Position numbers and translations under genes: made by a program
The notes under the pieces: generated by a model
The model's database searches: none
What the model saw: only the letters and a program-made list of their open reading frames with translations
What the model was told of the DNA's origin: nothing
Shown here: one piece after another, positions 1 to 52,264 of the stretch
Layout: every line of letters starts with the position of its first letter
Numbering within the stretch: position 1 is the first letter of the stretch
NCBI GenBank assembly: GCA_028286725.1
Contig: JAQBQZ010000003.1
Coordinates: 1-52,264, forward strand
DNA from: Candidatus Tayloriibacteriota bacterium
GTDB lineage: Bacteria; Patescibacteriota; Minisyncoccia; Phycocordibacterales; CAIRYW01
Length of the DNA stretch: 52,264 nt
Direction of reading: 5' to 3'

Positions 1-20
1 ACCGCGCCCAAGGGCGCGGT
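1..20. terminator. GC-rich hairpin ACCGCGCCC-AA-GGGCGCGGT; probable terminator after the small minus-strand ORF
   Basis: Perfect 9-bp inverted repeat at the window edge; the minus-strand U-tract would lie outside the window. Confidence 0.5.
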
Positions 21-36
21 TCATTTTATTTTAAGA

Positions 37-177
37 TTACTTTCCTTTATTGTATCTCTTGTTTGCAGTCTTTGCGGCGATCTTTGCCTTCTTGATCGCG
101 AGTCTCTTTTTTGTTTTTCGAGGCCCTTTGAGTCGTAGTGTTGTGAGTCTACTTATTGATCCTGTTCTTTTTGCCAT
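37..177 (-). CDS. Small, very basic protein, 46 aa (MAKRTGSISRLTTLRLKGPRKTKKRLAIKKAKIAAKTANKRYNKGK)
   Basis: Translated by hand (below ORF-track cutoff); ATG at 177, TAA at 37-39, A-rich leader, hairpin directly downstream. Confidence 0.6.
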   Translation of the reverse strand: MAKRTGSISRLTTLRLKGPRKTKKRLAIKKAKIAAKTANKRYNKGK

Positions 178-225
178 AAATATTTAATTTAACGATTAGT
201 GTTACTAATTATACCTTAATCTTCA

Positions 226-582
226 TTATTTATCAATATTTTCAATCAAATGTTTTACTCTTTCGAGTTCGGGATCGACTGCTAAACCTTTTTCTTTTCG
301 CAAACCTATTTGAGCCTCGATCATTGCGATTTTTCTTTGTTTCCACTTTTTGAATTCTTCCATTCCTAATTCATTTCTTTTTGTATTGATATATTTATCG
401 TCAAACGGGGGAGGAGAAGCTCTCTTTATAAGACAGAGGGCAATGATCACGATTACTACACTAGATATGTCAGCCAGCATTGGTTTAACATTGTTCTGTA
501 ACAAATAGATTATTCCTCCACCTACTGCCGCATAGATAAGCTGGGTGAATGTCAGAGGTCCAAAGATTTTTTCATCATCCAT
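226..582 (-). CDS. PrgI-like membrane protein
   Basis: N-terminal DEKIFGPLTFTQLIY followed by two TM helices, matching the PrgI-family pattern common in CPR genomes. Confidence 0.55.
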   Translation of the reverse strand: MDDEKIFGPLTFTQLIYAAVGGGIIYLLQNNVKPMLADISSVVIVIIALCLIKRASPPPFDDKYINTKRNELGMEEFKKWKQRKIAMIEAQIGLRKEKGLAVDPELERVKHLIENIDK

Positions 583-596
583 ATTATTTTTTTTAT

Positions 597-666
597 TTCC
601 AACAAGCGAGGAGTGCGTGGACGAGTGCTCTCGTACATAGCGTCCGAGTCGCAGTTGGAATATAGG
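597..666 (-). repeat. 70-bp palindromic dispersed element, copy 1
   Basis: Reverse complement matches 20764-20833 at 65/70 positions by manual alignment. Confidence 0.85.
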
Positions 667-781
667 TTAATACTTTTATTTAATTCTATATTCTTAAGTA
701 TGCGTCAATTTTAAGTATAATGCCAGGCTTATTCATGATATGTCTTTGTCATATTTTTCACTTTGAAACGGCATCAATGGT

Positions 782-1303
782 ATGAAAGCTATCGCAATAC
801 AAAGATATACCAAAGATCACAGCAAACACTTCCTCGTCCTAGGTCTTGCTCTTTTATGGCTTTTGACTTCGATTCTACACTTTTTTACTTCAGGTATTTT
901 TGGGGCAGGTAATACTGCCTTTGCTGGAACTGCAAGCGGAAGCTTGCTCAGTCAGAATTCACTATTAAATATTGGTCCTGGTACTGAGGCGCTTATGAAT
1001 GATCTAAAGAATAAAAATCTTGATCCCGAAATCGTCGCCAACAACACTCGAGCTTTCTTCTCTGTAGAAGGCAAAATGATCACACTTGCAAGCGGTAATA
1101 TAAAAGTATATGAATATACAGACAATAATATCCTCTTAAATGAAGTAGAGGCGTTCAAGGAGAACTCAAAGACACCTTATGGTTCTTGGAAAAAAGATGT
1201 ACATCTCTACAACAATGCAAAAGTAATCGTCTTTTATATGGGAGAGGATAAAGAAATCAAAGATACTCTGAATACTATTTTTGGAAGCGAGGTAAAAAAG
1301 TAG
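782..1303 (+). CDS. Hypothetical protein with N-terminal membrane anchor
   Basis: 173-aa ORF, hydrophobic segment at about aa 17-42. Confidence 0.7.
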   Translation: MKAIAIQRYTKDHSKHFLVLGLALLWLLTSILHFFTSGIFGAGNTAFAGTASGSLLSQNSLLNIGPGTEALMNDLKNKNLDPEIVANNTRAFFSVEGKMITLASGNIKVYEYTDNNILLNEVEAFKENSKTPYGSWKKDVHLYNNAKVIVFYMGEDKEIKDTLNTIFGSEVKK

Positions 1304-1305
1304 GA

Positions 1306-1734
1306 TTATTTTCCTTCGTAAGCATTTTTTAGCGCTTCTACATCTATCTTCACCATTTTCATCATCGCATCCATTACACGTCCTGATTTTTCTTTGTCGC
1401 TACCATTTAGATATTCTCCAAGTATGCTCGGAATCACTTGCCATGACATTCCAAATTTATCTTTAAGCCATCCACATTGGCTTGGGGCACCTCCATCTGC
1501 GAGAAGTGCATTCCAATAGAGGTCAACTTCAGCTTGATCTTTGCAATCAATAAACATTGAGATCGCTTCATTGAATTTGAAGTATGGTCCACCGTTCAGT
1601 ACCAAGAATTCCTGACCCTCAAGTTCAAAACGATTCTCACTTATGATCTTTGAATTCTTGAATATTGAAGTATAAAACTTCATTGCATCCTCGGCATTAT
1701 TATCAAACCAGAGAAATGGTGTTATTTTTTGCAT
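1306..1734 (-). CDS. VOC / PhnB-like protein (3-demethylubiquinone-9 3-methyltransferase family)
   Basis: MQKITPFLWF...AEDAMKFY, F.L.GQEF..LNGGP, CGWLKDKFGMSWQV. Confidence 0.9.
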   Translation of the reverse strand: MQKITPFLWFDNNAEDAMKFYTSIFKNSKIISENRFELEGQEFLVLNGGPYFKFNEAISMFIDCKDQAEVDLYWNALLADGGAPSQCGWLKDKFGMSWQVIPSILGEYLNGSDKEKSGRVMDAMMKMVKIDVEALKNAYEGK

Positions 1735-1787
1735 AAATTTTGATTATTATTAGTCATAATATTATAAAACAAAATATTGGATCTTGC

Positions 1788-1860
1788 TTGACTTGCTATA
1801 TAAAATCTATACCATCATTGTCAGTTAGTGATAGGGCTAGAAAACAATCGCTCTTTGAGA
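1788..1860 (+). promoter_or_regulatory. sigma70-like promoter of thrC plus boxA-like GCTCTTTGAGA
   Basis: TTGACT-N16-TACCAT; GCTCTTTGAGA at 1850-1860. Confidence 0.45.
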
Positions 1861-1882
1861 GCTCAGCAAATATTATACAAAC

Positions 1883-3202
1883 ATGAAACCGGAATTATCC
1901 TGGCTAAGATGCATGCGTTGTCATACAACGCAACCCCTTTATGGGACTACGAAGTTCGTTTGCCAATGCGGCGGACTTTATGATGTGGAACATGACTTTG
2001 GAATCAGACCTGCAGACGTCCCTCGACTGAAGCAGGTCTTCAGAGCTCGTGCCCTGCAAGGGAAGGATGTAAAAACTCGCTCACGCGTGTGGGGGTTCAA
2101 AGAGTTCATCATGCCTTCTCTTGACGATAGCGAGATCATCTCGCTTGGCGAAGGCGTGTACTCTCTCCAACCTGCTGGACACAGTGTGGTCAAGTGGGTC
2201 GGAGGTCACCTCAATCTTTGGATCATTCCAGAAGGGCAAACCCAGACTGGCTCCTTCAAGGATCATGGAGGTACGGTCGCAGTGAGTGTTGCGCACGCAT
2301 TCGGTATTCAAACTATCGCTTGCGCATCAACAGGTGACACCTCTGCGATGGCAGCAGCTTATGCTGCGGCAGCGGGAATGGATTGTGTTGTTGTCTTGCC
2401 ACAAGGACAAGTGACGAATGTCCAAATTGCTCAACTGCATGCTCACGGCGCCCGTATCATTATGGTGCCTGGCAGTTTCGACGACTGCATGAAGATTGTG
2501 AAGGAACTTGCTGCTATGGGGCACGTGTTCCCAATCAATAGCATCAATCCTGCGAGGATCGAAGGGCACATGTCCACGGTCTTTATGACAGCACAGTTTT
2601 TGGGATGGAGACTCCCAGATGCATTCGCAGTACCACTTGGCAATGGTAGTAATACCAGCTCAATTGGCAAGGGCATCAGAACTCTGCAGGATTTAGGATT
2701 TGTTGACAAAGAGAGTGTTTGCAAAATCATTGCGACACAATCTGAAGCTTCAAATCCTTTGGCAACTTCTTGGCAAAAGTGCCAGGTGGACGGTATGGTG
2801 AATGCTGCAGAGTGGCTTGAGCAATTTCATCCGCAGACCAAGCTCGGTCAAACAGTTGCGACAGCTGCACGCATTGGAGATCCTGTCTCCTATGAGAAAG
2901 TGGTGCGGGAAATTTGTGCGTCGCGAGGTGTTGTTTTGACTGCTGCCGAACAAGAGTTGATCGAGGCGACCAAAGTCTTGGGAGCCTCAGGATTCTCCGG
3001 TTGTCCACAAACTGGGCAGGCACTTGCGGGTCTTCGGCGCGCTGTGAAGGACGGATACATTCGTCCAGGTGCAACGGTCTTCTTGGTTTCTACTGCAACT
3101 TCTCTGAAGTTTCCAGATGTGGCGACGTCGTTTGGAGGCAGCCTTGTCCAGACTTCGTCATCAACGGAAACCTCGGCAGTGGCAAAGTTGATCGGTGTCT
3201 GA
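1883..3202 (+). CDS. thrC: Threonine synthase (PLP-dependent, fold type II)
   Basis: TGSFKD (PLP Lys), CASTGDTSA, VPLGNGSN, RIGDPVS, CPQTG, STA.SLKF. Confidence 0.85.
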   Translation: MKPELSWLRCMRCHTTQPLYGTTKFVCQCGGLYDVEHDFGIRPADVPRLKQVFRARALQGKDVKTRSRVWGFKEFIMPSLDDSEIISLGEGVYSLQPAGHSVVKWVGGHLNLWIIPEGQTQTGSFKDHGGTVAVSVAHAFGIQTIACASTGDTSAMAAAYAAAAGMDCVVVLPQGQVTNVQIAQLHAHGARIIMVPGSFDDCMKIVKELAAMGHVFPINSINPARIEGHMSTVFMTAQFLGWRLPDAFAVPLGNGSNTSSIGKGIRTLQDLGFVDKESVCKIIATQSEASNPLATSWQKCQVDGMVNAAEWLEQFHPQTKLGQTVATAARIGDPVSYEKVVREICASRGVVLTAAEQELIEATKVLGASGFSGCPQTGQALAGLRRAVKDGYIRPGATVFLVSTATSLKFPDVATSFGGSLVQTSSSTETSAVAKLIGV

Positions 3203-3224
3203 GTTTACGGAGTTCTGCTCAATT

Positions 3225-3255
3225 GGGGACGATACGAAAGTGTCGTCTCTTTTTT
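3225..3255 (+). terminator. Intrinsic terminator of thrC
   Basis: GGGGACGATAC-GAAA-GTGTCGTCTC followed by T-tract. Confidence 0.8.
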
Positions 3256-3282
3256 ATTTCATGAACGATTTTTGTTTTTGGA

Positions 3283-3438
3283 TTAGAATCCAAGTCCTGC
3301 AAATCGGAGGAGCCAAACGATTACAATCACAACCAAAACAATTTGAATCGGTGTCCTGATTTTTTCAGGGAGGAGAGGGAGTAAATATGCGTAGATTACC
3401 CAAAGCACGACAATAACGACAATAAGTTGTAACAACAT
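3283..3438 (-). CDS. Small two-TM membrane protein, 51 aa, Thivi_2564-like (MLLQLIVVIVVLWVIYAYLLPLLPEKIRTPIQIVLVVIVIVWLLRFAGLGF)
   Basis: Translated by hand; helix - P-x-x-K-I-R - helix ending WLL..G pattern. Confidence 0.7.
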   Translation of the reverse strand: MLLQLIVVIVVLWVIYAYLLPLLPEKIRTPIQIVLVVIVIVWLLRFAGLGF

Positions 3439-3553
3439 AATAGATTTGATTACTTAATAATTACAGTATAGAAGACGCGGCAAGAAGTGGGAAATTACAC
3501 TTGAATAATTTCTTTGATCAAGAGGGTTAAAATTATTGTAATTAAGACTATGT

Positions 3554-4354
3554 ATGATATTGTTTTCCATAAACAACATGACTCAAAAATTAAATACCAA
3601 TACTGATTGTTATTGTGGCGAAACGATAGATATCGATTGTGTTTTGAATGATTGTATTGAAGTGGCGGCACAGTATGGTTGGATTGTTGAAAAAATATTT
3701 GTTCCGAACGAAAAAGAATTGATAGTTTTGAAAAGGGAATATGAAGCACCTCAAAGGCGAATTTATATCTCAGCTGGAATTCACGGTGATGAGCCTGCGG
3801 GACCACTGGCCGTTCTCGAACTCTTGAAACAAAATGTCTGGCCAGAAAATATTAATTTTCATATTTTACCTTGTCTTAATCCACATGGGTTTAAGAATAA
3901 TACGCGAGAGAACGAAGACTGTATTGATCTCAATAGAGATTATTATCACTGCAATGCGCCTGAGATCTGTGCACATGTTGAATGGTTGGATAAATCTCCT
4001 GATTACGATCTTACATTATGTCTTCATGAAGACTGGGATGCAAAAGGGTTTTATCTGTATGAAGCAATGCATCCAAAACATGCTTCGATCGCGAATCAGA
4101 TACTCGATGGTGTGAGACCGACTTTTCCAATTGATGACTCAGAAGAAATCGACGGATATCCCGCAGTAAATGGAATCATGGGTGTACCAAGTGATCTTCA
4201 TACACTGAAACATTGGCCTGAATCAATGTATCTCTTTGAAAAGAAAAAACTGCTTAACTATACTCTTGAGACTGCTTCTGATTTTCCACTTCAATGTCGG
4301 GTGAAGGCGATGTGTGCAGCTGTGAAAGCTGCGATTGAAACTTTGAGAAAGTAA
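3554..4354 (+). CDS. M14-family zinc carboxypeptidase/deacylase (MpaA / succinylglutamate desuccinylase-like); alternative start 3578
   Basis: GIHGDEPAG, NPHG, RENEDCIDLNRDY, LCLHED, YTLET. Confidence 0.8.
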   Translation: MILFSINNMTQKLNTNTDCYCGETIDIDCVLNDCIEVAAQYGWIVEKIFVPNEKELIVLKREYEAPQRRIYISAGIHGDEPAGPLAVLELLKQNVWPENINFHILPCLNPHGFKNNTRENEDCIDLNRDYYHCNAPEICAHVEWLDKSPDYDLTLCLHEDWDAKGFYLYEAMHPKHASIANQILDGVRPTFPIDDSEEIDGYPAVNGIMGVPSDLHTLKHWPESMYLFEKKKLLNYTLETASDFPLQCRVKAMCAAVKAAIETLRK

Positions 4355-4363
4355 AAGTAAAAG

Positions 4364-4563
4364 GGTTCGATCCCTACCGGTGTTGCCAAATAAAAAAATC
4401 ACAGCATTTGCTGTGATTTTTTTATTTGGCGACACCGAGCAAGTGCGGGACACTTGCGTGTAGGGATCGAAAACCTTTTGAGCATAATTTGCGAATCTTT
4501 GAAGCAAATTATCCAAAAGGTGTACTGATCCTGTAAGGATCGATATCCCTACCGGGGGAGCCA
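4364..4563 (+). repeat. tRNA-3'-end-mimic composite repeat, copy 1
   Basis: Core 4438-4552 nearly identical to 5404-5518; starts GGTTCGATCCCTAC-CGGTGTT-G-CCA and ends ATCCCTAC-CGGGGGA-G-CCA. Confidence 0.9.
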
Positions 4564-4596
4564 CTAAAAATACCCTTATTTTATATGGGTGTTTTT

Positions 4597-4621
4597 TGAT
4601 ACCAGAGGAGGGGATCGAACC
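4597..4621 (-). pseudogene. Isolated tRNA 3' fragment, tRNA-Leu-like (GGTTCGATC-CCCTC-CTCTGGT-A-TCA)
   Basis: T-loop, 5-nt T-stem strand, 7-nt acceptor strand and discriminator; no 5' half upstream. Confidence 0.5.
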
Positions 4622-4767
4622 TAAAATATTCTAAGTGTAATTGACTTTATGTATAACCGTGATATTGTAAATTTATAAAGTTCATTGAATTTGGAGAGAG
4701 TTTGAGTTTAAGGTGGAAGAAAAAAAGTAATTATTTATTGTTTTTCTTTCATCTTAAACACCACATC

Positions 4768-5094
4768 ATGAAAACAGCATACATCAGCATCCTCCTCATT
4801 GTGGCTCTGTCCACACAAGCCGTCGCCGACACATCCTATCTGAAAATAATCAAAGAAACTCCTTACTCACCTACGGTGATTTTCGGTAAAACTTTGATGG
4901 ATGGAGGCGTGAATACTTCTGCACAAGGACTCGCATCAGCGGGTGAACCTGGAGCCGAAGCGTTGACCAAATGGGAGAGAGCAAACCCAGATAAAGAGAT
5001 TGTTGCTGTGACAGCTCATAGCGCATCTTCCAACAACGACAGCACCTTCGTGCTCTACGGCTTCTGGATCACCTGGAAGTCTCGTGTGAAGTAA
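4768..5094 (+). CDS. Hypothetical secreted protein
   Basis: ATG at 4768 gives a Sec signal (MKTAYISILLIVALSTQAVA|DT); upstream TTGACT promoter and downstream hairpin. Confidence 0.7.
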   Translation: MKTAYISILLIVALSTQAVADTSYLKIIKETPYSPTVIFGKTLMDGGVNTSAQGLASAGEPGAEALTKWERANPDKEIVAVTAHSASSNNDSTFVLYGFWITWKSRVK

Positions 5095-5236
5095 CTCTCT
5101 CCACTTCTCCTTCGTCCCCTCACCTTTGGCAACATTGGTGGGGTCTTTTTATTTCAACTCCTGTACATAAAAACTCTCATTACTCCTCACCCAAGTTCCA
5201 ATCGAATCGACGAGTCGGAGCAATATTCAAAGCGCT

Positions 5237-5264
5237 TTGCAAAAATCTACTTTTTTGATACTAT
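5237..5264 (+). promoter_or_regulatory. tRNA-Asn promoter
   Basis: TTGCAA-N16-TACTAT with TGn extended -10, 12 nt before the tRNA. Confidence 0.6.
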
Positions 5265-5275
5265 AGTCCGAGTAT

Positions 5276-5347
5276 TCCCCTGTAGCTCAGCGGTAGAGCA
5301 ATCGACTGTTAATGGATTGGTCGTAGGTTCGATCCCTACCGGGGGAG
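5276..5347 (+). tRNA. tRNA-Asn (GTT)
   Basis: Acceptor TCCCCTG/CGGGGGA, D-arm GCTCAGCGGTAGAGC, anticodon loop CT-GTT-AA, T-arm GTAGG-TTCGATC-CCTAC; one G-G mismatch in anticodon stem; followed by CAA, not CCA. Confidence 0.9.
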
Positions 5348-5529
5348 CAAAATACAAAAACACCAGAGAATATTCTGTGGTGTTTTTGTATTTTGCTCCC
5401 CCGAGCAAGTGTGGGGCACTTGCGTGTAGGGATCGAAAACCTTTTGAGCATAATTTGCGATTTTAAGAAGCAAATTATCTAAAAGGTGTACTGATCCTGT
5501 AAGGATTGATATCCCTACCTCCGTAGCCA
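5326..5529 (+). repeat. tRNA-3'-end-mimic composite repeat, copy 2 (uses the real tRNA-Asn 3' end as its left arm)
   Basis: Same order of modules as 4364-4563; ends ATCCCTAC-CTCCGTA-G-CCA followed by a terminator-like hairpin. Confidence 0.9.
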
Positions 5530-5659
5530 AAAATCACTTTGTTTTACAAGGTGGTTTTTTATTAATTTTATTTAAGTTCGAACTTAATATTTAAATAAAA
5601 AATCGCAGAGACCAGAGTCTCTGCGATGTGCATACGAGTTGATGTTGGAGGAGATTGCC

Positions 5660-6211
5660 TTAGTCGGTAAAAACTCCTTTCAGCATCTCCATTGCTTCCT
5701 CAACGAGCGGGGTTTCCATCGACGTAAGCGGATTGAATCCACATGCAAGACCAGTCGCGTATGACATGGCCTCGTCAACGCGAGGTGGTCCCCCTGAGAT
5801 GGAGATATAGATTTCATCACCGTCATGGTCGCCTCTGAAGACGACACAACCGCCGTAAGTGCGCAGACTTTTGTCAGGATTTGTTTCGTCTGCACTCTGG
5901 GTGGACGTAGAGTCATTATGACCTTCGGTCCTGCGATTGCGGGTGCGGTTGATTTTTTCAACAGCGTGGTAGCCGTTTCCGATGATGTTGGCACCCGGGC
6001 TGCCGAAGCTAACGCTCCAAAGCATGGATTGCTCAGGAGCATCTTTAGGCAAGTACGCAAATGCGAACACGCCACCAGTTCGGACTTTTTCAGGAGAATC
6101 GACCATCTTGCTCAAGGCGACGAGTGTCTCAGTAATTTTCGTGAAATCCAGACGATTCTTGATGTTGTCTGGAGTAATATGGCCTCGGGCCCAGGCTAGC
6201 AATGATCCCAT
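5660..6211 (-). CDS. Hypothetical protein, weakly GlcG/HbpS (heme-binding)-like
   Basis: C-terminal YGGCVVF...IYISISGG.PRVDEAMS resembles the GlcG GG.P...IGVSGG..DE pattern. Confidence 0.6.
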   Translation of the reverse strand: MGSLLAWARGHITPDNIKNRLDFTKITETLVALSKMVDSPEKVRTGGVFAFAYLPKDAPEQSMLWSVSFGSPGANIIGNGYHAVEKINRTRNRRTEGHNDSTSTQSADETNPDKSLRTYGGCVVFRGDHDGDEIYISISGGPPRVDEAMSYATGLACGFNPLTSMETPLVEEAMEMLKGVFTD

Positions 6212-6623
6212 AGCGTTGGTAGATGTGCGTAAACTCGTATATAAAGAACTGCTCCGACCGGAAGCAAGTTATAGACAAACAAGTTCTTGCGGTTGAATTT
6301 AGAAATCAATTAAATCACATAAAATTGCTTCTGTAAATATGTAATGAAATCTATCGATAAAATAATAATTCTCTAATTTTTTTTCAATGCACCAACTTCA
6401 TCGTACAGAATGTTTGGGGCCATGAGTCTCGTGGGGTGAGCCGACTACAACATTGGCACATAAATATGCTCGCTAGTATTCCTGAAATAAGTTCGAACTT
6501 CATTTACGAGTTGGAGCACAAATACAAAAGGAGCAAGGAGTATTGATAAAATCTATTTAAACTAATTTATAAAAAAACCATCATCACGAATGAAGACGGA
6601 TCTTCCTCGTGATGATGGATAGG

Positions 6624-7253
6624 CTAACACAACATGATGACAACAGTTATGATCATAAAGAAAAGATTTTCGAATGTGTATGCTGACTCCTCGAGAATCT
6701 TCATTCTATGCTCTGGTTGTTTCCTGATCTTCATGACAAGTTTTTCAACTTTGATCAGGGTGATGGTTGCTGCCATAATCCACATATACCATCCGGCAAG
6801 CAGCCACCAGCTTGGTGGATCATGTGGCAGGAGGTACTGTTTGATCTGCGGATAGTAGGACATTACATCGGTAATAATCCCGCCAAGGAAAAGAATTCGG
6901 GGATTACCTTTCTTCTTGAGCGTGCTCCATATAACCCAGATCACGATTGTGGTGATGAGACCGTAGAGAACGATCTTTTCCGCATCTCCTAAATTGAAGG
7001 TGGTACCTCTGAGGCACAGCCCGAAGATCAGCATTGAGAAATTTCCAGTAAGGAAACCTGCCAAAAGCTTCCATCCGTCGTAACCTTGGGCTCGCGATGA
7101 GATCATGAGCATGGTCGCGAGTATGAGCCAAATGCTGTACGAGGCGAGGTTTATTTCTTCTGGATGTTGCCATCCGCCGATAGCAAGAGGAATATATGCT
7201 CCCGCGCTCAGAACTAATACGATATTATCCCAAGAGATTTTTGTTAAGGGCAC
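6624..7253 (-). CDS. Multi-TM membrane protein, PQ-loop-like, paralog of 35297-35878
   Basis: About 6-7 TM segments; DVMSYYPQIKQ motif; terminator CCATCATCACGA...TCGTGATGATGG downstream. Confidence 0.75.
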   Translation of the reverse strand: MPLTKISWDNIVLVLSAGAYIPLAIGGWQHPEEINLASYSIWLILATMLMISSRAQGYDGWKLLAGFLTGNFSMLIFGLCLRGTTFNLGDAEKIVLYGLITTIVIWVIWSTLKKKGNPRILFLGGIITDVMSYYPQIKQYLLPHDPPSWWLLAGWYMWIMAATITLIKVEKLVMKIRKQPEHRMKILEESAYTFENLFFMIITVVIMLC

Positions 7254-7453
7254 TTGCGGTTCCTTTCATGTTGTTGGTTGTTGTTAAGGGGAATGGCGTC
7301 GAGCTATTCCTGACTATTTGTTTAATTAAAACACAATATATGGAACAAGTAAATATGTACTCAAGATTGAGTTTAAAAACCTGTGTAATCAGAGATCCTT
7401 TGTCACTCTACTAGTGCACATTTTGAACACATTTCCTATGATATGATTACTTT

Positions 7454-7882
7454 ATGAAAACAATAAATCCATGGATTAACTTCAACGGCAACACCTTTGA
7501 TGCATTTACATTTTATAAATCAGTATTTGGTGGCGAGTTTACAAAAGTAGTGCGTTTCAAAGACCTAGCAAGTGACGAATTTAAAGTTCCAGAAAATGAG
7601 GCAAATAAAATAATGTACATTTCTCTACCTATTGGTCAAAGTAGTGTTTTGATCGGCAATGATGTTCCAGAATTTATGGGTAAAGTGAATGAAAATGAAA
7701 ATCGAAGTAAGGTTTTGGTAAATGTTGAAAGTAAAGAAGAAGCAGATCGAGTATTTAATGACCTTTCAGCTGGAGGTGCGGTAGAAGGACCGATGAGTGA
7801 TAGTCCGTGGGGATCGTATGCGGGTATGTTTAGAGATAGATACGGTATCGAGTGGATAATTGAATTTTCTCCCGGTAAATAA
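7454..7882 (+). CDS. VOC / PhnB-like glyoxalase-family protein
   Basis: INPWINFNGN..DAF.FYKSVFGG, PWGSYAGMFRDRYGIEW. Confidence 0.9.
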   Translation: MKTINPWINFNGNTFDAFTFYKSVFGGEFTKVVRFKDLASDEFKVPENEANKIMYISLPIGQSSVLIGNDVPEFMGKVNENENRSKVLVNVESKEEADRVFNDLSAGGAVEGPMSDSPWGSYAGMFRDRYGIEWIIEFSPGK

Positions 7883-7893
7883 AATATATTTCT

Positions 7894-8382
7894 ATGACTA
7901 CGTATGTAGCGCTCATTCGTGGAATAATGCCGACAAACCCTAATATGAAAGGCGCAAGTCTCAAAACTGCATTCGAGATGTTGAATCTTGAGAATGTAAC
8001 GCCTGTTATTGCAAGTGGCAATATTGTATTTCAAAGTGATACAAAAGACATAACGAAACTTGAAGCGGAGTTAGAGAAAGTAATGGAGAAGAATCTTGGC
8101 TTTAAACGAGATGTAATCATTCGAAGTCAGGAAGATTTGGAGAGGCTTGTTAAAAAAGATCCATTCAAAAATATTGAAGATAAGAAACCGAACTATCTTG
8201 TGGTTACTTTTTTTAAAGATAGAAAAAAGGAATTGTGCGCTACTATCAAATTAACAGAAGGGAAGACGCCAGACTTTATGCGAGAGGTTGAGAAAAACTA
8301 TGGCAAGCAAATCACAACTCGCACCTGGAAAACGGTGGGACGGATTCTAAAAGCGATGGAGAAATTTGATAATAAAATATAA
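7894..8382 (+). CDS. DUF1697 family protein
   Basis: YVALIRGI...MK...L..AF..L.LENV..VIASGNIVF; C-terminal TTRTWKTV. Confidence 0.85.
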   Translation: MTTYVALIRGIMPTNPNMKGASLKTAFEMLNLENVTPVIASGNIVFQSDTKDITKLEAELEKVMEKNLGFKRDVIIRSQEDLERLVKKDPFKNIEDKKPNYLVVTFFKDRKKELCATIKLTEGKTPDFMREVEKNYGKQITTRTWKTVGRILKAMEKFDNKI

Positions 8383-8576
8383 AAACTCCCATAAGGCACC
8401 ATCTCAAAATACTATTTGACAGATATTATAATATGTGTTTATATCAGCATATTAAGTTCTTTATCAATTTTCCTTTGGCTGGGTCTTTTAGTTTCTAAAT
8501 TTTTGGAATCTGAAAGACCTAGCTACCAATTCTGGAGCTAATCAAAAAAACTCACGAATACGAAAGGAAAATTTGA

Positions 8577-9185
8577 ATGAATGTTTATATTGCTTTGGTA
8601 GGAATGATGATGGTCATTCTGCAGGGTGTGTTGGCTTATGCTGACGGATATTTCACTCGAGCACAACTATGGCGCTGTCATGGAGAGGAGAAAGCTTCCA
8701 GGGGATATGTCTTTTTGGAACATGGGGGAATGTGGTTTGATTTTCTTATTCTCTCACCTCTTGTTGCTCACATCGTGGGCTGCTACGAGTTGGCGTATGA
8801 TTCGTGGATGAGCATTATTCTGCTCACCGTATGCATTCTGTTCTCTTATAAATTAGGGACTGGATATACAGCGGTGAGCCTAAAAACTCCTGAGGCACAC
8901 GCTCACGACGGACACACAACTGTTGCGGGCTACATCCACGGAATGTATGCGATCTTGGCGATGTGGGTATTGGTGTTGTTTTATCTCACACCGACACAAC
9001 CTCAAGTTTCTAAAGCTGATCTCATCGTGACCTCTATCTTGCTGACACCTTTCTTTTTTGCGGGTGCAGCGAAGTGGAATCGTAGATGGTTCAAAAACTT
9101 TAGGAACGACAAGCCTGCTCAAATTCAGACAGCTGTCGGACCTGTGGTGGTGTGGATTGTGGCACTCGTCAAAATGGCACTATAG
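8577..9185 (+). CDS. Hypothetical integral membrane protein
   Basis: 202 aa, about 5-6 TM segments, several His/Glu; own promoter, leader hairpin and terminator. Confidence 0.75.
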   Translation: MNVYIALVGMMMVILQGVLAYADGYFTRAQLWRCHGEEKASRGYVFLEHGGMWFDFLILSPLVAHIVGCYELAYDSWMSIILLTVCILFSYKLGTGYTAVSLKTPEAHAHDGHTTVAGYIHGMYAILAMWVLVLFYLTPTQPQVSKADLIVTSILLTPFFFAGAAKWNRRWFKNFRNDKPAQIQTAVGPVVVWIVALVKMAL

Positions 9186-9398
9186 TCCAACCAACTTCGC
9201 TGAATCAATTGTAAATTTACACACCATAGGCTAGTCCTATGGTTTTTTATTTGTTTCAAATATTGACATAATATATTATATGTGATATTAATTATTTAGT
9301 TTGATTTTTTGAATAATATTTTGTGAAGACAGAAGACTGCTTTTAGGATGTAATAATTATTTCTTAAAAGCAGTCTTAAACCTAGCAAAAATATACTC

Positions 9399-9701
9399 AT
9401 GAAAGAAATTCGTACTTACTTGGATCTCACGCCAGGAAAGCCTCTTATCAAGATGGAGGTTGATGGCGTGACTTATGTCATGGTGCTGGTAAAAGGGGCC
9501 ATTGTGGCGGCCTCATCTGCTTCGCGACTTAGTGAACAGGGGTACATCAAGGAACCTTACCTTCTCGGTCTTGCTTTCGACTATGATAAAAGTGTCGAAA
9601 AGAGGGAGCTCGTTATTCATGATCAAACACCTACCGTTCCGGTTGGTCTGTATGTTCAGGAAAGCGATTACCCAGCTTTGGCCGACCTGTTCGACAGATA
9701 A
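9399..9701 (+). CDS. Hypothetical protein
   Basis: 100-aa ORF with TTGACA-N17-TATTAA promoter and downstream hairpin. Confidence 0.65.
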   Translation: MKEIRTYLDLTPGKPLIKMEVDGVTYVMVLVKGAIVAASSASRLSEQGYIKEPYLLGLAFDYDKSVEKRELVIHDQTPTVPVGLYVQESDYPALADLFDR

Positions 9702-9811
9702 GCATTTAGTCTCCCGGCTACACAAATTGGGACAGAGAGCGCAGACAAATGTCTGGCGCTTTTTTTATTATGCATTTGCCTCACATTTCTACATAAAGTA
9801 TAATTTCAAAT

Positions 9812-10195
9812 ATGTCAGTAAAAACTCAAAAAATATTGTCAGCGATCATTCTTGCAATTTTTGGATTTTATAATCTTTTTGTGGGTGTTCTTTTTGTTAT
9901 TACAATACAAAGCCCTCGAGGGGTATTATTCATTATTTCTGCTTTAGCGGCACTTCTCGGAATTCTTGGGATTAAAAATAAAAACAAATCATTTTTGTGG
10001 ATAGGTGTAGTTATCTCTGCAATTCAACTATTAAATGGTGCTTATTCTCTAATAGGTACAGTTATTTTCGGTACTGACGCATCGTTTGCTGGAAGTCTTT
10101 TTACTATTGTTGTATACCTTTTGCCAATCAGTCTTATGTACAAAATGATTAAGGGTAAACAAGGAAGATTGAACTGGCCGAGCTTCAAAATCTAA
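9812..10195 (+). CDS. Hypothetical four-TM membrane protein
   Basis: 127 aa, four hydrophobic segments. Confidence 0.7.
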   Translation: MSVKTQKILSAIILAIFGFYNLFVGVLFVITIQSPRGVLFIISALAALLGILGIKNKNKSFLWIGVVISAIQLLNGAYSLIGTVIFGTDASFAGSLFTIVVYLLPISLMYKMIKGKQGRLNWPSFKI

Positions 10196-10255
10196 ATAGC
10201 TTTTCAGACCCGAGTGCATCGATATGCGCTTATCGATCGTATATACTATGTAAAT

Positions 10256-11248
10256 ATGAAAAAAGTTAAAAAAGGGCATTATCTCATTGCTTGTATAGGA
10301 ACACTTGTTCTAGGTAGTTTTGTTGGTTGGTATGGGCGAGTGTGGTATGCGAGCACGTTGCCATCAAAACTTGTTGAAATAAGAGAAAATTCTGGCGCGT
10401 ATAATCTTATTAACCCTCTCTTGCTTGTAGATTCAAATAGACAGGCGCCGGACTTGGATTGGATGAAAAAGACAATCTCTGATTCTATAAATTCAAATAA
10501 AGATGCCGCGTTATCTGTGTCTGTATATTTTCGAGATCTGAATGCGGGCAAATGGACGGGTGTAAATGAGGATGGAATCTATGATCCGTCGAGTATGATG
10601 AAGGTTGCGGTGATGATGGGATATCTCAAAAAGGCTGACAGTGATCCGAGTATTTTGACTAAAAATTTAGATTATAAATACATGCTCGATTCTGGGCAGA
10701 ATTATCAGCCAGAGCATCCATTATCAAACGGCCCACATACTGTTGCAGAGATTATTCAGTCGATGATCATTGGATCTGATAATACTGCCATGGAAGTGCT
10801 CTACAATAATGACCGAGATGCATTTGTGAATGTGCTTAAAGAACTTAATATTCCACCCCCAGCCACCATTGATGATTTGGATTTTATTTCTCCAAAAAGT
10901 TATTCAGCTATATTTAGAACACTTTACAGCTCTACTTATCTTTCTCGAACGCTTTCTGAAAAAGCTTTAGAGCTTTTGACACTTCCTGAATTTAAAAATG
11001 GTTTGGTGGCAGGCGTGCCCAAAGATATTGTGGTAGCTCATAAATTCGGTGAGCATACAACCCTCATAAATGGCGCTTATGATTCGAGACAATTGCATGA
11101 TTGTGGAATCATTTATTATCCAGGTAATCCGTATCTTCTTTGTGTTATGACAAAGGGACAGGATTTTGATAAGGAAGCGTCTGTGATTGCTGGTATTTCA
11201 AAGGATGTCTATAACGCTGAAGTTCTCTATAACCCACTAAAAAAGTAA
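10256..11248 (+). CDS. Membrane-anchored serine hydrolase, class A beta-lactamase/PBP-like fold
   Basis: S-M-M-K (SxxK), SDN, H-K-F-G, HDCGII; N-terminal TM; start taken at MKKVKK (10256). Confidence 0.85.
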   Translation: MKKVKKGHYLIACIGTLVLGSFVGWYGRVWYASTLPSKLVEIRENSGAYNLINPLLLVDSNRQAPDLDWMKKTISDSINSNKDAALSVSVYFRDLNAGKWTGVNEDGIYDPSSMMKVAVMMGYLKKADSDPSILTKNLDYKYMLDSGQNYQPEHPLSNGPHTVAEIIQSMIIGSDNTAMEVLYNNDRDAFVNVLKELNIPPPATIDDLDFISPKSYSAIFRTLYSSTYLSRTLSEKALELLTLPEFKNGLVAGVPKDIVVAHKFGEHTTLINGAYDSRQLHDCGIIYYPGNPYLLCVMTKGQDFDKEASVIAGISKDVYNAEVLYNPLKK

Positions 11249-11362
11249 AATTTTGTAAGATATACACAGCAGAGAAAACTGCAAGGTGTATAATATATTT
11301 AGAACCAATCTCAAATTTTAGGATCGGTTCTTGTCGGATTACTAGATTAATAAAATTTTAGT

Positions 11363-11728
11363 ATGATAAAAAGACACATCAAATCAAACGGTTTGGAAAT
11401 GACAGATGCAGTAAAGGATTATTTGGAAAAGAAAATTACAGGAATTGAAAAGTTTGTAAAAAAGGCAGAAGATGCGATTGCGAGAGTAGAACTTGGACAA
11501 ACAACAAAACATCACAAAAAAGGAAACATTTTCCGCGCTGAAATCAATCTTGAATATGGCGATCATAAATTCAGAGCCGAAGCGACGACAGATGATCTCT
11601 ACAAATCTATCGATGCAGTCAAAGAGGAGATTGTGGCAGAAATCACAAAAGCAAATAAAAAAGGGAGAGTGATGCTCAAGAAAGGGAAGCAGAAGATCAA
11701 AGCGATAATAAAGAAAAATACTAAATAA
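11363..11728 (+). CDS. hpf: Ribosome hibernation factor (HPF/RaiA)
   Basis: LEMTDAVKDYLEKKI, FRAEINL, DLYKSID. Confidence 0.9.
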   Translation: MIKRHIKSNGLEMTDAVKDYLEKKITGIEKFVKKAEDAIARVELGQTTKHHKKGNIFRAEINLEYGDHKFRAEATTDDLYKSIDAVKEEIVAEITKANKKGRVMLKKGKQKIKAIIKKNTK

Positions 11729-11736
11729 TGAATAGT

Positions 11737-11767
11737 AAATGCACGGCGCCGTAGGCGCCGTGCATTT
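11737..11767. repeat. GCAC-type palindrome / bidirectional terminator
   Basis: AAATGCACGGCGCC-GTA-GGCGCCGTGCATTT. Confidence 0.75.
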
Positions 11768-11815
11768 TTTCTTCACTGCTGGCTTAGAGCTTTATTTTAT
11801 TGTATAAATATAGGC

Positions 11816-12343
11816 ATGGTAGCAATCGTTCAAAATGGTCACAAAACGCTCCGTGAAAAGGCAAAAGAAGTGCCAATTCACGAGATCGAAAGTAAAAAGA
11901 TTCAGAAAGTGATCCTGGATATGAAAAAAGCTCTCCTCTCACAAGATGATGGCGTGGCTATTGCTGCACCTCAGATTGGAGAGTCGCTTCGGATCTTTGT
12001 TGTGTCTGGACGAGCGTTTGATATTGGAACGGGAGATTATGAAGAAAACAAATCAATACCGATTGCAGATGATATTGTATTTATAAATCCAGTCATCACC
12101 AAACTTTCTCGCGACAAAGAAGAAATGGATGAAGGATGTCTCTCTGTTCGATATCTCTATGGCAAAGTCAAAAGATCAAAGAAAGCATCTATCGAAGCGT
12201 ATGATGAAAACGGTAAGAAATTCAAGCGTGGAGCGTCAGGATTATTAGCGCAGATATTCCAACATGAGACCGATCATCTCGATGCTGTGCTGTTTATAGA
12301 CAAAGCAAAAGATATTGTAAACTTACCGCCAAAGAACGATTAG
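11816..12343 (+). CDS. def: Peptide deformylase
   Basis: GVAIAAPQIG, EGCLSV, QHETDHL. Confidence 0.97.
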   Translation: MVAIVQNGHKTLREKAKEVPIHEIESKKIQKVILDMKKALLSQDDGVAIAAPQIGESLRIFVVSGRAFDIGTGDYEENKSIPIADDIVFINPVITKLSRDKEEMDEGCLSVRYLYGKVKRSKKASIEAYDENGKKFKRGASGLLAQIFQHETDHLDAVLFIDKAKDIVNLPPKND

Positions 12344-12376
12344 TATTCTTTCTCAAAATTTCTAAATAAAATAAAA

Positions 12377-13282
12377 ATGAATCCAATCTCACAACAAAGC
12401 GAGCCTATAAATTCTCAAAACTCTTTTGTATTCTTTGGCAGCTCGCCCATTTCTGTCGCATCTTTGAACTCTCTTCGTGATGCAGGGTATATGCCGAATC
12501 TCATCATCACGCAGCCTGATAAGCCACAGGGAAGACACCTGAAGCTTGTTCCATCTCCGGTCAAAGTCTGGGCAATAGAAAACAGGGTAGAATATTTAAC
12601 TCCAGGAGATATAAAAAGCAGTGAATTGTTTGGAGAAATAAAAAAAGTGGGAGCAAATGTGGGAGTGCTTGTCTCATATGGCGAGATGATCCCTCATTCA
12701 CTGCTTGATGTTTTTCCAAAAGGAATTCTTAACTTGCATCCTTCGCTTTTGCCAAAACTTCGTGGACCGTCTCCAATTGAAACCGCGATCTTGAATGATA
12801 TGAAAGATAGGATCGGAGTTACTGTAATGCTTCTTGATGATGAGATGGATCATGGTCCAATAATTGCACAAAGAATCGTTGCGATAGAAAATTGGGCGCC
12901 AAAGAAAAGCGAATTATACGAAATTCTTTCAGCTGAAGGGGGAAAGCTTCTCGCAGAAGCTCTACCGAAATGGGTAGATGGAACTATTACGCCAAAAGTT
13001 CAGGATCATCAGGGTGCGACCTATTCTTCAATGATCGAGAAAAAGCATGGACTCCTGGATCTCAGTGATGATGCGTACAAAAATCTCCTGAAGATCAAAG
13101 CGTACGAAGATTGGCCAGGTACATATTTTTTTGTAAAACATCATGACAAAGATATTCGCGTAAAGATCACAGATGCGGATCTTGTAGATGGAAAGCTTGA
13201 AATTAAGAAAGTAGTGCCAGAAGGAAAGAAAGAAATGAGTTATGCAGATTTTTTGAGAGGGCACGGAGGTTTACAGAATTAA
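12377..13282 (+). CDS. fmt: Methionyl-tRNA formyltransferase
   Basis: ITQPDKPQGR, NLHPSLLPKLRGPSPI, MDHGPII; follows def. Confidence 0.95.
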   Translation: MNPISQQSEPINSQNSFVFFGSSPISVASLNSLRDAGYMPNLIITQPDKPQGRHLKLVPSPVKVWAIENRVEYLTPGDIKSSELFGEIKKVGANVGVLVSYGEMIPHSLLDVFPKGILNLHPSLLPKLRGPSPIETAILNDMKDRIGVTVMLLDDEMDHGPIIAQRIVAIENWAPKKSELYEILSAEGGKLLAEALPKWVDGTITPKVQDHQGATYSSMIEKKHGLLDLSDDAYKNLLKIKAYEDWPGTYFFVKHHDKDIRVKITDADLVDGKLEIKKVVPEGKKEMSYADFLRGHGGLQN

Positions 13283-13286
13283 GTAT

Positions 13287-13317
13287 AAATGCACCGTGGC
13301 TACGCCACGGTGCATTT
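13287..13317. repeat. GCAC-type palindrome / bidirectional terminator between convergent fmt and priA
   Basis: AAATGCACCGTGGC-TAC-GCCACGGTGCATTT. Confidence 0.8.
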
Positions 13318-13348
13318 AGCTTTGGCCTTTTAGGCTTGCGACTTTTGA

Positions 13349-15244
13349 CTATAAAAGACTCGCCGGACTCGCATCAATTTTTACATTCGGCGGAAAAGTA
13401 AGAAGAATATCGAGAAGCTCCTTGTTTGGCCACTCTTCCTTTCCAAGTTTGATAATAATATTTAGAATAATATTTTTATTTCTTGATTTGATAAATGCAG
13501 GGAAAATAACAGGATTATATTTTTTGATCTTAGTAATGATTTGTTCTGCGTCGAGTTTGATCTGATCCTTCTTGCCTTCGATCGAGAGTTTGATGATATG
13601 TTTAAAAGGTGCATATCCAAATGTCTCTCGAGCCTTAATCTCTTCGTTTGCAAACCCTTCCAAGTCGCCCGAAAGTGCTTGTTCTATAACCTTATTTTTG
13701 AGGTTTCGAGCTTGAATGAGGATCATTTCTTTGGTCTTTGATTTAAGGTCGAGAATTATATGCATTATCCGTTCACTTGTTCGAAAATCAGGAAGTGAAA
13801 GGAGACTATCGAGCGACGTGATCGCAGAAAAATCAACGGAATAATCCTCGAGATATCTAATTCCAAGATCAGTTGTTACGAGCACATTTCCTGTTTTATA
13901 AAATGTTTCCATTTTATTTTTGATTTCTTTTGCAGTTTTCGAATTGTCGCTATCTATTCGAATAACACTAGCTCCATTAATTGCTTTGATTTCTTCTTCT
14001 ATTTTTTCGATACCGATACCGAGCGGAACAAAGTTCCAGCTATTACAAACTTTACAGTTTTCGTCTGCGTCTTTGCTTTTGCCGCAGTGATGACAAATAA
14101 ATATTCGCTTGTCGGAAATTGTATGGAGTACAAATGGACTCTCGCAGATGTCACAAAGTACTGTGGTGCCACAGTCATTACAGACTGTCTGGGATGCGAC
14201 TCCGCGCCTAGTTGCATAAAGAAGTATTTTTTTACTGCTTTTGATTCCGTATTCGATCATCTCTCGGAGATCTGAACTTAGAACTTCAAACTTCTTTTTC
14301 TCTCCCTCTTTTGGCTTGGTATCAACAAGGAGTGTCTGGATCTTCCGGGCAGTTCTCTTTTCGATCCGTGCATATTCGACAATCCTAGCTTCACGCATCT
14401 CCGCAAGAGTCTGTACGCTCAAAAGCTTGTCTCCAAATATGAGCCGGGCTCCTAGCTCTTTTGCGATTTCTTTGGCTGATACGCGAGTATCAAGAAATGG
14501 TCGCTTCTTGTTCTTATAAAACGCTGAAGATTCCTCTTCGAGAATAATGGTGCCTACAGAATGATTAAGAAGTGAAAGCATATATGCGGTGCCAATAAAA
14601 AGCTCTGCATGTTTTTTGGTGTTAATTGATTTTGAGAATTCTTCGAGATTTTTCTTTGAATTAGGATTGTGGAGCGTGACTGTGTATTCAATAATTCCTT
14701 TTGAGAGAAGCTCTTTCATTTCACTTATTCTCTCTATGGTAGGGCAGATGATCGCGATTGATTTTTTCTTTGCGAATGATTCTCTGATGAGGCTTCGGTA
14801 TGTGTCCATTCGAGCTTCGTTGTGGAGCTGGACTGCAAGCACCTCAAGTGAAATTTCTTTGTTCAGTCTTTGCTTCACAGCGCCACTTTCTCTTTGGAAA
14901 AATATTTTTGGATTTTCAAAACAAATTTTTGGCACGAGTGATGCGAGTGTGCTTCCGATGCTTGTTGCAGAGTGTATCGATATTTTTTCAGCAGCATTCA
15001 TGAGAAATTCTGGCAGTGCAACTTTGTTATCAAAATCAACAATCTTTTTGATTGTGAATTTCATATCTTTGATCGCAGATTTGTTCTGCATTGCATCGAG
15101 TGACTCGAGCACGATCCCCGGCACCTCTTTTTTGCGAAGGGGAATGGTAACGAGCGATCCTGCGACAATATCTTTTGTCGAAAAGTAGGTAAGCGTCTCC
15201 TTGCGGATGCCTCGAGCTATGGGGACTATGGATAAGAGTCTCAT
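13349..15244 (-). CDS. priA: Primosomal protein N' (PriA), helicase motifs degenerate
   Basis: N-terminal 3'-DNA-binding domain (LTY...G.LV.IPLRKK), four CxxC, LLSLPDFRTSER, GYAPF; no recognisable Walker A/DEAH. Confidence 0.85.
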   Translation of the reverse strand: MRLLSIVPIARGIRKETLTYFSTKDIVAGSLVTIPLRKKEVPGIVLESLDAMQNKSAIKDMKFTIKKIVDFDNKVALPEFLMNAAEKISIHSATSIGSTLASLVPKICFENPKIFFQRESGAVKQRLNKEISLEVLAVQLHNEARMDTYRSLIRESFAKKKSIAIICPTIERISEMKELLSKGIIEYTVTLHNPNSKKNLEEFSKSINTKKHAELFIGTAYMLSLLNHSVGTIILEEESSAFYKNKKRPFLDTRVSAKEIAKELGARLIFGDKLLSVQTLAEMREARIVEYARIEKRTARKIQTLLVDTKPKEGEKKKFEVLSSDLREMIEYGIKSSKKILLYATRRGVASQTVCNDCGTTVLCDICESPFVLHTISDKRIFICHHCGKSKDADENCKVCNSWNFVPLGIGIEKIEEEIKAINGASVIRIDSDNSKTAKEIKNKMETFYKTGNVLVTTDLGIRYLEDYSVDFSAITSLDSLLSLPDFRTSERIMHIILDLKSKTKEMILIQARNLKNKVIEQALSGDLEGFANEEIKARETFGYAPFKHIIKLSIEGKKDQIKLDAEQIITKIKKYNPVIFPAFIKSRNKNIILNIIIKLGKEEWPNKELLDILLTFPPNVKIDASPASLL

Positions 15245-15505
15245 CCCGCTTAGAAAAGGTTAGCAATTGCTTCTAATAAATTTTCATCTCTTTTGTTCAT
15301 ATATTTTGATAGATTTTGATTTGGTCACAGATTCGCTTTTCTAACGGGACAAGTAACTATATTGTCGCAGAAAATAGGAGAAATGTGGAGATATTGACTT
15401 ATAGATAATTTTATGTTTAAGTTAAATTAACTTGATCTTTGAGAATGTTGTGTGGCTTTACCATCTACATTTTGATCACAATTCATCCTTAAAAAATAAA
15501 AAGAT

Positions 15506-15802
15506 ATGGAAAAGGTATTGATTCAATTGCGCTGGAAAACACCTGGACAAGAGAGTAAAGTGCAGGCTCAATTTTTGGTAACTGATTTACCAGACGGTAT
15601 CGTCCCGGGGGATACGATTTCTTTTGTATTAGATTCTTGGAGGTGGACATTTAAGGTCTTGACTCGAATCTGGCGGCAGGACAGATTGTTGACTTATGAG
15701 TGTGATTTGGGACTCATTTTCGATCGGCATACGGAAAAACTTTCGAAACTAAAAGTTGGGGAAGATGGTGACATCGACTTGTTTCCAGACCAAAAATGGT
15801 AA
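15506..15802 (+). CDS. Hypothetical protein (mini-cassette)
   Basis: 98-aa ORF with TTGACT promoter, boxA-like GATCTTTGAGAA and terminator CCAGGTCTCGC-TTTT-GCGGGACCTGG. Confidence 0.65.
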   Translation: MEKVLIQLRWKTPGQESKVQAQFLVTDLPDGIVPGDTISFVLDSWRWTFKVLTRIWRQDRLLTYECDLGLIFDRHTEKLSKLKVGEDGDIDLFPDQKW

Positions 15803-15895
15803 TTTCAACAACTTCGCTCTCTACACCAGGTCTCGCTTTTGCGGGACCTGGTTTTTTTTGTTTATAAATCAGATTTTAGTTTCTAGGTATTGGAA

Positions 15896-17227
15896 CTAAC
15901 TTACTGAGATTTTCGCACCTAATTTGTTTAGTCTGTCTGCAAGATCTTCGTATCCACGACTGATCGAATAGACATTTCGAAGTATTGAAGTACCTTTGGC
16001 TGCAAGCATTCCGATAAGAATGATTGCTGCGGGACGAAGTGCGGGCGGAGTAACCATGTCCGCTGCTCTCAGCTTTGTTTGTCCTTTGATATAGACTCGA
16101 TGCGGATCAGCAAGAATGATACTTGCTCCAAGTTTTTCAAGTTCCGTATAATAGATTGCTCTATTTTCATATACCCAGTCGTGTATAAATGTTTCGCCTT
16201 CAGCTTGAGTTGCAATGACCGCAAAGAAGGGGAGATTGTCCATGTTAATTCCTGGATATGGAATAGCATGAATTTTTTCTGGAAGCGCTTTGAGGTTCGA
16301 TGGTTCTGTTTGAATATCTACGAGATTAACAAATCCGTTTTCACCTTTGTAGACTTTGCTTTGCCTATATTTAAATCCCATCATCTTGAGTTTCAAAAGT
16401 TCAAGCTCAAGAAAATCAATAGGGCATTTCTTTATCAAAATTGAAGATTTAGTGACGATCGCTGACGTGAAGAAAAACATAGCTTCTATAGGATCTTCGC
16501 TTATTTCAAAAGTAACATCTCGATTTACTTCTTTTACTCCGTGAATAATGAGGGTTGATGTGCCGATACCTTCAATTTTTACTCCCAAAGTCTCGAGGAA
16601 ATGACAAAGGTCTTGCACCATATAGTTTGATGATGCGAATTTTATTGTAGAAACACCGTCAATCTTTGATGCTGCCATAAGTGCATTCTCTGTTACGGTG
16701 TCTCCCATTTCGTATAATACAAATTCACTCGGTCTAAGTTTTTTATTTTTGATTATATATTTATCGCTTTCTGTTTCGATAGATACACCAAAATTTTCAA
16801 GCGCATAAAAATGTGGAGAGACGATACGACTTCCGAGTTTGCACCCTCCTGCATTCGGGATCTCAAATTTTTTGAAAAGATGAATAAGAGGACCTATCAT
16901 CATAATGACAGTTCGAGTTTTTTCCGCAGAATCTCTGTTTATGTTTTTGAGATTTATTTTGCCCACATTGATGACGAGATCTTCATTCTTCCATTCTGTT
17001 TTGACTCCAATACTTTCAAAGACCTCAAGTATTCGAAAGACCTCTTCTATTTTTGGGATCTTTTTCAAAGTTGTTGTGCCGGCGTTGAGGAGTGATGCGC
17101 AGAGGACAGCGACACTGGCATTTTTGGACTTTTTGATCTCAATTTCACCTTTGAGTTTATGCCCGCCAACAATTGTGAAGTCTAATGTCTTTGGAGATTC
17201 TTCTATTTTTAGTGCTTTTTTCTGCAT
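15896..17227 (-). CDS. murA: UDP-N-acetylglucosamine 1-carboxyvinyltransferase
   Basis: KSKNA, AGGCKLGSR (catalytic Cys), PYPGINMD, YENR, RGYEDL; start taken at MQKK (17227), divergent from mreB. Confidence 0.95.
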   Translation of the reverse strand: MQKKALKIEESPKTLDFTIVGGHKLKGEIEIKKSKNASVAVLCASLLNAGTTTLKKIPKIEEVFRILEVFESIGVKTEWKNEDLVINVGKINLKNINRDSAEKTRTVIMMIGPLIHLFKKFEIPNAGGCKLGSRIVSPHFYALENFGVSIETESDKYIIKNKKLRPSEFVLYEMGDTVTENALMAASKIDGVSTIKFASSNYMVQDLCHFLETLGVKIEGIGTSTLIIHGVKEVNRDVTFEISEDPIEAMFFFTSAIVTKSSILIKKCPIDFLELELLKLKMMGFKYRQSKVYKGENGFVNLVDIQTEPSNLKALPEKIHAIPYPGINMDNLPFFAVIATQAEGETFIHDWVYENRAIYYTELEKLGASIILADPHRVYIKGQTKLRAADMVTPPALRPAAIILIGMLAAKGTSILRNVYSISRGYEDLADRLNKLGAKISVS

Positions 17228-17273
17228 TTCGAAAAGTATAGCATAATTTGTTTTTCCAATATATACTCTATCT

Positions 17274-18287
17274 ATGTCATTTTTTACTCGAAAAATAGGG
17301 ATCGATCTTGGGACAGCAAATACGCTCGTGTTCGTACCTGGCCGCGGAATCGTTTTGAACGAACCATCTGTTGTGGCTGTTTCTGAATCAGAGAACAAGA
17401 TTCTTGCAGTAGGACTTGAAGCAAAAGAAATGATTGGTAAGACTCCTGACAATATTATTGCGTACCGTCCAATGAAAGATGGGGTGATCGCTGACTATCG
17501 TGTGACTGAAGCGATGCTTCGGTATTATATTTCAAAAGCGCTCGGCAAATGGAATTTTATTCGTCCAGAAGTGATGATCTCAGTTCCTGCTGGCGTAACT
17601 TCAACAGAAAGACGAGCAGTGATCGAAGCTGCGGTCAAAGCAGGAGCCAAAAATGCATTCGTGGTGAAGGAGCCTATTTTGGCTGCGATTGGTGCAGGTA
17701 TTTCGATTCAAGAACCTTTGGGTCACATGATCGTTGATGTGGGAGGAGGTACGACAGATGTTGCGGTGATCTCGCTTGGAGGGATTGTTGCGTCGACTTC
17801 GGTTAAATGTGCAGGTAACAGAATTGATGCGGGGATCATAGACTATATGAAAAAGCATTATAACCTTATGGTGGGAGATAAGACTGCGGAGGATATCAAA
17901 ATCGGTGTTGGATCAGCTATACCGATGGATGAAGAACTCATAATGTCAGTCAAAGGACGAGATTGTCTTTCTGGACTTCCACGATCTGTTGAGGTTAAAA
18001 CAAATGAGATCGTTCGAGCGATAGGCAAAGAGCTTCGAGAAATGATCCAAGCGATCAAAGATGTGCTTCAAGAAACTCCACCAGAACTCGCATCAGATAT
18101 TATCGATCAGGGTATTACAATGACTGGAGGCTCTTCCCAGCTTCGAAATCTTCCAGAACTAGTATTTAGACGAACGGGAGTAAAGGCGAAGCTTGCTGAG
18201 AATGCGCTTTTTTGTGTAGCGATGGGAACAGGGATTGCACTTGAACACCTTGAAACATATAAGAAAACAGTCATCTCAAAGCGTTAG
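17274..18287 (+). CDS. mreB: Rod shape-determining actin MreB (paralog 1)
   Basis: IGIDLGTANT, RPMKDGVIAD, VDVGGGTTD, TGGSSQL. Confidence 0.95.
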   Translation: MSFFTRKIGIDLGTANTLVFVPGRGIVLNEPSVVAVSESENKILAVGLEAKEMIGKTPDNIIAYRPMKDGVIADYRVTEAMLRYYISKALGKWNFIRPEVMISVPAGVTSTERRAVIEAAVKAGAKNAFVVKEPILAAIGAGISIQEPLGHMIVDVGGGTTDVAVISLGGIVASTSVKCAGNRIDAGIIDYMKKHYNLMVGDKTAEDIKIGVGSAIPMDEELIMSVKGRDCLSGLPRSVEVKTNEIVRAIGKELREMIQAIKDVLQETPPELASDIIDQGITMTGGSSQLRNLPELVFRRTGVKAKLAENALFCVAMGTGIALEHLETYKKTVISKR

Positions 18288-18319
18288 AATTATTTGGTTT
18301 TGTTATTTTGATTTTTTAA

Positions 18320-18982
18320 ATGCTCAAAAATATTTTAAGCACTCATCATGCGATTCTTGTTGAAGGGGAACCTGAGGCAACTCTCGCTATTATTAAAACC
18401 GGACTCACTGAAAATGGACTTCTTGTGGATGGAAATCCTGATATATTTTTTCTTACATATCAAAAATTCGGCATTGAAGATGCGAGAAGCGTGATCGAGA
18501 TGTCTCTCGGTGCTCCAGTTCAGAATGAGAAAAAAATAATCGTCTTTAGTTTTGATTCGATCACTAATGATGCGCAGAATGCATTTCTCAAAATCTTTGA
18601 AGATCCATCTCCATCACTTAAATTTGTATTAAATACTTATACTGCAGAGGGACTTTTGCCAACACTCCGTTCAAGACTTTCAATATACAAAAACGAAAAG
18701 GAATTAGAAGTGACAAATGTTGATAGCTTTATGAAAATGCCAGTCGGAGAAAAACTGAAAGAGGTTGAAAAGATAGTAAAGGATTACAAAGATGGGGGCA
18801 ACAAACAAGTAATCAAACAATTCCTTCTTGGGATACATTATTTTCTTGAAGAGAAGATTAGGAAAAGTGGAAAAGGAAATGATCTCGTCGCTCTCAAAGC
18901 TACTGCAAAAGCACTCGACTATCTCGAGGACAAATCATCATCAGTAAAGATCCTTTTGGAGAGTGTAGTATTGGCTTTGTAA
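18320..18982 (+). CDS. holB: DNA polymerase III delta'-like (short HolB)
   Basis: FGIEDARSVI, KKIIV, AQNAFLKIFEDP, LLPTLRSR. Confidence 0.65.
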   Translation: MLKNILSTHHAILVEGEPEATLAIIKTGLTENGLLVDGNPDIFFLTYQKFGIEDARSVIEMSLGAPVQNEKKIIVFSFDSITNDAQNAFLKIFEDPSPSLKFVLNTYTAEGLLPTLRSRLSIYKNEKELEVTNVDSFMKMPVGEKLKEVEKIVKDYKDGGNKQVIKQFLLGIHYFLEEKIRKSGKGNDLVALKATAKALDYLEDKSSSVKILLESVVLAL

Positions 18983-19034
18983 ACAAGGCTGTTTAAGCTA
19001 TAATTAAGCTCATAATTCATATTAAATTACACAT

Positions 19035-19583
19035 ATGTACAATTTTTCAGATTTCAAACAAAAAATAAAAGACACAGAAGAGTGGCTCGCAAAGGAGTTT
19101 AGTCAGATTCGAACTGGGCGAGCGACACCTGCAATGCTTGATGGTGTATTCGTTGATGTATACGGATCACAAATGCCAGTCAATCAGGTAGCCAATGTTT
19201 CAATCGAAGATCCTCGAACGCTCCGAGTGTTGCCTTGGGATTCTTCAAATATCAAAGCAATCGAAAAGGCGATTCTTATTTCAAACACCGGGCTTTCAGT
19301 TTCTGTTGATGACAAAGGTATCCGAATATCATTCCCGCCACTTACAACAGAATCAAGAGGAAACTTTGTAAAGATTGCCAAGAGTAAGCTTGAAGATGCA
19401 AAGGTAACTCTTCGACAAGAGCGAAACAAAGTGAATGATGATCTCGGTAACAAGAAAAAAGAAAGTGAAATGAGTGAAGATGAAGTCACAAGAGCAAAAG
19501 CAGAGGTGGACAAACTCATTAAAGAAGGGACAGACAAACTCGAAATTCTTACAGTCAAGAAAGAAGAAGAAATAATGAACTAA
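19035..19583 (+). CDS. frr: Ribosome recycling factor
   Basis: IRTGRATPAMLD, VYGSQMPVNQVANV, LTTESR. Confidence 0.97.
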   Translation: MYNFSDFKQKIKDTEEWLAKEFSQIRTGRATPAMLDGVFVDVYGSQMPVNQVANVSIEDPRTLRVLPWDSSNIKAIEKAILISNTGLSVSVDDKGIRISFPPLTTESRGNFVKIAKSKLEDAKVTLRQERNKVNDDLGNKKKESEMSEDEVTRAKAEVDKLIKEGTDKLEILTVKKEEEIMN

Positions 19584-19586
19584 CAT

Positions 19587-20675
19587 ATGTCGTTCATCAC
19601 TCTCATTCTCGTAATCTCAATATTGGTGTTCGTCCACGAGCTCGGGCATTTTTTGGTTGCCAAGAAATCAGGAGTACGAGTTGATGAGTTTGCCATTGGA
19701 TTTCCGCCTCGAATTTATGGGAAGAAGTTTGGAGAGACTACTTATGCAATCAATCTCATTCCATTTGGAGGATATGTAAAGATTTTTGGAGAGAATCCGG
19801 ATGAGGATTCAATGAATGGTCCCGACAAGAAAAGGAGTTTTATCAACAAACCGCGACATATTCAGGCAGCGATTCTCGTAGCTGGAATTGTCATGAATAT
19901 TGTTTTTGCGTGGATTCTTCTCTCAATGAGTTTTATGATCGGTGCACCACAGGCATCGAATGTCTCATCTGGCAATTATGTTTTTGTTACGGATGTGATC
20001 AAAGACTCTCCTGCAGAAGCAGTCGGGCTCAAATCTGGAGACTTGATTACTGATATTACATCTTCACAAAAAACAGCAGCAACCACTACAAACGCGAAAA
20101 TCAGTGCAGAAAAAATAAAAGAAGTAGTCACAGAATCAAAAGGACTGCCTGTCGTACTCACATATATCCGAGGAGCTGACAAGGCAACAACAAGCGTTAT
20201 GGCAAAAGCGACTCCGAACGGAGGTTATGTAATAGGTGTACAGATGGCAGATATAGAAAATATGAAGCTCGGTTTTTTTGAGGCATTACTTGAAGGTGCG
20301 AAGGCTACATATCATATGTTTAACGCAACGATGGTAGGCACTCTTAAATTCTTTGGAAATGCATTCGTGCTCCATGCGAATCTTCAAGATGTTTCAGGAC
20401 CAATAGGAATCGCAGGATATTTGAATCAAGCAAGAGAATTTGGTGCATCAACACTCTTTTCATTTATTGCCGTTATTTCTTTAAATCTCGCGGTGATTAA
20501 CCTTTTGCCATTCCCAGCCCTCGATGGAGGACGATTACTCTTTGTTGCAATAGAGGCAATCATTAGACGACCTATTAAGCCTGCGGTAGCAAATACATTA
20601 AACCTTATTGGATTTGGACTCCTCATGCTCCTTATGCTTACAGTGACGGTGTCTGATATTTCAAAACTTTTCTAA
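19587..20675 (+). CDS. rseP: RIP metalloprotease RseP (M50, PDZ)
   Basis: HELGH, PDZ (SPAEAVGLKSGD), NLLPFPALDGG. Confidence 0.95.
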   Translation: MSFITLILVISILVFVHELGHFLVAKKSGVRVDEFAIGFPPRIYGKKFGETTYAINLIPFGGYVKIFGENPDEDSMNGPDKKRSFINKPRHIQAAILVAGIVMNIVFAWILLSMSFMIGAPQASNVSSGNYVFVTDVIKDSPAEAVGLKSGDLITDITSSQKTAATTTNAKISAEKIKEVVTESKGLPVVLTYIRGADKATTSVMAKATPNGGYVIGVQMADIENMKLGFFEALLEGAKATYHMFNATMVGTLKFFGNAFVLHANLQDVSGPIGIAGYLNQAREFGASTLFSFIAVISLNLAVINLLPFPALDGGRLLFVAIEAIIRRPIKPAVANTLNLIGFGLLMLLMLTVTVSDISKLF

Positions 20676-20763
20676 TTATAATAATTAAATGAACCACACT
20701 CTTTGGGTGCGGTTCATTTTTGTTTTTTAAATATAGGACCTCGAATCAAAATTCATAAAGTGT

Positions 20764-20833
20764 CCTATAGTCCAACTTCGACTCGGACGCTGTGTACGAG
20801 AGTACTCGTCCACGCGCTCCTCGCTTGTTGGAA
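20764..20833 (+). repeat. 70-bp palindromic dispersed element, copy 2
   Basis: CCTATAGTCCAAC...GTTGGAA; 65/70 identical to reverse complement of 597-666. Confidence 0.85.
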
Positions 20834-20850
20834 TAAAAAATCCGCTATGG

Positions 20851-21090
20851 TTAAGCGGAGAACTTCCTGTTTGATGGTTTCGAGCATTGTTTCCTCAACC
20901 ACCATTCAATGATGAAGTGTATTGGCGTCATTAAGACAAAGATGGTGAAGCAAATGAAGGATTGATACCATTTAAGTTTGTAAAAAGATTCTTCTTTGTG
21001 GCACCTCTTCCTGTTCTTGTTGGCGCAAATACAATAATAAAAGAGCCCTGAGGCGATCCACAAAAGGATCAGGTATAAGGTTATTTCCAT
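20851..21090 (-). CDS. Small two-TM membrane protein
   Basis: 79 aa, two hydrophobic helices, Cys-rich. Confidence 0.55.
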   Translation of the reverse strand: MEITLYLILLWIASGLFYYCICANKNRKRCHKEESFYKLKWYQSFICFTIFVLMTPIHFIIEWWLRKQCSKPSNRKFSA

Positions 21091-21232
21091 AATAGGTAGG
21101 GGGGGGGTGTTTTCTGATTTAACTTTACAACTTTTTCTTATTTTGTAAATAACTTTAGTGCTAGATAAAAAAAAGACCCCGCTCGTTATGTGCGACGGGA
21201 CCGATGCCTTGTTTGTATAAGATAGGGAACTT

Positions 21233-21484
21233 TTATTCTTTGAATGCTTCTGGCCAACAAGTGGCTATGATTTTATCGGCAAGTGTCGGGTATTGTTCAG
21301 TGCCAATAATCACTTTTGGTCCACCTTCTGAAGAAAGTGACACTTCCATCAAGAGTTCGTTCATGTTGCCTATGAGCCATGAACGGAGACCTTCTTTGTT
21401 GGTCGCGAAGCATACGAAAAGTCTAGCTCGTTTTTCATGATCAAATCGCATGAGGATTTGATCAATAAAGGGTGAGAGATTCAT
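21233..21484 (-). CDS. Hypothetical protein
   Basis: Start placed at MNLSPF because TTGATA-N17-CATAAT (21535-21507) overlaps the longer ORF-track start. Confidence 0.55.
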   Translation of the reverse strand: MNLSPFIDQILMRFDHEKRARLFVCFATNKEGLRSWLIGNMNELLMEVSLSSEGGPKVIIGTEQYPTLADKIIATCWPEAFKE

Positions 21485-21582
21485 GAGTAAGGACAGATTA
21501 AGTGTTATTATGTCACAGTTTATTGCTTTTATCAAAAGATACTGATTTTAGTAAACATCTTAAAATGTGATAGAATACTCGA

Positions 21583-22836
21583 ATGAAACAATCACAACTT
21601 TTCACTAAAACACGTTCGGAAGCACCAAAAGATGAAGTCTCAAAAAATTCAGAACTCCTTATTCGTGCAGGATTCATTCATAAAGAAATGGCGGGAGTAT
21701 ATGTATTTCTACCTTTAGGTCTCAGAGTTTTGGAAAATGTCAAAAAAATTGTTCGAGACGAAATGAATAAGATTGGCGGACAAGAAATGATGATGACAAC
21801 ACTTCAGCCAAAAGAAATCTGGGAAAAAACAAACCGTTGGGATGATGCTGTGGTAGATAACTGGTTTAAAACAAAACTTAAAAATGGAACAGAGCTCGGT
21901 GTCGGACTCACACATGAAGAACCGTTCGTTGATGCGCTCGGTGAATACATTCAATCATACAAAGATCTTCCAATACTTGCATATCAGATCCAAAATAAAT
22001 TTAGAAATGAGCTTCGTGCAAAAAGTGGTCTTCTTCGAGGGAGAGAATTTGTGATGAAAGATATGTATTCTTTTGCAAGAACTGAAGAAGAGCATAATAT
22101 GCTTTATGAAAAAGTGGCAGATGCATACTATAGGGTTTATGATCGATTAGGTGTCGGACAGATAACTCGTCGAACATTCGCTGATGGTGGAATCTTTACA
22201 AAAAAGTTTAGCGATGAATTCCAAACTTTCTCAGATATTGGCGAGGATACAATATATGTAAATGAAGAGAAAAAGGTGGCGATAAATAAAGAGATATTTA
22301 CAGACGAAACTCTAGAGAAGCTTAATATAAAAAAAGATGATTTGGTAGAGAAAAAGGGGATCGAGGTTGGTAATATTTTTCCGCTCGAAACTAAATATAC
22401 TGAAGCGTTGGGAGTACGATATAAAGATGAGAAAGGAGAAATGCAGCCAATTATTATGGGTTGTTATGGGATCGGTATCTCGAGACTTGTGGGTGTGTTA
22501 GTTGAAATCTTTGGAACCGAAAAAGGAATAGTTTGGCCTGAGTCTGTCTCGCCATTTAAAGTACATCTTGTAGAACTTTCTCAAGGAGATGAAGTATTGA
22601 AGAAAAAAGCAACCGATCTCTATGAAGAATTAATTTCAAAAGGTATCGAAGTATTATTTGATGATCGAGATGCTCGGGCAGGAGAAAAATTCGCAGATGC
22701 AGATCTCATCGGTATTCCGCATCGGATCGTCATAAGTAAAAAAACAGAAGAAAAAGGAGTTCTTGAATATTCAAACAGAATTACGACAGAAACTACAGGC
22801 AAGACTAAAGAAGAAATAATCGAAATATTAAAATAA
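21583..22836 (+). CDS. proS: Prolyl-tRNA synthetase (short, no editing insertion)
   Basis: LLIRAGFI...GVY.FLPLG, KFRNELRAKSGLLRGREF.MKD.YSF, MGCYGIGISR, anticodon domain GEKFADADLIGIP. Confidence 0.92.
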   Translation: MKQSQLFTKTRSEAPKDEVSKNSELLIRAGFIHKEMAGVYVFLPLGLRVLENVKKIVRDEMNKIGGQEMMMTTLQPKEIWEKTNRWDDAVVDNWFKTKLKNGTELGVGLTHEEPFVDALGEYIQSYKDLPILAYQIQNKFRNELRAKSGLLRGREFVMKDMYSFARTEEEHNMLYEKVADAYYRVYDRLGVGQITRRTFADGGIFTKKFSDEFQTFSDIGEDTIYVNEEKKVAINKEIFTDETLEKLNIKKDDLVEKKGIEVGNIFPLETKYTEALGVRYKDEKGEMQPIIMGCYGIGISRLVGVLVEIFGTEKGIVWPESVSPFKVHLVELSQGDEVLKKKATDLYEELISKGIEVLFDDRDARAGEKFADADLIGIPHRIVISKKTEEKGVLEYSNRITTETTGKTKEEIIEILK

Positions 22837-22853
22837 AACAAGCAAACAAAATA

Positions 22854-23921
22854 ATGGCATTCAAATTTCTACAAAAATTCTACGCAATGTTCTCAAATGA
22901 TATCGGGATCGACCTCGGTACTGCAAACACTCTTGTGTATGTGGAAGGTAAAGGTATTGTCGTGCGTGAGCCATCAGTTGTAGCGCTCAATCAAAAGACG
23001 GGGCAGGTAGTAGCGGTAGGAAGCCAAGCTAAAGACATGCTCGGCAAGACTCCTGGCCATATTATCGCTATTCGGCCAATTGTTGATGGTGTGATTTCGG
23101 ACTTTGAAGTAACTGAAGAAATGATGTCATATCTCATCAATCGAGCAGAAGGCGACAACAAAAAAATGCTCGGTCCTCGAGTGGTTGTAGGTGTGCCATC
23201 AGGCATTACAAACGTTGAGAGACGAGCCGTACGAGATGCAACAGTGAATGCTGGTGCGCGAGAAGTTCATATTGTTGAAGAGCCAATGGCTGCAGCAATC
23301 GGTATTGGAGTACCAATCAATGATCCGGTAGGAAATATGATTGTGGACATTGGCGGTGGCACAACGGATATTGCGATTATTTCTTTGGGTGGAATTGTTC
23401 ATTCTCGAAATATCAAGATCGCAGGAGATAAGCTCAATAATGACATTACACAGTTTCTAAAAAATGAGCTCAAGATTCTTATTGGAGAAAAAACTGCGGA
23501 AGATATCAAAATAAATATTGGAAGCGTACTTGATACAGATTCTGGTGGAGAGATGGCGGTTCGAGGACGAGATCTTATCACGGGACTTCCTCGAGAAGTG
23601 GTGATTACTGAATCAGATGTGCGAGATGCGATCGCAGGATCTATCAATACACTCATCGAATCGATCAAAGAAGTGATCGAGATTACTCCGCCTGAAGTTG
23701 TGTCTGATATTATGCATCGTGGACTTCACTTGGCAGGAGGCGGAGCGCTCATTCGAGGAATGAAAGAGCTTCTTGAAAGTGTGCTCAAGATCCCTGTTCA
23801 CGTTGCTGAAGATCCGCTCACAGCAGTTGTGCGAGGAACAGGAATAATCCTAAATGATATTGATGCGTATCAGGATGCGCTAATTAAAAACGAAGATGAG
23901 TTACCTTTTACACGCAACTAA
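22854..23921 (+). CDS. mreB: Rod shape-determining actin MreB (paralog 2, in mre operon)
   Basis: DIGIDLGTANT, VDIGGGTTD, AGGGALIRG. Confidence 0.96.
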   Translation: MAFKFLQKFYAMFSNDIGIDLGTANTLVYVEGKGIVVREPSVVALNQKTGQVVAVGSQAKDMLGKTPGHIIAIRPIVDGVISDFEVTEEMMSYLINRAEGDNKKMLGPRVVVGVPSGITNVERRAVRDATVNAGAREVHIVEEPMAAAIGIGVPINDPVGNMIVDIGGGTTDIAIISLGGIVHSRNIKIAGDKLNNDITQFLKNELKILIGEKTAEDIKINIGSVLDTDSGGEMAVRGRDLITGLPREVVITESDVRDAIAGSINTLIESIKEVIEITPPEVVSDIMHRGLHLAGGGALIRGMKELLESVLKIPVHVAEDPLTAVVRGTGIILNDIDAYQDALIKNEDELPFTRN

Positions 23922-24684
23922 AAAAAGAAATAGGCATCCATTTAGAAAACTTTTAATAGTTTTGGTGTGTTGTCTCATCTTAGGTTTTTTTGCTCGAGAA
24001 TTTATTAGTCAGACGGCGCTTGCAACAGGACTTTGGTTTAAAAGTGTTTTGAATGTTGTGGTGCCGAGCGGGCTTCGTACAGATGCTGAATTACTTTCTG
24101 AAAATGAGCGACTTCAAGGTGAAGTGGTCCGACTGACAGCAGAGAACGCTGACAGAGGCGTGCTTGATGTTGAAAACCAGAATCTAAAATTCGAACTTGG
24201 TCGCAAAGAGAATGCATCAACAACTAAATCAGCAGCAAAAAAGGGAATTCTTGCGATTGTTAGATCAAAGCCTGCTGAAACACCATTCGATACTTTTATG
24301 CTTGATGCGGGAATGGATTCGGGAGTTGTGATTGGAGACAATGTTTATTATGGCAATCTAGTCATAGGAACGATTGTTGATGTTGGAGCGGCTTTTTCTA
24401 AAGCAGAACTTTTTTCTTCTCCGGGCAAAGAATTCGCAGGAACTGTAACAGCTGCAAAATTAAAAATAGATGTGAAAGGGCTTGGTGGAGGACTCTTTGA
24501 GTCGCTTGTACCAGAAGGAGCACAAATCAAGATCGGAGATGCAATCGTTTTACCATCGATCAAAAGCAAAGTCTTCGCTGTCGTATCTCAAATAGAAGAC
24601 AAGCAAGCTGAAGGATTCAAGAGGCTCCTCTTTACACTTCCAGTCAATCCAAATCAGTTGAGTGAAGTAACTATTTCAAAATAA
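23896..24684 (+). CDS. mreC: Rod shape-determining protein MreC
   Basis: TM, coiled coil (LLSENERLQGE), LDAG.DSGV..G, PSIKS; directly after mreB. Confidence 0.85.
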   Translation: MSYLLHATKKRNRHPFRKLLIVLVCCLILGFFAREFISQTALATGLWFKSVLNVVVPSGLRTDAELLSENERLQGEVVRLTAENADRGVLDVENQNLKFELGRKENASTTKSAAKKGILAIVRSKPAETPFDTFMLDAGMDSGVVIGDNVYYGNLVIGTIVDVGAAFSKAELFSSPGKEFAGTVTAAKLKIDVKGLGGGLFESLVPEGAQIKIGDAIVLPSIKSKVFAVVSQIEDKQAEGFKRLLFTLPVNPNQLSEVTISK

Positions 24685-24685
24685 A

Positions 24686-24931
24686 ATGCAGAGAATTCTT
24701 GCCAATCTTCTAGTGCTTCTCAGTCTCTTTCTTCTGCCGTTTTGGTGCGCGGTTATTGTTGCAATCACTGTCTCTTTGTTTTTTGATTTTGTTGAGATTG
24801 TGTTTTATGGATTCTTATCAGATCTGTGGTATGGGGTTCCTGGGACATTTGTTGAAACCAATCTATTCACTCTCTCCGCAGTCGCTTTATATGGTATTAT
24901 TCTCCTCATTAAGCCATATATTAAACTTTAA
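24686..24931 (+). CDS. Small membrane protein at the mreD position (MreD-like)
   Basis: 81 aa, hydrophobic, GFLSDLWYG; between mreC and mrdA. Confidence 0.55.
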   Translation: MQRILANLLVLLSLFLLPFWCAVIVAITVSLFFDFVEIVFYGFLSDLWYGVPGTFVETNLFTLSAVALYGIILLIKPYIKL

Positions 24932-24964
24932 GACCTTTATTATTCGCTAGTACAGATTTTATAG

Positions 24965-26659
24965 ATGTTCCATCGGTTATTTCGCAAACTCAAAAAAAGA
25001 CAAAGTGGCAGCAAGAAATCAGTAAACCCTGATGAAATTTTTCTTGATTCATCAAACCTTCCGTCGTTTAACCGCGATCAATTTGAAGGACGTATCGAAA
25101 CACCGATCTCAAAGTTTTCTTTAGGAAGCCTCAAATATATTTTTATATTAATTGCGATCTTTTTTATTTATCGAGCTTTGAATCTCCAGATTATTAATAG
25201 TGACTTTTATGTAGCGCGTGCAACAAATAACAATCTCCAAAAAGAAGTGATCTTTGCGCACCGTGGAATTGTGGCAGATAGAAATGACAAAAACATTGCA
25301 TGGAATGAGGAAAAGGATGGTGATGAATTCGACAAGCGGGCATATCTCACGGGAAGCGGACTCTCTCATCTTTTGGGATATGTAAAATATCCAGGCCAGG
25401 ATTCAAAGGGACATTTTTATAGTTTCAGTATTTTGGGACAAGACGGAATTGAGAAATATTTCGATGATAAGCTTGCGGGAGTTAATGGTGCAAAGCTGAC
25501 CGAAGTGAGTGTGAAAGGAGCAGTAGAAAGTCAGAGCACACTTGAGCCGCCGCAAAACGGTGAAAAGATAAATCTCTCAATCGATGCAGATGTAAACGCA
25601 GAACTCTACAAACAGATTGCTTCTGCGGTGGAAAAGTCAGGATTTTCTGGGGGTGCTGGCATCATTATGGATGCTCACACCGGAGAGGTGTTGGCGACTG
25701 CGTCATACCCAGACTACGATAGTAATGTGATGACAGATGGAAGCGATAAGGCAAAAATAAATGAATACCTAAATAGTAAAAAGCAACCATTCCTTGATCG
25801 AGTAGTGTCGGGACTCTATGCTCCAGGATCTATTGTGAAGCCATTTATTGCGCTTGGAATATTGCAGGAAAATATTATTGATCCATTGAAGCAGATTCTT
25901 ACTCACGGATTTATTTCTCTTCCAAACCCTTATGATCCAGAACATCCTTCTGTCTTTAAGGACTGGAAAAATCAAGGATCAGTAGATCTTCGAAAGGCGA
26001 TTGCGGTATCGTCAGACGTTTATTTTTATATTACCGGAGGAGGTTATGAGGGGCAGAAAGGTCTTGGAATTACAAAGATGGATGAATATATTTCTAAATT
26101 TCTTTTTGGTGTTGCAACCAATGATTTCTTCGGGGCATCGGCGGGAACAATACCAACTCCGCAGTGGAAAAAAGATACTTTTAAGGGAGAAGATTGGAGA
26201 GTGGGAGATACTTATCATACAACGATCGGTCAGTATGGCTGGCAGGTAACGCCGCTTCAGGTGGTGCGCGCAATGTCAGGAATTGCAACAGAAGGAACTA
26301 TTGTTGAACCCACAATAATCAAGGATGAACAAGGAAAGACAACTCCTATTACAGGTATTGATGCCAAAAATTATAAAATAGTAAAAGAGGGAATGCGGAT
26401 GGCTGTGACAGAACAAACTGCGATCGCACTCAATATTCCAGGTATTCAAATAGCGGCAAAGACGGGAACAGCTGAGCTCGGAACCGCAAAAGCAAAAGTA
26501 AACTCATGGGTAGAAGGATTCTTCCCGTATGATAATCCAAAATATGTATTCGCTCTCGTGCTTGAAAATGGACCGACGACATACAAGGTGAGCGCAATGC
26601 GTGCGATGTCAGATACGCTAAGTGCGGTGAGGGATAATCAGCCGGAGTACGTGAAGTAA
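24965..26659 (+). CDS. mrdA: Penicillin-binding protein 2
   Basis: AHRGIVADRN, YAPGSIVKP (SxxK), SSDVYFY, KTGTAE. Confidence 0.92.
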   Translation: MFHRLFRKLKKRQSGSKKSVNPDEIFLDSSNLPSFNRDQFEGRIETPISKFSLGSLKYIFILIAIFFIYRALNLQIINSDFYVARATNNNLQKEVIFAHRGIVADRNDKNIAWNEEKDGDEFDKRAYLTGSGLSHLLGYVKYPGQDSKGHFYSFSILGQDGIEKYFDDKLAGVNGAKLTEVSVKGAVESQSTLEPPQNGEKINLSIDADVNAELYKQIASAVEKSGFSGGAGIIMDAHTGEVLATASYPDYDSNVMTDGSDKAKINEYLNSKKQPFLDRVVSGLYAPGSIVKPFIALGILQENIIDPLKQILTHGFISLPNPYDPEHPSVFKDWKNQGSVDLRKAIAVSSDVYFYITGGGYEGQKGLGITKMDEYISKFLFGVATNDFFGASAGTIPTPQWKKDTFKGEDWRVGDTYHTTIGQYGWQVTPLQVVRAMSGIATEGTIVEPTIIKDEQGKTTPITGIDAKNYKIVKEGMRMAVTEQTAIALNIPGIQIAAKTGTAELGTAKAKVNSWVEGFFPYDNPKYVFALVLENGPTTYKVSAMRAMSDTLSAVRDNQPEYVK

Positions 26660-26738
26660 AAGTATTAGGTATTTTGATTTGTTGACAATCTTGGTTCCGA
26701 GAGTAGTATTTGAATCTGCCAAAGGGCACACTACCATT

Positions 26739-26945
26739 ATGAAACATGCCTTGCTCCTGTTGTTGTCGTTTGCGAGTCTGCTCGTGAGCTGCGAAACCCC
26801 GAAAAATGAATTCATTGGCTCTCATGCTGGCCTTCAAGGTCCGAGCAGGTGGGACTTGATTAGGGCGGGATTCGTACCTCTCGGTCACCCGCAACACGGA
26901 CAAATCACGAATGAGTGGGCGGTTAAGACCGAGAACGGTCTCTAA
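26739..26945 (+). CDS. Small predicted lipoprotein, 68 aa
   Basis: MKHALLLLLSFASLLVS|C lipobox-like; TTGACA promoter at 26683 and hairpin terminator. Confidence 0.65.
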   Translation: MKHALLLLLSFASLLVSCETPKNEFIGSHAGLQGPSRWDLIRAGFVPLGHPQHGQITNEWAVKTENGL

Positions 26946-27074
26946 TCGTCACAACCGTGACACGCGGACCTCAAGCTTTTGTGGCTGGGGTCCGTTTCAT
27001 TTTCTTTACTTCCACAGCTAAAAATGCTAAAATTGCTACGCATTTTAAACATTGTCAATAACATACAAAACCTT

Positions 27075-27542
27075 ATGTCAGACGAAAAAGAATACTTAAC
27101 AAAAGAGAAACTCGCCGAACTTGAGGCAGAGTTAGACAATCTTAAAAGAGTAAAGCGACGAGAAGTTGCTGATAGTTTGGAGTATGCCAAATCTATGGGA
27201 GACCTCGCAGAAAATGCTGAATATCAGGAAGCACGAGAGATGCAGGCAGAAGTAGAAGAGCGAGTAAGTAAACTTGAAAATATTTTGAAGAACGCGGTTG
27301 TTATGCAAGCTCATCACGGAGGCGCTGTGACAATCGGATCTACAGTTGTAGTAAAAAAATCAGGAGACAAAGAATCTAAAACATATCAGGTGGTAGGATC
27401 TGAAGAAGCTGACATTCTCAAAGGCAAGATCTCAAATCACTCACCGATCGGTATTGCAATAATGGGCAAGAAAAAAGGAGACAAATTTGATATCATGACA
27501 CCAAAAGGAAAGGCAGGTTACGAAATCATTGAAGTAAAATAA
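27075..27542 (+). CDS. greA: Transcription elongation factor GreA
   Basis: YLTKE...LEAEL, GDLAENAEY..A, ISNHSPIG.A. Confidence 0.96.
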   Translation: MSDEKEYLTKEKLAELEAELDNLKRVKRREVADSLEYAKSMGDLAENAEYQEAREMQAEVEERVSKLENILKNAVVMQAHHGGAVTIGSTVVVKKSGDKESKTYQVVGSEEADILKGKISNHSPIGIAIMGKKKGDKFDIMTPKGKAGYEIIEVK

Positions 27543-27662
27543 TCGAAACGATAAAGATTTAAACAAAATGAGCAGCACTTAAGGCGCCGCTCATTTTGTT
27601 TTTCGGACTGTATTTTTTCCTTTTTTCCTATATACTAAACAATATAAACTATAAAATTCATC

Positions 27663-29135
27663 ATGGCATTAGACGAAATCCGACAGGTCCGATTGGACAA
27701 ACTAAATAAACTTAAAGAAAAGGGGATAAATCCATATCCTGCGAAGTCATCTCGAACTCATACAATAACGGAGGCTCAGGATGCTTTTGACACGCTTGTT
27801 ACAGATGCAACTCCGATCACAATTTCTGGGCGAGTCATGTCACTTCGAGGGCAAGGTGCGCTTATTTTCTTTGATCTCTTTGATGGTACTGGACGATTTC
27901 AAGGGCTTTTCAAAAAAGATGATGCAAATCTCGATGCGTTCACACTCTTTGGTGACACAGTAGACATTGGTGACTTCGTAGAAATCACCGGATCAGTATT
28001 TCTCACTCGAACAGGTCAAAAGACAGTACAGGTTTCGAGTTGGACAATGCTTTCAAAATCACTTCTACCGCTTCCAGAAAAATGGCATGGACTGACCGAC
28101 GAAGAAGATAAACTTCGAAAGCGTTATCTTGATATTTTGATGAACGAAGAGTTGGCAGATAGATTCAGAAAAAGATCAAAATTCTGGAATGTGATTCGAG
28201 AATATCTTTTAGAGAAAAGTTTTATAGAAGTTGAAACCCCTGTACTTGAAAATACAACAGGCGGTGCTGATGCTCGACCCTTTGCAACACACCATAATGC
28301 GCTTGATATAGATGTGTACCTCCGAATTTCTTGTGGTGAGCTTTGGCAAAAGAGACTTATGGTTGCAGGACTTCCTCGGACATTTGAGATCGGAAGAATT
28401 TTTAGAAACGAAGGTATATCGCCAGAGCATGCGCAAGATTATACTCAGCTTGAATACTATATGGCATACGCTGACTATTCTATTGGTATGGAAATGACTA
28501 AAGAGCTGTATCGAAAGATTGCATCTGAAGTATTCGAAAAGACTACTTTTTCGATTCGAGGACATGAAATTGATTTTATGAAAGAGTGGGAGATGTATGA
28601 TTTTTGTGAGATCTTGAAAAAACATTTTGATATTGATCCACTCGATGAAAATCTTACAAATGAAACTTTGATTGCGAAACTGAAGGAGGCTAAAGTTGCT
28701 TTTGATCCAAAAGAAATCAATATTTCTCGAGGTGTAGATCTACTATGGAAATCAATCCGAAAAACGCTTGCAGGTCCAGGATTCCTCATTGGAGTACCAA
28801 CATATCTTGAACCTCTCGCAAAGAGATCAGAAAAGGATGAGCGAGTGGTAGAAAGATTTCAGGTGATACTCGCAGGAAGCGAAATGGGCAAAGGATTCAG
28901 TGAGTTGAATGACCCTGTAGATCAGCGAGCGCGATTTATGGAGCAGCAAGGGCTTCGTGATGCTGGAGATGATGAGGCTCAGATGGCAGACTTTGAATAT
29001 GTGGAAGCGATGGAGCACGGAATGCCACCAACATTCGGATTCGGTCTTTCAGAAAGACTTTTCAGTTTCTTGCTTGATGTTCCGATTCGAGAAGCTCAGC
29101 TTTTCCCACTTATGAAGCCGAAGGGGAATGAATAA
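27663..29135 (+). CDS. lysS: Lysyl-tRNA synthetase (class II)
   Basis: LPEKWHGL, GGADARPF.THHNAL, RIFRNEG, MPPTFG.G. Confidence 0.97.
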   Translation: MALDEIRQVRLDKLNKLKEKGINPYPAKSSRTHTITEAQDAFDTLVTDATPITISGRVMSLRGQGALIFFDLFDGTGRFQGLFKKDDANLDAFTLFGDTVDIGDFVEITGSVFLTRTGQKTVQVSSWTMLSKSLLPLPEKWHGLTDEEDKLRKRYLDILMNEELADRFRKRSKFWNVIREYLLEKSFIEVETPVLENTTGGADARPFATHHNALDIDVYLRISCGELWQKRLMVAGLPRTFEIGRIFRNEGISPEHAQDYTQLEYYMAYADYSIGMEMTKELYRKIASEVFEKTTFSIRGHEIDFMKEWEMYDFCEILKKHFDIDPLDENLTNETLIAKLKEAKVAFDPKEINISRGVDLLWKSIRKTLAGPGFLIGVPTYLEPLAKRSEKDERVVERFQVILAGSEMGKGFSELNDPVDQRARFMEQQGLRDAGDDEAQMADFEYVEAMEHGMPPTFGFGLSERLFSFLLDVPIREAQLFPLMKPKGNE

Positions 29136-29160
29136 TAAATATAAGTAAACAATAATTAAC

Positions 29161-29195
29161 AAAATGCCTCGAAACCAAAGGTTTCGAGGCATTTT
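29161..29195. terminator. lysS terminator (bidirectional)
   Basis: AAAATGCCTCGAAACC-AAA-GGTTTCGAGGCATTTT. Confidence 0.8.
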
Positions 29196-29250
29196 GACTT
29201 CTGGTTGCCAGGAGGTAAACTTATTGAAGTTCAACAACTTCTTGTTTTTT

Positions 29251-29499
29251 ATGTTTCAATCGATTTTGCAAAGGCTAGAGCTGATGCCTCATCACGAAGC
29301 ATCTACCAAAGAAAACCAGGCTTTATTTCTTGAAGCGATGGAATTGCTTCAGGATTACAATCAATTTCTTCTGCTTGCTCGAGTGAGTCATAGATGTTAT
29401 CTCAATCACAGACTTCTCAATTATGGAGTAGAACGTGGGTGGGTAAATAATCGCTCCCAATCGTATGTGCCTGGCCATGTTATCAACCGTCATTCATGA
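29251..29499 (+). CDS. Hypothetical protein
   Basis: Internal ATG (MFQSIL) downstream of the lysS terminator, 82 aa. Confidence 0.4.
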   Translation: MFQSILQRLELMPHHEASTKENQALFLEAMELLQDYNQFLLLARVSHRCYLNHRLLNYGVERGWVNNRSQSYVPGHVINRHS

Positions 29500-29598
29500 C
29501 GGTTTTTTTATTTGTATTCTTTTAATAAGGATTATTTTGACTTTTGTTCAACTAAGAGTAATCTACCTGTAGACGCAACAACTACCGTCTTTCCAAAT

Positions 29599-29886
29599 AT
29601 GGTTTCTAGATCCAAAAAGAAAAAACTCCGTCCAGTCAGAAAGTACAGGACAGTTAGAGGAGTTGCTCGTGCCCTTTCAAAAGTCGCACTCAATACCAGG
29701 CGCCACAAAGCCCTCTTTAATCGTGGTCTCAGGCTCGCAAAGAGTTATGATGACATTTTCCTTCTAACCTACGGACCTCTTTCGCCAAGACAGGTGGCAG
29801 ACATTGCCAGAAGGAGTTATTATTTCGGGCGCGATGAGCAAACAAAAAGACTTTTCTCGGCTTTTTTGCTTGAGCGCAAAAAATAG
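29599..29886 (+). CDS. Hypothetical basic protein, 95 aa
   Basis: MVSRSKKKKLRPVRKYR...; terminator AAACATCGAATCC/GGATTCGATGTTT downstream. Confidence 0.55.
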   Translation: MVSRSKKKKLRPVRKYRTVRGVARALSKVALNTRRHKALFNRGLRLAKSYDDIFLLTYGPLSPRQVADIARRSYYFGRDEQTKRLFSAFLLERKK

Positions 29887-29987
29887 TAGGTAATTAATCA
29901 GTAAACATCGAATCCTTTGGATTCGATGTTTTTTTATTTCCTTGACATCACTTCACTTCAATATCCGAATACATTTAATGACAAAAT

Positions 29988-30064
29988 TGTGGAAAACTTT
30001 GTATTGATTATGCTATGAAGTGGTATACTGTAGTACATAAGTGGGATGAAGTGGTATAGAGTAA
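29988..30064 (+). promoter_or_regulatory. MraZ-type GTGG direct-repeat boxes upstream of mraZ, plus one DnaA-box match
   Basis: GTGG/GTAG at 30020, 30030, 30041, 30051 (about 10-bp period); TGTGGAAAA at 29988-29996 matches TTWTNCACA on the minus strand. Confidence 0.7.
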
Positions 30065-30173
30065 ATTGTGTGAGTTTCAAAGGATATTTTTAAAATTTTG
30101 TATGTTTTAAAATCGACCTATCTTTTGGAACTCATCAATTGAAAAAAACATTTTGTAAAACTTAAAAAATACA

Positions 30174-30608
30174 ATGCTAATAGGCGAATACACACACACG
30201 ATAGACGACAAGAACAGAATTTCTCTTCCTTCAAAATTCCGAAAAGAAGTGGGTAAGAAGCTTATCGCAACATATGGTCTCGAAGGATGTCTTTTCCTAT
30301 ATCCAACAACAGAATGGGAAAAGATTTCAGACGAGATGGGGAAGATGGATTCTTTGCGAGCGGATACTCGAGGCTTCAACAGATTTATGTTTGGTGGAGC
30401 GGTAGAACTTGAAGTTGATTCTCTTGGGCGAGTCTTGATCCCAGAATATCTTCGGGAGTTTGCAAAGATTAAAGACAAAGGAGTCTTCATTGGAGTTCAC
30501 AAGAGAATCGAAATGTGGAACGACAAGAAATGGGCAGAGTACAAGCAGAAGGTGGTTGTAGAGGCGGATGTATTGGCTGAAAAGTTAAGTCAGACTGGAG
30601 CATTTTAA
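30174..30608 (+). CDS. mraZ: Division/cell-wall cluster regulator MraZ
   Basis: GEYTHTIDDKNRISLP, EVDSLGRVLIP, RIEMW. Confidence 0.97.
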   Translation: MLIGEYTHTIDDKNRISLPSKFRKEVGKKLIATYGLEGCLFLYPTTEWEKISDEMGKMDSLRADTRGFNRFMFGGAVELEVDSLGRVLIPEYLREFAKIKDKGVFIGVHKRIEMWNDKKWAEYKQKVVVEADVLAEKLSQTGAF

Positions 30609-30612
30609 CTTT

Positions 30613-31512
30613 ATGGCTTCATACATTCACAAAAGTGTTCTTTTAAAAGAGATGGTAGAAGGTTTGAATATCCAAAGCGGTGACACTGTTGTTGACTGTA
30701 CGCTAAACAGCGGAGGTCACAGTGAATATGTTTTAGAGCATTACAAGAAAGCAAATGTGATCGGTATCGATGCTGATAGTAGTGCGATCAAAAAAGCAAA
30801 GGTGAGACTTGCAAAATTCGAAGGGCGAGTTGAGATATATAAATCAAACTTTAGGAATCTAGATAAGGTCTTGGATAAGGCAAAAATGAAAGAGGTAGAT
30901 GGCTTTATGTTCGACCTTGGCTGGAGTTCTGATCAGATTGAGGTGTCAGGAAGAGGATTTACCTTTCAAAAGGATGAGCCTCTTCAGATGGCATACGATT
31001 CTGATGAGAAAGAGACCACGGCAGAGACAGTAGTTAATGAATGGTCAGAAGAAAGTTTGCGCGATATTCTCAAAGGCTTTGGAGAAGAACAATTCGGAGG
31101 ACGGATCGCAAGAGCGATCGTTGAGGCAAGAGAAGTTGAGCCAATCAAGACTACAGTACAGCTTCGAGAGATTGTTTGGAACGCAGTTCCAGGATTCACT
31201 CGAAACAAGAAGATCCATCCAGCAACCAAAACATTCCAGGCAATCCGTATCGCGGTCAATGATGAATTCGGAGCGCTCCAGGAAGGTTTGAATAAAGCAT
31301 TTGAAAGGGTAAAGGTGGGAAGAAGAATCGCGGTCATATCATTTCATAGCCTTGAAGACAGAATCGTCAAACATTGGGCAAAAGGATTGGTAGTAGATGA
31401 GAAAGCGATTTTGATAAACAAAAAACCGATCATATCAGGAGAGGAAGAATTGAAAGAAAATCCTCGAGCACGAAGTGCAAAACTTAGAATCATCGAAAAA
31501 ACAAGTAATTAA
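30613..31512 (+). CDS. rsmH: 16S rRNA m4C1402 methyltransferase
   Basis: HKSVLL, DLGWSSDQ, HPATKTFQAIRIAVN, SFHSLEDR, NPRARSAKLR. Confidence 0.97.
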   Translation: MASYIHKSVLLKEMVEGLNIQSGDTVVDCTLNSGGHSEYVLEHYKKANVIGIDADSSAIKKAKVRLAKFEGRVEIYKSNFRNLDKVLDKAKMKEVDGFMFDLGWSSDQIEVSGRGFTFQKDEPLQMAYDSDEKETTAETVVNEWSEESLRDILKGFGEEQFGGRIARAIVEAREVEPIKTTVQLREIVWNAVPGFTRNKKIHPATKTFQAIRIAVNDEFGALQEGLNKAFERVKVGRRIAVISFHSLEDRIVKHWAKGLVVDEKAILINKKPIISGEEELKENPRARSAKLRIIEKTSN

Positions 31513-31533
31513 TAATTAAAAAAGTACATTTAT

Positions 31534-31848
31534 ATGACAAAGATGCCAACACAATTCAAATACCAAAAGCAGATCTGGGCTCTCGGAGGAATTCTTGGTG
31601 TACTTGTATTTACATATGTTGGACTCGTTGGAAGTACTGTCTACAATACGCTTGAAAGACAGAGAGGTGAAAAGCAGATAAGTCAGGTTACAGGGCAGTT
31701 GAGCGAAATGGAATTTTCATATCTTGGCCTCAAATCAAAAGTAAATCCTGAGCTTGCACGATCTCGAGGATTTATCGATGCAGATAATATTATCGTAGCG
31801 AAAAAGGATTCTGGTGTTACTGCTTTCGTAAATAAGGAAAGAATATAG
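31534..31848 (+). CDS. ftsL: FtsL-like cell division protein (positional)
   Basis: Single TM plus coiled coil, between rsmH and ftsI. Confidence 0.55.
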   Translation: MTKMPTQFKYQKQIWALGGILGVLVFTYVGLVGSTVYNTLERQRGEKQISQVTGQLSEMEFSYLGLKSKVNPELARSRGFIDADNIIVAKKDSGVTAFVNKERI

Positions 31849-31864
31849 TGTTAAGATATAGAGT

Positions 31865-33574
31865 ATGAATCAAGACAGTATCAAAAGATTAAGAGTGCTA
31901 TCAATATGCATCGTGTTGGTAGCATTTATTTTTTTTATAAAGCTGTATTTTTTGCAGGTCTTGCATCACGATGATTTCGTAGAGATCGCAGACAACCAAT
32001 ACGTCAAAAAAAGCGGAGGTATTTTTTCTCGCGGTACTATTTTCTTTGAAGACAAAGACGGAGGACTTGTGTCTGCGGGGACATTGAAGATTGGGTATAT
32101 TCTCGCGATTAATCCCACAATTCTCAAAGATGCAGAATCTGCATATGAGAAAATTTCTGCCATCACTCCTATAAACAAAGACGACTTTCTAGCCAAAGCT
32201 GCAAAGACAACAGATCCATACGAAGAGATCACAAAGCGAATTCCTGAGGATCAGACAATCGCAATTCAAGCTCTAAAGATCCCTGGGGTATATATGTACA
32301 AAGAACAATGGAGATTTTATCCAGGAGGTCAGACTGCATCTAATGTACTCGGTATTTTGGGCTACAAAGGGGATGTGTATGCCGGCCGATATGGTCTCGA
32401 AAAATTCTATGACAAAGTGCTTGAAAGAAATCAAGACGATGTATATGCCAACTTCTTTGTAGAGATTTTTCGTAATTGGCAAAAGACAGTTTCAAAAGAT
32501 GATTCATTTGAAGGAGATATTATTGCGACAATCGAGCCGTCAGTTCAGTCTACTCTCGAAGATACGCTTGCCAAAGTCCAAGCCAAATACAGCTCTGTCG
32601 AAACCGGAGGCATTATTATGAATCCGAAAACAGGAGAGATCTATGCGATGGCAGATGTGCCAACATTTGATCCAAATGATTTTAGTAAAGAAAAGGACGT
32701 ATCAGTTTTTAGTAACCCACTCGTCGACAACGTTCGTGAGATGGGATCGATCATAAAGCCGCTCACGATCGCTGCGGGAATTGACGCAGGAGTTATCACA
32801 CCGACTACAACATACAATGACATTGGATACGTCAAAGCCAACACAATGACTATTTGGAACCACGACAGAAAGGCTCACGGTATTACTTCGATGCAGCAAG
32901 TCTTGAATGACTCTTTGAATGTGGGAGTATCTTTTGTGGTGAGCAAGCTCGGTAATAAAACATTTTCTGACTACATGGGCAAATACGGACTCAAAGAAAA
33001 GACAGGTATTGATCTGCCAAACGAAGCTGCAAATATTGTCGGAAACCTTGATAGTCCGCGAGACGTTGAGTACTATACCGCATCATTCGGACAGGGAATT
33101 GCTCTCACTGCGATCTCTACTATCCGCGCGTTGTCAGTTATTGCCAATGGTGGTACTCTAGTAACTCCTCATATTATAAAGAAGGTGAATTACAAAGGAG
33201 GATTCTTTAAAAACACAGAGATTACAACAGGCCCAAGAGCTATCAAAGAGGAGACGAGCAAAGCTGTCACAAAGATGCTTGTTGAGGTGGTAGATACTGC
33301 CCTCATTCAGGGCAAGGGCAAGAACGAACACTATACAATAGCTGCCAAGACTGGAACAGCTCAGGTGCCAAGTTCAAACGGCGGATATTATACTGACAAG
33401 TATCTTCACTCATTCTTTGGATATTTTCCAGCATACGATCCGAAATTTATTATCTTCCTTTATACATACAATCCAAAGGTAGATAATCTTTTTGCGGCAG
33501 ATACACTCGCATTACCATTCTTCGATCTCTCAAAATTCCTCATTAGTTATTATGAATTATCTCCGGATAGATAA
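31865..33574 (+). CDS. ftsI: Penicillin-binding protein 3 (FtsI)
   Basis: RGTIF, GSIIKP (SxxK), SLNVG, KTGTAQ; dcw context. Confidence 0.9.
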   Translation: MNQDSIKRLRVLSICIVLVAFIFFIKLYFLQVLHHDDFVEIADNQYVKKSGGIFSRGTIFFEDKDGGLVSAGTLKIGYILAINPTILKDAESAYEKISAITPINKDDFLAKAAKTTDPYEEITKRIPEDQTIAIQALKIPGVYMYKEQWRFYPGGQTASNVLGILGYKGDVYAGRYGLEKFYDKVLERNQDDVYANFFVEIFRNWQKTVSKDDSFEGDIIATIEPSVQSTLEDTLAKVQAKYSSVETGGIIMNPKTGEIYAMADVPTFDPNDFSKEKDVSVFSNPLVDNVREMGSIIKPLTIAAGIDAGVITPTTTYNDIGYVKANTMTIWNHDRKAHGITSMQQVLNDSLNVGVSFVVSKLGNKTFSDYMGKYGLKEKTGIDLPNEAANIVGNLDSPRDVEYYTASFGQGIALTAISTIRALSVIANGGTLVTPHIIKKVNYKGGFFKNTEITTGPRAIKEETSKAVTKMLVEVVDTALIQGKGKNEHYTIAAKTGTAQVPSSNGGYYTDKYLHSFFGYFPAYDPKFIIFLYTYNPKVDNLFAADTLALPFFDLSKFLISYYELSPDR

Positions 33575-33617
33575 CCGATAATTTATAGCAATTAGTTTAT
33601 AGCAAATACAAAATCAA

Positions 33618-34907
33618 ATGAAAAATATACTTAAAAAAATCGTTGTCAAAATAATCACCATTGAAGCAAAGCTCGTGCTCAAAAAATACAAGCCAAAAAT
33701 TGTAGCAGTCACTGGAAGTGTGGGCAAGACTTCGACAAAGGATGCTATATATACTGCGCTCTCTCCATTTTTCTTTGTTCGCAAAAGTGCCAAAAGTTTT
33801 AATAGTGATATCGGAATTCCTCTCACTATTCTCGGACTTCCAAATGCGTGGAATGATCACAAACTATGGTTTAAGAATATGTATGACGCATTTTGGCTTG
33901 TCGTATCAAAGTCCAAATATCCAGAATGGCTCGTGCTTGAGATCGGCGCTGATCATCCAGGAGAGATCGAAGAAGTGATGAAGTGGATCCATCCAGATAT
34001 TTCTGTCATTACTCGTATTGGGAATGTGCCGGTCCATGTGGAGTTCTACAAATCTGTGGCAGAAGTCATCAAAGAAAAATCATATCTCGCTCGAGGCTTA
34101 AAGCCTGAGGGAACACTCATTTTGAATGCCGATGATAGTGATGTGATGGGATTCAAAGAATTCACAAGCGCAAAAGTTTCAACATTTGGTATCAAAGAAA
34201 AATCAGATATAAAAGCAAGTTTCATTCAACCAATTTATAAAAATGAAAAGGTAAATGGAGTTTCATTCAAGATTGATGTCCTAGGATCAAGTATTCCTGT
34301 AACACTTGAAAATATTTATGGCAATCAATTTGTCTATCCAGTACTCGCATCGTTTGCAGTTGTACATGCATTAGGACTCAGTCCTCTCAAAGCTGTCGAA
34401 TCTTTTGATTCATATGAATACCCTCGAGGACGAATGAATATCATTTCTGGGATTAATGATTCAGTGATTATCGATGATACATACAATGCATCTCCGGTTG
34501 CGATGGAAGAAGGTTTTAATGCAGTAAAAGGGCTTAACTGCGTTGGTAAGAAGATCGCAATCGTAGGCGACATGCTCGAACTCGGCAAGCTTTCTCAGGA
34601 TGAGCACCACAGGCTCGGCATTCTTGCAGGTGAGATATTTGAAATGATAGGACTTGTCGGTATCAGAGCCAAAGAGATGAAAGGTGCGCTTCAAGAAATC
34701 GGATTTGAAGAAAAAAATATTTTTGTGTTTGAAAATTCAGTCGATGCAGGAGAGACTATGAAAGAAAAAATTTCTAAAGGTGACATTGTATATGTAAAAG
34801 GATCACAAGGAATGAGACTAGAGCGTGTGGTGGAGAGAATAATGAGTGACCCAAAACAAAAAGAAAAATTGTTGGTGAGACAGGAGAAGGAGTGGGTCTC
34901 AAGGTAA
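33618..34907 (+). CDS. murF: UDP-MurNAc-tripeptide:D-Ala-D-Ala ligase
   Basis: VTGSVGKTSTKD, SFNSDIGIPLT, IDDTYNASP, GDMLELG, VKGSQG. Confidence 0.9.
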   Translation: MKNILKKIVVKIITIEAKLVLKKYKPKIVAVTGSVGKTSTKDAIYTALSPFFFVRKSAKSFNSDIGIPLTILGLPNAWNDHKLWFKNMYDAFWLVVSKSKYPEWLVLEIGADHPGEIEEVMKWIHPDISVITRIGNVPVHVEFYKSVAEVIKEKSYLARGLKPEGTLILNADDSDVMGFKEFTSAKVSTFGIKEKSDIKASFIQPIYKNEKVNGVSFKIDVLGSSIPVTLENIYGNQFVYPVLASFAVVHALGLSPLKAVESFDSYEYPRGRMNIISGINDSVIIDDTYNASPVAMEEGFNAVKGLNCVGKKIAIVGDMLELGKLSQDEHHRLGILAGEIFEMIGLVGIRAKEMKGALQEIGFEEKNIFVFENSVDAGETMKEKISKGDIVYVKGSQGMRLERVVERIMSDPKQKEKLLVRQEKEWVSR

Positions 34908-34927
34908 ATCCTAAGTTCTAATGAAAC

Positions 34928-34964
34928 AAAAAATGCGCCGAGGCAAAGCCTCGGCGTATTTTTT
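34928..34964. repeat. GCRCCGAGGC-type palindrome / terminator
   Basis: AAAAAATGCGCCGAGGC-AAA-GCCTCGGCGTATTTTTT. Confidence 0.8.
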
Positions 34965-35086
34965 GAATTTCTTCCTCGCTTAATAAAAGTGAGATATATG
35001 ATTTTGCAATTTATTTGTCATAACTTTTATTTTGCTCCGTCATAATAAATTGTGAACATTAAAAATACTTTTTAAATAATGAGTCT

Positions 35087-35227
35087 ATGGTCAAAGTTAA
35101 AGATATTATGTGCGAAGAATGTGGAGTGGTGATGGAGTTGCATCCTGAATCAAAATTAATGAAATGCGGCCGCTGTCGTCGCGTGTTGGCTCTTGACGAA
35201 GAAGATTTGGACGATTTGAAGGAGTAA
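35087..35227 (+). CDS. Small zinc-ribbon protein, 46 aa (MVKVKDIMCEECGVVMELHPESKLMKCGRCRRVLALDEEDLDDLKE)
   Basis: Translated by hand; CxxC-x14-CxxC plus acidic tail; followed by long hairpin CACCCGTTTGCAGAAGCTAATT... Confidence 0.75.
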   Translation: MVKVKDIMCEECGVVMELHPESKLMKCGRCRRVLALDEEDLDDLKE

Positions 35228-35296
35228 AGGGAAACACAAACGCATTGTCACCCGTTTGCAGAAGCTAATTAATTAGCTTCTGCAAACGGGTGGTTT

Positions 35297-35878
35297 TTAT
35301 TTTTGGCGTTTTCTCAAAAGTATTATCTCACTTATTATGACAAATTTTGTTGCTAGAACTGAGAGGGGGTATATGAGGGTGATTAGGGAATAATTACTCA
35401 TAGAGAAAGTGGAAAGTCCGTGCTTCACAGCATCTACATACATAGATCCGAGTGATTCACTTTTTGGCGCATTCCAGGTCTTACGCATTGTCGGGAAGAA
35501 TGCAATGAGGTCAATAAGTGTTGCGAGGATAACTGACCATAAGATACTTTTACTTAGAAGCCAGGGAAGAATTGAAATGATCGCTAAAACTAAACAAATT
35601 TTATCAAAATTTGTAATATCTTTTGTTCCGTATTTACCTTTCAGAGAAAGAAACAGTGTAAAAATAGTTACAATAGCGGCCACACCAGTAGCCCACGATC
35701 CAGGACCACCTGCAGAAACCCATTGTCCGCAAAAGGCGATTGTTGTCACAATAGACCAGATAAGCCAAGTATATGTGTGAGGTTTTGTGTTGCCTCGAAA
35801 TATATCTTTAATGTATAAGTACGAGCTAAAGAGTGCGAGGAATGCCGCGATCGCACCGAGAATGATTTTTATATCCAT
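35297..35878 (-). CDS. Multi-TM membrane protein, PQ-loop-like family
   Basis: YLYIKDIFRGNTKPH.YTWLIW, DLIAFFPTMRKTW..P.SE. Confidence 0.8.
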   Translation of the reverse strand: MDIKIILGAIAAFLALFSSYLYIKDIFRGNTKPHTYTWLIWSIVTTIAFCGQWVSAGGPGSWATGVAAIVTIFTLFLSLKGKYGTKDITNFDKICLVLAIISILPWLLSKSILWSVILATLIDLIAFFPTMRKTWNAPKSESLGSMYVDAVKHGLSTFSMSNYSLITLIYPLSVLATKFVIISEIILLRKRQK

Positions 35879-36030
35879 TTGAATATTGTATCAGATTAAA
35901 GGTTTATTGTGACGGTCAAGTAAAAAGAAAACACTTGATGAGGCAGAAGAAGGGGGTGGGCAGGTAAGTAATAAAAAATCCCCAGGTTGCAAAGCAATTT
36001 CGGGGGGGGGGGGGGGTAAGAATTTTACTC

Positions 36031-36261
36031 CTAGCCGTCAGCCCCAAAAATCATATTCATGGCCCCATAAACATTGCAGACACGATAGTTAACCATGTCG
36101 GTATCATTGAGTGCCAACGCCAATACCTCCAGATCAGAGATGGTGTGTGGACTCTCGACGGTTCTGAAGTTACCTCCGGAATCGAGGATAACCCATCCGT
36201 CTTTGTGTTGAGCGTAGAACTTGACGATTTGGGCACGTGCCTCAGGTGTGAGCATGTTCAT
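36031..36261 (-). CDS. Hypothetical protein
   Basis: ATG start MNMLTPE; promoter TTGACG-N17-TATAAA upstream. Confidence 0.55.
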   Translation of the reverse strand: MNMLTPEARAQIVKFYAQHKDGWVILDSGGNFRTVESPHTISDLEVLALALNDTDMVNYRVCNVYGAMNMIFGADG

Positions 36262-36396
36262 GGTGTACAATAAGAGCTAATTTATACTATTTATATTATA
36301 TTTCGTCAAATTAAATTTTGTATCCAAAATTCTCGACTTCAGTAGATAGTATTTTTTGATTTTTAGTTAAAAAATGTTATTGTATTTGGGTTATAC

Positions 36397-36471
36397 GGCC
36401 CCATCGTCTAACGGTTAGGACGAAGCGTTCTCAATGCTTAAATCGGAGTTCGATTCTCCGTGGGGTCACCA
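36397..36471 (+). tRNA. tRNA-Glu (CTC)
   Basis: Acceptor GGCCCCA/TGGGGTC, anticodon stem AAGCG/TGCTT, loop TT-CTC-AA, T-arm CGGAG-TTCGATT-CTCCG, encoded CCA. Confidence 0.95.
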
Positions 36472-36565
36472 TTGACATCTAGTACTAATTGGGTTGTAAT
36501 AATACCCACTAGTGCTAGCACGAGAAGGTCTGTCTTTAAAGGGTTTTCGAGAACATAAAATTTCT

Positions 36566-37315
36566 ATGAAACAAGCAAAATTAAGATTACAACGTTTTCT
36601 TTTAGCATCAATTACTGTAAACGAAATTTTCCTTGCTTGCTCTTTGGCTATAGCAAGTATTTTTTATGAATGGTTCAGAAATTTTTATATACCAAATTTA
36701 AATTTCCATGATATTGAAGGTTTTATTATGGGACTAGTTGGCGTTACCCTTGTAGTTTGGCTATTTTTTGTAACCCCTCTTTATTACAGTGGGAAATTAG
36801 TATTCAAAAGTGACCAATCGGTACTGATATCTAAATTTGAATTGTTTATGATGAGTATTTGGGGAACGATTTGGCTAGTATTTATGATCCCCATCAATTT
36901 TGTTACCCTGATTTCAAAACTTGGTAGCTTCGATATTGTAGGAGATCATCTATTTACTCTAAACATTCAATCCTCTTTTTTTGATTATTTTTCAATCGTC
37001 TATCTCTCGTTCTTTTTAATCAGATTATTTCTATTATTTTTCTTTTCCGCTTATCTTCATATTGAAAGATTATCCGCTGTACATATACCTACCAACAGAA
37101 CACTTTTTGCATTTGTAATATGCTATTCATTCTACGTTCTATTTCAGCAAGCATATTATGGAAGTGGTACAAATGGGTTTGCATTGGATTTTGCTTTCTC
37201 AATTTTTCAACCTGCGGTTATAGCATTTATGGCAGGAAGCTTCATTTTGCAAATTTATTATCTCTTTATTAACAAAGAATCATACATTCAAATTCAGGAT
37301 GTCCCCAAGCCCTAA
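36566..37315 (+). CDS. Hypothetical multi-TM membrane protein
   Basis: Very AT-rich, about 6 TM; start taken at MKQAK. Confidence 0.7.
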   Translation: MKQAKLRLQRFLLASITVNEIFLACSLAIASIFYEWFRNFYIPNLNFHDIEGFIMGLVGVTLVVWLFFVTPLYYSGKLVFKSDQSVLISKFELFMMSIWGTIWLVFMIPINFVTLISKLGSFDIVGDHLFTLNIQSSFFDYFSIVYLSFFLIRLFLLFFFSAYLHIERLSAVHIPTNRTLFAFVICYSFYVLFQQAYYGSGTNGFALDFAFSIFQPAVIAFMAGSFILQIYYLFINKESYIQIQDVPKP

Positions 37316-37377
37316 AGTTATTAGTAACTAAACATGATATACTTTTTGTAAGAATCTATTATTAAATTTATTTTATT

Positions 37378-37818
37378 ATGAAAAAATCTTTTATTATTGT
37401 GGTTATAATTGCCATTCTTGTGTTGGTTGTGCTTATTGTTTTGAACCAATCAAAATCAACTCTTAATACAAAAGTTGTTGAAGCAAGAACAAATGCAGTC
37501 CATGCAGGACTAAATGCCTTTGTGGCTGGAACAATGGCTGATTTGGCTAAATACGATGGTGATGCTAAAAATACTATCCCATTTGACCAGAATCCTACCA
37601 TAAAGCAAGGATTAGAAGTGAAGCTTGCGGCAATAAAAGATAAAGATGGGGGAGATTTTTCTTACAAGATATATGATGAATCCGATGCATCAGTAAAAGC
37701 ATCTGACGCATCTAGAGGAATTTATGTTTGTTTTGATACTAAAACAATCAAACCAACAGATATACCAGCGGATAGTTTTAACAACCCTACGGATTGTGCT
37801 GGTGGTTCATTAAAATAA
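37378..37818 (+). CDS. Type IV pilin-like protein lacking canonical G|FxxxE
   Basis: MKKSF + hydrophobic helix + amphipathic continuation; C-terminal Cys pair (YVCFD...TDC). Confidence 0.5.
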   Translation: MKKSFIIVVIIAILVLVVLIVLNQSKSTLNTKVVEARTNAVHAGLNAFVAGTMADLAKYDGDAKNTIPFDQNPTIKQGLEVKLAAIKDKDGGDFSYKIYDESDASVKASDASRGIYVCFDTKTIKPTDIPADSFNNPTDCAGGSLK

Positions 37819-37833
37819 TAATCAAATAAAAAT

Positions 37834-38241
37834 ATGAAAGAAAAAAAAGTATCACCAGATTGGTATATAGCAGCGACACACTGGTTGACAGCAGGTTTTG
37901 TAGTACCATTTCTTTTGGCATTAGTCCTAGGTATTCCTCTAGCAATTATTTTAGGTAAAGACAATATTACTTTATTAAGTCTATCATTTGTAGTTATTAA
38001 TGTTTTAAGTGTTTGGCTGGGAGTGATGTATTCAGCAAAATATCTAGCTAAGACATACATCATTAAAGACTCAAATCAAATTGCAATTCTCGCTACGGTC
38101 TTTCTTGTTTTGGTTGGAGGAGGATTTAGGGTTCACACATTCATGCAGACAGGGGTTTTTGCTTATGAATATATTGGATTCATAATCGGTATTTTTGTTT
38201 TCTATTTTACAAGTAAGATATATATAAAAAATTCGCACTAG
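37834..38241 (+). CDS. Hypothetical four-TM membrane protein
   Basis: 135 aa, four hydrophobic segments. Confidence 0.7.
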   Translation: MKEKKVSPDWYIAATHWLTAGFVVPFLLALVLGIPLAIILGKDNITLLSLSFVVINVLSVWLGVMYSAKYLAKTYIIKDSNQIAILATVFLVLVGGGFRVHTFMQTGVFAYEYIGFIIGIFVFYFTSKIYIKNSH

Positions 38242-38298
38242 TAGTCTGGTCTGGTATATTAATACTTTTGTAGCATACTATTAAAATAAATAACAGGT

Positions 38299-39201
38299 GT
38301 GTCCTATATCATAAACCCTCTCCACTCCCAAATCTCTCAGCTCCTCAATAAAGAAATCACCCTATTCACTCTAAAAGGCAAGGGTGCGGTAAATAATGCA
38401 TATTATATTGAAACAAGTGACAGTAGAAAATATATTGTAAAACAAGAGCGAGATATAAAAGAATTTGAACCACAAAATGACCTCTTCACAGAAGCAAAAA
38501 TTATAGAATATCTACATGATAAAGATCTCGGAGTCTCAATACCAAAAGTAATCTTCAAATCTGATTCACCACAGATGTATTGCTACGAATACATTGAAGG
38601 AGAGATGCTCATTAATGTTTGGCCAAATCTATCTGAAGAGGAAAAAATATCAATATGTGAAAGTTTAGGAATATTTCATGCACGAATAGGGAAGGTTATT
38701 GATAAAACTGAAGCTCTGGCTTTGGGAATGAAAATAGACGAATCTGTCGGACTCCATCTTGAAGTAGAAAAGGAATATTTGATGCTGCTTGCAGACCCAG
38801 AAGTTCCAGAAGAATACAAATCACTCGCAAAACATACGAAGGAAATTTTTGATACTACATTGGATGATGTAATTTTTCAGTGCGTCCATAACGACGCACA
38901 TCACGAAAATATTTTAATTAAAGAAAACCGGATCTCTGGAATAATAGATTTTGGTAATACTGAATACGGAGAAGTTGCGCGTGAATTTTCTCGATATATC
39001 AGAGATTTCCCAGATCATTTTGAATATATTATTTCTTTATATGAAAAGGTGTCTGATAATATGCTTTCGAGAAAGAGAGTTATAAGTAATGCATTTTTGT
39101 CCGGCTTTGCTGAAATTGTTGAGGATTATAAGAAAGGGGACTCAAATAGAGAAAAAGCTGAGATTATGATTAAGAAATATAGGGAATTGTTGCAATTCTA
39201 G
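38299..39201 (+). CDS. Aminoglycoside phosphotransferase/choline kinase-like (APH family)
   Basis: G-rich loop GKGAVN, YIVK, HNDAHHENILI (Brenner HxD), GIIDFG. Confidence 0.85.
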   Translation: MSYIINPLHSQISQLLNKEITLFTLKGKGAVNNAYYIETSDSRKYIVKQERDIKEFEPQNDLFTEAKIIEYLHDKDLGVSIPKVIFKSDSPQMYCYEYIEGEMLINVWPNLSEEEKISICESLGIFHARIGKVIDKTEALALGMKIDESVGLHLEVEKEYLMLLADPEVPEEYKSLAKHTKEIFDTTLDDVIFQCVHNDAHHENILIKENRISGIIDFGNTEYGEVAREFSRYIRDFPDHFEYIISLYEKVSDNMLSRKRVISNAFLSGFAEIVEDYKKGDSNREKAEIMIKKYRELLQF

Positions 39202-39252
39202 CCTTGTTTTTCTCCTGTAATATCCCTCAACCTCCTTCGTCTTCTAATATAT

Positions 39253-39573
39253 ATGAAAAAATATACAATCATTTTGGCCTTATCTTTATTCGCTTTTATT
39301 GGGGTATCTAATGTATTTGCTGGTGGTGGATTTGAGCCTCAGAATCTTAATCCTGATGGGACTTTGAAAACTACTACCTATGTTAATACTGTGGCTACCA
39401 CTAGTCCTGTAAGCTATTCTGATGCTGTGGATACAAGTCAGACCGCATCTGCTAGTAGTGCCTTGGATGTATTCAAGACACCAACAGGGATTACACTTAC
39501 ACTTTTAGTGCTCCTTGTACTCATCGGGCTTGTTTATCTCTCTTACAAGCAAAGCACACCGAAAAACTACTAA
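39253..39573 (+). CDS. Secreted/membrane-anchored hypothetical protein
   Basis: Signal peptide, Ser/Thr-rich linker, C-terminal TM. Confidence 0.7.
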   Translation: MKKYTIILALSLFAFIGVSNVFAGGGFEPQNLNPDGTLKTTTYVNTVATTSPVSYSDAVDTSQTASASSALDVFKTPTGITLTLLVLLVLIGLVYLSYKQSTPKNY

Positions 39574-39650
39574 TATATTCAAAAATTGTAGAAATACTAA
39601 AAACTCCCAATTAATCGGGAGTTTTTAGTATTTTGTGCTAGTATGGATAA

Positions 39651-40550
39651 ATGCAAAAACCAAACTCACAAAATCAAAAACCTACACCAAAGGTCCACCG
39701 AAAAGGCCTAAGCCAGCGAGGTGTCTTTATTCAAAAAGAACGAGATCAAGTTAAGCGAGAAGAAAAGAAAGTGGTCAAAGAGACTTCATGGGGCAAGGAG
39801 GCAAAATGGTACGACAAGATGCTCGAGGAAAATACTGATACCTATCAGTCTAAGGTCATACTTCCAAATATCGTTCGAATACTTGATCCAAAGCCAGGAG
39901 AGGTGGTGGTTGAGCTTGGATGCGGACAAGGATTCTTCTCACGAGTGATCGCAAAGTCCGGAGCAAAGGTCATCGGGATCGATATCGGTAAAGAACTTGT
40001 AGAGATCGCTGAAGAGAGGGCAAGCAAAGACGGACTCACTGGCAAAAATATTTCTTTTTATACAGCTTCTGCTGACAATGCAAAAGTGGTAGCGACTCGC
40101 TCTGCAGATGCGGTGCTCATTATTTTGGCACTCCAAAATATGAAAAATCTCGCAGGTGTTGTGACTGAAGTAAAAAGAATTCTAAAACAAGATGGCAGAG
40201 CGATATTGGTTTTGAATCATCCAGCATTTCGAGTGATCAAAAATTCTGATTGGGGATTTGATGAAGAGACAAAAACACAATATAGAAAAGTTTCAAAATA
40301 TCTTTCTCAGTTTGAAGTTGATATCGACATGCATCCAGGAGACAAGAAAATAAACACAACGACAAAATCTTTCCACCGATCACTCCAGGATTATATGAAA
40401 GCGTTTTCAAAAGAAGGTCTCGCAATTGTTCGAATTGAAGAATGGATATCTCACAAAGAAAGTCAGAAGGGCCCACGACAGCAAGCGGAGGATACTGCTC
40501 GAAAGGAAATCCCAATGTTTATGTGTATTGAGCTCAAAAGTTTGAAATAA
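39651..40550 (+). CDS. Class I SAM-dependent methyltransferase
   Basis: VVELGCGQG, VIGIDI, ADAVLIILALQNM, ILKQDGRAILV. Confidence 0.9.
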   Translation: MQKPNSQNQKPTPKVHRKGLSQRGVFIQKERDQVKREEKKVVKETSWGKEAKWYDKMLEENTDTYQSKVILPNIVRILDPKPGEVVVELGCGQGFFSRVIAKSGAKVIGIDIGKELVEIAEERASKDGLTGKNISFYTASADNAKVVATRSADAVLIILALQNMKNLAGVVTEVKRILKQDGRAILVLNHPAFRVIKNSDWGFDEETKTQYRKVSKYLSQFEVDIDMHPGDKKINTTTKSFHRSLQDYMKAFSKEGLAIVRIEEWISHKESQKGPRQQAEDTARKEIPMFMCIELKSLK

Positions 40551-40621
40551 AAAATAAATATCAAAACGCCCAGGTCTTGCGACTTGGGCGTTTTTGGTTG
40601 GTGAATTCTTGAATGTTGCCA

Positions 40622-40780
40622 TCAGGCAAAATTTTTTGAACTCATTGGGTTGTTGAAAAATCTGTCCACGACATAGATCACCGAAAACCCGATGATAAAG
40701 AGTAGAGAGATTCCCAGAAGAACTACTGGAGCGAGGATTGGCAGTAATGGTACTGCTAGCAGTGTGAGGATGTGTTTCAT
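40622..40780 (-). CDS. Small membrane protein, 52 aa (MKHILTLLAVPLLPILAPVVLLGISLLFIIGFSVIYVVDRFFNNPMSSKNFA)
   Basis: Translated by hand; long hydrophobic stretch. Confidence 0.55.
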   Translation of the reverse strand: MKHILTLLAVPLLPILAPVVLLGISLLFIIGFSVIYVVDRFFNNPMSSKNFA

Positions 40781-40892
40781 AAGATTGTGTCCCGACCTTA
40801 TTCAACATATCATCATTTTATTTGAGTGTAAACATAATTGAGTGCGTATGTGAAAAAAATAAAAAACCAAAGTCTCGAATGAGACTTTGGTG

Positions 40893-41108
40893 TCAGTAGA
40901 GTATTTTGAGTACTCCACCTTTAGGTTTTGAAATCCAGGACTTTCTTTTGGATGGCTCGCTCGGAGAGTGGTATAAACCAATCGTAATGATCGCTGTCTC
41001 AAATGCAAACTCGGACATTGGTATAGCTATCCAAAAGAAAGCATACCAAACACAAAGACCTATAAAAACAAAGAGGGAAATGAGCAGACTAATAAAGATC
41101 TCTTTCAT
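40893..41108 (-). CDS. Small membrane protein
   Basis: 71 aa, hydrophobic N-terminal half; hairpin CCAAAGTCTC/GAGACTTTGG downstream. Confidence 0.45.
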   Translation of the reverse strand: MKEIFISLLISLFVFIGLCVWYAFFWIAIPMSEFAFETAIITIGLYHSPSEPSKRKSWISKPKGGVLKILY

Positions 41109-41140
41109 GATGCTAAAGATATACTACAACTAAAGGGCTC

Positions 41141-41185
41141 AAAGTAAAACAGCACCGAGGCGTAGCCTCGGTGCTGTTTTACTTT
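41141..41185. repeat. GCACCGAGGC-type palindrome / terminator of the HIT gene
   Basis: AAAGTAAAACAGCACCGAGGC-GTA-GCCTCGGTGCTGTTTTACTTT. Confidence 0.8.
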
Positions 41186-41189
41186 GAAT

Positions 41190-41552
41190 TTATTTATCTT
41201 TGAGTGTCAGAAGATGGAAATGTACATGAGCCGGAATACTGATTTTTGTAATTCCTTCAAGTATGTATTGATAATTCCTTTCTTTACAATATATTGTCTT
41301 CAACTCCTCTAATTCATCTCTTTCTTGATGTGTCATTTCTGTTCCGATCATGTGGCGTTTTGGGTAGATCATATGATGTATCTCTGCCACCTCATCATAT
41401 GGAAAGTTGTTTTCTATAATCCGGAAATTATCAAACTCAGCAATGATGGTCTGTTTATCTAGATCACAAAAGAAACATGAGTTATTGTTCAAACCTGATT
41501 TCATTACATCAATATATTTTTGCTCTCCTTCTTTGGTTCGTAGTGTCCGCAT
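41190..41552 (-). CDS. HIT-family hydrolase
   Basis: CFFC, NNFPY, HHMIYPKRH, HVHFHLL. Confidence 0.8.
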   Translation of the reverse strand: MRTLRTKEGEQKYIDVMKSGLNNNSCFFCDLDKQTIIAEFDNFRIIENNFPYDEVAEIHHMIYPKRHMIGTEMTHQERDELEELKTIYCKERNYQYILEGITKISIPAHVHFHLLTLKDK

Positions 41553-41555
41553 CGT

Positions 41556-42005
41556 TTAAGCAAAAAGTGATTCTACAACTTCCTTCACATCATTGCCATC
41601 TGCAGTCCCTTTGAATTCTTTCATGACAGCGCCTGTGAGGATTCCCACTTTTGCTTTATCTGTGATACCGAGCTCAGCTTTTTTGGCTTCAGCTACTTTC
41701 TTGATATCTTCTTTGCTTGCTCCTTTTGGAATCAAAGTCTCTATGATCATGAGTTCTGCCATTTCACTATCTGCAAGTTCTGGTCGGCCGCCTTTTTGGA
41801 ATTGATCGATACTATCTTTTCGCTGCTTTGCGAGTCTCTTGAGTACAAGGAGACATTCATCATCTGATAGAGTGTCTTGCGGAGTTTTGCCTTTTGCCAT
41901 CACTTCGCTTGTAAATGCTGCAGAGATACCTCGATAGACATTGAGTGCTACTGCATCTTTAGCGATCATTGATTCTTTTATCTTTGCTTTGATTTGGTCG
42001 TTCAT
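41556..42005 (-). CDS. GatB/YqeY domain protein
   Basis: KQRKDSIDQFQKGGR.ELA..E..E, G.ADG..V. Confidence 0.9.
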   Translation of the reverse strand: MNDQIKAKIKESMIAKDAVALNVYRGISAAFTSEVMAKGKTPQDTLSDDECLLVLKRLAKQRKDSIDQFQKGGRPELADSEMAELMIIETLIPKGASKEDIKKVAEAKKAELGITDKAKVGILTGAVMKEFKGTADGNDVKEVVESLFA

Positions 42006-42067
42006 TGTGATTTTATTTAATATTTAATTATTTTGATTATAGCATATTTTATCCTATACTTAGGCCC

Positions 42068-43144
42068 ATGGAAACAACATCACTATTTCTTATAATCATT
42101 GCTATTTTAATCATTATTAACATTATTATTGTTATTTTGAATAGCAAAAAGAAGCCAAAGGACGACAACCATCTCGGCTTCAAACTGCTTCTCGAACAGA
42201 TGAATACGCTTTCAAGGGTAGTAGATGAAAAGATGAGTGACTCTAACTCAAAAATGCAGGATACAATGAGGAATCAGTTCAGTGAGAGTGCAAAGATCAT
42301 TAAAGAAGTGACTCAAGGCCTTACAAAGCTCGATGAGACTAACAGACAGGTTGTATCATTTACAGATCAGCTCCAGAGCCTTCAGGATATTCTAAAGAAT
42401 CCAAAACAGCGAGGAATCTTGGGCGAGTATTATCTCGAGACACTTCTTAAGAATGTTTTACCACCTGGATCATACGAGATGCAGTTCAAACTAGGTAAAG
42501 ACGAGGAGGGGAGAGATCTCATTCCTGATGCGATTGTACGAGTGAAGGACAAGATCATCCCAATTGATTCAAAATTCAGCCTTGAAAATTACAACCGAAT
42601 CATCGAAGAGAAAAATGAAGTAGAAAAAGAAAAGCTTGAGAAGCTTTTTGTGAATGATCTTAAAAACAGAATTGTTGAAACATCAAAATACATCCAACCG
42701 TCAAAGGGAACAATGGATTTCGCAATGATGTTCATTCCACATGAATCAATCTATTACGACTTAATCATCAACAAAATAGGGGCTTTGAAGGATGACAACG
42801 AAAACCTCATTCAGCGTGCGGCGAGCAAGTATCATGTGATCATCGTTTCTCCAACATCATTCCTGGCATACCTCCAGACGATTCTACAAGGGCTCAAAGC
42901 GATGCAGATCGAAGAACAGGCCAAAGATATCATCAAGAGAGTGGGCGAACTTGTCACACATCTCAAAAAATACGGAGAATCGCATGAGAAGTTGGGTTCA
43001 AGCCTTTCAACTGTGGTCAATCATTTCAACATGTCATCAAAGGAATTCAAAAAGATCGATAAGGATGTGATCCGAATTACTGAAAAGGAGGAGTCAATAG
43101 ACTTCGAAGTGACTCTCATTGAAAAGCCGGAAGAGCAAGAATAA
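42068..43144 (+). CDS. rmuC: DNA recombination protein RmuC family
   Basis: RGILGE..LE.LL, PDAIV, IPIDSKF, DFAMMFIP.E, VSPTSFLA.L. Confidence 0.92.
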   Translation: METTSLFLIIIAILIIINIIIVILNSKKKPKDDNHLGFKLLLEQMNTLSRVVDEKMSDSNSKMQDTMRNQFSESAKIIKEVTQGLTKLDETNRQVVSFTDQLQSLQDILKNPKQRGILGEYYLETLLKNVLPPGSYEMQFKLGKDEEGRDLIPDAIVRVKDKIIPIDSKFSLENYNRIIEEKNEVEKEKLEKLFVNDLKNRIVETSKYIQPSKGTMDFAMMFIPHESIYYDLIINKIGALKDDNENLIQRAASKYHVIIVSPTSFLAYLQTILQGLKAMQIEEQAKDIIKRVGELVTHLKKYGESHEKLGSSLSTVVNHFNMSSKEFKKIDKDVIRITEKEESIDFEVTLIEKPEEQE

Positions 43145-43149
43145 AACAA

Positions 43150-43593
43150 ATGAAGATTCTCTTTGTTTGTAAAAGAAACGAGTTTCGGTCACCTATTGCT
43201 GAGGCAATAGCTTCTAAGATATTGGGCAAAGAGAATGTTTGTTCAGCGGGTACTTTTACTAGAGCTCAAGATAACACCGAAGCTTTAAAACTTACAGATA
43301 GGGAACATCAAAAGATATATTGTAAATTTATTGAGGACCAAGGGTATGAAGAGTTTGGAGAATATCGACCAAAAAAGGTAACCAATGGGATGATAAATTG
43401 GGCAGACATTGTTGTGGATATGATGGAAAGTGAATATGATCTAGAAATGGTCAGGCTTAATCCAAAGACGATAAAATGGGAAATTGAAAATCCAAATTTT
43501 AAAAACCTAAACGAAATTGATGGGTATAAAAAGGCGGAAGAAATATATAACATATTAAAGAAAAACATAATCGATCTCATAAATGCAAAATAA
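43150..43593 (+). CDS. LMW phosphotyrosine phosphatase/ArsC-like protein (paralog 1)
   Basis: ILFVCKRNEFRSPIAEA (CX5R), SAGT, WADIVVDM. Confidence 0.85.
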   Translation: MKILFVCKRNEFRSPIAEAIASKILGKENVCSAGTFTRAQDNTEALKLTDREHQKIYCKFIEDQGYEEFGEYRPKKVTNGMINWADIVVDMMESEYDLEMVRLNPKTIKWEIENPNFKNLNEIDGYKKAEEIYNILKKNIIDLINAK

Positions 43594-44050
43594 ATATCCT
43601 AAAATTTTATTCGTCTGCAAGGGAAATATGTACCGCTCTCAGATGGCAGAAGCAATCGCTGCGAAAATCATTGGTAAAGAAAATGTAAAATCCGCAGGAA
43701 CATATACCGGAGCAGCAGATGAGCCAGAGGGATTGGTTCTTAAGGATTTGTCTACAATATTCAAAACGGGGTATGAAAACTTCGATAAGTTTCTTCTTTT
43801 TATGAAAGAAAGAGGGTGTGATATTGGAGAAAATAAGACAAAGAAAGTAACAGAAGATCTAGTCGATTGGGCTGACATCGTCATAGATATGGCTGAAGAT
43901 CCATATGATTTAGAATTGCTCCAAAACTCCAAAAAAGTCACCCGCTTCGAAATACCAAATGACGGCACTAAATGTGCTCTAAACTATGAAAACGAGCATA
44001 TTTATATTGAGAAATTGATCAATTCTCATGATTCCATAAAAGCCCTATAA
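43583..44050 (+). CDS. LMW phosphotyrosine phosphatase/ArsC-like protein (paralog 2)
   Basis: ILFVCKGNMYRSQMAEA (CX5R), SAGT, WADIVIDM. Confidence 0.85.
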   Translation: MQNKYPKILFVCKGNMYRSQMAEAIAAKIIGKENVKSAGTYTGAADEPEGLVLKDLSTIFKTGYENFDKFLLFMKERGCDIGENKTKKVTEDLVDWADIVIDMAEDPYDLELLQNSKKVTRFEIPNDGTKCALNYENEHIYIEKLINSHDSIKAL

Positions 44051-44090
44051 AAACTTGCATTTTTCCTGATTATTTCGTATTATACTCTCT

Positions 44091-44453
44091 ATGCCAACAA
44101 AAACAGCAAAAACAACTGAAAAAACAGCAGAATCTACTGAATTCGCAGTCATCGCAACGGGTGGCAAGCAGTATAAGGTTTCTGTTGGAGAATCTATCAA
44201 AATTGAGAAAATCATTGGGGATTACAAAGAAGGTGACAAGATCACTTTCGACAAAGTGCTCCTTGTAGATGATGGCTCAAACACTACTATCGGAACTCCT
44301 AACATTGAAGGTGCAAAAGTTGAAGCAACTCTTGAAGAGATCGGACGACACGCAAAAGTCACTATCATCAAATACAAACAGAAGAGTAGATACTTTAAGA
44401 AAAACGGACATCGACAGCCATTCTTTAAGGTAAAGGTTACAGCAATCGTATAA
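44091..44453 (+). CDS. rplU: 50S ribosomal protein L21
   Basis: FAVIATGGKQYKV, KYKQKSRY.KKNGHRQ. Confidence 0.97.
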   Translation: MPTKTAKTTEKTAESTEFAVIATGGKQYKVSVGESIKIEKIIGDYKEGDKITFDKVLLVDDGSNTTIGTPNIEGAKVEATLEEIGRHAKVTIIKYKQKSRYFKKNGHRQPFFKVKVTAIV

Positions 44454-44466
44454 ATATACAATTAAA

Positions 44467-44500
44467 CAAAAAGCACCGAGGCACTCCTCGGTGCTTTTTG
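44467..44500. repeat. GCACCGAGG-type palindrome / rplU terminator
   Basis: CAAAAAGCACCGAGG-CACT-CCTCGGTGCTTTTTG. Confidence 0.8.
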
Positions 44501-44575
44501 TTTATCCCCATTTAGCCCACAGGGTTGTGAGACCTGGAAGACTTGTCATTTCTTTCGGTGTGCTAAAATAATCTT

Positions 44576-45946
44576 ATGCAACAAAAGACTCAAAAAAATA
44601 TGCGGATCCCGCCGCAGCACCTCGAAAGTGAGATGGCACTGCTTGGTGGAATTCTCCGTTCTGCTGATGCAATCTATGAAGTGACGGATATTGTCACTAT
44701 GGATACATTCTATGCAGACAAACATAAAGCGATATATGAAACAATGCTTGAACTAAATGCTCGAGGCGAACCAATCGATATTGTTACAATGTCAGGAAAG
44801 CTTGCGGACAAATCTCTTCTCGAAAAGATAGGGGGACGAACATATCTTGGAGAACTCATCTCAAGTATTCCTCCTGCGTCAAACATTCGTCACTATGCAG
44901 AGCTCGTCAAAAAGAAGCATACACTTCGAAGACTCATTTCTTCTGCGGAACACATCAGTGAGCTTGGATACGATGAGAATCGTGACACCGATGAGCTTTT
45001 GGATATTGCAGAAAAAGAAATCTTTGATATCAGCAACTCTTCAAACGTTGCACGATTTATTCCTGTTGGAGCAACACTCGATGAAGCGTGGGACAGACTT
45101 GAAAGACTTCATCAATCAAAAGATGAACTTCGTGGAGTACCAACAGGATTCAAAGATCTTGATGCAATGCTTTCAGGATTCCAAAAGTCTGACCTCATCA
45201 TTCTCGCTGCGCGACCTTCGATGGGTAAGACGGCACTCGCTTTGGATATTGCGCGACAAGCTGCGCTCAATCATGGAATTTCAGTAGGAATATTTTCTTT
45301 GGAAATGAGTTCTCAGCAACTCGTTGATCGTATGCTCTCGGCTGACTCACAGGTGAATGCGTGGAAGCTTCGAACAGGAAAACTGTCTATTGAACAGGAC
45401 TTCGAAAAACTTCGACATTCTATCGACAGACTTTCAAAGGCGCCAATCTATATTGATGATCAGCCAGGAAACAACATTTTGAAAATGCGATCTGTTGCAC
45501 GAAAATTGAAGATCGAAAAAGGTCTTGGAATGATCGTGGTGGACTACCTCCAGCTCATTACTCCAACAGGAAACGGTAAGAGCGACAACGTGGTGCAGCA
45601 GGTGACAGAGATTTCACGAGCCTTGAAACAACTCGCTCGAGAACTCGAAGTGCCTGTGCTCGCACTCTCACAGCTTTCTCGAGATGTTGAAAAGCGAGGT
45701 GGATCAGGACGACCAAAACTTTCTGACCTTCGAGATTCAGGATCTATTGAGCAGGATGCGGATGTGGTGATGTTCATTCATCGTGAGGACAAATATCGTG
45801 AAGATTCTGACAAGCAAAACATTGCACAGATACATATCGACAAACACAGAAACGGACCCGTGGGATCAATCGAGCTTTACTTTGACGGAGAGAAGACAAC
45901 GTTCCTTAGTATTGATAAAAATACCGTTAATAATGATGGATTTTAA
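44576..45946 (+). CDS. dnaB: Replicative DNA helicase
   Basis: AARPSMGKT, FSLEM, VVDYLQL, ALSQLSR, DLRDSGSIEQDAD, KHRNGP; no intein seen. Confidence 0.98.
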   Translation: MQQKTQKNMRIPPQHLESEMALLGGILRSADAIYEVTDIVTMDTFYADKHKAIYETMLELNARGEPIDIVTMSGKLADKSLLEKIGGRTYLGELISSIPPASNIRHYAELVKKKHTLRRLISSAEHISELGYDENRDTDELLDIAEKEIFDISNSSNVARFIPVGATLDEAWDRLERLHQSKDELRGVPTGFKDLDAMLSGFQKSDLIILAARPSMGKTALALDIARQAALNHGISVGIFSLEMSSQQLVDRMLSADSQVNAWKLRTGKLSIEQDFEKLRHSIDRLSKAPIYIDDQPGNNILKMRSVARKLKIEKGLGMIVVDYLQLITPTGNGKSDNVVQQVTEISRALKQLARELEVPVLALSQLSRDVEKRGGSGRPKLSDLRDSGSIEQDADVVMFIHREDKYREDSDKQNIAQIHIDKHRNGPVGSIELYFDGEKTTFLSIDKNTVNNDGF

Positions 45947-45957
45947 TCGGAGCGACC

Positions 45958-46563
45958 ATGAATGACTCGTTTGAAAAACTAAAAGAAATATTCGGACATT
46001 TTCCAGGGATCGGACCTCGACAAGCGGAGAGGTTTGCATATTTTCTATTGGGACGAGACAACGGATATATTGAAGAGTTGAAAGCTCTTCTTTCGACTCT
46101 CAAAAAAGATGTCATTCAATGTAGCGAATGCATGCGATATTTTGCAAAGAAAAATAACATTGCTCTCTGCTCAATCTGTTCTGATCCAAATCGAAATACG
46201 GAAGTCTTGATGCTTGTTGCAAAAGATAATGATCTCATTACGGTAGAAAAAAGCGGGGCATTTTCTGGACGATATTTTGTCTTGGGTGGACTCATCCCAA
46301 TTCTTGAAAAAGTAGTAGAAAAAAGGATTAGACTCTTTCAACTCAAAAATCTCATCGAAAGAAATATTCAAATCAAAGAAGTGATACTTGCGCTTTCGGC
46401 GACGCACGAAGGAGAAAATACTGGAGATATAGTAGAGAAGGCAATCAAGGAAATAAATTCTACAATAAAGGTCTCTCGACTCGGGCGAGGACTCTCAACA
46501 GGACTTGAGATCGAATATTCTGATAGTGATACGATAAAGGAGGCGTTGAATAATAAGAAATAA
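45958..46563 (+). CDS. recR: Recombination mediator RecR
   Basis: FPGIGPRQAER, CxxC...CxxC, TOPRIM EVILA...EGE.T. Confidence 0.95.
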   Translation: MNDSFEKLKEIFGHFPGIGPRQAERFAYFLLGRDNGYIEELKALLSTLKKDVIQCSECMRYFAKKNNIALCSICSDPNRNTEVLMLVAKDNDLITVEKSGAFSGRYFVLGGLIPILEKVVEKRIRLFQLKNLIERNIQIKEVILALSATHEGENTGDIVEKAIKEINSTIKVSRLGRGLSTGLEIEYSDSDTIKEALNNKK

Positions 46564-46638
46564 ATATAAGTATTCAAGTTTAAAACAGAGACTTGTCAAC
46601 CTGGGAAAAAGGATGATTTTTGATATGATATACGAATT

Positions 46639-47337
46639 ATGAAAGCTGTTATATTAGCTGCTGGTAAAGGAACAAGAATGGGAGCTCTTTCTGAAGAGAC
46701 TCCTAAGCCTATGCAAAAAGTGCTTGAGAAGCCAATTCTCATGCGTATTCTTGACGCTCTTCCAGATGAGATCAATGAAGCTGTGATCACGGTTAACTAT
46801 CTTAAAGAACAGATTATTGATGCATTTGGACCAAAGTATAAACATATAAAGATTACATATATCGAGCAGAAAGAGCTTTTAGGTACCGCGCATGCATTAT
46901 GGGCATGTAAAGAGCATCTCATAAATGAGGATAAGTTTTTGGTTATGATGGGGGACAATATTTATACTAAAGAAGATCTTGAGGATTGTCTTCAAAATCC
47001 ATGGGCTCTCCTTGTGGAAAAGAGAAGTTCAATCAAGGGTGTTGCTAAAGTTGTTGTTGATGATGCCATGAATGTTCAAGATATTATTGAACGATATCCA
47101 AATGAAGAAGAAGGATTCACATCTCCGGGAGTCTATGCACTCACACCTGATATTTTTAATTATGAAATGGTGCAATGGGGTCATGGGGAATATGGATTAC
47201 CACAGACTATTGTTCTCGCAAAAAACGATCGCCCAATTAAGGCTGTAGTATTAAGATTTATGTTAATTATTACAACACCAGAAAATCTTAAAGAGGCTGA
47301 AGATCATTTTCTTTCTCTAGAAGTTGAGACTAAATAA
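46639..47337 (+). CDS. Sugar-phosphate nucleotidyltransferase (NTP_transferase family)
   Basis: AVILAAGKGTRM, TPKPM, LGTAHAL, MMGDN. Confidence 0.88.
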   Translation: MKAVILAAGKGTRMGALSEETPKPMQKVLEKPILMRILDALPDEINEAVITVNYLKEQIIDAFGPKYKHIKITYIEQKELLGTAHALWACKEHLINEDKFLVMMGDNIYTKEDLEDCLQNPWALLVEKRSSIKGVAKVVVDDAMNVQDIIERYPNEEEGFTSPGVYALTPDIFNYEMVQWGHGEYGLPQTIVLAKNDRPIKAVVLRFMLIITTPENLKEAEDHFLSLEVETK

Positions 47338-47359
47338 ATATTTAAATAGAATTTTTAAA

Positions 47360-47655
47360 ATCGAAAACCGGACTTGCGTGCGCAAATCCGGTCTTTAAAT
47401 TTGGTCCCACACCAGTCATTTTGGTTGATCCGGCAGGGATCGATTTCTGCATAGAATGCAGTGGAGTTTACCACCAACAACGAAGGGCTCCGTTTACCAA
47501 TATATGACTAGTGTGAGAATTCCAACAACGCTCGGTGAGGTACCAGCGCTAAAATGAACAAAAATGAGCGCTTCTCGTCGTGCCCTACGACATCGACAGG
47601 AAGCCTTCCCGGTCACCAGATCTCCCACTGACTCTGGTCGGAAATTCTTATATTA
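47360..47655 (-). ncRNA. Candidate structured ncRNA, unit B
   Basis: TTGACA-N17-TATATT (47689-47661), about 290 nt with no ORF of 60 aa or more, two multi-hairpin domains, terminator ACCGGATTTGC-GCAC-GCAAGTCCGGT-TTTC. Confidence 0.6.
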
Positions 47656-47719
47656 AATTCAATATAAATCTAAATATTAAAAATGTCAATAGTAGCGAAT
47701 TAGATCTTTGGGAAATTAT

Positions 47720-48052
47720 TTAAAATGAGAAGTGACCGTCAGCACGAAGCGGACGGTCACTCTTTTCTCAACTTATAGAAGGGCCCTGGCGCCAACGGCC
47801 GTTGCATAAAATGCAACCGGAGAACTGCGGAAAAACTGAACGCAGAACACACCTCCGAGCTGTCACCTCGCCCTTTACTTTTCTGTTGAAGAAACTTTAA
47901 AAAACAAATACCCTGTGTTGAGGGTGCCACTGTAAAAAACTACAGGTGTAACCTTGTGGTGTAGCGTTCTCGGAGTTAAAGGTCACCCATAATTAGCTGC
48001 ACTCACCCCAACACAGAGCCTCCATGATCCTCCCAAGGCATCATGAAGCTAG
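47720..48052 (-). ncRNA. Candidate structured ncRNA, unit A
   Basis: TTGACT-N16-TATAGT (48085-48058), about 330 nt with no ORF of 60 aa or more, long stems, terminal hairpin AGTGACCGTC/GACGGTCACT. Confidence 0.55.
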
Positions 48053-48086
48053 TTGTTACTATACTTACAAAATAGGGTTAGTCAAA

Positions 48087-49442
48087 TTAGTCCTTTATTT
48101 CAAAACCTTTTGATTGGATCTGGTTTCGGAGTTCATCTGCTTTTGTCCAATCTTTATTTTCTCGAGCAATTTTTCTTTCCTCAATTAGTTTCTGGACATC
48201 TTCTGGAATTTCTATATTTTCTTTTATGACAGAGCCGAGCATGAGACCAAGCACTTTGTCGAAATCAGTAAGTGTAGCTTTTCTGTCTGCCTGATTTAAT
48301 TCTCCATCTTTGACGAGTTCCCAAACTATTGCGAGTGCTTTTGGTGTGTCGAGGTCATTGTTCACAGCCTCGATAAATCTTTCTTTGTATTCAGTATTTA
48401 CTACACCGTTTCCATTACTTAGAGAATTAAAATGAGCGTGAAGTTTTTCGTAGGCTACTTGTGCAGATTTGATCGCATCGAGCGAATAATCCACCCGAGT
48501 TGAATATCGTGCAGTTAAAAGCCAGTATCGGTAGGCGAGAGTGTGTACTCCGTTTTTACTTAGTGTTTCTAGTGTGAGGAAGTTGTCTCCTGATTTTGCC
48601 ATCTTATCCTCTCCGATTGTAATGTGTGCATTATGCATCCAAAAGTTTGCGAGATTGTGTCCTGTTGCACATTCAGTTTGAGCGATTTCGTTGTTGTGGT
48701 GCACCGGAATATGATCAATTCCTCCTGTGTGAATGTCGATCGGAGTGCCGAGATACTTTTCTATCATCGCAGAACATTCGATGTGCCAGCCAGGGAATCC
48801 GTTTCCAAATGGAGCAACAAAACCAAGTCCTGTTCCATCGGCAAATTTCCATAATGCAAAATCCCGATAGTTTTTCTTTTCAGTATTTGATTCGATACGC
48901 CCATGGTCATTGTCCTCTGCGATACCTCCGAGTCTTCCGTAATGAGTATCTTTTGTAGTATCAAAATAAATTCCATCTGTTGTTTTGTATGCAAAATCTT
49001 TTTGAAGGAGGGTTTGAATCATCTCGATATCTTCTTTGATGTGATCACTTGCAAAAGGAAATGCAGACGGGAGTTCGATATTCAGTTTCTCTAGATCTGT
49101 TTTGAATGCTTCAAAATAAAAATTGGCAATAGAGCGCATGTTTTCGAGGTTCATTTCTTTACCTTCTCGTTTGAGTGCTTTGACCATTTTGTCGTCACCT
49201 TGGTCAGCATCGCTTGTTAGATGTCCAACATCTGTTACGTTCATTATGTGCTTTACATTAAATCCATTGTATTTGAGAGTTCGTTTGAGTGTATCAGCAA
49301 ATACGTAAGCACGGAGATTGCCAATGTGTGCATAGTTGTAGACGGTCGGTCCACAAGAGTAAAGTTTAACTTCTTTTGGGTTTATTGGTGTAAATTTTTG
49401 TTTCTCCTTGCCGAGAGTGTTGGATAGCCAGATTTCATTCAT
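48087..49442 (-). CDS. cysS: Cysteinyl-tRNA synthetase
   Basis: CGPTVYNYAHIGN, PGWHIECSAM, HNNEIAQ, KMAKS. Confidence 0.97.
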   Translation of the reverse strand: MNEIWLSNTLGKEKQKFTPINPKEVKLYSCGPTVYNYAHIGNLRAYVFADTLKRTLKYNGFNVKHIMNVTDVGHLTSDADQGDDKMVKALKREGKEMNLENMRSIANFYFEAFKTDLEKLNIELPSAFPFASDHIKEDIEMIQTLLQKDFAYKTTDGIYFDTTKDTHYGRLGGIAEDNDHGRIESNTEKKNYRDFALWKFADGTGLGFVAPFGNGFPGWHIECSAMIEKYLGTPIDIHTGGIDHIPVHHNNEIAQTECATGHNLANFWMHNAHITIGEDKMAKSGDNFLTLETLSKNGVHTLAYRYWLLTARYSTRVDYSLDAIKSAQVAYEKLHAHFNSLSNGNGVVNTEYKERFIEAVNNDLDTPKALAIVWELVKDGELNQADRKATLTDFDKVLGLMLGSVIKENIEIPEDVQKLIEERKIARENKDWTKADELRNQIQSKGFEIKD

Positions 49443-49498
49443 TGTCGTTTGGGTTTTAAATTATTTTTTTGATTTTTAAGTTTCGAGTCTTGATTTAT

Positions 49499-50413
49499 CT
49501 ACAGCCACTTCTTATAGCTGAAGTACCCAAAACATCCAAGTACGATCGCAAGCATTATAGCCATAATCATATCAAAGTCATAGGGGCTGCCGATAAGAGG
49601 AGTGTGATTACTCGGGATCGTAAATATTGCTGCACAGAGTGTGAGTGGAAATGTGATAAACGCCATCATCGTAAGGCCTTTGATAGCCTCATTTTGTTTT
49701 GTTGAAAGTAGGGAGTCGTTTGTGTGTCGAAGCTCTTCGAGGAGCTCTTTGTTGGCGTGCATTCGTCTGTCGACTCTTTGGTACTCACTTGCCATATCAT
49801 GGATAAAGTATTCGTATTTTTCACCGAGGAATTCTTTGAACATATTATGGAGTGCGGCGATTGCCTCTCTGTGTGGAAGAATTGCATGATTAAATCGGAG
49901 GATATCTCTGTGAATCCGAGAAAGTTCAACTACCATTCGCTTTTCTTCGCCTTTGAAGACGAAGTTTTCGGCTCTATGAAGATCTTCTTTGATCTTTTCG
50001 ACATCTTTGAGAAGTGAGTGATAAAGATGTTTGATGAGTTTGTGGAAAATAAATCCAGCATTTTCAACTTCGACAGTATCATCTTTAATATTAAGACTTT
50101 TTGAAAATGCATTTATTGATTTCATTTCATCATAATGTACGGTGATGAGGTAATCTTTACCAATGATAAAATCAATCTCTTGTCTATGGTCATCTGCCGG
50201 CTTATTTTTTTTGTCAGTAAGTGTTGGGAAGTGGAGAACTATATAAACACATTTTTCATACATTACTACTCTTTGTTTTGGAGTAGGAGAGAGGAGATCT
50301 TCGGCAGCACTTACTGGAACATCAAAGTCATTTATGATGCGAGCGATTTCTGATTCGCTCGGGTTTTCAAGATCGATCCACTTGTGGCCTTTGTACTCGT
50401 ATTCTTTGATCAT
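49499..50413 (-). CDS. corA: CorA-family divalent cation transporter (GMN motif replaced)
   Basis: WIDLENPSESE, QEIDFIIG..YLITVH, QNEAIKGLT, two C-terminal TM. Confidence 0.8.
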   Translation of the reverse strand: MIKEYEYKGHKWIDLENPSESEIARIINDFDVPVSAAEDLLSPTPKQRVVMYEKCVYIVLHFPTLTDKKNKPADDHRQEIDFIIGKDYLITVHYDEMKSINAFSKSLNIKDDTVEVENAGFIFHKLIKHLYHSLLKDVEKIKEDLHRAENFVFKGEEKRMVVELSRIHRDILRFNHAILPHREAIAALHNMFKEFLGEKYEYFIHDMASEYQRVDRRMHANKELLEELRHTNDSLLSTKQNEAIKGLTMMAFITFPLTLCAAIFTIPSNHTPLIGSPYDFDMIMAIMLAIVLGCFGYFSYKKWL

Positions 50414-50555
50414 ATATATGTTAAGTATAAGATAAAAAGTTGAAAGTAGAAAGTGTAAATGTGTTGAAATTCAAGGATTTGATAAATTTGCTGTTCCGTG
50501 TATTTTTTGAGATAATCAACTAACTTAATAGCGATTGCTAATCGATTCAAGTTGA

Positions 50556-51767
50556 ATGAAAAATACACTTAAAAAAATAGGAGTTATATCAGGGGTGACA
50601 TTTGTGATCGCGATTTCTTTCTTTGCGGGACTTTATGTTAATGCTGAAAGACTGACAACCACGGTGGCTGGCGTAGATATTACAGGTTCAGATCATCAGA
50701 ATGTTGATATGAGTGCATTTTGGAAAGCCTGGGATGTGTTGAATGCAAAATACATAAACAGTGGTACAACAACGACAGATCAGCAAAAGGTATATGGGGC
50801 GATCAAAGGGCTTGCAGACTCTCTCAATGATCCGTATACAACATTCTTTAATGCAGAAGAAAACAAGAATTTTCAGACAGATCTCTCAGGAACTATCGAA
50901 GGTATCGGGGCAATACTTAGTGTCAAAGACGGAGGACTTACGGTTGTCTCTGTGATTAAAGGGTCGCCTGCTGAAAAAGCTGGGATGCTTCCACTCGACA
51001 AGATTACAAAGATTGGCGATGTGAGTACAAACAATCTCGATATTGATAAAGCAATAAGTCTCGTAAGAGGTAAAAAGGGTACAACAGTAAATCTCGAAAT
51101 AATGCGAAATAACAGCGTTTCAGCACTTCACCTCACAATTACGCGAGACACTATCAATACTCCAGTTGTTGAAACAAAGAAATATCCGAATGGAGTTTTT
51201 GGAATACGAATAAACAGCTTCACTTCAAATGCGCCAGATCTTTTCAGAGATGCGCTCCGTGAATACGTAAATTCTGGAGATCAGAAACTCATTATTGATC
51301 TTCGAGACAATACTGGGGGATACCTTGATGCGGCAGTAGACATGGTGAGCTGGTTTGTACCAACAGGACAGACTGTGGTGACAGAAGATTTCGGCAAGAA
51401 TAATGGAAACAATGTTTACCGAAGCAAGGGGTACAATTTGTTTAGTTCTGATATGAAAGTGGTCATACTCGTAAACGAGAATACAGCTTCTGCTTCAGAG
51501 ATCTTTGCTGGTGCGCTTCGAGATTATGGAAGAGCGACACTCGTAGGAACAAAAACTTTTGGTAAAGGTGTAGTACAGGAACTCGTGCCAATCACAGATG
51601 ACACAATGCTCAAGGTGACTATCGCAAGATGGCTTACACCAAAAGGAACGTCACTCTCTCACGATGGTTTGAATCCTGATTATGAAGTGAAGTTTACAGA
51701 TGATGATATTAAGAATAGAAATGATGTGCAGCTCAATAAGGCGCTCGAGGTTGCCGGACAACAATAA
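50556..51767 (+). CDS. ctpA: C-terminal processing protease (S41, PDZ)
   Basis: LNDPYT, GIGA, DLRDNTGG, TASASEIFAGAL, TFGKG.VQ, WLTPKG. Confidence 0.92.
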   Translation: MKNTLKKIGVISGVTFVIAISFFAGLYVNAERLTTTVAGVDITGSDHQNVDMSAFWKAWDVLNAKYINSGTTTTDQQKVYGAIKGLADSLNDPYTTFFNAEENKNFQTDLSGTIEGIGAILSVKDGGLTVVSVIKGSPAEKAGMLPLDKITKIGDVSTNNLDIDKAISLVRGKKGTTVNLEIMRNNSVSALHLTITRDTINTPVVETKKYPNGVFGIRINSFTSNAPDLFRDALREYVNSGDQKLIIDLRDNTGGYLDAAVDMVSWFVPTGQTVVTEDFGKNNGNNVYRSKGYNLFSSDMKVVILVNENTASASEIFAGALRDYGRATLVGTKTFGKGVVQELVPITDDTMLKVTIARWLTPKGTSLSHDGLNPDYEVKFTDDDIKNRNDVQLNKALEVAGQQ

Positions 51768-51781
51768 AAATAATAAATTAT

Positions 51782-52228
51782 ATGAAAGTTATATTACTTA
51801 AAGATGTACAGAAAATAGGAAAGAAATTTGATATCAAAAATGTAGCAGATGGATTTGCTTTAAACTCACTTATTCCAACCGGGAAAGCAAAGGTGGCAAC
51901 AGATGCAGAGATCAAGAAAGTAGAGGCTTTGAAAAAAGTTATTGAAGCAGAGAAAAAGATTCAGATGGATCTTCTCACAAAGAATATAAATGAGATCAAT
52001 GAAAAGCAGGTAACGATCAAAGCGAAAGCAAATTCAAAAGGATCACTCTTTGCCCAGCTTCACACAGAAGACATTGTAAAAGCGATCAAGGAATCTATTG
52101 GTGCAGATATTCATCCGGATTTTATCATTCTTCCAAAACCCATCAAAGAAGCGGGAGAGCATGATCTCCAGGTAAAAGTAGGGGACAAGAAAGTGACAAT
52201 AAAGCTTATTGTAGAAGGAACTAAATAA
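51782..52228 (+). CDS. rplI: 50S ribosomal protein L9
   Basis: MKVILLKDV..IGK...V.DGFA.N.LIP.GKA, GSLF, PIK..GEH. Confidence 0.97.
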   Translation: MKVILLKDVQKIGKKFDIKNVADGFALNSLIPTGKAKVATDAEIKKVEALKKVIEAEKKIQMDLLTKNINEINEKQVTIKAKANSKGSLFAQLHTEDIVKAIKESIGADIHPDFIILPKPIKEAGEHDLQVKVGDKKVTIKLIVEGTK

Positions 52229-52264
52229 AATAACCTAAAACAAAAATCGTCGCACCCTCGGGTG

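Follow-up and report, generated by a model that had tools for sequence, protein, structure and literature searches.

Folded elements matched to the 3' ends of neighbouring tRNA and tmRNA genes in Patescibacteria

What is a sequence that is built from sense and antisense pieces of a tRNA 3' end, and that occurs twice around a single tRNA gene? In the window (the whole 52 kb stretch of DNA analysed), two copies of such an element were found, both at one locus: E1 (4364-4623) and E2 (5326-5566), ~200-260 bp each, with the window's sole tRNA-Asn between them. E1 starts 10 nt past the stop codon of an M14 peptidase gene. Every part that the initial annotation had described was recovered in both copies and in the order claimed, as follows (the T-arm and hp1 strands were read directly from the sequence).

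4364..4388, plus strand: E1 segment X, a tRNA 3'-end fragment belonging to repeat family D2 and consisting of GG, TTCGATCCCTAC (T-loop and T-stem 3' strand, 4366-4377), the upstream tail CGGTGTT (4378-4384) and GCCA (4385-4388)
4378..4437, plus strand: E1 long hairpin H0, inverted repeat I2 with arms 4378-4406 and 4409-4437 (29 nt, 97% complementary), pairing the tail, GCCA and a bidirectional terminator-like stem with their own exact inverted copy
4431-4437, plus strand: E1 antisense tail GACACCG, the 3' end of the H0 inverted copy
4439..4457, plus strand: E1 hairpin hp1, GCAAGTG CGGGA CACTTGC, whose stem covaries across the family
4460..4471, plus strand: E1 antisense T arm GTAGGGATCGAA, the complement of TTCGATCCCTAC and 5' strand of the closing stem P1 (repeats I4 and I11)
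4465..4544, plus strand: E1 conserved core, matched by covariance model R1 at 98.4 bits and supported by covariation counts; its parts are the junction CGAAA, P2/P3 (ACCTTTTG..CAAAAGGT around ATAATTTGC..GCAAATTAT), GTACT and P4 (GATCCT GTA AGGATC)
4545..4563, plus strand: E1 segment X' (D2), the sense partial T-arm copy ATCCCTAC (P1 3' strand, 4545-4552), the tRNA-Asn tail CGGGGGA (4553-4559) and GCCA (4560-4563)
4564..4597, plus strand: E1 second terminator-like hairpin and T run, with homologues behind E2 and behind the closest relative's copy
4598..4623, minus strand: antisense tRNA-3'-end-like fragment, GGTTCGATCCCCTCCTCTGGTATC on that strand (inverted repeats I3, 73%, and I8)
4768..5094, plus strand: small ORF between E1 and E2, 108 aa, with a signal-peptide-like N-terminus and no Pfam family
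5276..5348, plus strand: tRNA-Asn (GTT), detected by ARAGORN and by Rfam (tRNA, 60.5 bits), CCA not encoded
5340..5403, plus strand: E2 long hairpin H0, inverted repeat I1 with arms 5340-5371 and 5372-5403 (32 nt, 97%), pairing the tRNA-Asn tail, trailer and terminator with their own inverted copy
5397-5403, plus strand: E2 antisense tail TCCCCCG, the 3' end of the H0 inverted copy
5405-5423 and 5426-5437, plus strand: E2 hp1 and antisense T arm GTAGGGATCGAA (repeat I10)
5431..5510, plus strand: E2 conserved core (P2/P3, GTACT, P4), an R1 match of 97.9 bits
5511..5529, plus strand: E2 segment X', ATCCCTAC (5511-5518), CTCCGTA (5519-5525) and GCCA (5526-5529)
5529..5566, plus strand: E2 second terminator (predicted terminator 5529-5559, with a 14-pair stem and T run), near-identical to that after the relative's copy

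The two copies are 88% identical over a gapless 147 nt and 93% identical from hp1 through the closing stem, in keeping with the near-identical cores first reported. A 37-mer of the core occurs exactly twice in the window and not once in 100 shuffles, and TTCGATCCCTAC is present four times (two sense and two antisense) against 0.13 expected. The swapped acceptor-like tails are likewise real, running from CGGTGTT to CGGGGGA in E1 and from CGGGGGA to CTCCGTA in E2, and E1 begins without a 5' tRNA half, neither ARAGORN nor Rfam detecting a tRNA there. The locus's sole intact tRNA is tRNA-Asn, whose T-loop, T-stem 3' strand and tail are segment X of E2. In E1, hp1 interrupts the antisense copy precisely at the boundary of its T-stem and acceptor strands, and the element as a whole has imperfect terminal inverted repeats (4364-4393 versus 4592-4621, 73% over 30 nt); counterparts of its antisense fragment at 4598-4623 were also found in L004, L007 and L030. 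The distal tail of E2, CTCCGTA, pairs neither with the tRNA-Asn 5' strand nor with the E2 antisense tail, and resembles the tail of copy L007 (TCCCGTAGCCA). The 108-aa ORF has no similarity to the ORF at the equivalent position in the closest relative and is probably unrelated cargo or host sequence.

The initial annotation had allowed for a duplication restricted to this locus, a possibility that gives way to an element family found in several Patescibacteria genomes. Pattern scans returned ten further distinct copies, all in Saccharibacteria/Patescibacteria assemblies, and exact-pattern scans returned four genome loci and eight metagenome loci, all named hosts being Saccharibacteria/Patescibacteria; an extra tmRNA-linked copy was recovered from an SmpB neighbourhood. 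One copy (L003) is truncated, and one metagenome copy ends 10 nt upstream of an ORF without a Pfam family. Searches of the window and eleven loci against Rfam 15, at gathering and at permissive thresholds, gave no family matching the element; the matches that passed were to tRNA, tmRNA and group I intron only, and microRNA and C0719 matches on the element were discarded as below-threshold artefacts of the long hairpin. Phage and plasmid BLAST gave no matches to the element, and a viral origin was rejected, as the thirteen viral contigs that share a 17-mer with it do so by chance and none matches the covariance model. A covariance-model search found no additional copy in ~250 kb of related DNA, the more distant M14 neighbourhoods (L050, L051) had no synteny, tRNA or element, and full-text literature searches yielded no description of such an element. 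As far as searched, the family is undescribed, low-copy and limited to Patescibacteria (Saccharibacteria and relatives).

A three-way junction, closed by P1 and carrying P2/P3 and P4, forms the conserved core, and the fold lies on the tRNA-sense strand. In the family alignment 97.5% of cells are paired and six pairs have changed on both sides; none of 500 shuffles reached any of the five measures used, and slid controls collapsed. The covarying helices are hp1, the outer part of P3, P4 and P1, with the hp1 stem appearing as GCAAAGCG/CGCTTTGC, GCGAAGTGC/GCACTTCGC, GCAAGCTAT/ATAGCTTGC and GAGACAT/ATGTCTC. The tRNA-sense strand has 11 G.T pairs versus 2 C.A, and the covariance model scores the window copies at ~98 bits on the plus strand versus ~22 on the minus strand. 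Covariation together with this strand-specific wobble marks the core as a conserved structured RNA, with the qualification that a folded single-stranded DNA would leave a like signal. Across distant lineages the 80-nt core scores 77-101 bits with compensatory changes, P2/P3 and the GGUGUACUG junction being invariant.

Predicted folding energies extend the structure beyond the core. The regions 4360-4600 and 5276-5566 fold with z = -15.0 and z = -12.5, respectively, the H0 helix displacing the tRNA cloverleaf in the latter. Copies L007 (z = -6.95) and L001 (z = -6.07), taken alone, are each predicted to fold compactly, closed at the end by a stem of 7-9 bp with CCA or ACA behind it; E1, E2 and L006 are unable to form this end stem, P0. 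A hammerhead or other self-cleaving ribozyme was rejected after comparison by eye of the junction strands CGAAA / GUACU / GAU, there being no CUGAUGA between the right helices, as were a permuted or two-piece tmRNA and a permuted tRNA, none of which ARAGORN detects.

The pieces surrounding the core are not the generic tRNA mimics first proposed; they reproduce the 3' end of the very gene they adjoin, in sense and in antisense. Six copies lie directly behind an intact tRNA-Asn, tRNA-Met or tmRNA gene (including E2 behind tRNA-Asn; L001, L030 and L006 behind tmRNA; and L008 behind tRNA-Met). In all six, the two antisense segments flanking hp1 match the neighbour's own T-loop, T-stem and tail, and the core is closed by part of that 3' end repeated in sense. 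Five different T-loop/T-stem sequences are matched in this way across the family, including GTAGGGATCGAA with tRNA-Asn TTCGATCCCTAC in the window and L004, GGGGGAATCGAA with tmRNA TTCGATTCCCCC in L001 and L030, GGGAGATTGAA with tmRNA TTCAATCTCCC in L006, and GGTGGGACTTGAA with tRNA-Met TTCAAGTCCCACC in L008. As to whether copies always adjoin tRNA ends, most do adjoin a tRNA or tmRNA 3' end or a fragment of one, but E1, L007 and L002 have only a fragment beside them and no intact gene, an orphan 3' fragment replacing the gene in E1 and L007. In L005, L010 and L011, all from metagenomes, the matching trio of segments shows no resemblance to tRNA.

The same comparison accounts for the apparent rotation of the tails, because the antisense tail matches the upstream tail in every copy and the distal tail need not do so. 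A distal repeat of the T-stem 3' strand is always present; the tail is repeated too in L001, L004 and L008, but not in E1, E2 or L006, and direct repeats of the gene 3' end flank the insert in L008 (14/15 nt), L001 and L004. No source for the odd tails was found in the window or the other loci examined. A strong terminator separates gene from element in the window, L001, L004, L006 and L030; L008, flanked by tRNA-Met and tRNA-Asp within a tRNA cluster, is not preceded by a terminator. No convincing promoter of the element's own was found. A riboswitch was set aside as a general reading because the window copies are boxed in by terminators.

The closest relative has the arrangement M14-DUF347-tRNA-Asn-E, with one copy, behind tRNA-Asn, and no element following the M14 peptidase gene. 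A group I intron and additional 5' fragments of tRNA-Asn are also present at its locus. E2 is as far from the relative's copy (93% identity) as E1 is from E2 (93%), and identity between window and relative is 90-93% for the core and second terminator, with the first terminator diverged. The initial annotation had suggested a single crossover within ATCCCTAC, which leaves the tails unexplained: a comparison with the relative's copy shows a mosaic, E2 sharing its P3 loop and second terminator with the relative, and E1 its P2 3' strand, tail and downstream architecture. One Campbell-type crossover in the core was rejected for the same reason, no single breakpoint fitting the SNPs. Such SNP mosaics point to exchange, more than once, between E1 and E2. 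Copies behind tRNA-Asn and behind tmRNA share an identical P3 loop, GATTTTAAGAA, and their cores are 84% identical; the same core behind different tRNA-type genes, together with the absence of E1 at the equivalent place in the relative, points to movement between tRNA 3' ends having happened. Among the loci compared, none gave a clean filled/empty pair from which exact boundaries could be read.

On balance we tentatively favour, at slightly less than even confidence, a non-autonomous module that goes with tRNA-type genes (tDNA) and has passed from one tRNA/tmRNA 3' end to another. In its canonical form the element shares the strand of the tRNA or tmRNA gene and comes directly after the gene's terminator. 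There the antisense acceptor tail, with discriminator and trailer, lengthens the terminator into the 26-32-bp hairpin H0, which hp1 follows; the antisense T-stem/T-loop pairs with the distal sense partial T arm as P1, closing the three-way junction, and the element ends with tail, (G)CCA and second terminator. Insertion would prefer the 3' ends of tRNA-type genes, with rare moves made by an enzyme encoded elsewhere, a recombinase or transposase presumably acting in trans, and the conserved fold on the tRNA-sense strand may be put to use by that enzyme or by the RNA of the element itself. The three neighbour-derived segments would be kept matched by copying between repeats, the antisense copies perhaps through hairpin-templated correction and the direct copy through gene conversion. 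Template switching at quasipalindromes is a mechanism described in the literature, and we infer that it homogenises the copies together with gene conversion. In the window, E2 would be the counterpart of the relative's single copy behind tRNA-Asn and E1 an additional copy that has an orphan 3' fragment of its own, patches exchanged between them yielding the rotated distal tails.

A tRNA-targeting module of this kind had been anticipated in the initial annotation, and the family, the tracking of neighbours and the movement uphold that part of the proposal; the single crossover and the tyrosine integrase envisaged with it find no support. As had been noted, no recombinase gene is encoded in the window, and none lies beside the other copies examined. 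A tyrosine integrase is not indicated, the sole recombinase seen at such a site in the group being a large serine recombinase, whose island inserts upstream of the element and not together with it. In sister strains a serine-recombinase island occupies the tmRNA end behind which the element also sits; in L045 the island's crossover falls in TCCAC of that end and leaves the downstream element untouched, so the element does not behave as the attachment site of a large serine recombinase. A proposed homology between the element's right end and an island arm was rejected (score 18 versus 15.7 +/- 2.2 for shuffled sequence). The distal copy of L001 ends in ...TCCACATCAA, like the junction made by a serine-recombinase island.

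The genes concerned, tmRNA, tRNA-Asn and tRNA-Met, are the kind of sites that mobile DNA uses. Cis-mobilisable elements are deletion derivatives of genomic islands that keep only the attachment ends, and like them the element has no gene inside its insert. In the Islander database, islands in tRNA and tmRNA genes are recognised by a regenerated target and a displaced fragment (PMC4383910). The element resembles such islands in its choice of sites and in having an intact gene at one end and a direct partial 3' copy, beginning within the T-loop, ~190 bp away. An intact gene stands at one end of E2, L001, L030, L006 and L008, and not of E1, L007 or L002. Unlike islands, the element has no integrase, its ~190-bp insert containing no credible ORF, and it adds an exact antisense copy of the 3' end and a covarying folded core; nor is the distal fragment in the window a displaced original, as its tail does not fit the tRNA 5' strand. 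It also departs from MITEs in that many dispersed copies are lacking (two in the window and none more in ~250 kb of related DNA); the E1 ends are 73% complementary over 30 nt, but the end sequences vary with the neighbouring gene and there is no fixed-length target duplication. Integron attC sites and the CTX phage attP are similar in that a sense and an antisense strand rebuild a double-stranded target copy as a hairpin and in that structure is kept more than sequence, but the element has no integron integrase or Xer context, is only ~200 bp and cargo-free, and holds the resident gene's own end in its hairpin.

Several observations count against a mobile module: no enzyme is linked to any copy, copy number is low, and the segments of L005, L010 and L011 are not tRNA-like. 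On the same side stand the want of a clean filled/empty pair, the score of the right end against the island arm, which lies within the shuffled range, and an orientation independent of GC skew. The antisense copies are not made by ordinary integrase chemistry, so the mobile reading needs an extra assumption. The tmRNA position in three lineages and the tRNA-Asn position in two could equally reflect vertical inheritance under selection, and the conserved core beside a diverged first terminator fits a selected RNA as well as recent transfer.

These points lead to the main, if less likely, alternative: that the element is a functional, vertically inherited structured RNA derived from the tRNA/tmRNA 3' trailer, either a tRNA-like small RNA or a processing or regulatory element. 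P0, P1 and the (G)CCA end might be processed by RNase P, RNase Z and the CCA-adding enzyme, or the antisense arms might pair with the neighbour's 3' half, for example to create a site for RNase III or to retain the tRNA. The covariation, the G.U pairs confined to the sense strand, the invariance of P2/P3 and its junction in distant lineages, the terminator after the element, the low copy number and the far better preservation of the core than of the flanking first terminator between window and relative all speak for such an RNA, as do the L008 copy in its tRNA cluster and the compact predicted folds of L007 and L001 with their CCA/ACA ends. Element orientation is also always that of the tRNA and not of GC skew, which on the fold strand is positive in the window and L027 and negative in L001, L030, L043 and L045; a lagging-strand bias was rejected on this ground. 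The trailer position and the acceptor-like and T-like stems with CCA recall the tRNA-like domain of tmRNA and the 3' external transcribed spacer sponges, yet here an 80-nt junction replaces the T-loop, D and anticodon arms are missing, the end stem is missing in several copies, and Rfam holds no match. Also telling against a trailer RNA are the strong terminators preceding the element, the want of a convincing promoter, the inability of E1, E2 and L006 to form P0, and the occurrence of one core behind different genes, with truncated and orphan copies. Moreover, the joint transcript is predicted to lose the tRNA fold at equilibrium, and this loss of the cloverleaf to the long helix on read-through argues against a simple benefit to the tRNA.

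It is improbable that the element places itself by base pairing, a split ~20-nt guide (RNA or folded single-stranded DNA) formed by the antisense tail and antisense T arm either side of hp1 picking a T-arm-plus-tail, with distal X' as end signal and the three-way junction as handle for a putative Patescibacteria enzyme encoded elsewhere. Two guide-like segments around a covarying hairpin match five neighbours exactly, the sense-antisense-sense arrangement recurs in the non-tRNA-like L005, L010 and L011, and an antisense tail that never differs from the neighbour while the distal tail may is expected if a guide reads the upstream flank. Precedents exist in IS200/IS605 and IS110. At IS200/IS605 ends an internal guide of 4-5 nt pairs with the flanking target, these elements following the replication strand, and IS110 bridge RNAs carry guides beside hairpins. 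With IS200/IS605 non-autonomous derivatives and REP/REPIN sequences the element shares small size, intergenic position, strand specificity, compensated hairpins, an internal segment pairing with the flanking target and a lack of classical terminal repeats and target duplications; its complementarity is ~20 nt rather than 4-5, its copy number is low, it has no link to the replication strand or lagging-strand template, and no Y1 transposase was seen with the copies, so that it falls outside the IS200/IS605 and REP types. With the IS110 bridge RNA or seekRNA it shares a folded non-coding RNA whose hairpin-side guides match the insertion target, but it has no DEDD recombinase gene beside it and no second loop that matches its own ends, and, in contrast to the guides of a bridge RNA, its two antisense segments are complementary to a single strand. 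No partner enzyme was found near any copy, and the match could arise after insertion by copying between repeats.

Still less probable is that successive integrases acting at tRNA-Asn left behind a functionless accumulation of displaced 3' fragments and attachment-site scars. The tRNA 3' fragments in both orientations (4364-4388, 4545-4563, 4598-4623 and 5511-5529), the 5' fragments and intron at the relative's locus, the serine-recombinase island at the tmRNA 3' end adjoining another copy and the island-like end of the L001 distal copy are consistent with such a history, but scars would preserve neither the 80-nt core, with its bit scores and compensatory changes across distant lineages, nor antisense versions that match each neighbour exactly, and the covariation already speaks for selection on the fold. 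That the locus is a simple tandem duplication, or an assembly error at the repeat, is scarcely credible: independent short-read Logan contigs from one sample, the same as that of the window, do break within the repeat (L029 ends at window position 4494 and L013 begins at 5431) and the 966-bp spacing of E1 and E2 makes a loop in the assembly graph, but the copies differ at scattered positions and in flanks and tails, E1 is no closer to E2 than E2 is to the relative, the family is present in other genomes, and any linear path crosses the loop in which the only tRNA-Asn lies, the window arrangement being the sole linear path through such a repeat graph.

Patescibacteria genomes are tiny and contain little non-coding DNA. 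A conserved, folded element of 130-260 nt that is absent from RNA libraries and has neighbour-matched segments is unusual in genomes so compact, the more so as it sets three segments to match whichever tRNA or tmRNA gene precedes it. If mobile, it would be a minimal, enzyme-free module that finds tRNA 3' ends, and would point to a targeting mechanism or partner recombinase undescribed in the phylum. If an RNA, it would represent a novel trailer RNA associated with tRNA and tmRNA genes, in hosts whose RNA processing is poorly known. Either way, it provides a concrete covariance model for a census, and it explains assembly breaks and local rearrangements beside tRNA genes in these metagenome-assembled genomes.

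Annotation with ARAGORN and Rfam identifies a single real tRNA at this locus, flanked by two copies of a folded element, E1 and E2, spaced 966 bp apart:

4364-4623, E1, first copy of the element
4768-5094, open reading frame of 108 aa between the copies
5276-5348, tRNA-Asn(GTT)
5326-5566, E2, second copy of the element

The sequence agrees part by part with the initial annotation of 4364-5566, including the near-identity of the copies (88% over 147 ungapped bases; 93% from hairpin hp1 to the closing stem) and the swapped tails, CGGTGTT to CGGGGGA in E1 and CGGGGGA to CTCCGTA in E2. Each copy begins with a T-loop, the 3' strand of a T-stem, a 7-nt tail and GCCA (GCA in the real tRNA), followed by an inverted repeat of 29 or 32 nt (97% complementary) that holds a terminator-like hairpin and ends in an antisense tail. 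Then come hp1 (GCAAGTG/CACTTGC), the antisense T arm GTAGGGATCGAA and two hairpins, with ATCCCTAC, a different tail, GCCA and a terminator at the distal end. An antisense tRNA-3'-end-like fragment at 4598-4623, previously overlooked, gives E1 imperfect terminal inverted repeats. Chance origin of the repeats is excluded, as a 37-mer of the core occurs twice (none in shuffles) and a T-arm 12-mer four times (0.13 expected). Misassembly is an unlikely explanation; contigs assembled from short reads of the same sample (SRR13312974) end inside the repeat, L029 at 4494 and L013 at 5431, and the number of 966-bp units is that of the assembly alone.

The 108-aa reading frame has a signal-peptide-like start and its own promoter-like site (TTGACT, 16 nt, TATTGT), matches no Pfam family and bears no similarity to the 95-aa reading frame at the same position in the closest relative. 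The anticodon stem of the tRNA-Asn (5302-5318) carries a G.G mismatch (ATCGA / TGGAT), where the relative has C and perfect pairing. Just past the E2 terminator, at 5574-5585, lies the palindrome AAGTTCGAACTT with a T-loop-like TTCGAA inside; the equivalent place in E1 and in the relative holds an antisense tRNA-like fragment.

Searching for the core in other genomes, as had been proposed, established the element as a family of 12 distinct copies, in which diverged members are under-sampled because collections were scanned by exact words. One core 22-mer found four loci among species-representative genomes, all in Saccharibacteria/Patescibacteria assemblies; another found eight metagenome contigs (six distinct), and one more copy came from an SmpB neighbourhood. 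The element matched nothing in Rfam 15 or in phage and plasmid collections, and all viral 17-mer matches failed the covariance model. Applied to the window and to about 200 kb of related DNA, this model detected no additional members, so the family is low-copy.

An intact gene lies directly upstream of six copies:

E2: tRNA-Asn
L004 (= L027, the closest relative): tRNA-Asn, split by a group I intron
L001 (= L036): tmRNA
L030: tmRNA
L006: tmRNA
L008: tRNA-Met, within a tRNA cluster

The expectation that copies adjoin tRNA ends thus holds in part: E1 and L007 are preceded by an orphan 3' fragment, L002 by a tail alone, the L003 copy is truncated, and L005, L010 and L011 have segments at the corresponding positions that do not resemble tRNA. 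These non-tRNA copies keep the same three-part layout of upstream sense, antisense and downstream sense segments. The decisive feature is the antisense T arm, whose sequence in each case reproduces the T-loop and T-stem of the gene next to it:

Antisense T arms and the neighbouring gene sequences they copy
GTAGGGATCGAA, neighbour TTCGATCCCTAC
GGGGGAATCGAA, neighbour TTCGATTCCCCC
GGGAGATTGAA, neighbour TTCAATCTCCC
GGTGGGACTTGAA, neighbour TTCAAGTCCCACC

The antisense tail likewise reproduces that gene's tail together with its discriminator and trailer; complementarity starts at T54, and hp1 falls precisely on the boundary between T-stem and acceptor. A second repeat type that also puts an antisense tRNA 3' end first (GGGAATCGAAAGG, a long hairpin, then CCAGGGTCGAGAAATTTTTGGAGTGGCTGACGACAAAAATGTTCTTGAC, which resembles a promoter -35 region) occurs at L001 3595-3700, L003 2780-2880 and L002 3945-3975.

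The core comprises a junction strand CGAAA(G/A), a long stem P2/P3 (ACCUUUUG...CAAAAGGU around AUAAUUU...AAAUUAU), the invariant GGUGUACUG and P4, a 6-bp stem with a GUA loop that occurs in seven versions:

GATCCT/AGGATC
GACCTT/AAGGTC
GTTCGT/ACGAAA
GAACCT/AGGTTT
GAAACT/GGTTTC
GCTCCT/AGGAGA
GATCGT/ACGATC

Over the 12 copies 97.5% of cells are paired, with both-sided changes at six pairs; none of 500 shuffles reached any of the five measures, and the signal is lost when partners are slid. Covariation extends to hp1, outer P3 and the closing stem P1. Across the family the tRNA-sense strand has 11 G.T pairs versus two C.A, indicating that this strand folds, as RNA or single-stranded DNA. L007 and L001, whose tails match, fold on their own into end stem, hp1, P1, P2/P3 and P4 (z = -6.95 and -6.07, respectively); the window copies fold without the end stem.

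Two pairings hold in all copies: antisense tail to upstream tail, giving helix H0, and antisense T arm to the partial T arm downstream, giving P1. A matching downstream tail is present in L001, L004, L007 and L008; that of E1, E2 and L006 does not match, and in L006 its two flanks (T-stem and terminator) duplicate those of the tmRNA. The downstream piece of E2 differs from that of E1 and the relative chiefly in five bases (TCCGT versus GGGGG) within otherwise conserved flanks, and its tail resembles that of L007. Resemblance to the relative is distributed as follows:

P3 loop: E2
second terminator: E2
P2 3' strand: E1
tail: E1
antisense fragment, promoter and small reading frame downstream: E1

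In this three-way comparison P4 is common to E1 and E2 only. Repeated exchange between E1 and E2 fits this patchwork better than the single crossover in ATCCCTAC suggested initially.

The window has ordinary chromosomal gene content (mreB/mreC, penicillin-binding proteins, Mur ligase, aminoacyl-tRNA synthetases, dnaB, recR, priA) and, as already noted from the sequence, lacks a recombinase, with no integrase or transposase among its genes. Two MreB paralogues (17274-18287 and 22854-23921), with MreC and two penicillin-binding proteins, give this small-genome Patescibacteria lineage a complete rod-shape set. A weak match of the PriA-like protein (13349-15244, 3' DNA-binding domain) to a Cas12f1-like TNB zinc-ribbon model most probably reflects the zinc ribbon of PriA itself and not a nuclease.

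The M14 peptidase encoded upstream of E1 is 77% identical to that of the relative. Gene order is M14, E1, 108-aa reading frame, tRNA-Asn, E2 in the window and M14, DUF347, tRNA-Asn fragments, intron-bearing tRNA-Asn, one element with Asn tail, antisense fragment, promoter, 95-aa reading frame, glyoxalase, DUF1697 in the relative, which has no element behind M14. From these orders, the single copy in the relative corresponds to E2, and E1 is additional. Identities are 93% for E1-E2, 93% for E2-relative and 90.5% for E1-relative; the first terminator is strongly different in the two genomes, yet a near-perfect palindrome in each. The relative's tRNA-Asn locus is a rearrangement hotspot, with a group I intron in the anticodon loop (RF00028, 69.5 bits; L027 12120-12730 = L004 7360-7960, minus strand) and two extra tRNA-Asn 5' fragments upstream, each beginning TTCCCCTGTAG.

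Mobile DNA does use these 3' ends in this group. Assemblies with identical SmpB are polymorphic, some having tmRNA-element-SmpB and others a 6.1-kb island (large serine recombinase, MerR-like protein, HNH nuclease, DNA methylase) between tmRNA body and element. The island, at L045 5215-11300, crossed over within TCCAC, the last bases of the Saccharibacteria tmRNA, and its recombinase reading frame runs into the junction. The element is unchanged in island-bearing assemblies and is therefore not part of the island; the likeness of its right end to the island arm was not significant.

The favoured reading, held tentatively, is that the element is a non-autonomous module, rarely moved by an enzyme encoded elsewhere. 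Islands in tRNA and tmRNA genes are defined by a direct repeat of the gene's 3' end (PMC4383910), which the element carries in part, the T-stem 3' strand being repeated in every case and the tail in some copies; it differs in having no integrase, in its size of only about 190 bp and in its antisense copies, which are not products of integrase chemistry. Among the loci compared there is no exact filled/empty pair. The main alternative, somewhat less favoured, is a selected trailer RNA; it is supported by the sense-strand wobble pairs, an orientation that always follows the gene and not GC skew, the low copy number and the strong conservation. The joint transcript of tRNA-Asn and E2 is predicted to form a long helix in place of the cloverleaf (z = -12.5), so no benefit of the element to the tRNA is obvious. 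A more novel and less probable reading has the split antisense segments serve as a guide that picks the insertion site; pure accumulation of scars is unlikely.

If the element is such a module, copying between repeats would keep its three neighbour-derived segments matched, one step possibly being template switching, which is known to occur in imperfect palindromes (PMC7202029), and the other gene conversion between direct repeats. A core with identical loop sequence follows tRNA-Asn in one set of genomes and tmRNA in another; with the truncated and orphan copies, this leads us to consider movement between the 3' ends of tRNA-type genes over evolution as shown.

Follow-up and report, generated by a model that had tools for sequence, protein, structure and literature searches.

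Tandem 'sibling' small RNAs (sRNAs), such as PrrF1/PrrF2, OmrA/OmrB and LhrC1-5, are encoded side by side on one strand, every gene having its own promoter and intrinsic terminator. In the RNAIII hairpins and in RsaE/RoxS, C-rich loops pair to ribosome-binding sites, while 6S RNA and Ms1 are RNA-polymerase-binding RNAs that occur as two paralogs in some bacteria. For the Patescibacteria, our literature search returned no described sRNA families, and almost no regulatory or structural RNAs besides rRNA, tRNA and RNase P. The window analysed here, a 52,264-nt stretch of DNA from a Candidatus Tayloriibacteriota bacterium, has a 749-bp gap (47338-48086) that separates cysS from a sugar-nucleotidyltransferase gene, and this gap, judged from its sequence, holds two real structured non-coding RNA genes (units A and B) that are lineage-restricted and predicted to be separately transcribed. 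Units A and B represent a new RNA family of an already known kind, i.e. structured sRNA genes.

A first-pass annotation had described two minus-strand units in this gap, each with a sigma-70-type promoter and an intrinsic terminator and neither with an ORF of 60 aa or more, and all the features it listed were found in the sequence where it had placed them. Both promoters and both terminal hairpins with U-tails are present, and the longest ORF in the gap has 57 aa. In unit A, the -35 box begins 4 bases past the cysS stop codon TAA (48087-48089), and the convergent nucleotidyltransferase gene ends at 47337. The predicted RNAs are modular and heavily base-paired, each ∼300 nt long, with the modules ordered as 5′ hairpins, a U-rich single-stranded linker, a branched 3′ domain within a long closing stem, and the terminator (Table 1).

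Table 1. Predicted features of units A and B (window positions)
Feature	Position	Strand	Detail or support
A promoter, TTGACT-16-TATAGT	48058..48085	-	10/12
A predicted transcript, ∼330 nt	47722..48052	-	start predicted, accurate to a few nt
A-H1, 5′ hairpin, 11-nt loop GCCUUGGGAGG (48039..48029)	48018..48049	-	fold and L139 ortholog
A-H2, 108-nt long hairpin, closing stem CUCUGUGUUGGGG/CCCUCAACACAGGG	47911..48018	-	fold and compensation
A linker, U-rich, UAUUUGUUUUUUAAAGUUUC	47891..47910	-	UGUUUUUUAA identical in L139
A 3′ domain, irregular stem leading to ∼3-way junction	47764..47894	-	fold, L139 ortholog
A junction arm, CGGAG...CUCCG hairpin	47857..47818	-	
A junction arm, UUGCAU-UUU-AUGCAA hairpin	47816..47802	-	
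A terminator hairpin, GAGUGACCGUC..GACGGUCACUUC (also written GUGACCGUC...GACGGUCAC), then UCAUUUU	47722..47762	-	U-tail
B promoter, TTGACA-17-TATATT	47661..47689	-	11/12
B predicted transcript, ∼300 nt	47355..47655	-	
B-H1 hairpin, 12-nt loop GUCAGUGGGAGA	47609..47641	-	
B-H2 hairpin	47570..47604	-	at 52-86 / 47-83 / 51-89 in three orthologs, sequences differ
B linker, single-stranded, GCUCAUUUUUGUUCAUUUUA	47550..47569	-	sequence conserved
B-H3 hairpin, loop UACCUCA, then motif GUUGUUGGAAUU	47518..47549	-	
B-P4, 15-bp closing stem around ∼4-way junction	47406..47517	-	
B-P4 arm, GGAG[..UUCGUUGUUGG..]CUCC	47491..47463	-	
B-P4 arm, CUGCAU-UCU-AUGCAG	47461..47447	-	
B-P4 arm, GAUCC-CUGCC-GGAUC	47441..47427	-	
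B terminator, GACCGGAUUUGCG..CGCAAGUCCGGUU with UUUUCGAUUUU tail, A/U-rich 5′ flank AAAUUUAAAG	47357..47402	-	

Three properties that mark an sRNA gene were found in both units. First, each has its own promoter on the RNA strand (10/12 for A and 11/12 for B), as have 18/18 units from 12 loci, all scoring at least 9/12 and 16/18 at least 10/12. Second, each ends in an intrinsic terminator, a stable GC-rich hairpin with a U-tail and with compensatory changes inside. Third, no reading frame is conserved: relative to L139, a close relative from Logan run SRR21279730 with alignable copies of both A and B, substitutions in the two units lack codon periodicity (p = 0.81 and 0.91, versus 1.7e-37 for cysS), 8 of the 11 indels have lengths not divisible by three, and no ORF is common to the orthologs. 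What the homologs conserve is base pairs and not an ORF, the opposite of the outcome that had been named as refuting the RNA-gene proposal.

Minimum free energies (MFEs) of -122.1 kcal/mol for A (z -4.14) and -114.6 kcal/mol for B (z -6.99) were reached by none of 100 dinucleotide shuffles in either case, and the window units and their orthologs together span z -3.3 to -8. The proposal of two ORF-free, strand-specific structured RNA genes is supported. The halves of each unit are also structured when taken without the terminators, the A 3′ domain weakly so. The first-pass annotation had read G-U wobbles as pointing to a minus-strand RNA, and this was borne out, the sense strand folding better than the antisense in 8 of the 9 units tested and being richer in G-U pairs (11 versus 5 in B; 15 versus 1 in the ortholog of B from L002).

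It is highly improbable that the gap encodes no functional RNA and consists instead of degenerating protein-coding DNA, of a gene for a small protein or a type I toxin, or of MITE/REP-like DNA, whether mobile or palindromic. Unit B of the window does hold a 44-codon GTG ORF with a hydrophobic C-terminal half, the content of the gap varies strongly between relatives (0 to 3 units), and the long perfect stems look like inverted repeats; but the ORF is not kept in L002, L135 and L139, 3-nt periodicity is absent and most indels break the triplet frame, neither the window nor any of 139 loci contains a second copy of the units, similarity to phages or plasmids was not detected, and the G-U pairs and the stability advantage fall on the sense strand of units whose promoters and terminators are conserved. 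A type I toxin-antitoxin system was rejected on the non-conservation of that same ORF, as were small-ORF readings on both strands, including an antisense ORF from the conserved linker, whose peptides are unconserved and lack periodicity; a MITE/REP-type element was discarded on the absence of further copies in the window or loci and on the G-U and MFE bias toward the sense strand.

The ortholog of unit A (L139:4392-4715), when folded independently, takes the architecture of the window unit. Between the two we counted 13 double-compensatory pairs, against 7.5 ± 2 in shuffles (2/500 reaching 13) and 2-9 in slid controls; the covariation evidence here and below is drawn from few sequences, namely pairs and triples. 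The fold of unit A is retained through compensatory changes, which include two double changes in the stem of A-H1 (helix 2), where L139 differs in the stem and has CCCCGGGAAGG as loop, three in A-H2 (helix 3), each UA to CG, and two in the terminator (helix 14). Conserved as well are the block AACGCUA in the apical loop of A-H2 (47980..47954) and, in L139 and L001, the promoter hexamers despite substitutions in the spacer. The 3′ domain is the weakest part of the unit, since it reaches only z -1.7 when folded alone. A terminator scan scored 47925..47910 plus tail as terminator-like, and the linker may be an internal, leaky terminator after H2. Unit A is the second gene, evolving even faster than B.

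Orthologs of unit B were recognised in L139 (Smith-Waterman z 30 versus the window B), L135 (8.2) and L002 (6.9), and further ones were reached via the L139 copy in L044 (z 14) and L001 (z 5.4). MAFFT/RNAalifold misaligned the helices of these sequences and a hand-registered helix table was used instead, in which H1, H2, H3, P4 and the terminator recur at corresponding positions, their sequences unrelated and 98-100% of the pairs canonical, the 'both-sided change' counts mostly recording helices that persist with different sequences and not column-exact covariation. The position and loop size of B-H1 are kept in L002 (GAUUGGAAGGUG) and L135 (CGUCAGGGAGG) with unrelated stem sequences, while the L139, L044 and L001 copies are without H1 and H2. 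The linker recurs as CAUUUUUGAUCAUUUA in L002, AUUUCAUUUU in L139 and CCAUUGUUCUUUACCAUUU in L135. In H3, whose motif GUUGUUGGAAUU overlaps the final two bases of the stem's 3′ arm, the loop CCUC has an unpaired probability of 1.0 in the window unit, and CCUC loops were found in this unit and in the L002, L135, L139 and L044 copies. The B-P4 stem is fully canonical in six orthologs (11-17 bp) with different sequences, and its interior is conserved with L139 only. Judging from these comparisons, unit B is one orthologous, fast-evolving gene across a small Patescibacteria (Paceibacteria-like) clade, the predicted minimal core of which is H3, P4 and the terminator, with H1 and H2 as an optional 5′ extension.

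Sequence identity to L139 is 57% for unit A and 66% for unit B, compared with ∼61% at the third codon positions of cysS. Both units therefore appear to turn over at about the synonymous rate, the helices nonetheless being kept. The exposed motifs that stay put are the GGGAG(G) loop, the CCUC loop, UGUUGG and the U-rich linkers. GTTGG occurs on the sense strand in 13/16 units and on the antisense strand in 1/16, and UGUUGG is strand-specific with 1-3 occurrences per unit.

The kinship of A and B was less clear. The 5′ hairpins with TGGGAG (48049..48018 in A, 47641..47609 in B) and the paired TGCAT hairpins (TTGCAT-TTT-ATGCAA and CTGCAT-TCT-ATGCAG) are exactly where they had been reported, but the roughly five-way junctions attributed to both units gave way to ∼3-way (A) and ∼4-way (B) junctions in the ortholog-supported folds. 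The TGCAT hairpins match at 12/13 positions, which is insignificant alone because 8 of 131 pairs of non-homologous units match equally well, and the local alignment of A with B is at chance (z 1.1; 31/200 shuffles as good). What the units do share is a 5′ hairpin whose loop, 11-12 nt long, ends in GGGAG(G), and a GGAG...CUCC hairpin directly followed by a YUGCAY-loop-RUGCAR hairpin, the latter kept with compensatory changes in the L139 ortholog of A (CUGCAC-AUCGU-GUGCAG) and the L002 ortholog of B (CUGCAC-GGGU-GUGCAG). Of the claim that A and B are diverged paralogs, the common GGGAG loop and GGAG/UGCA-hairpin module thus stood and sequence similarity did not, and the shared elements only weakly suggest descent from one ancestor.

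In 11 contigs of related Patescibacteria, 1-3 tandem promoter-RNA-terminator units of similar type occupy the corresponding site, whereas in more distant relatives the gap is absent and the cysS and nucleotidyltransferase genes abut or overlap; the copy number at this fixed site is 0-3, with units of 180-410 nt. Pattern scans of the genome contigs gave no match for the B interior, one chance match for the A terminator (a Poribacteria contig), and for the 'C-type' pattern only L003's own contig and chance matches. A locus search with a nucleotidyltransferase alignment was too general and returned unrelated taxa. No candidate partner gene co-varying with the presence of the RNA was found in the neighbourhood of the related loci.

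The flanks of the B terminator recur in L002, L003, L044, L001, L135, L137 and L139, and their A/U symmetry suggests bidirectional use, i.e. a terminator probably shared with the convergent nucleotidyltransferase gene. Because cysS and unit A are not separated by a terminator, transcription reading through cysS must continue into A. Both observations would suit a purely cis role, in which the gap is a long structured cysS 3′ UTR with bidirectional terminators that insulate the convergent genes and has no function in trans, as would the related genomes that do without the gap. We consider this improbable, for a near-consensus promoter is kept in every one of the 18 units, compensatory change maintains structure well past the terminators, and 1-3 units of 180-410 nt are far above what insulation needs.

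The units had been called an unrecognised RNA class without features of RNase P RNA, SRP RNA, tmRNA or 6S RNA, and neither statement needs revision. Searching the gap and nine homologous loci against Rfam 15 gave no family at the gathering score or at E ≤ 10, only chance matches; ARAGORN found two tRNAs in the window, both outside the gap, and no tRNA-like end or 6S rod is present. tmRNA was rejected on the lack of a tRNA-like part (ARAGORN) and of any Rfam match in the gap, and SRP and 6S RNA on the lack of Rfam matches and on MFE folds that end in the terminator hairpin without a 5′/3′ closing stem. For RNase P RNA, there was no covariance-model match at E ≤ 10 and its P4 helix sequences (GAGGAAAGUCC...) were not encountered, the one place in the gap that matches the P4 motif with up to 3 mismatches being a chance match inside the B terminator. 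The stretch GGUAAACUCCAC in unit B, which resembles a conserved segment of M1 RNA from E. coli, had served as a lead only, and was dropped in view of these results and of its non-conservation in the L002 and L135 orthologs. A very divergent universal RNA of one of these four types, missed by the Rfam models in Patescibacteria, is thus extremely unlikely: candidate phyla radiation RNase P RNAs are often missed at Rfam thresholds (PMC8172020), but the searches at E ≤ 10 came back empty, and the locus is missing from sister genomes, therefore unlike an essential RNA at a fixed site.

A ligand-binding role, the other function initially offered besides a protein sponge, is unlikely as judged from the alignments, with junction interiors unconserved even among close orthologs and no ORF or expression platform downstream; riboswitches and aptamers were rejected on these differing interiors, the missing downstream ORF and the lack of an Rfam riboswitch match. 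In a related scheme, each sRNA would be under sensor control, as in EutX/Rli55: a signal perceived by H1-H2 would set termination at the U-tract versus read-through into the 3′ domain. A stable hairpin and a conserved U-run do lie mid-unit (UGUUUUUUAA in A, CAUUUUUGUUCAUUUU in B, GAUCUUUUUU in 'C-type' units), and between L003 and L136 the 5′ domain is ∼75% identical with the 3′ domain not alignable. However, the U-run begins 4-9 nt past the stem, a poor terminator geometry, the B orthologs of L139, L044 and L001 have the 3′ domain directly behind their own promoter, and invariant aptamer-like junction nucleotides are lacking, making this scheme very unlikely.

We favour, with roughly an even chance of its being correct, a reading in which the strand of cysS carries two independent genes for non-coding RNAs, trans-acting riboregulators that would most likely work by base-pairing through CCUC/UGUUGG. 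Each RNA would be started at its sigma-70-type promoter, ended at its intrinsic terminator, and act in trans by offering conserved single-stranded loops to partner RNAs or an RNA-binding protein; the likeliest single mechanism would be pairing of the CCUC loop and the adjacent UGUUGG with mRNA leaders, with the long stems as stabilising scaffolds, and the 0-3 tandem copies would have arisen through local duplication, divergence and loss, as 'sibling sRNAs'. Within the window, complementarity was at or near chance (CCAACAAC occurring 4 times outside the gap versus 1.4 expected), a duplex-energy target search of 58 start regions gave at best -18.5 kcal/mol, one among ∼400 tests and within multiple-testing expectation, and the cysS and nucleotidyltransferase leaders had no conserved complementarity to the units. 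These leaders lack obvious Shine-Dalgarno (SD) sequences in this lineage, and an anti-SD reading of the CCUC loop is therefore weakened. A kissing interaction between the GGGAG and CCUC loops, checked by hand, was rejected, as it would comprise no more than 4 bp and lacks conservation.

At ∼300 nt and with elaborate branched domains, A and B exceed most base-pairing sRNAs, which counts against the base-pairing reading. An unlikely alternative, though one to be weighed seriously, has them as protein-binding or scaffold RNAs in the manner of 6S, Ms1, Y RNA or CsrB, the loops being protein sites that the stems merely hold. Their size and very stable branched folds, the freedom of the sequence to vary while helices persist, the strand-specific UGUUGG and the GGA in every H1 loop all agree with it, but even at E ≤ 10 Rfam returned no 6S, CsrB/Rsm or Y RNA match, the 5′ and 3′ ends form no 6S-like rod, each RNA offers 1-2 candidate sites versus many in known sponges, and the neighbourhood holds no co-varying partner gene. 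A CsrA sponge of the CsrB/RsmZ type in particular was rejected: GGA is exposed only in the H1 loop, one GGA-type loop per unit, and no gap matched CsrB/Rsm in Rfam.

At present the two units reveal no new mechanism. It is conceivable, if rather improbable, that the site downstream of cysS is a hot-spot carrying a 0-3-copy array of new large structured RNAs specific to episymbiotic Patescibacteria, in which a constant scaffold (H3/CCUC, UGUUGG and the long P4) would show a hypervariable branched insert under diversifying, not purifying, selection, serving, e.g., phage defence or the interaction with the host bacterium as a decoy or specificity module; if true, such an RNA would be functionally of a new kind and not an ordinary riboregulator. 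The loci are concrete RNA genes, delimited from promoter to terminator and supported by orthologs, in an uncultured, genome-reduced lineage, and they follow an unusual evolutionary mode, with sequence turnover near the synonymous rate, a retained fold and 0-3 copies at one site. If expressed, they would be candidates for lineage-specific regulation where transcription factors are very few, and the loci would also be of use as seeds for new Rfam families.

Compared with known systems, A and B are like 6S RNA and Ms1 in being stable, abundant-looking and highly paired, with structure conserved above sequence, but they lack the central-bubble rod, their 5′ and 3′ ends do not pair with each other and no Rfam 6S match appears at E ≤ 10. 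They resemble EutX/Rli55-type sRNAs in that a hairpin and U-run divide the transcript into two domains and a terminator closes it, yet have no recognisable aptamer, and their 5′ domain is dispensable in several orthologs. Like the Gram-positive C-rich-loop RNAs (RNAIII hairpins, RsaE/RoxS), unit B shows CCUC in a small unpaired loop, conserved in five orthologs; unlike in those RNAs, there is one CCUC loop per RNA, the flanking UGUUGG has no counterpart there, and the leaders here are without SD sequences. The placement of the A promoter at the 3′ end of the upstream gene, its -35 box 4 nt past the cysS stop, recalls DapZ-type sRNAs embedded in 3′-ends, and since no terminator intervenes, cysS read-through and A would share 3′ sequence and terminator; the transcribed part of A, however, lies wholly downstream of the ORF, is much longer, and is followed by a second independent unit. 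The units differ from sibling sRNAs in being 2-4 times longer (180-410 nt), in their intricately branched domains, in that A cannot be aligned to B, and in having a Patescibacteria lineage as host. They share with such siblings their adjacency on one strand, a separate promoter and terminator for each gene, a copy number that varies between relatives, and short single-stranded motifs kept within diverging sequence.

The host of the window belongs to the Patescibacteria, its nearest CysS matches being MAGs labelled Patescibacteria, Paceibacterota or Minisyncoccia. cysS and a sugar-nucleotidyltransferase gene are convergent here, and the 749 bp between them constitute the largest ORF-free stretch of the window. 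The first-pass annotation had placed two RNA genes in this gap, each with its own promoter and terminal hairpin and without an ORF of at least 60 aa. The motifs it quoted were all present at its coordinates, two near-consensus sigma-70 promoters and two strong intrinsic terminators were located on the minus strand of the gap and delimit units A and B, and the longest ORF was 57 aa. Compared with dinucleotide shuffles, the fold stability reached z -4.14 for unit A and -6.99 for unit B.

Coordinates of the features in the window, in L044 (a related locus) and within unit B
Feature	Position	Strand	Remark
cysS	48087-49442	minus	
Sugar-nucleotidyltransferase gene	46639-47337	plus	Pfam NTP_transferase
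Promoter-like region of this gene	46569-46638		
Unit A promoter	48085..48058	minus	TTGACT-16-TATAGT
Unit A	~48052..47722	minus	
Unit B promoter	47689..47661	minus	TTGACA-17-TATATT
Unit B	~47655..47355	minus	
B hairpin H1	15-47 / 8-39 / 6-42		within W-B / L002-B / L135-B
B hairpin H2	52-86 / 47-83 / 51-89		same
B hairpin H3	107-128 / 103-122 / 108-124		same
B long stem P4, start	139 / 129 / 135		same
Membrane-protein ORF	6624-7253	minus	
GUUGUUGG complement in its leader	7270-7277	minus	
Start region with the best B-linker duplex	23861-23915		
ORF starting in it	23896-24684		
147-nt element	4417-4563; 5383-5529		
GGTTCGATCCCTACCGG...	4364; 4539; 5326		
Structured regions	4364-4573; 5326-5529		z -14.6; -12.0
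639-bp gap	40551-41189	plus	z -10.5
46-codon ORF	35087-35227	plus	
29-codon ORF	298-387 of L044		

Corresponding loci were gathered from related genomes by CysS-based scans, by homolog searches with both flanking proteins followed by look-up of the matching contigs, and by cluster look-up. The gene order corA-cysS >< nucleotidyltransferase-recR-dnaB is kept among these relatives, while the content between the convergent genes varies: two units in the window, L139, L001, L002 and L135, one in L003, L044, L128, L134 and L136, three in L137, no gap whatever in L129, L130, L132 and L138, and another downstream neighbour in L133. On the CysS identity tree, the loci carrying RNA units form one clade plus L128, with outgroups devoid of the RNAs. 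All 18 units end in a hairpin terminator and score at least 9/12 for the promoter (16 of them at least 10/12), and the nine units tested for folding gave z values of -4 to -8. In 8 of these 9 the MFE was lower on the sense than on the antisense strand, and G-U pairs were commoner on the sense strand as the first-pass annotation had argued, which speaks for selection at the RNA level rather than for a DNA palindrome.

No ORF is common to the homologs on either strand. Between the window and L139 (CysS identity 88%), mismatches by codon phase were 43/24/176 in cysS (p 1.7e-37) and 83/58/127 in the nucleotidyltransferase gene (p 1e-6), with indels in multiples of three, versus 48/46/42 in unit A (p 0.81) and 22/22/20 in unit B (p 0.91), where indels were mostly not multiples of three. 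Unlike cysS, the units thus lack codon periodicity, so the question whether the homologs keep base pairs or a reading frame was decided in favour of RNA.

Unit B of the window (W-B) resembles those of L139 (z 30), L135 (z 8.2) and L002 (z 6.9), and L139-B in turn resembles the units of L044 (z 14) and L001 (L001-B, z 5.4); these direct and L139-B-bridged similarities indicate that, as judged by sequence, unit B is one orthologous gene across the clade. Five helices, the fifth being the terminator, occupy matching positions in W-B, L002-B and L135-B. Their stems are unrelated in sequence, and the registered base pairs are nevertheless canonical on both sides in all but 2 of ~260 pairwise comparisons. 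The parts kept constant are single-stranded: the loop of H1 (GUCAGUGGGAGA, GAUUGGAAGGUG and CGUCAGGGAGG in W-B, L002-B and L135-B, respectively), the linker CAUUUUUGWUCAUUU, the H3 loop containing CCUC with an unpaired probability of ~1, and the following UGUUGG; GTTGG was found on the sense strand of 13/16 units versus 1/16 on the antisense strand. H1 and H2 are missing from L139-B, L044 and L001-B, in which the unit begins at the linker and has its own promoter, so the minimal B gene comprises H3, P4 and the terminator. In L044, a very hydrophobic ORF (MMYFIRFGFGKWFAFLTGLTFIYFGCMII), not seen in other loci, lies upstream of the lone unit and overlaps its promoter. The B terminator is flanked symmetrically by A/U-rich sequence, AAAUUUAAAG ... 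UUUUCGAUUUU, for which the best explanation is a putative bidirectional terminator common to B and the convergent nucleotidyltransferase gene. A third unit form (L003, L136, L137, L134) carries GUUGUUGGUUGC and the CCUC loop within a long 5′ hairpin, which is ~75% conserved between L003 and L136, the 3′ domain not being alignable.

Unit A has a sequence-level ortholog in L139 only (Smith-Waterman z 28); the A-position units of L001, L002 and L135 are not alignable to W-A, the window's unit A, but the promoter directly upstream is. W-A and L139-A are 57% identical, having diverged roughly as far as the third codon positions of cysS, and L139-A folded independently into the same architecture, in which H1, with GGGA(A)GG in its loop, is followed by a ~108-nt long hairpin, the linker UGUUUUUUAA, which is invariant, a branched 3′ domain and the terminator. 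When the W-A fold was projected onto the MAFFT alignment of these two sequences only, the structure being derived from one of them, 13 pairs had changed on both sides yet still paired, versus 7.5+-2 in column shuffles (13 reached in 2/500) and 2-9 in slid controls. The 3′ domain by itself is weakly structured (z -1.7).

The first-pass annotation took A and B for diverged paralogs, and here sequence similarity failed it, with z 1.1 and 31/200 shuffles aligning equally well; its TGCAT-hairpin match (12/13) was equalled in 8/131 unrelated unit pairs. What keeps the idea alive is a first hairpin with an 11-12 nt loop ending in GGGAG(G), and a GGAG...CUCC hairpin directly followed by a YUGCAY-loop-RUGCAR hairpin, in both units. 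The latter hairpin recurs in L139-A (CUGCAC-AUCGU-GUGCAG) and L002-B (CUGCAC-GGGU-GUGCAG) with compensatory changes at the first and last pair, and is absent from L139-B and L135-B. Paralogy is plausible but unproven.

Rfam 15 at gathering thresholds recognised two tRNAs and nothing else in the whole window; at E<=10 the gap, like nine homologous loci, gave chance-level matches only, unrelated sRNAs in the case of the gap. The earlier by-eye exclusion of tmRNA and RNase P agrees with ARAGORN, which found no tmRNA, and with the lack of an RNase P P4 motif in the units. Rfam is reported often to miss the RNase P RNAs of candidate phyla radiation bacteria (PMC8172020). Those RNAs retain low-score RF00010 matches and the conserved features; A and B have neither. 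Phage and plasmid records showed no similarity to the units, and neither the window nor the collected loci contain a second copy. Rfam Rp_sR47 (Rickettsia sRNA47) matches of up to 62 bits occur in L001, L003, L134, L135 and L136 upstream of corA/cysS, inside a conserved protein-coding gene (Peptidase_S41 region), and probably reflect coding-sequence conservation captured by the model, not an sRNA.

Other structured elements were seen in the window. Two 88% identical copies of a 147-nt element each lie directly after a tRNA 3′ end or a copy of such an end (GGTTCGATCCCTACCGG..., 5326 being the real tRNA-Asn end) in extremely structured regions. An integrating element that duplicated its att site could account for them, as could a structured RNA linked to the tRNA. 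Several very long perfect hairpins/terminators lie in the 639-bp gap, among them one with a 23-bp stem at the 3′ end of the gap; small ORFs may also be present. A small zinc-ribbon protein is the likely product of the 46-codon ORF, which looks unannotated, shows a CxxC...CxxC pattern (MVKVKDIMCEECGVVMELHPESKLMKCGRCRRVLALDEEDLDDLKE) and has a strong terminator hairpin on either side.

A and B are promoter-to-terminator, non-coding, strand-specific and structurally constrained units restricted to one clade. Through their conserved exposed motifs the RNAs would act in trans, and putative base-pairing regulation is our leading guess, closely followed by a protein-binding role; third comes action in cis alone, as a 3′ UTR or an insulator. 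Complementarity and duplex-energy searches within the window found no targets for the units. Sequences complementary to GUUGUUGG are present at four sites outside the gap versus 1.4 expected, one of them in the 5′ UTR of a multi-pass membrane protein gene without Pfam match, whose leader UUAACAACAACCAACAACAUGAAAGGA is complementary to GUUGUUGG(UUG), the motif marking the sRNA family; this leader is a candidate target, with an 8-mer match near chance level. The window's best duplex with the B linker GCUCAUUUUUGUUCAUUUUAGC spans a start codon at -18.5 kcal/mol, lower than 600/600 background windows and one match among ~400 tests. The cysS and nucleotidyltransferase leaders have neither conserved complementarity to the units nor an SD; a conserved promoter-like TTGTCAAC...GATATTATA stands ~8-10 nt before the nucleotidyltransferase ATG in the window and orthologous loci, which, with the lack of an SD in both leaders, suggests near-leaderless or SD-independent initiation in the host lineage.

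The units are real features and make up one or more new RNA families in a phylum that is still poorly charted. Their evolutionary behaviour is of interest, nothing found points to a new mechanism, and in kind they are already familiar as independently transcribed bacterial sRNAs.

Follow-up and report, generated by a model that had tools for sequence, protein, structure and literature searches.

The window analysed here, a stretch of 52,264 nt, is a chromosome segment of an uncultured bacterium of the Patescibacteria (CPR), and the closest relatives of its CysS protein are all found in metagenome-assembled Patescibacteria genomes. In this segment, the cysS gene (49442-48087, minus strand) and a sugar nucleotidyltransferase gene (46639-47337, plus strand) converge on a spacer of 750 nt, within a neighbourhood that comprises dnaB, recR, the sugar nucleotidyltransferase gene, cysS, corA, and a gene for a Ctp-type protease; the same synteny surrounds the locus in relatives. 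On the minus strand, the spacer consists of three consecutive structured units: Unit A (about 48057-47905), with a promoter-like site and a terminal terminator; a middle unit (about 47870-47710), with a terminal terminator and no evident promoter; and Unit B, the subject of this study, for which a transcript from about 47654 to 47358 (roughly 290-297 nt) is predicted. Unit B lies downstream of cysS, is followed by no gene on its own strand, and, as a first-pass annotation of this DNA had recorded, is convergent with the nucleotidyltransferase gene. Inspection of the neighbouring genes revealed no reverse transcriptase, transposase, integrase, recombinase, or nuclease gene near Unit B and no candidate protein partner gene adjoining its locus, and no direct repeats, tandem repeats, or target-site duplications were found at Unit B itself.

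Promoter, terminator, and folding energy of Unit B

Unit B had been described as running from a consensus promoter to an intrinsic terminator over about 290 nt, and both ends, together with the size calculated from them (290-297 nt), bear this out. The promoter, a strong one of the sigma-70 type (47661-47689, minus strand), combines a -35 box TTGACA (47689-47684), a 17-nt spacer, and a -10 box TATATT (47666-47661), matching the consensus at 11 of 12 positions. It is the best site in its region, with one other equal site in the scanned segments 1-40000 and 46500-48500, and places the inferred transcription start near 47654; no credible antisense promoter was found at Unit B by the promoter scan. 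The TTGACA box also stands upstream of the orthologues in L002, L100, and L103 (described below), so that the promoter is kept in four of four lineages. At the other end, the intrinsic terminator (47358-47395, minus strand), identified in the fold, is formed by a 14-bp GC-rich stem, AGACCGGAUUUGCG / CGCAAGUCCGGUUU (47395-47364), with a UUUUCGAUUU tail, the terminator hairpin being followed by UUUUCGAUUUU. It lies at a distance of about 22 nt from the stop codon of the convergent nucleotidyltransferase gene; on the plus strand, a T-rich run follows the same hairpin, where a sub-threshold Rfam match aligned as a terminator; the hairpin probably serves both strands.

The minus-strand sequence of 47360-47660 folds at -114.1 kcal/mol, compared with -84.6 +/- 5.4 kcal/mol for dinucleotide shuffles (z -5.48), and the shuffle comparison that had been suggested as a check thus gives a value not near 0. 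The core without the terminator retains a z-score of -4.04, none of 200 shuffles being as stable, and the orthologues give -7.16 (L002), -7.39 (L100), and -6.16 (L103). The opposite strand, made of identical bases, reaches only -2.58. Moreover, P3a, P3b, P4, and the terminator together include 23 G-U pairs, each of which would read as an A-C mismatch on the opposite strand. These data show that the minus strand is the functional strand of Unit B.

Architecture of the predicted RNA

Folded singly, each orthologue adopts the same layout, in which, from 5' to 3', a leader, hairpins P1 and P2, a U-rich block, hairpin P3, the P4 domain, an A/U-rich linker, and the terminator follow one another (all coordinates below are on the minus strand). 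The 5' leader UAAUAUAAGAAU (47644-47655), delimited by the alignments, carries across its boundary with P1 a (U)AAGA(A)UUU block found in the window, L002, and L103, the corresponding sequence of L100 being UAAUAAAUUU; in the minimum-free-energy fold the window leader might pair with the J2/3 block. P1 (47607-47643), supported by folds and alignment, is composed of UUCCG-ACCAGA, the purine-rich loop GUCAGUGGGAGA, and UCUGGU-GAC-CGGGA, the loop reading GUCAGGGAGG in L100. P2 (47570-47604), supported in the same way, reads GCUUC.UGUCG.UGUC-GUAG-GGCA CGACG.GAAGC. Between P2 and P3 lies the conserved, mostly single-stranded U-rich block GCU-CAUUUUUGUUCAUUUU (47551-47569, from the alignments), which comprises J2/3 and the 5' strand of P3a; its CAUUUUUGnUCAUUU portion is identical in the window and L002, and reads CAUUGUUCUUUACCAUUU in L100 and CAUUUU in L103.

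P3 (47521-47558), supported by the pairing in four lineages, consists of P3a (UUCA/UGGA) and P3b (UAGCGCUGGU / ACC-G-AGCGUUG), and across the orthologues it retains a base of 4-6 bp (P3a), a small internal loop, and a P3b helix with an apical loop of 5-6 nt. This loop in the window, ACCUC (47541-47537), resembles the anti-Shine-Dalgarno sequence, the core of which is CCUC. CCUC occupies the P3b tip in every lineage while the stem changes, and in the folds of L002 and L103 its last C closes the stem, leaving only CCU in the loop. The P4 domain (47405-47518) is closed by a 15-bp stem pairing 47518-47504 with 47419-47405, supported by the fold and by the four-lineage pairing and containing two G-U pairs in the window; the stem measures 15, 15, 17, and 16 bp in the window, L103, L002, and L100, respectively, and is fully canonical in each, with differing sequences. 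Its interior (47500-47421) contains, in the minimum-free-energy fold, an inner helix UUGGU/ACCAA and four small hairpins, and the number of interior hairpins falls to three in L002, two in L100, and two main ones in L103. Between P4 and the terminator, the linker CCAAAUUUA(AAG) (47396-47404, from the alignments) represents an AUUU-containing A/U-rich segment present in four of four lineages (CCAAAUUU in the window and L103, AAAAUAUUU in L002, and CCAGAUUU in L100), with the pattern CCAAAUUUnAA common to the window and L103. The terminator stem has another sequence in each lineage and is always fully paired.

This layout revises part of the first-pass drawing, which had divided Unit B into two nested multi-stem domains. 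The second domain is real: its TTGG/CCAA helix, as UUGG(U)/(A)CCAA, and all four of its short hairpins are present in the minimum-free-energy fold, and its closing stem, given as 12 bp with one U-G pair, is real and covarying, although it actually spans 15 bp with two G-U pairs. The first domain was misdrawn and corresponds to the optional hairpins P1 and P2, followed by the conserved P3. Its supposed closing helix GGTGA/TCACC has no counterpart in L002 or L100 and clashes with the 3' strand of P1 and with the loop and 3' strand of P3b, which are supported by compensatory changes. The AGCGCT...AGCGCT hairpin would enclose the block conserved as single-stranded, and neither L002 nor L100 contains the palindrome; GGAA-GGC-TTCC, likewise missing from the orthologues, gives way to the longer, conserved P2 (GCUUC...GAAGC), and GTCGT/ACGAC is an alternative register of the P2 tip.

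Orthologues and compensatory changes

The cysS neighbourhoods of relatives were collected from species-representative genomes, CysS homologues, and members of their 90% clusters. Unit B orthologues occupy the same position, each being the final unit ahead of the convergent nucleotidyltransferase gene, in L103 (about 4755-4985; CysS at least 90% identical), L002 (2598-2915; CysS 80% identical), and L100 (about 4690-4985; CysS 75% identical), the last with near-identical copies in L106 and L107. The L002 orthologue was matched by nhmmer with an E-value of 7.6e-8, and a covariance model derived from the window sequence as sole input, with the curated structure, matched L103 (3e-12), L002 (1.6e-11), and L100 (8e-6), plus L107 and L106, and nothing else in the window or in 24 other Patescibacteria loci. 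A sequence profile searched over 103 sequences found no further Unit B homologues, and neither the 52-kb window nor the more than 100 loci collected contained a second copy of Unit B. With its filters off, the covariance model hit only generic long hairpins in L001, L003, L099, L101, L102, L104, and L026, and Unit B was not detected by the model in L001, L003, L101, L102, and L104. No BLAST match was obtained to the spacer among phage records or to Unit B among plasmid records, and an exact-pattern scan of JGI metagenomes with GAAGNNNNCATTTTTGNTCATTT yielded 70 loci, all attributable to chance, with no similarity beyond the pattern. Unit B is restricted to relatives whose CysS is at least about 75% identical.

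Pairing was counted over 80 pairs in a model-guided alignment of the three most divergent lineages. Standard pairs fill 95.8% of the cells, compared with 38-46% after the 3' partners have been shifted by 1-3 columns (slid controls), and 31 of the 80 pairs are changed on both sides, compared with 1-4 in these controls; none of 500 shuffles reaches the observed pairing values. Both-side changes are distributed over P1 (helices 1-2; 6/11 pairs, with 5/6 in upper P1), P2 (helix 3; 8/14, with 97.5% of cells paired), P3 (helices 4-5; 6/14, divided into 2/4 in P3a and 4/10 in P3b), and P4 (helix 6; 9/15, with 100% of cells paired). As the alignment was fitted to the model, these counts lean towards the structure, and the independent single-sequence folds serve as the control for this bias; the covariation comes from four independent lineages only. 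By a check made by hand, P3a, P3b, P4, and the terminator are 100% canonical in all four, and their strand sequences differ. Homologue covariation, the other check that had been proposed, thus finds the stems kept in the orthologues by compensatory changes, with P1 and P2 absent from L103, and the comparison of these sequences shows that the secondary structure of Unit B is under selection.

Sequence is kept amid changing surroundings only in the CCU(C) tip of P3b, the U-rich block preceding it, and the A/U-rich linker, and the alignments show an invariant core made up of the U-rich block, P3 with its CCU(C) tip, the long stem of P4, and, ahead of the terminator, the A/U-rich linker. The remaining modules are variable. 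L103 is the closest relative whose spacer is complete, and in its unit the leader runs straight into CAUUUU-P3-P4; P1 and P2 are not present there and are for that reason dispensable. The comparison shows that P1, P2, and the hairpins inside P4 have been gained and lost between lineages. In L001 (CysS 89% identical), whose assembly has a gap at the Unit B position, the unit consists of a single 5' hairpin followed by a long-stem domain and shares only the 3' end with Unit B; L003 carries a reduced unit sharing the AAAUUUAAA-terminator-UUUUCG end, and in L104 and L105 there is a single composite RNA with a terminator of the Unit B type; none of these units was recognised by the covariance model. 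Several close relatives thus have a remodelled unit (L001) or none that was detected, and Unit B is therefore not essential.

Coding potential and comparison with known RNA families

In the window, Unit B contains a GTG ORF of 44 codons (47628-47494, minus strand), and an ATG ORF of 25 codons begins at 47554 in the opposite orientation; comparison of the four lineages revealed no conserved ORF in either orientation. Indels break the 44-codon frame in L002, and of the antisense 'MNKN' frame the lineages have only the first codons in common, which the conserved U-rich block imposes. The peptides encoded in the four lineages show no likeness beyond that due to shared nucleotides (best local BLOSUM62 score 39), and no hydrophobic helix recurs among them. 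A type I toxin mRNA would carry a small conserved ORF, usually hydrophobic, behind a ribosome-binding site and would be accompanied by an antitoxin RNA that is antisense or overlapping. This reading was accordingly rejected, there being neither a conserved ORF nor a credible antisense promoter.

At the gathering threshold, Rfam 15 recognised only two tRNAs in the window, and a 1-kb search at E-values up to 10 gave only hits far below threshold, to terminator hairpins or AT-rich runs. No tmRNA was found by ARAGORN or Rfam, and the universally conserved sequence blocks of RNase P and SRP RNAs were absent on reading the Unit B sequence. RNase P RNA, tmRNA, and SRP RNA, which are essential and possess universally conserved blocks and core helices, with a tRNA-like domain and a tag ORF in tmRNA, were rejected on these grounds, together with the loss of hairpins in L103 and the non-detection in relatives. 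6S RNA forms one long hairpin, about 180-200 nt in size, whose large central bubble mimics an open promoter; Unit B, with separate P1, P2, and P3 and a multi-branched P4, departs from this form and has no Rfam 6S match. T-box riboswitches lie upstream of the gene that they regulate and contain a specifier loop and a conserved T-box sequence forming the antiterminator. Unit B resembles a T-box leader in being a structured, terminator-ended element of 200-300 nt next to cysS with a GGUGGUA string; however, it lies downstream of cysS and is convergent with the next gene, has no RF00230 match at E-values up to 10, and does not conserve the GGUGGUA string in L103, L002, and L100, and this assignment was rejected. 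The retron msr-msd and the RNA partners of TnpB/IscB, IS110 recombinase, and Tas were excluded because no such gene is adjacent, and readings as an integron attC site, a TIGR array, or a retron were dropped in view of missing repeats, consensus sites, and partner genes. Miniature inverted-repeat elements occur in many copies per genome, with conserved terminal inverted repeats and target-site duplications; a check for such an element found stems that covary instead of being conserved, no flanking direct repeats, and no second copy in the 52-kb window and the fetched loci.

The spacer in related genomes

In the window and in L001, L002, L003, L026, L100, L101, L102, and L103, the spacer forms an island of one to five terminator-bearing units, most of them with their own promoter. 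The island is absent from L027, where the two genes overlap; L098, in which a hydrolase gene directly follows cysS, is uninformative. Unit A and the middle unit are likewise represented by orthologues in L103, and their long stems show compensatory changes there. L099 and L104 have cysS genes 97% identical in DNA and islands that cannot be aligned past the first promoter (65% identity, 142 gap columns), the identity being no better than that of other unalignable island pairs. In 11 islands (6.2 kb), some of which are related so that the counts are not fully independent, the top two enriched hexamers on the sense strand are TTGACA, the most enriched, found 10 times (1.5 expected) and never on the antisense strand, and TGTTGG, found 12 times (2.3 expected) in 9 of the 11 islands. 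In Unit B the first copy of the GUUGUUGG motif forms the 3' strands of P3b and P3a, and it is changed to CUGUUGAG in L103 with the pairing kept.

Discussion

The results described above indicate that Unit B is very probably a real structured RNA gene of about 290 nt, independently transcribed, non-coding, and confined to a narrow CPR clade, as judged from comparative sequence analysis. The earlier proposal of a discrete structured unit, not explained by a terminator or an untranslated region, is upheld by the strand-specific z-score, the promoter kept in four lineages, the common fold of the orthologues, the compensatory changes, and the lack of an ORF conserved among them. Unit B is a new RNA family, with nothing in Rfam 15 matching it, and in kind it is a bacterial small non-coding RNA gene.

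By analogy, Unit B appears to be most like the multi-hairpin regulators with anti-Shine-Dalgarno loops, and from the searches made it would belong to no such family. In Gram-positive bacteria, RNAIII of Staphylococcus aureus and RsaE/RoxS use C-rich apical loops that pair with the Shine-Dalgarno sequence to block translation initiation. Unit B is like these RNAs in having its own promoter and intrinsic terminator, several hairpins, and long-range helices closing domains, and its CCUC loop is complementary to the Shine-Dalgarno core GAGG, the element that they use. However, Unit B has neither sequence nor covariance-model similarity to them and comes from another phylum, has one conserved C-containing loop instead of several UCCC loops, and, unlike RNAIII, has no embedded peptide gene such as hld. 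The raiA motif, OLE, ROOL, GOLLD, and similar Rfam families, orphan structured RNAs with no known function that came out of comparative genomics, are likewise intergenic, backed by covariation, built of multi-stem junctions, and present in metagenome-derived genomes; Unit B matches none of them, is smaller than OLE, ROOL, and GOLLD, and differs in being clade-restricted and in its modularity, entire hairpins having been lost or gained among close relatives. The spacer as a whole recalls Listeria LhrC1-4 and Vibrio Qrr in that several short units lie head to tail on the same strand and a short motif (GUUGUUGG) is common to otherwise dissimilar units. In contrast to the LhrC and Qrr siblings, which share most of their sequence, the spacer units are not recognisable paralogues, and the motif is partly structural in Unit B.

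We speculate that Unit B may be a trans-acting regulatory sRNA that blocks translation by means of its anti-Shine-Dalgarno-like loop. As in base-pairing sRNAs, an own promoter and an intrinsic terminator delimit a non-coding RNA, and a conserved single-stranded seed could be provided by the CCU(C) tip together with the U-rich block, the last C possibly being paired in two lineages. In the predicted mechanism, the exposed CCUC loop of P3 would pair with the ribosome-binding region (GAGG) of one or more mRNAs, and this pairing would block their translation. The U-rich block might extend the duplex: its complement reads AAAAUGAACAAAAAUG, which looks like a start region, so that an extended duplex covering both the Shine-Dalgarno sequence and the start codon is conceivable. 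The long stems may give stability or act as processing sites. The complement of the U-rich block is found, exactly or nearly so, at 4 sites in the window, with 3.6 expected. In a duplex scan of 401 start regions of the 52-kb window, the strongest interaction (-30.7 kcal/mol, about 3.5 sd from the mean) fell at the gene starting at 23896; this candidate was set aside, since it rests on window-specific, non-conserved bases and has roughly the strength expected by chance for the top one of 401 sites. Because no convincing target was found in the 52-kb window, the assignment as a trans-acting translational regulator is held only tentatively, as our best explanation at somewhat under an even chance. 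Two further contacts considered for the fold were also discarded: a tertiary pairing that would join J2/3 to the 3' portion of domain 2 (inverted repeat I2), which by eye is not conserved in the orthologues, and a kissing interaction of the P1 loop (GGGAG) with the P3b loop (CCUC), which comprises only 3-4 bp, is inconsistent between lineages, and involves the dispensable P1.

The main rival to a translational regulator is an RNA that binds a protein or is a substrate for processing, which we consider unlikely. The perfect stems of 15-17 bp and the recurrent GUUGUUGG would then be recognition sites for RNase III or another RNA-binding protein, and Unit B would serve as a scaffold or sponge, or yield an inner fragment on cleavage. 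Such a role would fit the construction of every island unit on a long perfect stem closing a multi-hairpin loop, the retention of the P4 stem while its interior varies freely, and the occurrence of GTTGTTGG eight times (0.37 expected) on the sense strand of the 11 partly related islands, with none on the antisense strand. However, the first GUUGUUGG copy of Unit B is part of the P3b and P3a helices, its replacement in L103 with preserved pairing points to a structural and not a sequence-specific role, and no candidate partner gene adjoins the locus. It is very improbable that Unit B is instead a feature of the DNA, its long inverted repeats being the ends of a miniature mobile element or a recombination hot spot and the island a cassette-exchange site, with a functionless RNA. 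The wholly different island content of L099 and L104 and the coming and going of modules (P1 and P2 lost in L103, the composite unit in L104) would suit that explanation, which is countered by the compensatory substitutions in the stems, the many G-U pairs valid only in the RNA of one strand, the strand-asymmetric z-score, and the sense-strand promoter and terminator of each unit, as well as by the lack of a second copy in the window or in more than 100 loci and of direct repeats, target-site duplications, and a transposase or integrase gene.

Still less credit can be given to the idea of a mere transcription-insulating region, in which stacked terminators would be accompanied by chance promoter matches in AT-rich DNA. 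The terminal hairpin probably terminates transcription on both strands, and promoter-like matches are overall no commoner than in shuffles; nevertheless, about 230 nt of covarying helices upstream are not explained by terminators, the TTGACA box is kept in all lineages, and relatives with overlapping or abutting convergent genes manage without a spacer. Type I toxin mRNAs are 200-400 nt long, highly folded, provided with their own promoter and terminator, and located in variable intergenic islands, and this general resemblance, together with the 44-codon GTG and 25-codon ATG ORFs, is what speaks for a structured mRNA encoding a small protein, for example a toxin of this type. We regard that assignment as scarcely credible, given that neither ORF is conserved, that indels shift the frame between the window and L002, and that no hydrophobic helix recurs. 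An equally slight chance is left to a highly divergent housekeeping RNA (RNase P RNA, 6S, tmRNA, or SRP RNA) missed by Rfam in CPR bacteria: the size and stability of Unit B are in the appropriate range and the window has no match to any such RNA, but the Rfam search up to an E-value of 10 gave no match to Unit B, no tmRNA was found, the RNase P and SRP blocks are absent, the fold is not 6S-like, and the loss of two hairpins in the nearest relative, together with the non-detection in several close relatives, is unlike an essential RNA.

Patescibacteria have genomes of about 1 Mb with few known regulators. In our literature searches, no description of a small RNA from Patescibacteria was found, and no sRNA has been validated in Patescibacteria/CPR according to a transcriptome study of the cultured Saccharibacteria strain TM7x published in 2022 (10.1101/2022.03.25.485537). 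The Unit B RNA, strongly promoted and backed by covariation, is a concrete candidate for post-transcriptional control in this group, and it also illustrates the evolution of an RNA by gain and loss of whole hairpins. Since its distribution is narrow and its function hypothetical, its value is that of a well-supported new RNA family and not of a new principle.

A wider reading concerns the spacer as a whole, which might be a strain-variable island of RNA cassettes, that is, of modular long-stem RNAs with their own promoter and terminator, many of them carrying GUUGUUGG; we rate this as quite unlikely. If it were true, swapping or remodelling of the cassettes, even between strains with flanking genes 97% identical, would imply diversifying selection, and the RNAs might take part, for example, in conflict with phages or in the interaction between an episymbiont and its host. 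Unit B would then be the most conserved member of the cassette system. Among the lineages that carry Unit B, L100 and L106 are 98% identical both in cysS and in the island.

Additional structured units and a recurrent motif in the RNA islands

The spacer between the convergent cysS and sugar nucleotidyltransferase genes contains two more structured units (window 47700-48062, minus strand), located 5' of Unit B, the structured non-coding RNA gene of about 290 nt. Unit A has a promoter, TTGACT-16-TATAGT (48085-48058, minus strand), and a terminator (47925-47910, minus strand), and the middle unit has a terminator of 13 bp at its 3' end (47761-47731, minus strand). Jointly, the two units give a folding z-score of -4.06, and an Rfam search returned no match for either. 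Orthologues of both are present in L103, one of the cysS neighbourhoods of Patescibacteria relatives, and their long stems carry compensatory changes, as exemplified by CUCUGUGUUGGGG/CCCUCAACACAGGG versus CUCUGCGCCAAGG/CCACUCGGCGCAGAG when the window and L103 are compared.

Units without any other alignable sequence have the motif GUUGUUGG in common, which is strongly enriched on the sense strand, i.e., that of the island RNA units, with 8 copies versus 0.37 expected in the cysS-nucleotidyltransferase spacer of 11 loci; it is strand-specific, the antisense count in these loci being 0. Sense-strand copies lie in the window at 47528 and 47480, together with TGTTGG at 48013, and within Unit B the motif is partly helical.

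We designate as unit X a second recurrent RNA type of the islands, built of a conserved GUUGUUGGUUGC enclosed by a long closing stem and found at five loci. In L003 (5470-5630), L101 (4520-4690), L099 (4395-4490), and L104 (4425-4505), no other unit stands between it and cysS; in L102 (2065-2180) it lies farther downstream. The units of L003 and L101 are clear homologues (GGUUCACACACG... / ...CGUGUGUGGACCACCAUACGAUCUUU).

Possible island replacement between strains

Two strains whose sequencing runs, SRR14234120 and SRR14234115, have accession numbers close to each other were compared over L099 4354-4708 and L104 4354-4674. Whereas cysS is 97% identical at the DNA level, the RNA islands have the first promoter in common and are completely different beyond it; this contrast suggests cassette-like island replacement, with an assembly artefact being possible in the short L099 contig.

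Unit B terminator and the U-rich block

The convergent nucleotidyltransferase gene has its stop codon about 22 nt ahead of the Unit B terminator (window 47358-47395), which, because a T-rich run follows the hairpin on the plus strand too, probably ends both transcripts. The U-rich block, a conserved and mostly single-stranded stretch just before hairpin P3, has the complement AAAATGAACAAAAATG on the plus strand (47551-47566), the start of a 25-codon ORF (MNKNERF...). The corresponding places in L002 and L100 read MIKN... and MVKNN..., respectively, and the three peptides are unrelated beyond the first residues; we interpret the ORF as a side effect of conservation acting on the RNA.

Other loci

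Between recR and dnaB, L103 contains a 119-codon gene (6473-6832) whose product has the 23S rRNA intervening-sequence protein domain (PF05635); at this position in the window that gene is absent, and dnaB is followed directly by recR. Another long spacer of the window (20720-21225), for which Rfam gave no match, contains a promoter-like site (21149-21122) and, about 290 nt from it, a terminator-like hairpin (20859-20841, minus strand). It folds only weakly better than shuffled sequences (z -1.96) and could hold a further small RNA or a short gene. It includes a run of 9 G (about 21095-21105), similar to a G run followed by an assembly gap (N) in L001 (5985-6003), within the unit at the Unit B position; assemblies of the islands may be interrupted at homopolymer runs of this kind.
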